Source: Candidatus Sumerlaeia bacterium
GTDB lineage: Bacteria; Sumerlaeota; Sumerlaeia; SLMS01
Reading direction: 5' to 3'
DNA: 10,990 nt
Assembly: GCA_038208905.1 (NCBI GenBank)
Contig: JBBQYG010000139.1
Location: 1-10,990 of the forward strand
Below the pieces are notes generated by a model. That model was not told where the DNA came from. It was given only the letters and a program-made list of their open reading frames with translations, and made no database searches. Position numbers and translations under genes: made by a program. Of this stretch, positions 1-10,990 are shown one piece after another. How positions within the stretch are numbered: position 1 is the first letter of the stretch; the number at the start of each line of letters is the position of its first letter.

Positions 1-990
1 ACCCCTCGGCAGACGATCTGGAGAATGCCGCTCGCGCGGCAGCCCGGATTCCGCCCCCTGCCGTCAACGGCTCCATCGCCATCCTCACACCCGAGCGCGC
101 TGCAGCAACGGCTGATAGCGGCAATTCCACAAAGGCAGCAATCCGATCTATGACTTCCTGCAACTCGGGATACGGCAATAGGAAAAGCGACTTTCGACAG
201 AAGCTATTCCATTGCTCCTTCTTCCCTGAAATATTGACAAATCTTGAAGTCAGGCCTGCTGGTGCTACCAATGGAATATCGGTCTTTCTACGGGAAAACG
301 TCGCGCGAAAGGCCAGCACGAGGTCGTCGAGCCGAAACTCGCGGTGCTTGCTAAATAGCCAAATATCGAAATAATCCTTCAGCCTGCTGTTGATCTCGCC
401 CAACCTGCAAATCGCATGAAACTTCTCGGAGATGCTGGTCTCCATGCTGTAGGCGCGAACTCGCGGGCGAGGGAAATTCAGCAGAGACGGAAAGTCATCG
501 AAACCACATTCACCGGCAGCGTCTCCAATACCGATATCAGCTTGGAATCTGATCTTGGTCTTCGGGGGAAGCATCGCGACCATCGAAACCTTTATGCCGC
601 CGTAGGGATCGGCGGCGCGAGTTGTCTCCAACTTCATGTCCCTCGCATGGAAAAAAAGCCCATCTTCTATCCTCTCCACGGCGCAGATCTCGATGAACAT
701 TGCCTTGATTAGCTCGGGCGCCATGTCCCCCTCACCCAAAAAGTCAACGTCGCTGGTGGAGCGAAACTTCTCTAGATTCCACAACGGAAAGAGCATTCCT
801 CCCTTGAGAATCAGGCATTTCTGTGGCGCGATATCGCTAGGCGCCCAAGGAAGCCTTCGATGACATATCGTCGATGAAGACTCCCCGAGCTTACACCACT
901 GGACTCCTTTCCCCCCGACGAGGGATCCCGCAGCCTATTCAGGCGCGCGAGTATCGAAGTGCTGCGGTTTCGAGAATCGGGAGGGATCAT
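1..990 (-). pseudogene. abiEii: AbiEii/AbiGii-family nucleotidyltransferase toxin (type IV TA), split by a one-base frameshift near 811-825; 3' end lies beyond the window start
   Basis: Manual translation. ATG 990-988 overlaps the antitoxin stop (ATGA). Frame 0 reads MIPPDSRNRSTSILARLNRLR...RYVIEGFLGRLAISRHRNA then TGA (813-811). The -1 frame continues LILKGGMLFPLWNLEKFRSTSDVDFLG...DGLFF...DPYGGIKV...QADIGIGDA...FPSLL...AYSMETSISEKFHAICRLGEINSRLKDYFDIW...TFSRRKT...KEQWNSF and has no stop down to base 1. KGG, RxTxDxD, EK and RxKDxxD are AbiEii hallmarks. Pseudogene, recoding and sequence error cannot be told apart here. Confidence 0.85.
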
Positions 991-1586
991 CGCAGCATCT
1001 CCAAGTAGGGCCTCATGACGTTGCGGACACGGCAGGCTTCTGATTCGCGAAGCAGATCGTCCATTCGGACCACACGCCTCCGCCATGCGTCCTGAAGTGC
1101 TTCTGTCGCGACGTCGATGCCCACTTGGTTCCGAAACTTGAAGCAGTCGGCGACTGTCTTGGCGATCGAATAGATTCGGACCCGGACGCCATCGACGAGA
1201 TGTACTTCGATGCCCGCTGAGAAGGCCCGACCAGACATCCGGACCACTCGCACCATCGGACTGCCAGACTTGACCGGGCCCTTGTGCGCCAGCGCAAGCC
1301 ACACAAGTGGTGAATTCTGTGTTGTGAGTTCGTGGAAGCTCAGCGCGCTCAGGAGGCAAACCACCCCGCCGGGAAGCCGCCGACTTACCTCCGCCAAGGA
1401 TATATGTTCGGACATCGGAAAGTCCGCTCGTTGGTAGAGCCCTCTGCCAACACGCACAAGACTTCCCTCAGCGACCAAATCCCGGATCGCAACACTCGCC
1501 TTGTTGCTTTCGAGAATGTCCTTTGGCATGAAGACTCCGTGCGCCTCCGCCATGGAAAGGATTCGCTTCTTGAGGGCCTGCGGCAT
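987..1586 (-). CDS. abiEi: AbiEi-family type IV antitoxin / transcriptional autoregulator (N-terminal winged helix), 199 aa
   Basis: Family-typical segments LVRVGRGLY, GVVCLLSALSFHELTTQ, VRIYSIAKTVADCFKFRNQVGIDVATEAL and CRVRNVMRPYLE; lies directly upstream of, and overlaps by 4 nt, an AbiEii-like frame. Confidence 0.92.
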   Translation of the reverse strand: MPQALKKRILSMAEAHGVFMPKDILESNKASVAIRDLVAEGSLVRVGRGLYQRADFPMSEHISLAEVSRRLPGGVVCLLSALSFHELTTQNSPLVWLALAHKGPVKSGSPMVRVVRMSGRAFSAGIEVHLVDGVRVRIYSIAKTVADCFKFRNQVGIDVATEALQDAWRRRVVRMDDLLRESEACRVRNVMRPYLEMLR

Positions 1587-1595
1587 GAGATAACC

Positions 1596-1623
1596 AATAT
1601 ACCTTTCTTGGGCATAGTATATT
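1596..1623. promoter_or_regulatory. Candidate AbiEi operator (inverted repeat overlapping the -10 box and predicted start site)
   Basis: AATATAC (1596-1602), N14, GTATATT (1617-1623) form a perfect 7-bp inverted repeat, with scattered further matches outward. AbiEi-family antitoxins are known to autorepress via inverted repeats over their promoter. Confidence 0.5.
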
Positions 1624-1644
1624 CATCAACGGGGCCAATGTCAA
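1616..1644 (-). promoter_or_regulatory. sigma70-type promoter of the abiE operon
   Basis: Minus strand reads TTGACA (1644-1639), a 17-nt spacer, then TATACT (1621-1616): a perfect -35 and a 5/6 -10, about 30 nt upstream of the antitoxin ATG. Confidence 0.8.
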
Positions 1645-1810
1645 CCGATCAGGGAGATATCCATCCGTGTGTCATCTCGAAACCGTTGACGAGTTGCAAC
1701 ATGTGGAGCGTCGAAGGTCCACTGTCTTTTTTTCTTGCCGTTGTTCGGCGCCGGTGGAGACCTTTCGCGGCGATCATGTCTCCCATTCTCCCACGCTCCG
1801 GTTCTCCATC

Positions 1811-2878
1811 ATGATCAAGCCTTTCCGTTCGACTGCCGAAACTCCGAAGACTCCCCGCAAGCCACGCATCCCGCAGGACGCCGAGGGTTGGTGCCGGGAG
1901 GCCGCGGCTGCGCAGGATCAGGGCGATTGGACGCGCGCGGTGGTGTGCTATCGCCGGGCCCTTCAGCAGGCGCCGCTGTGCAGTGAAATTCGCACGGCTT
2001 TCGAGTATGCGATCGAGCAGCAGATCTATGACGCACAGCCAGATCTCGCCAATGCGTCGGCTCCCCCGATACGGGCTCCCCAGCGGGAGGAGTTGGAGCC
2101 GGAGGATGAGGACGACTTCGAGCCGCCTGCTCGCGCCACGGCGCCGAAGCGCGGCCCGGCGCCAATCGTGATGCACCGGCCGCGCGCAGGGGGCGGGTTT
2201 CCGGCGCGCCGGATGGCGATGGCCGCGGCGCTGGTCGGCGGGATGGTGCTGACGGCGGGTGGCCTGTATGGCGCGGTCGCCGCGGTCACGTGGATCAAGG
2301 GGGCGATGAGCAGCGGCCTCCCCACGATCGCCGAGGTGAAGCTGCCGGAGGATCTCAACAAGTCGCTCGTTCGCGCGAATGCGGAGTTGGCGTCGGGCAA
2401 TCCCGCCGATGCCACGAAGACGCTGCAGGTCGCGCTTAATAGCTTTCCCGACTACGAGAAGCAGATCGCGCCGGCGCTGGCGCAGGCGCTCCGGGTGCGG
2501 GGCGCGGGCGAGATGCGGGACCGCCGCTATGACTCAGCCGCGGGTTTTTTCAATGATGCGGCGGAGGCGGATCCCTCCAACGAGCAGAACTGGATCGACC
2601 TTGGCCGGGCCAAGCGGGACCAGGCCCGCTCGCCCGCCGCCGCCAAGGATACAGCGCGTCAGCGGGCGCTGCTCGGCGAGTCGGAGAACGCATTCTCGCG
2701 CGCGCTGGCGATCAAGCCCGGCGACACGGCGGCGCTGTATGGCCTGGCCCAGGTCTATGACGCGCGCAACAACCGCAAGCTCGCCTCCGAGACCTATGAG
2801 AAGCTTGTAGCGCTGGCGCCGTCGTCGGCGGAAGGCCAGCTTGCTCGCACGGCGCTGGCGCAGCTCAAGAAGAAGTAA
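1811..2878 (+). CDS. Single-pass membrane tetratricopeptide repeat (TPR) protein, about 355 aa
   Basis: TPR-like units (GDWTRAVVCYRRALQQAP; RRYDSAAGFFNDAAEADPSNEQNWIDLG; AFSRALAIKPGDTAALYGLAQVY; LASETYEKLVALAP) and a hydrophobic segment MAMAAALVGGMVLTAGGLYGAVAAVTWI. Start placed at ATG 1811 because the track's extension from 1667 is compositionally unlike the rest; start uncertain. Confidence 0.8.
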   Translation: MIKPFRSTAETPKTPRKPRIPQDAEGWCREAAAAQDQGDWTRAVVCYRRALQQAPLCSEIRTAFEYAIEQQIYDAQPDLANASAPPIRAPQREELEPEDEDDFEPPARATAPKRGPAPIVMHRPRAGGGFPARRMAMAAALVGGMVLTAGGLYGAVAAVTWIKGAMSSGLPTIAEVKLPEDLNKSLVRANAELASGNPADATKTLQVALNSFPDYEKQIAPALAQALRVRGAGEMRDRRYDSAAGFFNDAAEADPSNEQNWIDLGRAKRDQARSPAAAKDTARQRALLGESENAFSRALAIKPGDTAALYGLAQVYDARNNRKLASETYEKLVALAPSSAEGQLARTALAQLKKK

Positions 2879-3008
2879 TTCGATCCCCGCGTCCGCCCAC
2901 TGATCCCCCCGCAAGTCTTTTTAGCCGTGTGTTTCGTCCTTGCTCTGTCGCCGCGATGGTGTCCACGCTCCCGATTCCTTGTCTGGAATCCGCAACGGAG
3001 CCGCGCCG

Positions 3009-3740
3009 GTGGCCAAGAAACCTCTCGCCGAAGATAGCACCTCCTCATTCCCCGCACGTGCCCGTGGACGCGGGGTCCACATCGCGCCGTCGATTCTTTC
3101 CGCGAATTTCGCCGACATGCGCAGCTCGCTGGTCGCCATGCGCCAAGCCGGTTGCCGTTGGACCCACATCGACGTCATGGACGGGCACTTCGTTCCCAAC
3201 CTCACGTTCGGCCCCGGCTTCGTGGAGGCAATCCGCGCAGTGGGGAAGGACTTTTACTTCGACGTGCATCTGATGATCACCAACCCGCGCGACTTTGTGA
3301 AGCCCTTCGCCGCGGCGGGCGCCCAGTGCATCACCTTCCATCAGGAGGCGGCCGGCGACGACAGTACCAACCTCCTTCGCTACATCAGGCGCCAGGGATT
3401 GCAGGCCGGTATCTCCATCCGCCCGCGCACGCCGGTCTCGGCGCTGACGCCTCATCTGACCCACGCGGATCTGGTGCTGGTGATGACGGTGGAGCCCGGC
3501 TATGGCGGACAGAAGCTGATCCCGGGAACGCTGAACAAGGTGCGCGAGCTGGCGCTCCTGCGCGAGGAACATGCGCTCTCCTTCCTCATTCAGGTCGATG
3601 GCGGCATCGGCCCCGAAACCGCGCAGCTCGCCGTCGCCGCCGGTAGCGACGTGCTGGTCGCTGGCTCCGCTGTGTTTCGCGGCGGCAAGGTGAAGGAAAA
3701 CGTGAAGGCGATCAGGAAGAGCATTTCGGAGATGAGGTAG
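3009..3740 (+). CDS. rpe: Ribulose-phosphate 3-epimerase
   Basis: Motifs IAPSILSANF, HIDVMDGHFVPNLTFG, DVHLM, LVMTVEPGYGGQK, IQVDGGI and LVAGSAVF, with metal ligands intact. Likely start GTG 3009, with GGAG 8 nt upstream; start uncertain. Confidence 0.96.
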   Translation: MAKKPLAEDSTSSFPARARGRGVHIAPSILSANFADMRSSLVAMRQAGCRWTHIDVMDGHFVPNLTFGPGFVEAIRAVGKDFYFDVHLMITNPRDFVKPFAAAGAQCITFHQEAAGDDSTNLLRYIRRQGLQAGISIRPRTPVSALTPHLTHADLVLVMTVEPGYGGQKLIPGTLNKVRELALLREEHALSFLIQVDGGIGPETAQLAVAAGSDVLVAGSAVFRGGKVKENVKAIRKSISEMR

Positions 3741-3863
3741 AAAGGCAGGGAACAGCAGGGAAAGGCAGGGGAAAAATAGGAAACGGCGGGGCTGGCTTTG
3801 GCTCGCAGTCTTGCCCTGTCGTTCCCTTTTTTTGGCTGCTGTTCCCTGCCGTTGCCCGCCTTG
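3741..3863. repeat. Two inverted arrays of degenerate 10-bp units filling the convergent rpe/RND spacer; possible bidirectional terminator or REP-like element
   Basis: Plus strand 3741-3790: aaaggcaggg aacagcaggg aaaggcaggg gaaaaatagg aaacggcggg. Minus strand from 3863: caaggcgggc aacggcaggg aacagcagcc aaaaaaaggg aacgacaggg. Includes an exact 15-bp inverted repeat, 3744-3758 with 3836-3850. Confidence 0.75.
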
Positions 3864-6800
3864 TCAATCCTCTTCCAGTTTGTGGATCAGTTCGTTGCTG
3901 GCGCGGCCGACGCGGGTGTGGCCTATCCAAGCGACCAGATCATAGAGCAGCGACATCACCGACGGGATGAAGAAGATCGTGGTGATCGTTCCCAGCAGCA
4001 GTCCGCCGAAGGTCACGACGCCGAGCCCGCGATAGAGTTCCGATCCGGCGCCGGGGAGGAACACGAGCGGCGCCAGGCCGAAAATCGTGGTTCCCGTGGT
4101 CATCATGATCGGGCGAATGCGCGACATGGTGGAGGCGATGATCGCCTCGCGGGTTTCCATGCCCTCCTTCATGAAGTTCAGCGCCTGCTCCACGATGAGG
4201 ATCGGGTTGTTCACGATGCTGCCCAGCAGGATCACGAAGCCGAGCATGGTGAGCACATCCAGGGACTGGATCTGGCCCTTGGTGGTCAGGGCAAGGTACC
4301 AGTTGAGGAACGCGAGCCCGATCACGCCGCCCGAAATGCCGATGGGCACGCTGAGCAGGATCGTAAACGGATGGCCCCAAGCGCGAAAGATCAGCACCAG
4401 CACCAGATAGACGAGCACGATCGCGAGGAGGAAGTCGCCGCTGAGCGCCTCCCGGATGGCCTTGAGCTTGTCGCTTGAGCCGCCGATGCGGAGCGAATAG
4501 CCCGGCGGCACCTTGTCTTCCTTCTGGAGCGCATCGACGATATTGGTCTGGATCAGGCCGATGGCCTCCTCCAGCGATGTGTCGGCGGGTGGAGTAATGG
4601 TCAGCGTCACGGCGCGCTGCTCGTCCACGCGGCGTATCTTTTCCGGCACGAAGTCGAAGGAGATGTCGACGACATCGGACAGCGGCACGCTGCGCCCGTC
4701 GGCGGCGGAAATGCGGACGGTATCGAAGCTGGAAATGGTGTCGAAGGCGCCCATCGTCGAGTACATGTACAGGTCGCGCTTCTTGCCGTCCTCATAGTAA
4801 TCGTCCACATAGGCGCCATCGCCAAGCACCCAGGCGCCATAGCCGATGGCCGACGCGGAAATCCCGAGTTCCGCCGCGCGATCCCACTTGGGGCGGACGG
4901 TAAGCTGGGGCTGGCCGACCTCGACGCCGGGGTCGGGACGCGGGGGCGCGTGAAAGGTCTCGATGGATTTCATGAAGGCGCCGAATGCGAGGCCGGTGGC
5001 CTTCTGCATGTCGGGGCCGATGATGTCCAGTTCGATGCCGCGGCTGCCGGAAAGTCCGGGGTCGAAGATGGACTGCTGCTGAGATATGGCGATGATGCCC
5101 GGGATCTTGCCCATCTCGCGCAGGAGCAACGGGGGCACGCGGGAACCCATCGCATCGTCCTTGGCGCGGGTGAACAGGAACATGCCGGCGGGGAATGCCA
5201 CAAAGAAGAAGTCGCGGATCGGCGGGCCGTCGAGCTTGCCCGACTCGTAGTCCTCGAGCGTTCCCTCCACATAGGGACGCATCCGGTTTTCCAGCTCGCG
5301 ACCAATGCCCGACATCTCCTGAAGGCCATAGCCCTGGGGCGGGATCATGAAGGCAAAGATCGAGTTCTGGTTACCCTCCGGCAGGTACTCCGTCTTGGGA
5401 AGGAAAAGGACGAAGAGGGCGATGCACATCGCCACCATCGCGCCGACGAGCACAAGGCGGCGGATGAGCCCCCCCATGACGAACCGGAGCGCCGAGTCGA
5501 TTCCGAAGTACAGGCGACGCGACGCCGCCATGATGCCAAAGAGCTGGTGCTTGCCCGTTTCGCCCGGCGTGTTCCCGTGGGCCACATGGCGCAGCAACCG
5601 CGCCGCGCAGCACGGGATCACCAGCACCGCCACCACGAAGGAGAAAAGGTTGGTGGAGGTGATCGCGATGGCCAGATCGCGGAAGAGCTGGCCAGCCTGC
5701 TCCTGCAGGTTGATGATCGGAAGGAACACCACCACGTTGGTGACCGTGGCGGAGAAGATCGCCGTCCAGACTTCGCTGATCCCGTGTTCGGCGGCGGTAT
5801 AGGAATCCTTGCCCATTTCCTTGTGGCGGAAGATATTCTCCAGCACCACGATGGAATTGTCGAGCACGGAGCCGATGGAGAACGCGAGGCCAGCGAGCGT
5901 GATGACGTTGATGCTGCGGCCCATGAGGCTGATGAAGAAAAGACTGCCCAGGAGGCAGAGTGGCACCGCCAGGCCCACGACCAGCGTGGAGCGAAGGTGC
6001 TGTAGGAACAGCATCAGCGTGATTAGCGCCAGAATGCCACCCGTGAGCATGTTGTTGCGCACCATCGCCACCGCGGAACCCACGTATTCCGTGTCGTCGG
6101 TGACCTGCGTCATGAACATCCCCTTATCCTTGAGGACGCCATCGTTGAACTCCTTCATGCGCGCGCGCACCTGCTCCATCACGACAAGCAGGTTGGTGCC
6201 CGGCTGATGCCTGACACCCATGGCGAGGGCCTGGCGCCCGTTGTGGCGGATTACGGAGTTCTTCTCCCCCACGCCCATGCGCGCATAGGCCACGTCGCGC
6301 ACGTGGATCGGCGTTCCGTCGCGCACGGTGATGATGATGTTCTCGATGTCCTGGGAGCTGCGGGCGCGGCCTGTCGTGCGGACGTTGTAGCGGCGCTTTC
6401 CCTCCTCCAGGTCGCCGCCGGGAACGTCGCGGTTGTTGTCGCGGATCGCCTCGCGAATCTGGAAGATCGTCAGGCCGCGCTCGGCCACCTTGGCGGGGTC
6501 CATAAAGACCTGCATCTGGCGCGAGGAACCGCCATAGACACCTTGGACGCTGGCGACTCCGGGGATGCGCTCGAAGCCCGTCTTGATGGTATCGTTGACG
6601 AAGTCGAATTCCTGGGCCACATCGATGTCGGCCTCCTGCCCGGGGCGGGCGCGGACGCTGAACCACGCGACGGGCTGGTCGGAGGAGCCGGTGGTGGAGA
6701 GCGACGGCTCGTCCACGTTCTCTGGGTAGGAAGGGACCTGGGCCAGCGCGTTGCTGACGCGGATCAGCGCCTCGTTGAGCTCGAAGCCCACGGGGAAATC

Positions 6801-7073
6801 CAGCTCGATCACCGCCATGCCCAGCTCCGCCGTGCTGGTCATCTTCTTGAGGCCCGGGACGCTGCGGAGGAACTCCTCCTGCTTCACGAGGATGTCCTGC
6901 TCCACGTCCTGCGGCGTGGCGCCGGGATAGATCGTGGTAACCGAGATCGTCGGTTCCTGCACGTTGGGCGTAAGCTGGATCGGCAGCTGGAAAATCGCCA
7001 AAACGCCGAACAGCACGATCCCAATGCAGAGCACCGATACGGCGATGCCATTGTGGATGAAGTATTTGATCAT
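3864..7073 (-). CDS. RND efflux transporter permease subunit (AcrB/AcrD/AcrF family), 1069 aa
   Basis: Length and RND topology; N-terminal LPIQLTPNVQEPTISVTTIYPGATPQDVEQ; TM4 IGSVLDNSIVVLENI; TM10 GSIVNNPILIVE; TM11 SRIRPIMMTT; GAGSELYRGLGVVTFGGL. Confidence 0.95.
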   Translation of the reverse strand: MIKYFIHNGIAVSVLCIGIVLFGVLAIFQLPIQLTPNVQEPTISVTTIYPGATPQDVEQDILVKQEEFLRSVPGLKKMTSTAELGMAVIELDFPVGFELNEALIRVSNALAQVPSYPENVDEPSLSTTGSSDQPVAWFSVRARPGQEADIDVAQEFDFVNDTIKTGFERIPGVASVQGVYGGSSRQMQVFMDPAKVAERGLTIFQIREAIRDNNRDVPGGDLEEGKRRYNVRTTGRARSSQDIENIIITVRDGTPIHVRDVAYARMGVGEKNSVIRHNGRQALAMGVRHQPGTNLLVVMEQVRARMKEFNDGVLKDKGMFMTQVTDDTEYVGSAVAMVRNNMLTGGILALITLMLFLQHLRSTLVVGLAVPLCLLGSLFFISLMGRSINVITLAGLAFSIGSVLDNSIVVLENIFRHKEMGKDSYTAAEHGISEVWTAIFSATVTNVVVFLPIINLQEQAGQLFRDLAIAITSTNLFSFVVAVLVIPCCAARLLRHVAHGNTPGETGKHQLFGIMAASRRLYFGIDSALRFVMGGLIRRLVLVGAMVAMCIALFVLFLPKTEYLPEGNQNSIFAFMIPPQGYGLQEMSGIGRELENRMRPYVEGTLEDYESGKLDGPPIRDFFFVAFPAGMFLFTRAKDDAMGSRVPPLLLREMGKIPGIIAISQQQSIFDPGLSGSRGIELDIIGPDMQKATGLAFGAFMKSIETFHAPPRPDPGVEVGQPQLTVRPKWDRAAELGISASAIGYGAWVLGDGAYVDDYYEDGKKRDLYMYSTMGAFDTISSFDTVRISAADGRSVPLSDVVDISFDFVPEKIRRVDEQRAVTLTITPPADTSLEEAIGLIQTNIVDALQKEDKVPPGYSLRIGGSSDKLKAIREALSGDFLLAIVLVYLVLVLIFRAWGHPFTILLSVPIGISGGVIGLAFLNWYLALTTKGQIQSLDVLTMLGFVILLGSIVNNPILIVEQALNFMKEGMETREAIIASTMSRIRPIMMTTGTTIFGLAPLVFLPGAGSELYRGLGVVTFGGLLLGTITTIFFIPSVMSLLYDLVAWIGHTRVGRASNELIHKLEED

Positions 7074-7110
7074 GGATGTGTCGCTGGAGGGATGGGAGGA
7101 GGTGCTTGGC

Positions 7111-8424
7111 TTACTTGCCGTTGGATTGCGCGCTGAAGTCTTCCTTGAAGAAAGCCGCGGGATCGAACGTGTCGCCGCCGGCCTGCGTCTGGAAGGCGTC
7201 CATGATCAACTCGGCGCCGGGCCGGACGCGCTCGTTGCCGCGGGTGATCACGCGCTGGCCGGGCTTCAGATCGCCGAAGACCTCGACCGCCTCGCCAAAG
7301 AAACGTCCCGTATCCACGGGCACCCTTTCCGCCGTGGCCTTTCCATCGACCATCTTGACGCGATAGACGATCGGCTTGGGGACGCCGGGCACGATGGCGT
7401 CCTTGGGGACGACGATGCTCTTGTCGCCGGTGGCCTCGGGGTCGAGGACGAGCCGCGCCAACATGCCGCTGGCAAGGCGCTGATCGGGATTCGCGAGCTG
7501 GATACGGATCGGAAACGTGCGATTGCGCGGATCCGCGCGGGGAATGCGCTCGGTCACGGTGCCCGCATACTTGCCCTTGGGGTCGGCATCGATGGAGATG
7601 GTCAGCAGGTCGCCCAGCTTCACCTTGTGGAATTGCGACTCGGGAACGGGGATGGCGACTTTGACGATGTCGTTGCGCTCGAAATTCAGAACCGTCTGCC
7701 CGCGATCCACCCACGATCCCACATCAACCAGCCGCTCCGTGACGACGCCGGGATACGGCGCGCGGATCGTGGAACGCTGGAGCGCGTCCCGGGCCATCGC
7801 GGCCTCCGCCTCCGTCGAGAGCGCGCTGGCCTCCATCGCGGCGATCACCTCCGCGCGTGGGCCCTCCAGCGCCAGGTCATACTCGGCGCGCTTGACCGAC
7901 TCGTTGGCTCGTGCGGTCTCCGCCCGGGCACTGGCGGAGTCACGCTCGCTCTGGCTGACGGATCGCTCCGCGAGCAGCTTCTCATAGCGCTGGAATTCGC
8001 GCTCGGCGATTTCCGCGTTCGCCTTGGCCTCCTTCCAACTGGCCTCGGCAATGGCAATGTCGGCGGGGCGGGATCCCGCGCGAAGCTCGCGAAGCATCTC
8101 GCGGTCGCGGCGGGCATCGGCGGCGGCCCGGTCGGCGGCGAGCCGCAGGGGAAGCTGCCGCATCTGCAACAGCGGCGCCCCGCTTGTCACAAAGTCGCCC
8201 GCCTCCACAAACAATCGGTCCACCACGCCATCTTCCTCCACACCGATGGCGGTCTGGGCGAATGGCTCCACAGAACCCGTCAGGCGGATCGGCTGGGAGT
8301 AGGCCCCCTCCTCCACAATCCCGGTGGTCACGGGGACGGGGGGCATGTCGGGAGGCTGGGCCGCGCCCCCGCTGAAGAGGGCTGCGACGAGGAGTGTGGC
8401 GAAAAGGGTCTTGGGGCGACTCAT
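7111..8424 (-). CDS. RND efflux periplasmic adaptor (membrane fusion protein), about 437 aa
   Basis: Lipoyl half-motifs GVVDRLFVEAGDFVTSGAPLLQM and IRAPYPGVVTERLVDVGSWV, a long coiled-coil hairpin, ADPRNRTFPIR, LASGM and GDLKPGQRVITRG. Start set at ATG 8424 (MSRPKTLFATLLVAALFSGGAAQ, signal-peptide-like); ATG 8460 is an alternative. Confidence 0.92.
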   Translation of the reverse strand: MSRPKTLFATLLVAALFSGGAAQPPDMPPVPVTTGIVEEGAYSQPIRLTGSVEPFAQTAIGVEEDGVVDRLFVEAGDFVTSGAPLLQMRQLPLRLAADRAAADARRDREMLRELRAGSRPADIAIAEASWKEAKANAEIAEREFQRYEKLLAERSVSQSERDSASARAETARANESVKRAEYDLALEGPRAEVIAAMEASALSTEAEAAMARDALQRSTIRAPYPGVVTERLVDVGSWVDRGQTVLNFERNDIVKVAIPVPESQFHKVKLGDLLTISIDADPKGKYAGTVTERIPRADPRNRTFPIRIQLANPDQRLASGMLARLVLDPEATGDKSIVVPKDAIVPGVPKPIVYRVKMVDGKATAERVPVDTGRFFGEAVEVFGDLKPGQRVITRGNERVRPGAELIMDAFQTQAGGDTFDPAAFFKEDFSAQSNGK

Positions 8425-8583
8425 CCAGAGAGGGAAAGAAAAGGCGATACAGTTGGTCATTTGTATGTGCGACACCTTGGCACGCGATGGGATGAACTCT
8501 TGCCGGGCTCCGCTGGCGTTTGGACCGCAAGACCCCGCGCTGCTTGGCGTTGGGGCGGCCCGGACGTTTGCATCCGGCGTTTC

Positions 8584-8595
8584 AAACACGTGTTT
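8584..8595. promoter_or_regulatory. Perfect 12-bp palindrome, candidate repressor operator upstream of the efflux operon
   Basis: AAACACGTGTTT is self-complementary, AT-rich in a GC-rich context, and lies just past the upstream gene's terminator and about 160 nt before the adaptor start. Confidence 0.45.
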
Positions 8596-8601
8596 AGATG
8601 T

Positions 8602-8640
8602 AACAAGAACAATGCCGGACTCGCGGGGAGCCCGGCATTG
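8602..8640 (-). terminator. Rho-independent terminator of the PPIase gene
   Basis: Minus strand CAATGCCGGGCTC-CCCGC-GAGTCCGGCATTG (13-bp stem, one G-U pair) followed by TTCTTGTT, about 45 nt after the stop at 8684. Confidence 0.7.
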
Positions 8641-8683
8641 GTAGGGTGCTGGCAGCAATCAGATGGCGCCGAAGACGCGCGCA

Positions 8684-10204
8684 CTACTCAACCCACTTGA
8701 AGTTTCCGTCAGCCATGATGCGGTCGGCTTCCGCGCGGCGAGCATCCTGACGCGCATTGCTGATCAAAACTCCGATGATGTAATCGCGCTTCTCCTCCAA
8801 GGGCAGAGGTGGAACCCGGCGCCGATCGTGGAGTTCGTAGAATTCCGCCTTTTCCTGATTCGCGTGGGGCTTGGTTAAGCTGCCAATCTCGGCCCCCAGC
8901 AATTCGCGGTCGCTGTCACCATGGTCGGTGGTGTGAATCCACCCCGGGTGGTTGTGGAGTTCCAAACCTTCCGTTCGGTATCGTTGGACAAGGGTCGGCG
9001 TATCGGTGCCGTCGGAACGGTTGGTCGCCACACGACGCGCGATCGCGATGGCCTGCTCGGACGTCGAGACGGATGCCCCCGGGGTTCGACTGATGGGAAC
9101 TGTGTAGCGGGTCAGCTTGAACACGCCTTCACCGCGCATCTCATCGGGCCGCGTTCGATAGTACTCGCGAATCGCCTCCTCGGTTGGGACCCAATCCGCC
9201 CCGTACTCCTTTTCAAAGTAGGTGGCGGCCAGATAGCGATCCAGTTGCAGGTCGCGACGCAGCACACAATCGGCGTTGGCCTTCTCCTCCTCGGTCGCGA
9301 GGCGAAAGATCTCAGCGCTGGGGATTTCGCCATTCTCGCCATGTCCCACGGCATCGGCGGTGAGTTCCTGAATCCGGTCGCGGTAGACGCGATCGACTAA
9401 CCGACGGCGAAGGTTCTCGTCGCGGGGGATGTCAACGACCTGCGGTTCGCGCGCGTCGCGCCGGTCGGTGATCTGGAAAATGTAGAATCCATTGTGAAGC
9501 GCGAGCGCGCGAGACAGCTCCTGGATGGCGAGCGAGTTAATCACCTGCATCACGGCGGGATTCAAGCCAGCGTCAGGCTCGATCCAGCCGATGTCCCCTC
9601 CGTCGCTGGCGCTACTGGCCTCGGAAAACTTGCGGGCTGCCTCCGTGAAGGAGACCTCGCCTGACTCGATCGTCGCGCGAAGTTGATCCATGTCGGCGGC
9701 GAGGCGGGCACGCGTGGCAGGCGGGGCACTCGCGGGCGGATAGGCTCGAAAGATATATCGCACATTGCGCGCGGGGCGGATATTGAAGGTGTCGCGGTGT
9801 TTTTCGAGCGTGGCGGCCAAGACCGCGAGACTGGCGGATTCCGCCTCCTCGCGCAGGCGCGCTTTCACGAGTTCAGCCACGCAGGTGCGGTACTCTTCGG
9901 CAATCTGGCGGGTGTATTGCGATTCCAGCGGGAACTCCGCCGCGCGTGCCTCCTGCGCGGCTCTGCGGGAAAACACCAGATCGCGGAGGGAAGTATTCAG
10001 CAGATCATTGGCATCAATGCGCGTTGCGTCGTTCCCTTCGCGCGATACCGCAAACGTATCGGAGTAGGGCGAACCGATCATCGTGCAGAGCGTGTTGATC
10101 TCGTACCGGGTAACTTCTTGTCCGGCGTAGGTGGCTACGACCTCGCCCCTGGCAATTCCCGCGTGGGAAAGGAGCAGGAGCGCGACTGACAGAACTCGAA
10201 GCAT
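8684..10204 (-). CDS. Exported parvulin (PpiC-type) peptidyl-prolyl isomerase, SurA/PrsA/PpiD-like foldase, 506 aa
   Basis: Signal peptide MLRVLSVALLLLSHAGIARG; SurA/PrsA-like start EVVATYAGQEVT; rotamase motif SFTEAARKFSEASSASDGGDIGWI...NGFYIFQITDRR; PTEEAIREYY and PLEEKRDYI segments flank a second degenerate domain. Confidence 0.85.
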   Translation of the reverse strand: MLRVLSVALLLLSHAGIARGEVVATYAGQEVTRYEINTLCTMIGSPYSDTFAVSREGNDATRIDANDLLNTSLRDLVFSRRAAQEARAAEFPLESQYTRQIAEEYRTCVAELVKARLREEAESASLAVLAATLEKHRDTFNIRPARNVRYIFRAYPPASAPPATRARLAADMDQLRATIESGEVSFTEAARKFSEASSASDGGDIGWIEPDAGLNPAVMQVINSLAIQELSRALALHNGFYIFQITDRRDAREPQVVDIPRDENLRRRLVDRVYRDRIQELTADAVGHGENGEIPSAEIFRLATEEEKANADCVLRRDLQLDRYLAATYFEKEYGADWVPTEEAIREYYRTRPDEMRGEGVFKLTRYTVPISRTPGASVSTSEQAIAIARRVATNRSDGTDTPTLVQRYRTEGLELHNHPGWIHTTDHGDSDRELLGAEIGSLTKPHANQEKAEFYELHDRRRVPPLPLEEKRDYIIGVLISNARQDARRAEADRIMADGNFKWVE

Positions 10205-10240
10205 GGTGGGTGACTTCCCCTTTGGCGCGAAGAGTGGATA

Positions 10241-10278
10241 TACAACAACGCAGCCGGTTGGAAAACCAACCGGCTGCG
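10241..10278 (-). terminator. Rho-independent terminator after the DWNLY-tail gene
   Basis: Perfect 13-bp stem CGCAGCCGGTTGG / CCAACCGGCTGCG (10249-10261, 10266-10278) with a 4-nt loop, followed on the minus strand by TTGTTGTA, about 30 nt after the stop at 10307. Confidence 0.75.
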
Positions 10279-10306
10279 CGGAACGTCATGCTGAAACGAC
10301 CTACGA

Positions 10307-10990
10307 TCAGTACAGGTTCCAGTCGCGCACGTTGGCGGCGGGAAGCGAGGTCTTGACGATCACGTTGTTCGTGATCAGCCAGTAGATGGAGTTGCCCTCG
10401 ATGATGACGTCGCCCGCGCCATTCAAGTTGGCATTTGTCCCGATCAGCACGGGAGTGTTGTCGCTGGGCCGGACGTCATTGGTGAAATAGGTGATGGCGC
10501 TGCTGAGGAAGTCAGACTGGGCATAAACTTCGCCCTGAATGGCCGTATTTCCAGCACCGACGTTGCCGCTTCCCAATGCGTAGGAGGGAACGCCCACCAG
10601 AGTGCCAACCGTAAAGGCAGCGTACAGACCCGTCGCGGGACGGGGACCGGCGTATACCCCGCCCGCTGCATCTGTCGCGTCGTTATAGTTGCCGCCGGTG
10701 GTGCCGCCCGTGTTGCGGAACCAGTAGGACGTGGCGCTCGGATCCCACTCAAGGTGCGGCGTGCCACCGACAGCGATTGCGGTCGGCGTCACGATTGCCC
10801 GGGTGAAGGTGAGGCCACCATCTGCGGTGGTGAACTTCGAGACATTCGGGAAACCCGAATTGCCTACCAGAATCTTCGTGCCGTTGCCTGAACCAATCAC
10901 CGACATGTCGTCGCCGGAGCGAACGGTATCGGCTGTGGGACCGGCGAAGGCTTCCGTCGATGCGGAAACGGCATTGGCATGGCGATAGAC
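10307..10990 (-). CDS. 3' part of a probably exported beta-rich protein (DUF4623-like) with C-terminal tail AANVRDWNLY; 5' end outside the window
   Basis: Frame is open to base 10990 (VYRHANAVSASTEAFAGPTADTVRSGDDMSVIGSGNGTKILVG...), so the track's Met at 10906 is internal. Gly/Thr/Asn/Ala-rich and Cys-free. Segments RSGDDMSVIGSGNGTKIL, FTTADGGLTFT, NANLNGAGDV and IYWLITNNVI resemble my recollection of DUF4623-type domains; not verified by search. Confidence 0.8.
   Translation of the reverse strand, partial: VYRHANAVSASTEAFAGPTADTVRSGDDMSVIGSGNGTKILVGNSGFPNVSKFTTADGGLTFTRAIVTPTAIAVGGTPHLEWDPSATSYWFRNTGGTTGGNYNDATDAAGGVYAGPRPATGLYAAFTVGTLVGVPSYALGSGNVGAGNTAIQGEVYAQSDFLSSAITYFTNDVRPSDNTPVLIGTNANLNGAGDVIIEGNSIYWLITNNVIVKTSLPAANVRDWNLY

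Follow-up and report, generated by a model that had tools for sequence, protein, structure and literature searches.

The C-terminal tryptophan tail AANVRDWNLY, encoded with its TGA stop at 10307..10339 on the minus strand of the window (the whole stretch of DNA analysed, an entire contig of 10,990 bases), is, judged from sequence, a portable C-terminal tag found on dozens of mostly non-homologous proteins predicted to be exported. It is one of 46–66 copies in the genome, and the tag spans two bacterial phyla in the genome sequences compared. The best explanation, to which we assign a probability of about 0.5, is that the tail acts as a donor β-strand which would load many cargoes onto the tip of a type II secretion system (T2SS) or type IV pilus.

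The tail closes a minus-strand ORF (10990-10307) of 227 aa, open at its 5′ end, with the C-terminus ...IYWLITNNVIVKTSLP-AANVRDWNLY-stop, as the sequence-only reading had described; the tail itself lies at 10339-10310 and the TGA at 10309-10307. The rest of the ORF (10340..10990, minus strand) encodes the C-terminal two thirds of a predicted DUF4623-like β-propeller protein whose gene start lies off the contig; because the window is the entire contig, the N-terminal third is absent. Downstream on the same strand, a terminator-like hairpin at 10248..10279 (14 pairs, 10 of them G-C, with a T-rich tail; consensus scan only) is consistent with a genuine gene end. The closest full-length homologue, P0116, shares 47% identity with the window protein over 228 aa, and its predicted model (pLDDT 90.5) gives as top Foldseek match the DUF4623 structure 4FTD (E 1.4e-12). 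The window fragment itself has no Pfam match, while PF15416 scores above cut-off in the homologues P0013, P0019 and P0091. On the predicted structure, the carrier in the window is a DUF4623-like propeller. Full-length relatives have a signal-peptide-like N-terminus. In the P0116 model the final strand stops at residue 333, residues 334–344 are without secondary structure, and the mean pLDDT over the last four residues is 47. The tail is therefore not an integral last strand of the domain in this model, in agreement with the earlier proposal, and is a module outside the predicted fold of its carrier.

Directly downstream of the tagged gene is a PPIC-type rotamase gene (8684-10204, minus strand). 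At two loci of another genome that hold homologues of the tagged gene (G027, L002 and L006), the neighbouring gene again appears chaperone-like by eye. Elsewhere in the window, a putative RND-type efflux transporter and membrane-fusion protein are recognized by sequence at 3864-8658 (minus strand), with a terminator-like hairpin at 8640-8610, found by consensus scan, upstream of this unit. A two-gene unit at 2-1586 (minus strand) presumably resembles an AbiEi/AbiEii type IV toxin–antitoxin pair.

The genome of the window (4.24 Mb, 93.9% complete) was searched for further copies of the tail, using gene calls from our own codon-score script and no standard gene finder (3,450 genes, 3,254 with a stop). 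Of the 3,254 closed genes, 46 match a leave-one-out tail profile, whereas pseudo-termini give 0.38 matches on average. The core pattern W-x-[LMIV]-[YFH], followed by 0–1 residue, stands at the end of 54 genes where 1.8 are expected on average, and the union of the two sets is 66 genes (2.0% of 3,254). Expressed as a consensus, (S/T)-V-x-[DN]-W-x-[LMI]-[YF] or looser, the tag thus ends 46–66 of the 3,254 genes, where 0.4–1.8 are expected; the regular expression suggested beforehand matches eight closed ORFs of the genome. When tails are removed, the 46 proteins found by the profile fall into 34 single-linkage clusters, which bears out the suggestion that the tag sits on otherwise non-homologous proteins. 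A signal peptide is predicted, by a simple heuristic, in 34 of the 42 complete tagged genes and in 666 of 2,274 others (Fisher p 1e-11), an enrichment that had likewise been anticipated. Pfam families are present in 19 of the 41 tagged proteins scanned, including GH18, GHL10, CotH, M14 peptidase, GSDH, LTD, FG-GAP, Golvesin_C, BNR and others; the remaining 22 have none. The tail is preceded by a Ser/Pro/Thr-rich linker, and its first half has S/T/D/N at −4, D/N at −1 and sometimes Pro at −2; this half could equally form the start of a short helix.

We infer that the tagged proteins are exported by the Sec pathway and that the tag directs their export or anchoring. The lack of a basic cluster and of a transmembrane helix, described in the sequence-only reading for the window protein, extends to the tagged set as a whole: none of the 66 tagged proteins has at least two K/R within the last six residues, and a 17-residue hydropathy of 1.6 is reached in the last 45 residues of only two (maximum 1.71). 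Lipoprotein and Tat routes were considered and rejected, there being only four loose lipobox matches and no Tat matches in the tagged set. The tail is not covered by any model of NCBIfam (24 tagged proteins) or Pfam (41 tagged proteins).

Comparison of 161 homologues of the window domain, with C-termini classed by regular expression, reveals what stands at this position in other proteins. The W tail is found in 28, a T9SS-like domain in 46, PEP-CTERM in one and another small terminal domain in 73; seven end right after the domain, one of these with a divergent W tail, and six have other ends. The PEP-CTERM assignment of P0013 is borne out by Pfam, which also identifies Por_Secre_tail in P0014, P0020 and P0059, and the earlier suggestion of DUF4623-like domains accompanied by sorting signals proved sound. 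In addition, paralogues of tagged proteins in the genome of the window carry dockerin-like repeats at the end in place of the tail (11 such genes by regular expression). Since sorting or docking modules are found at the same position in other homologues, the tail occupies a sorting-module slot. The same slot is filled in P0036, P0044 and approximately 70 other homologues by a small terminal domain with an F-Y-R-like last strand, which we take to be typical of Verrucomicrobia; no Pfam sorting model matches it in the homologues scanned, and it may be another undescribed sorting domain.

Two readings bear directly on this slot. The tail might have no sorting role, serving to stabilise the end of the protein or to protect it from proteases, or being a relic, as its absence from some homologues would allow; this is very improbable, since the Trp motif lies at the extreme end of proteins of 34 unrelated clusters and in two phyla, and the tail fills the slot of the sorting domains of its relatives. 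Alternatively, the tail could be a dockerin-like docking peptide, the protein leaving by an ordinary export route and then binding a putative surface or periplasmic scaffold. The replacement of the tail by dockerin-like repeats on paralogues, and the Ser/Pro/Thr-rich linker, would fit such a role. Nevertheless, no scaffold candidate was found, YDPxNG pilins being the sole family clearly enriched near tagged genes, and we regard docking as unlikely.

Within the phylum of the window, two strict DNA tail patterns, both of which ignore TAG stops, match 52 and 69 of 75 genomes. Three apparently tag-free genomes (G037, G032 and G033) yielded variant tails on a looser search and were dropped as tag-negative lineages. 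In G033, a single contig that is 96% complete, 400 kb contain 180 long ORFs, of which 8 end in tails divergent in their first half, compared with 0–1 at pseudo-termini. Because the apparent negatives have variant tails, phylogenetic profiling within this phylum failed. The earlier suggestion that VxDWxLY-like tails occur in Sumerlaeota proved sound; the named relatives of the window protein, like those of the pilins, are Candidatus Sumerlaeota, the phylum to which the genome of the window presumably belongs. Contrary to what the term lineage-specific had implied, the tag extends beyond a single phylum: in a second GTDB phylum, the strict tail pattern is present in 33 of 35 genomes, with 0–2 control matches each. 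These 35 genomes were reached via pilin relatives labelled 'Candidatus Omnitrophota' or 'bacterium' by NCBI, and are presumably Hinthialibacterota (OLB16). The single verrucomicrobial genome tested gave no tail match.

A candidate partner for the tail is suggested by the K subunit of the second phylum. All 35 genomes encode a giant GspK-like protein, whose match to the NCBIfam GspK model (E 1.4e-6) stays below the cut-off. In the single locus read from end to end it is a pilin of approximately 2,300 aa (L303:5547-12503 in G086), and the H, I and J subunits encoded in its operon, which has the gene order H-I-J-K, are enlarged; in other genomes its length is 1,300–2,300 aa, leaving aside copies interrupted by the end of a contig. 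In 35/35 genomes the protein ends at the second-last strand or at most three residues past it (consensus AQRKLETVYxR in most), and in the locus read the gene closes with an ordinary TAG codon, beyond which the DNA is non-coding. Ordinary Sumerlaeota GspKs align through the second-last strand and then continue into a last strand, e.g. ...ALYWQEY or ...PIYWHEY, which has W-x-x-Y in common with the tag. The strand assignment derives from sequence alignment, not structure; the local profile match has a probability of 79% (E 1.6e-5, 23 columns), and the global alignment has a probability of 7.5%. Mapping of the strands onto solved GspKs by sequence gave a weak XcpX match (E 0.34) or none. As aligned, the second-phylum K without its last strand is the acceptor layout that is completed by PilC/PilY1 tails in type IV pili. 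Two second-phylum genomes (G101 and G102) have the truncated K without a strict-pattern tail, and a single dedicated adhesin, instead of every tagged protein, could supply the strand that this K lacks (approximately 1.5 kb of flank was checked). The combination of the tag with a truncated K in a second phylum is new in this analysis.

In the phylum of the window the K subunits are of the other kind. Three K-type pilins in the genome of the window, and the relatives examined, keep a cis last strand as judged from their sequences; these cis strands score below zero on the tail profile, and one GspK of this genome, encoded on contig C33, has approximately 35 charged residues between its last two strands. 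A profile of the second-phylum K finds nothing significant in this genome (93.9% complete), and against the 75 genomes of the phylum gives only weak motif matches in 18 (best E 1e-4). Two candidate readers were rejected. A PilX-like protein encoded on contig C6 matches in 44 of the 75 genomes and was not found in tag-rich genomes such as G036, G027, G031 and G037. A K of the type encoded on contig C180 gave one weak N-terminal match only amongst five second-phylum genomes, and it was this match that led to the giant K. In genomes of family f7 (L087 and L089), K lies elsewhere in the genome, apart from the H-I-J genes.

Strand donation of this type has precedents. The last 10–12 residues of PilC/PilY1 are required for pilus assembly and have been modelled as the final strand of the PilK sheet, whereas GspK supplies its final strand in cis, according to the parts of the account consulted (PMC13533445). 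In the PilC/PilY1 tail, which adds a strand to PilK/PilX, a Trp is conserved and is followed at +3 by a hydrophobic residue, as given in the portion consulted of a second account (PMC13711793). By analogy, the tail of an exported cargo would add the missing strand to the sheet of a GspK/PilK-type tip pilin, and this strand donation would load each cargo onto the tip, either to be exported or to be displayed at the surface. In such a mechanism the tail would bind K and the cargo would pass through a secretin. In the phylum of the window, the tail might displace the resident strand of K, or might bind another subunit, or the acceptor may have been missed. The overall estimate stands at about even because K is truncated in the second phylum but has a cis strand in the phylum of the window, and tip loading is accordingly rated higher for the former and lower for the latter. 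A bolder version, in which any periplasmic protein ending in V-x-D-W-x-L-Y would donate the tip strand, license filament assembly and ride out on the tip in both phyla, falls somewhat short of even odds.

The genome of the window encodes filament and secretion genes in some number: four secretin matches, one of them with TPR repeats, a PilMNOPQ-like run, a T2SS-like operon and two further minor-pilin operons; one pilin operon continues past a contig end. It also encodes approximately 40 GspG-like pilins with a YDPxNG motif (41 motif copies; e.g. L011:2520-3098). The fuller motif, YDPxNG..S.GD, is present in 75/75 genomes of the phylum in 4–90 copies each, and relatives of these pilins are found in the second phylum. 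A YDPxNG pilin gene lies within 300 bp of 6/46 tagged genes compared with 46/3,372 in this genome (p 5e-5), and the same adjacency is seen for 9/137 tagged genes compared with 9/673 at 78 pilin-selected loci in other genomes (p 0.001). In the second phylum, 7 of 21 tagged genes at ten tag-selected loci, one of which overlaps a pilin-selected locus, are at most 1 kb from a pilin. Amongst gene families, these pilins are the only one clearly enriched beside tagged genes (9/39, p 0.0007 uncorrected).

This enrichment raises an alternative in which the reader of the tail is not K but the YDPxNG pseudopilins, binding along the filament, or the periplasmic domains of a secretin such as the one with TPR repeats. 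Such a reader would explain why K keeps its cis strand in the phylum of the window, and the motif is both universal there and extends to the second phylum. On the other hand, 87% of tagged genes are not next to a pilin, the adjacency may come from shared regulation, and the truncated K in 35/35 second-phylum genomes would be left unexplained; this reader is rather unlikely, if somewhat less so than docking. When a YDPxNG pilin was modelled together with the tail encoded by its neighbouring gene, the score was 0.01 against a mark of 0.32, with controls not folded, and counts neither for nor against this reader; the pilin model itself gave weak pilin matches only, with no Foldseek match at E ≤0.001. 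A kinship of the tail to the end of GspG (DDIGNW) was considered and rejected; four residues only are shared, and this end scores −1.6 on the tail profile.

A further alternative to tip loading is that a PorU-like C25 cysteine peptidase cuts immediately in front of the tail and links the cargo to a glycan at the surface, without a T9SS translocon. C25 genes are present in 73 of the 75 genomes of the phylum of the window and in all five second-phylum genomes tested, with the His motif in 23/23 examined and the Cys in the expected place wherever the sequence examined extended that far. Two large proteins match the PorU model in part (approximately 170 bits, against a cut-off of 420), and one type lies upstream of epimerase and O-antigen ligase genes. 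The preference of PorU for small and polar residues at its cut site, as stated in the portion consulted of PMC5445135, also counts in favour. Against this, the genome of the window has no PorV, and G033 keeps its (divergent) tails while having no match to the large C25 and only one weaker C25 match. An apparent co-loss of the tail and the large C25 in G033 and G070 fell once variant tails emerged. We consider a role for C25 in reading the tail improbable. Separately, an 1,800-aa PorU-like C25/CARDB peptidase heads a conserved run of genes (L131:1504-12921 in G004; L138; L139), and is followed by a TPR protein, a 620-aa protein of no assigned family, an epimerase and an O-antigen-ligase-like gene. 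From its gene content, this run is possibly a protein–glycan conjugation system of its own.

Substrate recognition by type II secretion is a long-standing open question. The pairing of a truncated GspK with a ten-residue donor strand makes one answer to it directly testable. If tip loading holds, a mechanism described for single pilus adhesins, in the parts consulted of PMC13533445, would be a general cargo address. On the bolder version, one machine would handle dozens of interchangeable enzymes and adhesins, and ten residues would spell out a legible export signal in a system where substrates are generally considered to carry none. The truncated GspK and its donor strand would also offer a small module with which to engineer secretion or the display of proteins at the surface. 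From sequence alone, the tag also points out which proteins of two widespread uncultured phyla are likely to be exported or to lie at the surface. The literature searched, in which subscription journals were thinly covered and supplements lay outside the search, holds no description of the tail, and the words 'pili', 'pilin' and 'C-terminal' are absent from the main text of the Sumerlaeota genome paper (PMC8092238).

Comparison with known systems indicates that the tag is not a tripartite signal and not a T9SS domain, and that its carriers are not PilC/PilY1 proteins. Tripartite sorting signals such as LPXTG, PEP-CTERM, GlyGly-CTERM and MYXO-CTERM (defined in the part consulted of 10.1101/2023.06.07.544157) are likewise short, portable, C-terminal and many-to-one, and PEP-CTERM fills the slot of the tail in P0013. 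In contrast to these, the tag has neither a transmembrane helix nor a basic cluster, and a search of the genome of the window gave no exosortase match, the control being detected in one genome. Among paralogues encoded by the genome of the window, some end in dockerin type I modules and others in the tail, but these modules are folded calcium-binding repeats, whereas the tag is a short linear motif.

Like the tail, the T9SS C-terminal domain (PF18962) fills this slot in the family of the window domain, PorU-like C25 peptidases are encoded, and T9SS cargoes resemble the tagged set in having LTD, FG-GAP, CotH and choice-of-anchor D domains. However, the T9SS domain is folded and approximately 75 residues long, compared with 10 residues for the tag, and Pfam and NCBIfam scans found no PF18962 on the window protein or on the tagged proteins scanned. 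PorV gave no match in the genome of the window, although the positive control was detected; a search for SprA was also without a match, its positive control being equally silent. The C25 proteins are far below the PorU cut-off, and the large C25 was not found in G033.

The tag had been thought to match no characterised system, but it does resemble the C-terminal strand of PilC/PilY1 (and MshQ): each consists of approximately 10 residues that lie beyond the folded domain, at the very end of a protein exported (here by prediction) through Sec, with a Trp and a hydrophobic residue at +3. In both systems a K subunit without its last strand exists, here in the second phylum only (35/35, by sequence alignment). 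They differ in range, one or two adhesins carrying the PilC/PilY1 tail and dozens of enzymes and binding proteins, unrelated to one another, carrying the tag; in consensus (W-R-E-hydrophobic for PilC/PilY1; V-x-D-W-x-L-Y for the tag), and in the K subunit, which is here GspK-like and very large, and which keeps its strand in the phylum of the window. The PilC/PilY1 Pfam family is not represented amongst the 41 tagged proteins scanned. By analogy, the closest functional counterpart of the tag would be the PilC/PilY1 strand, here put to use for many cargoes.
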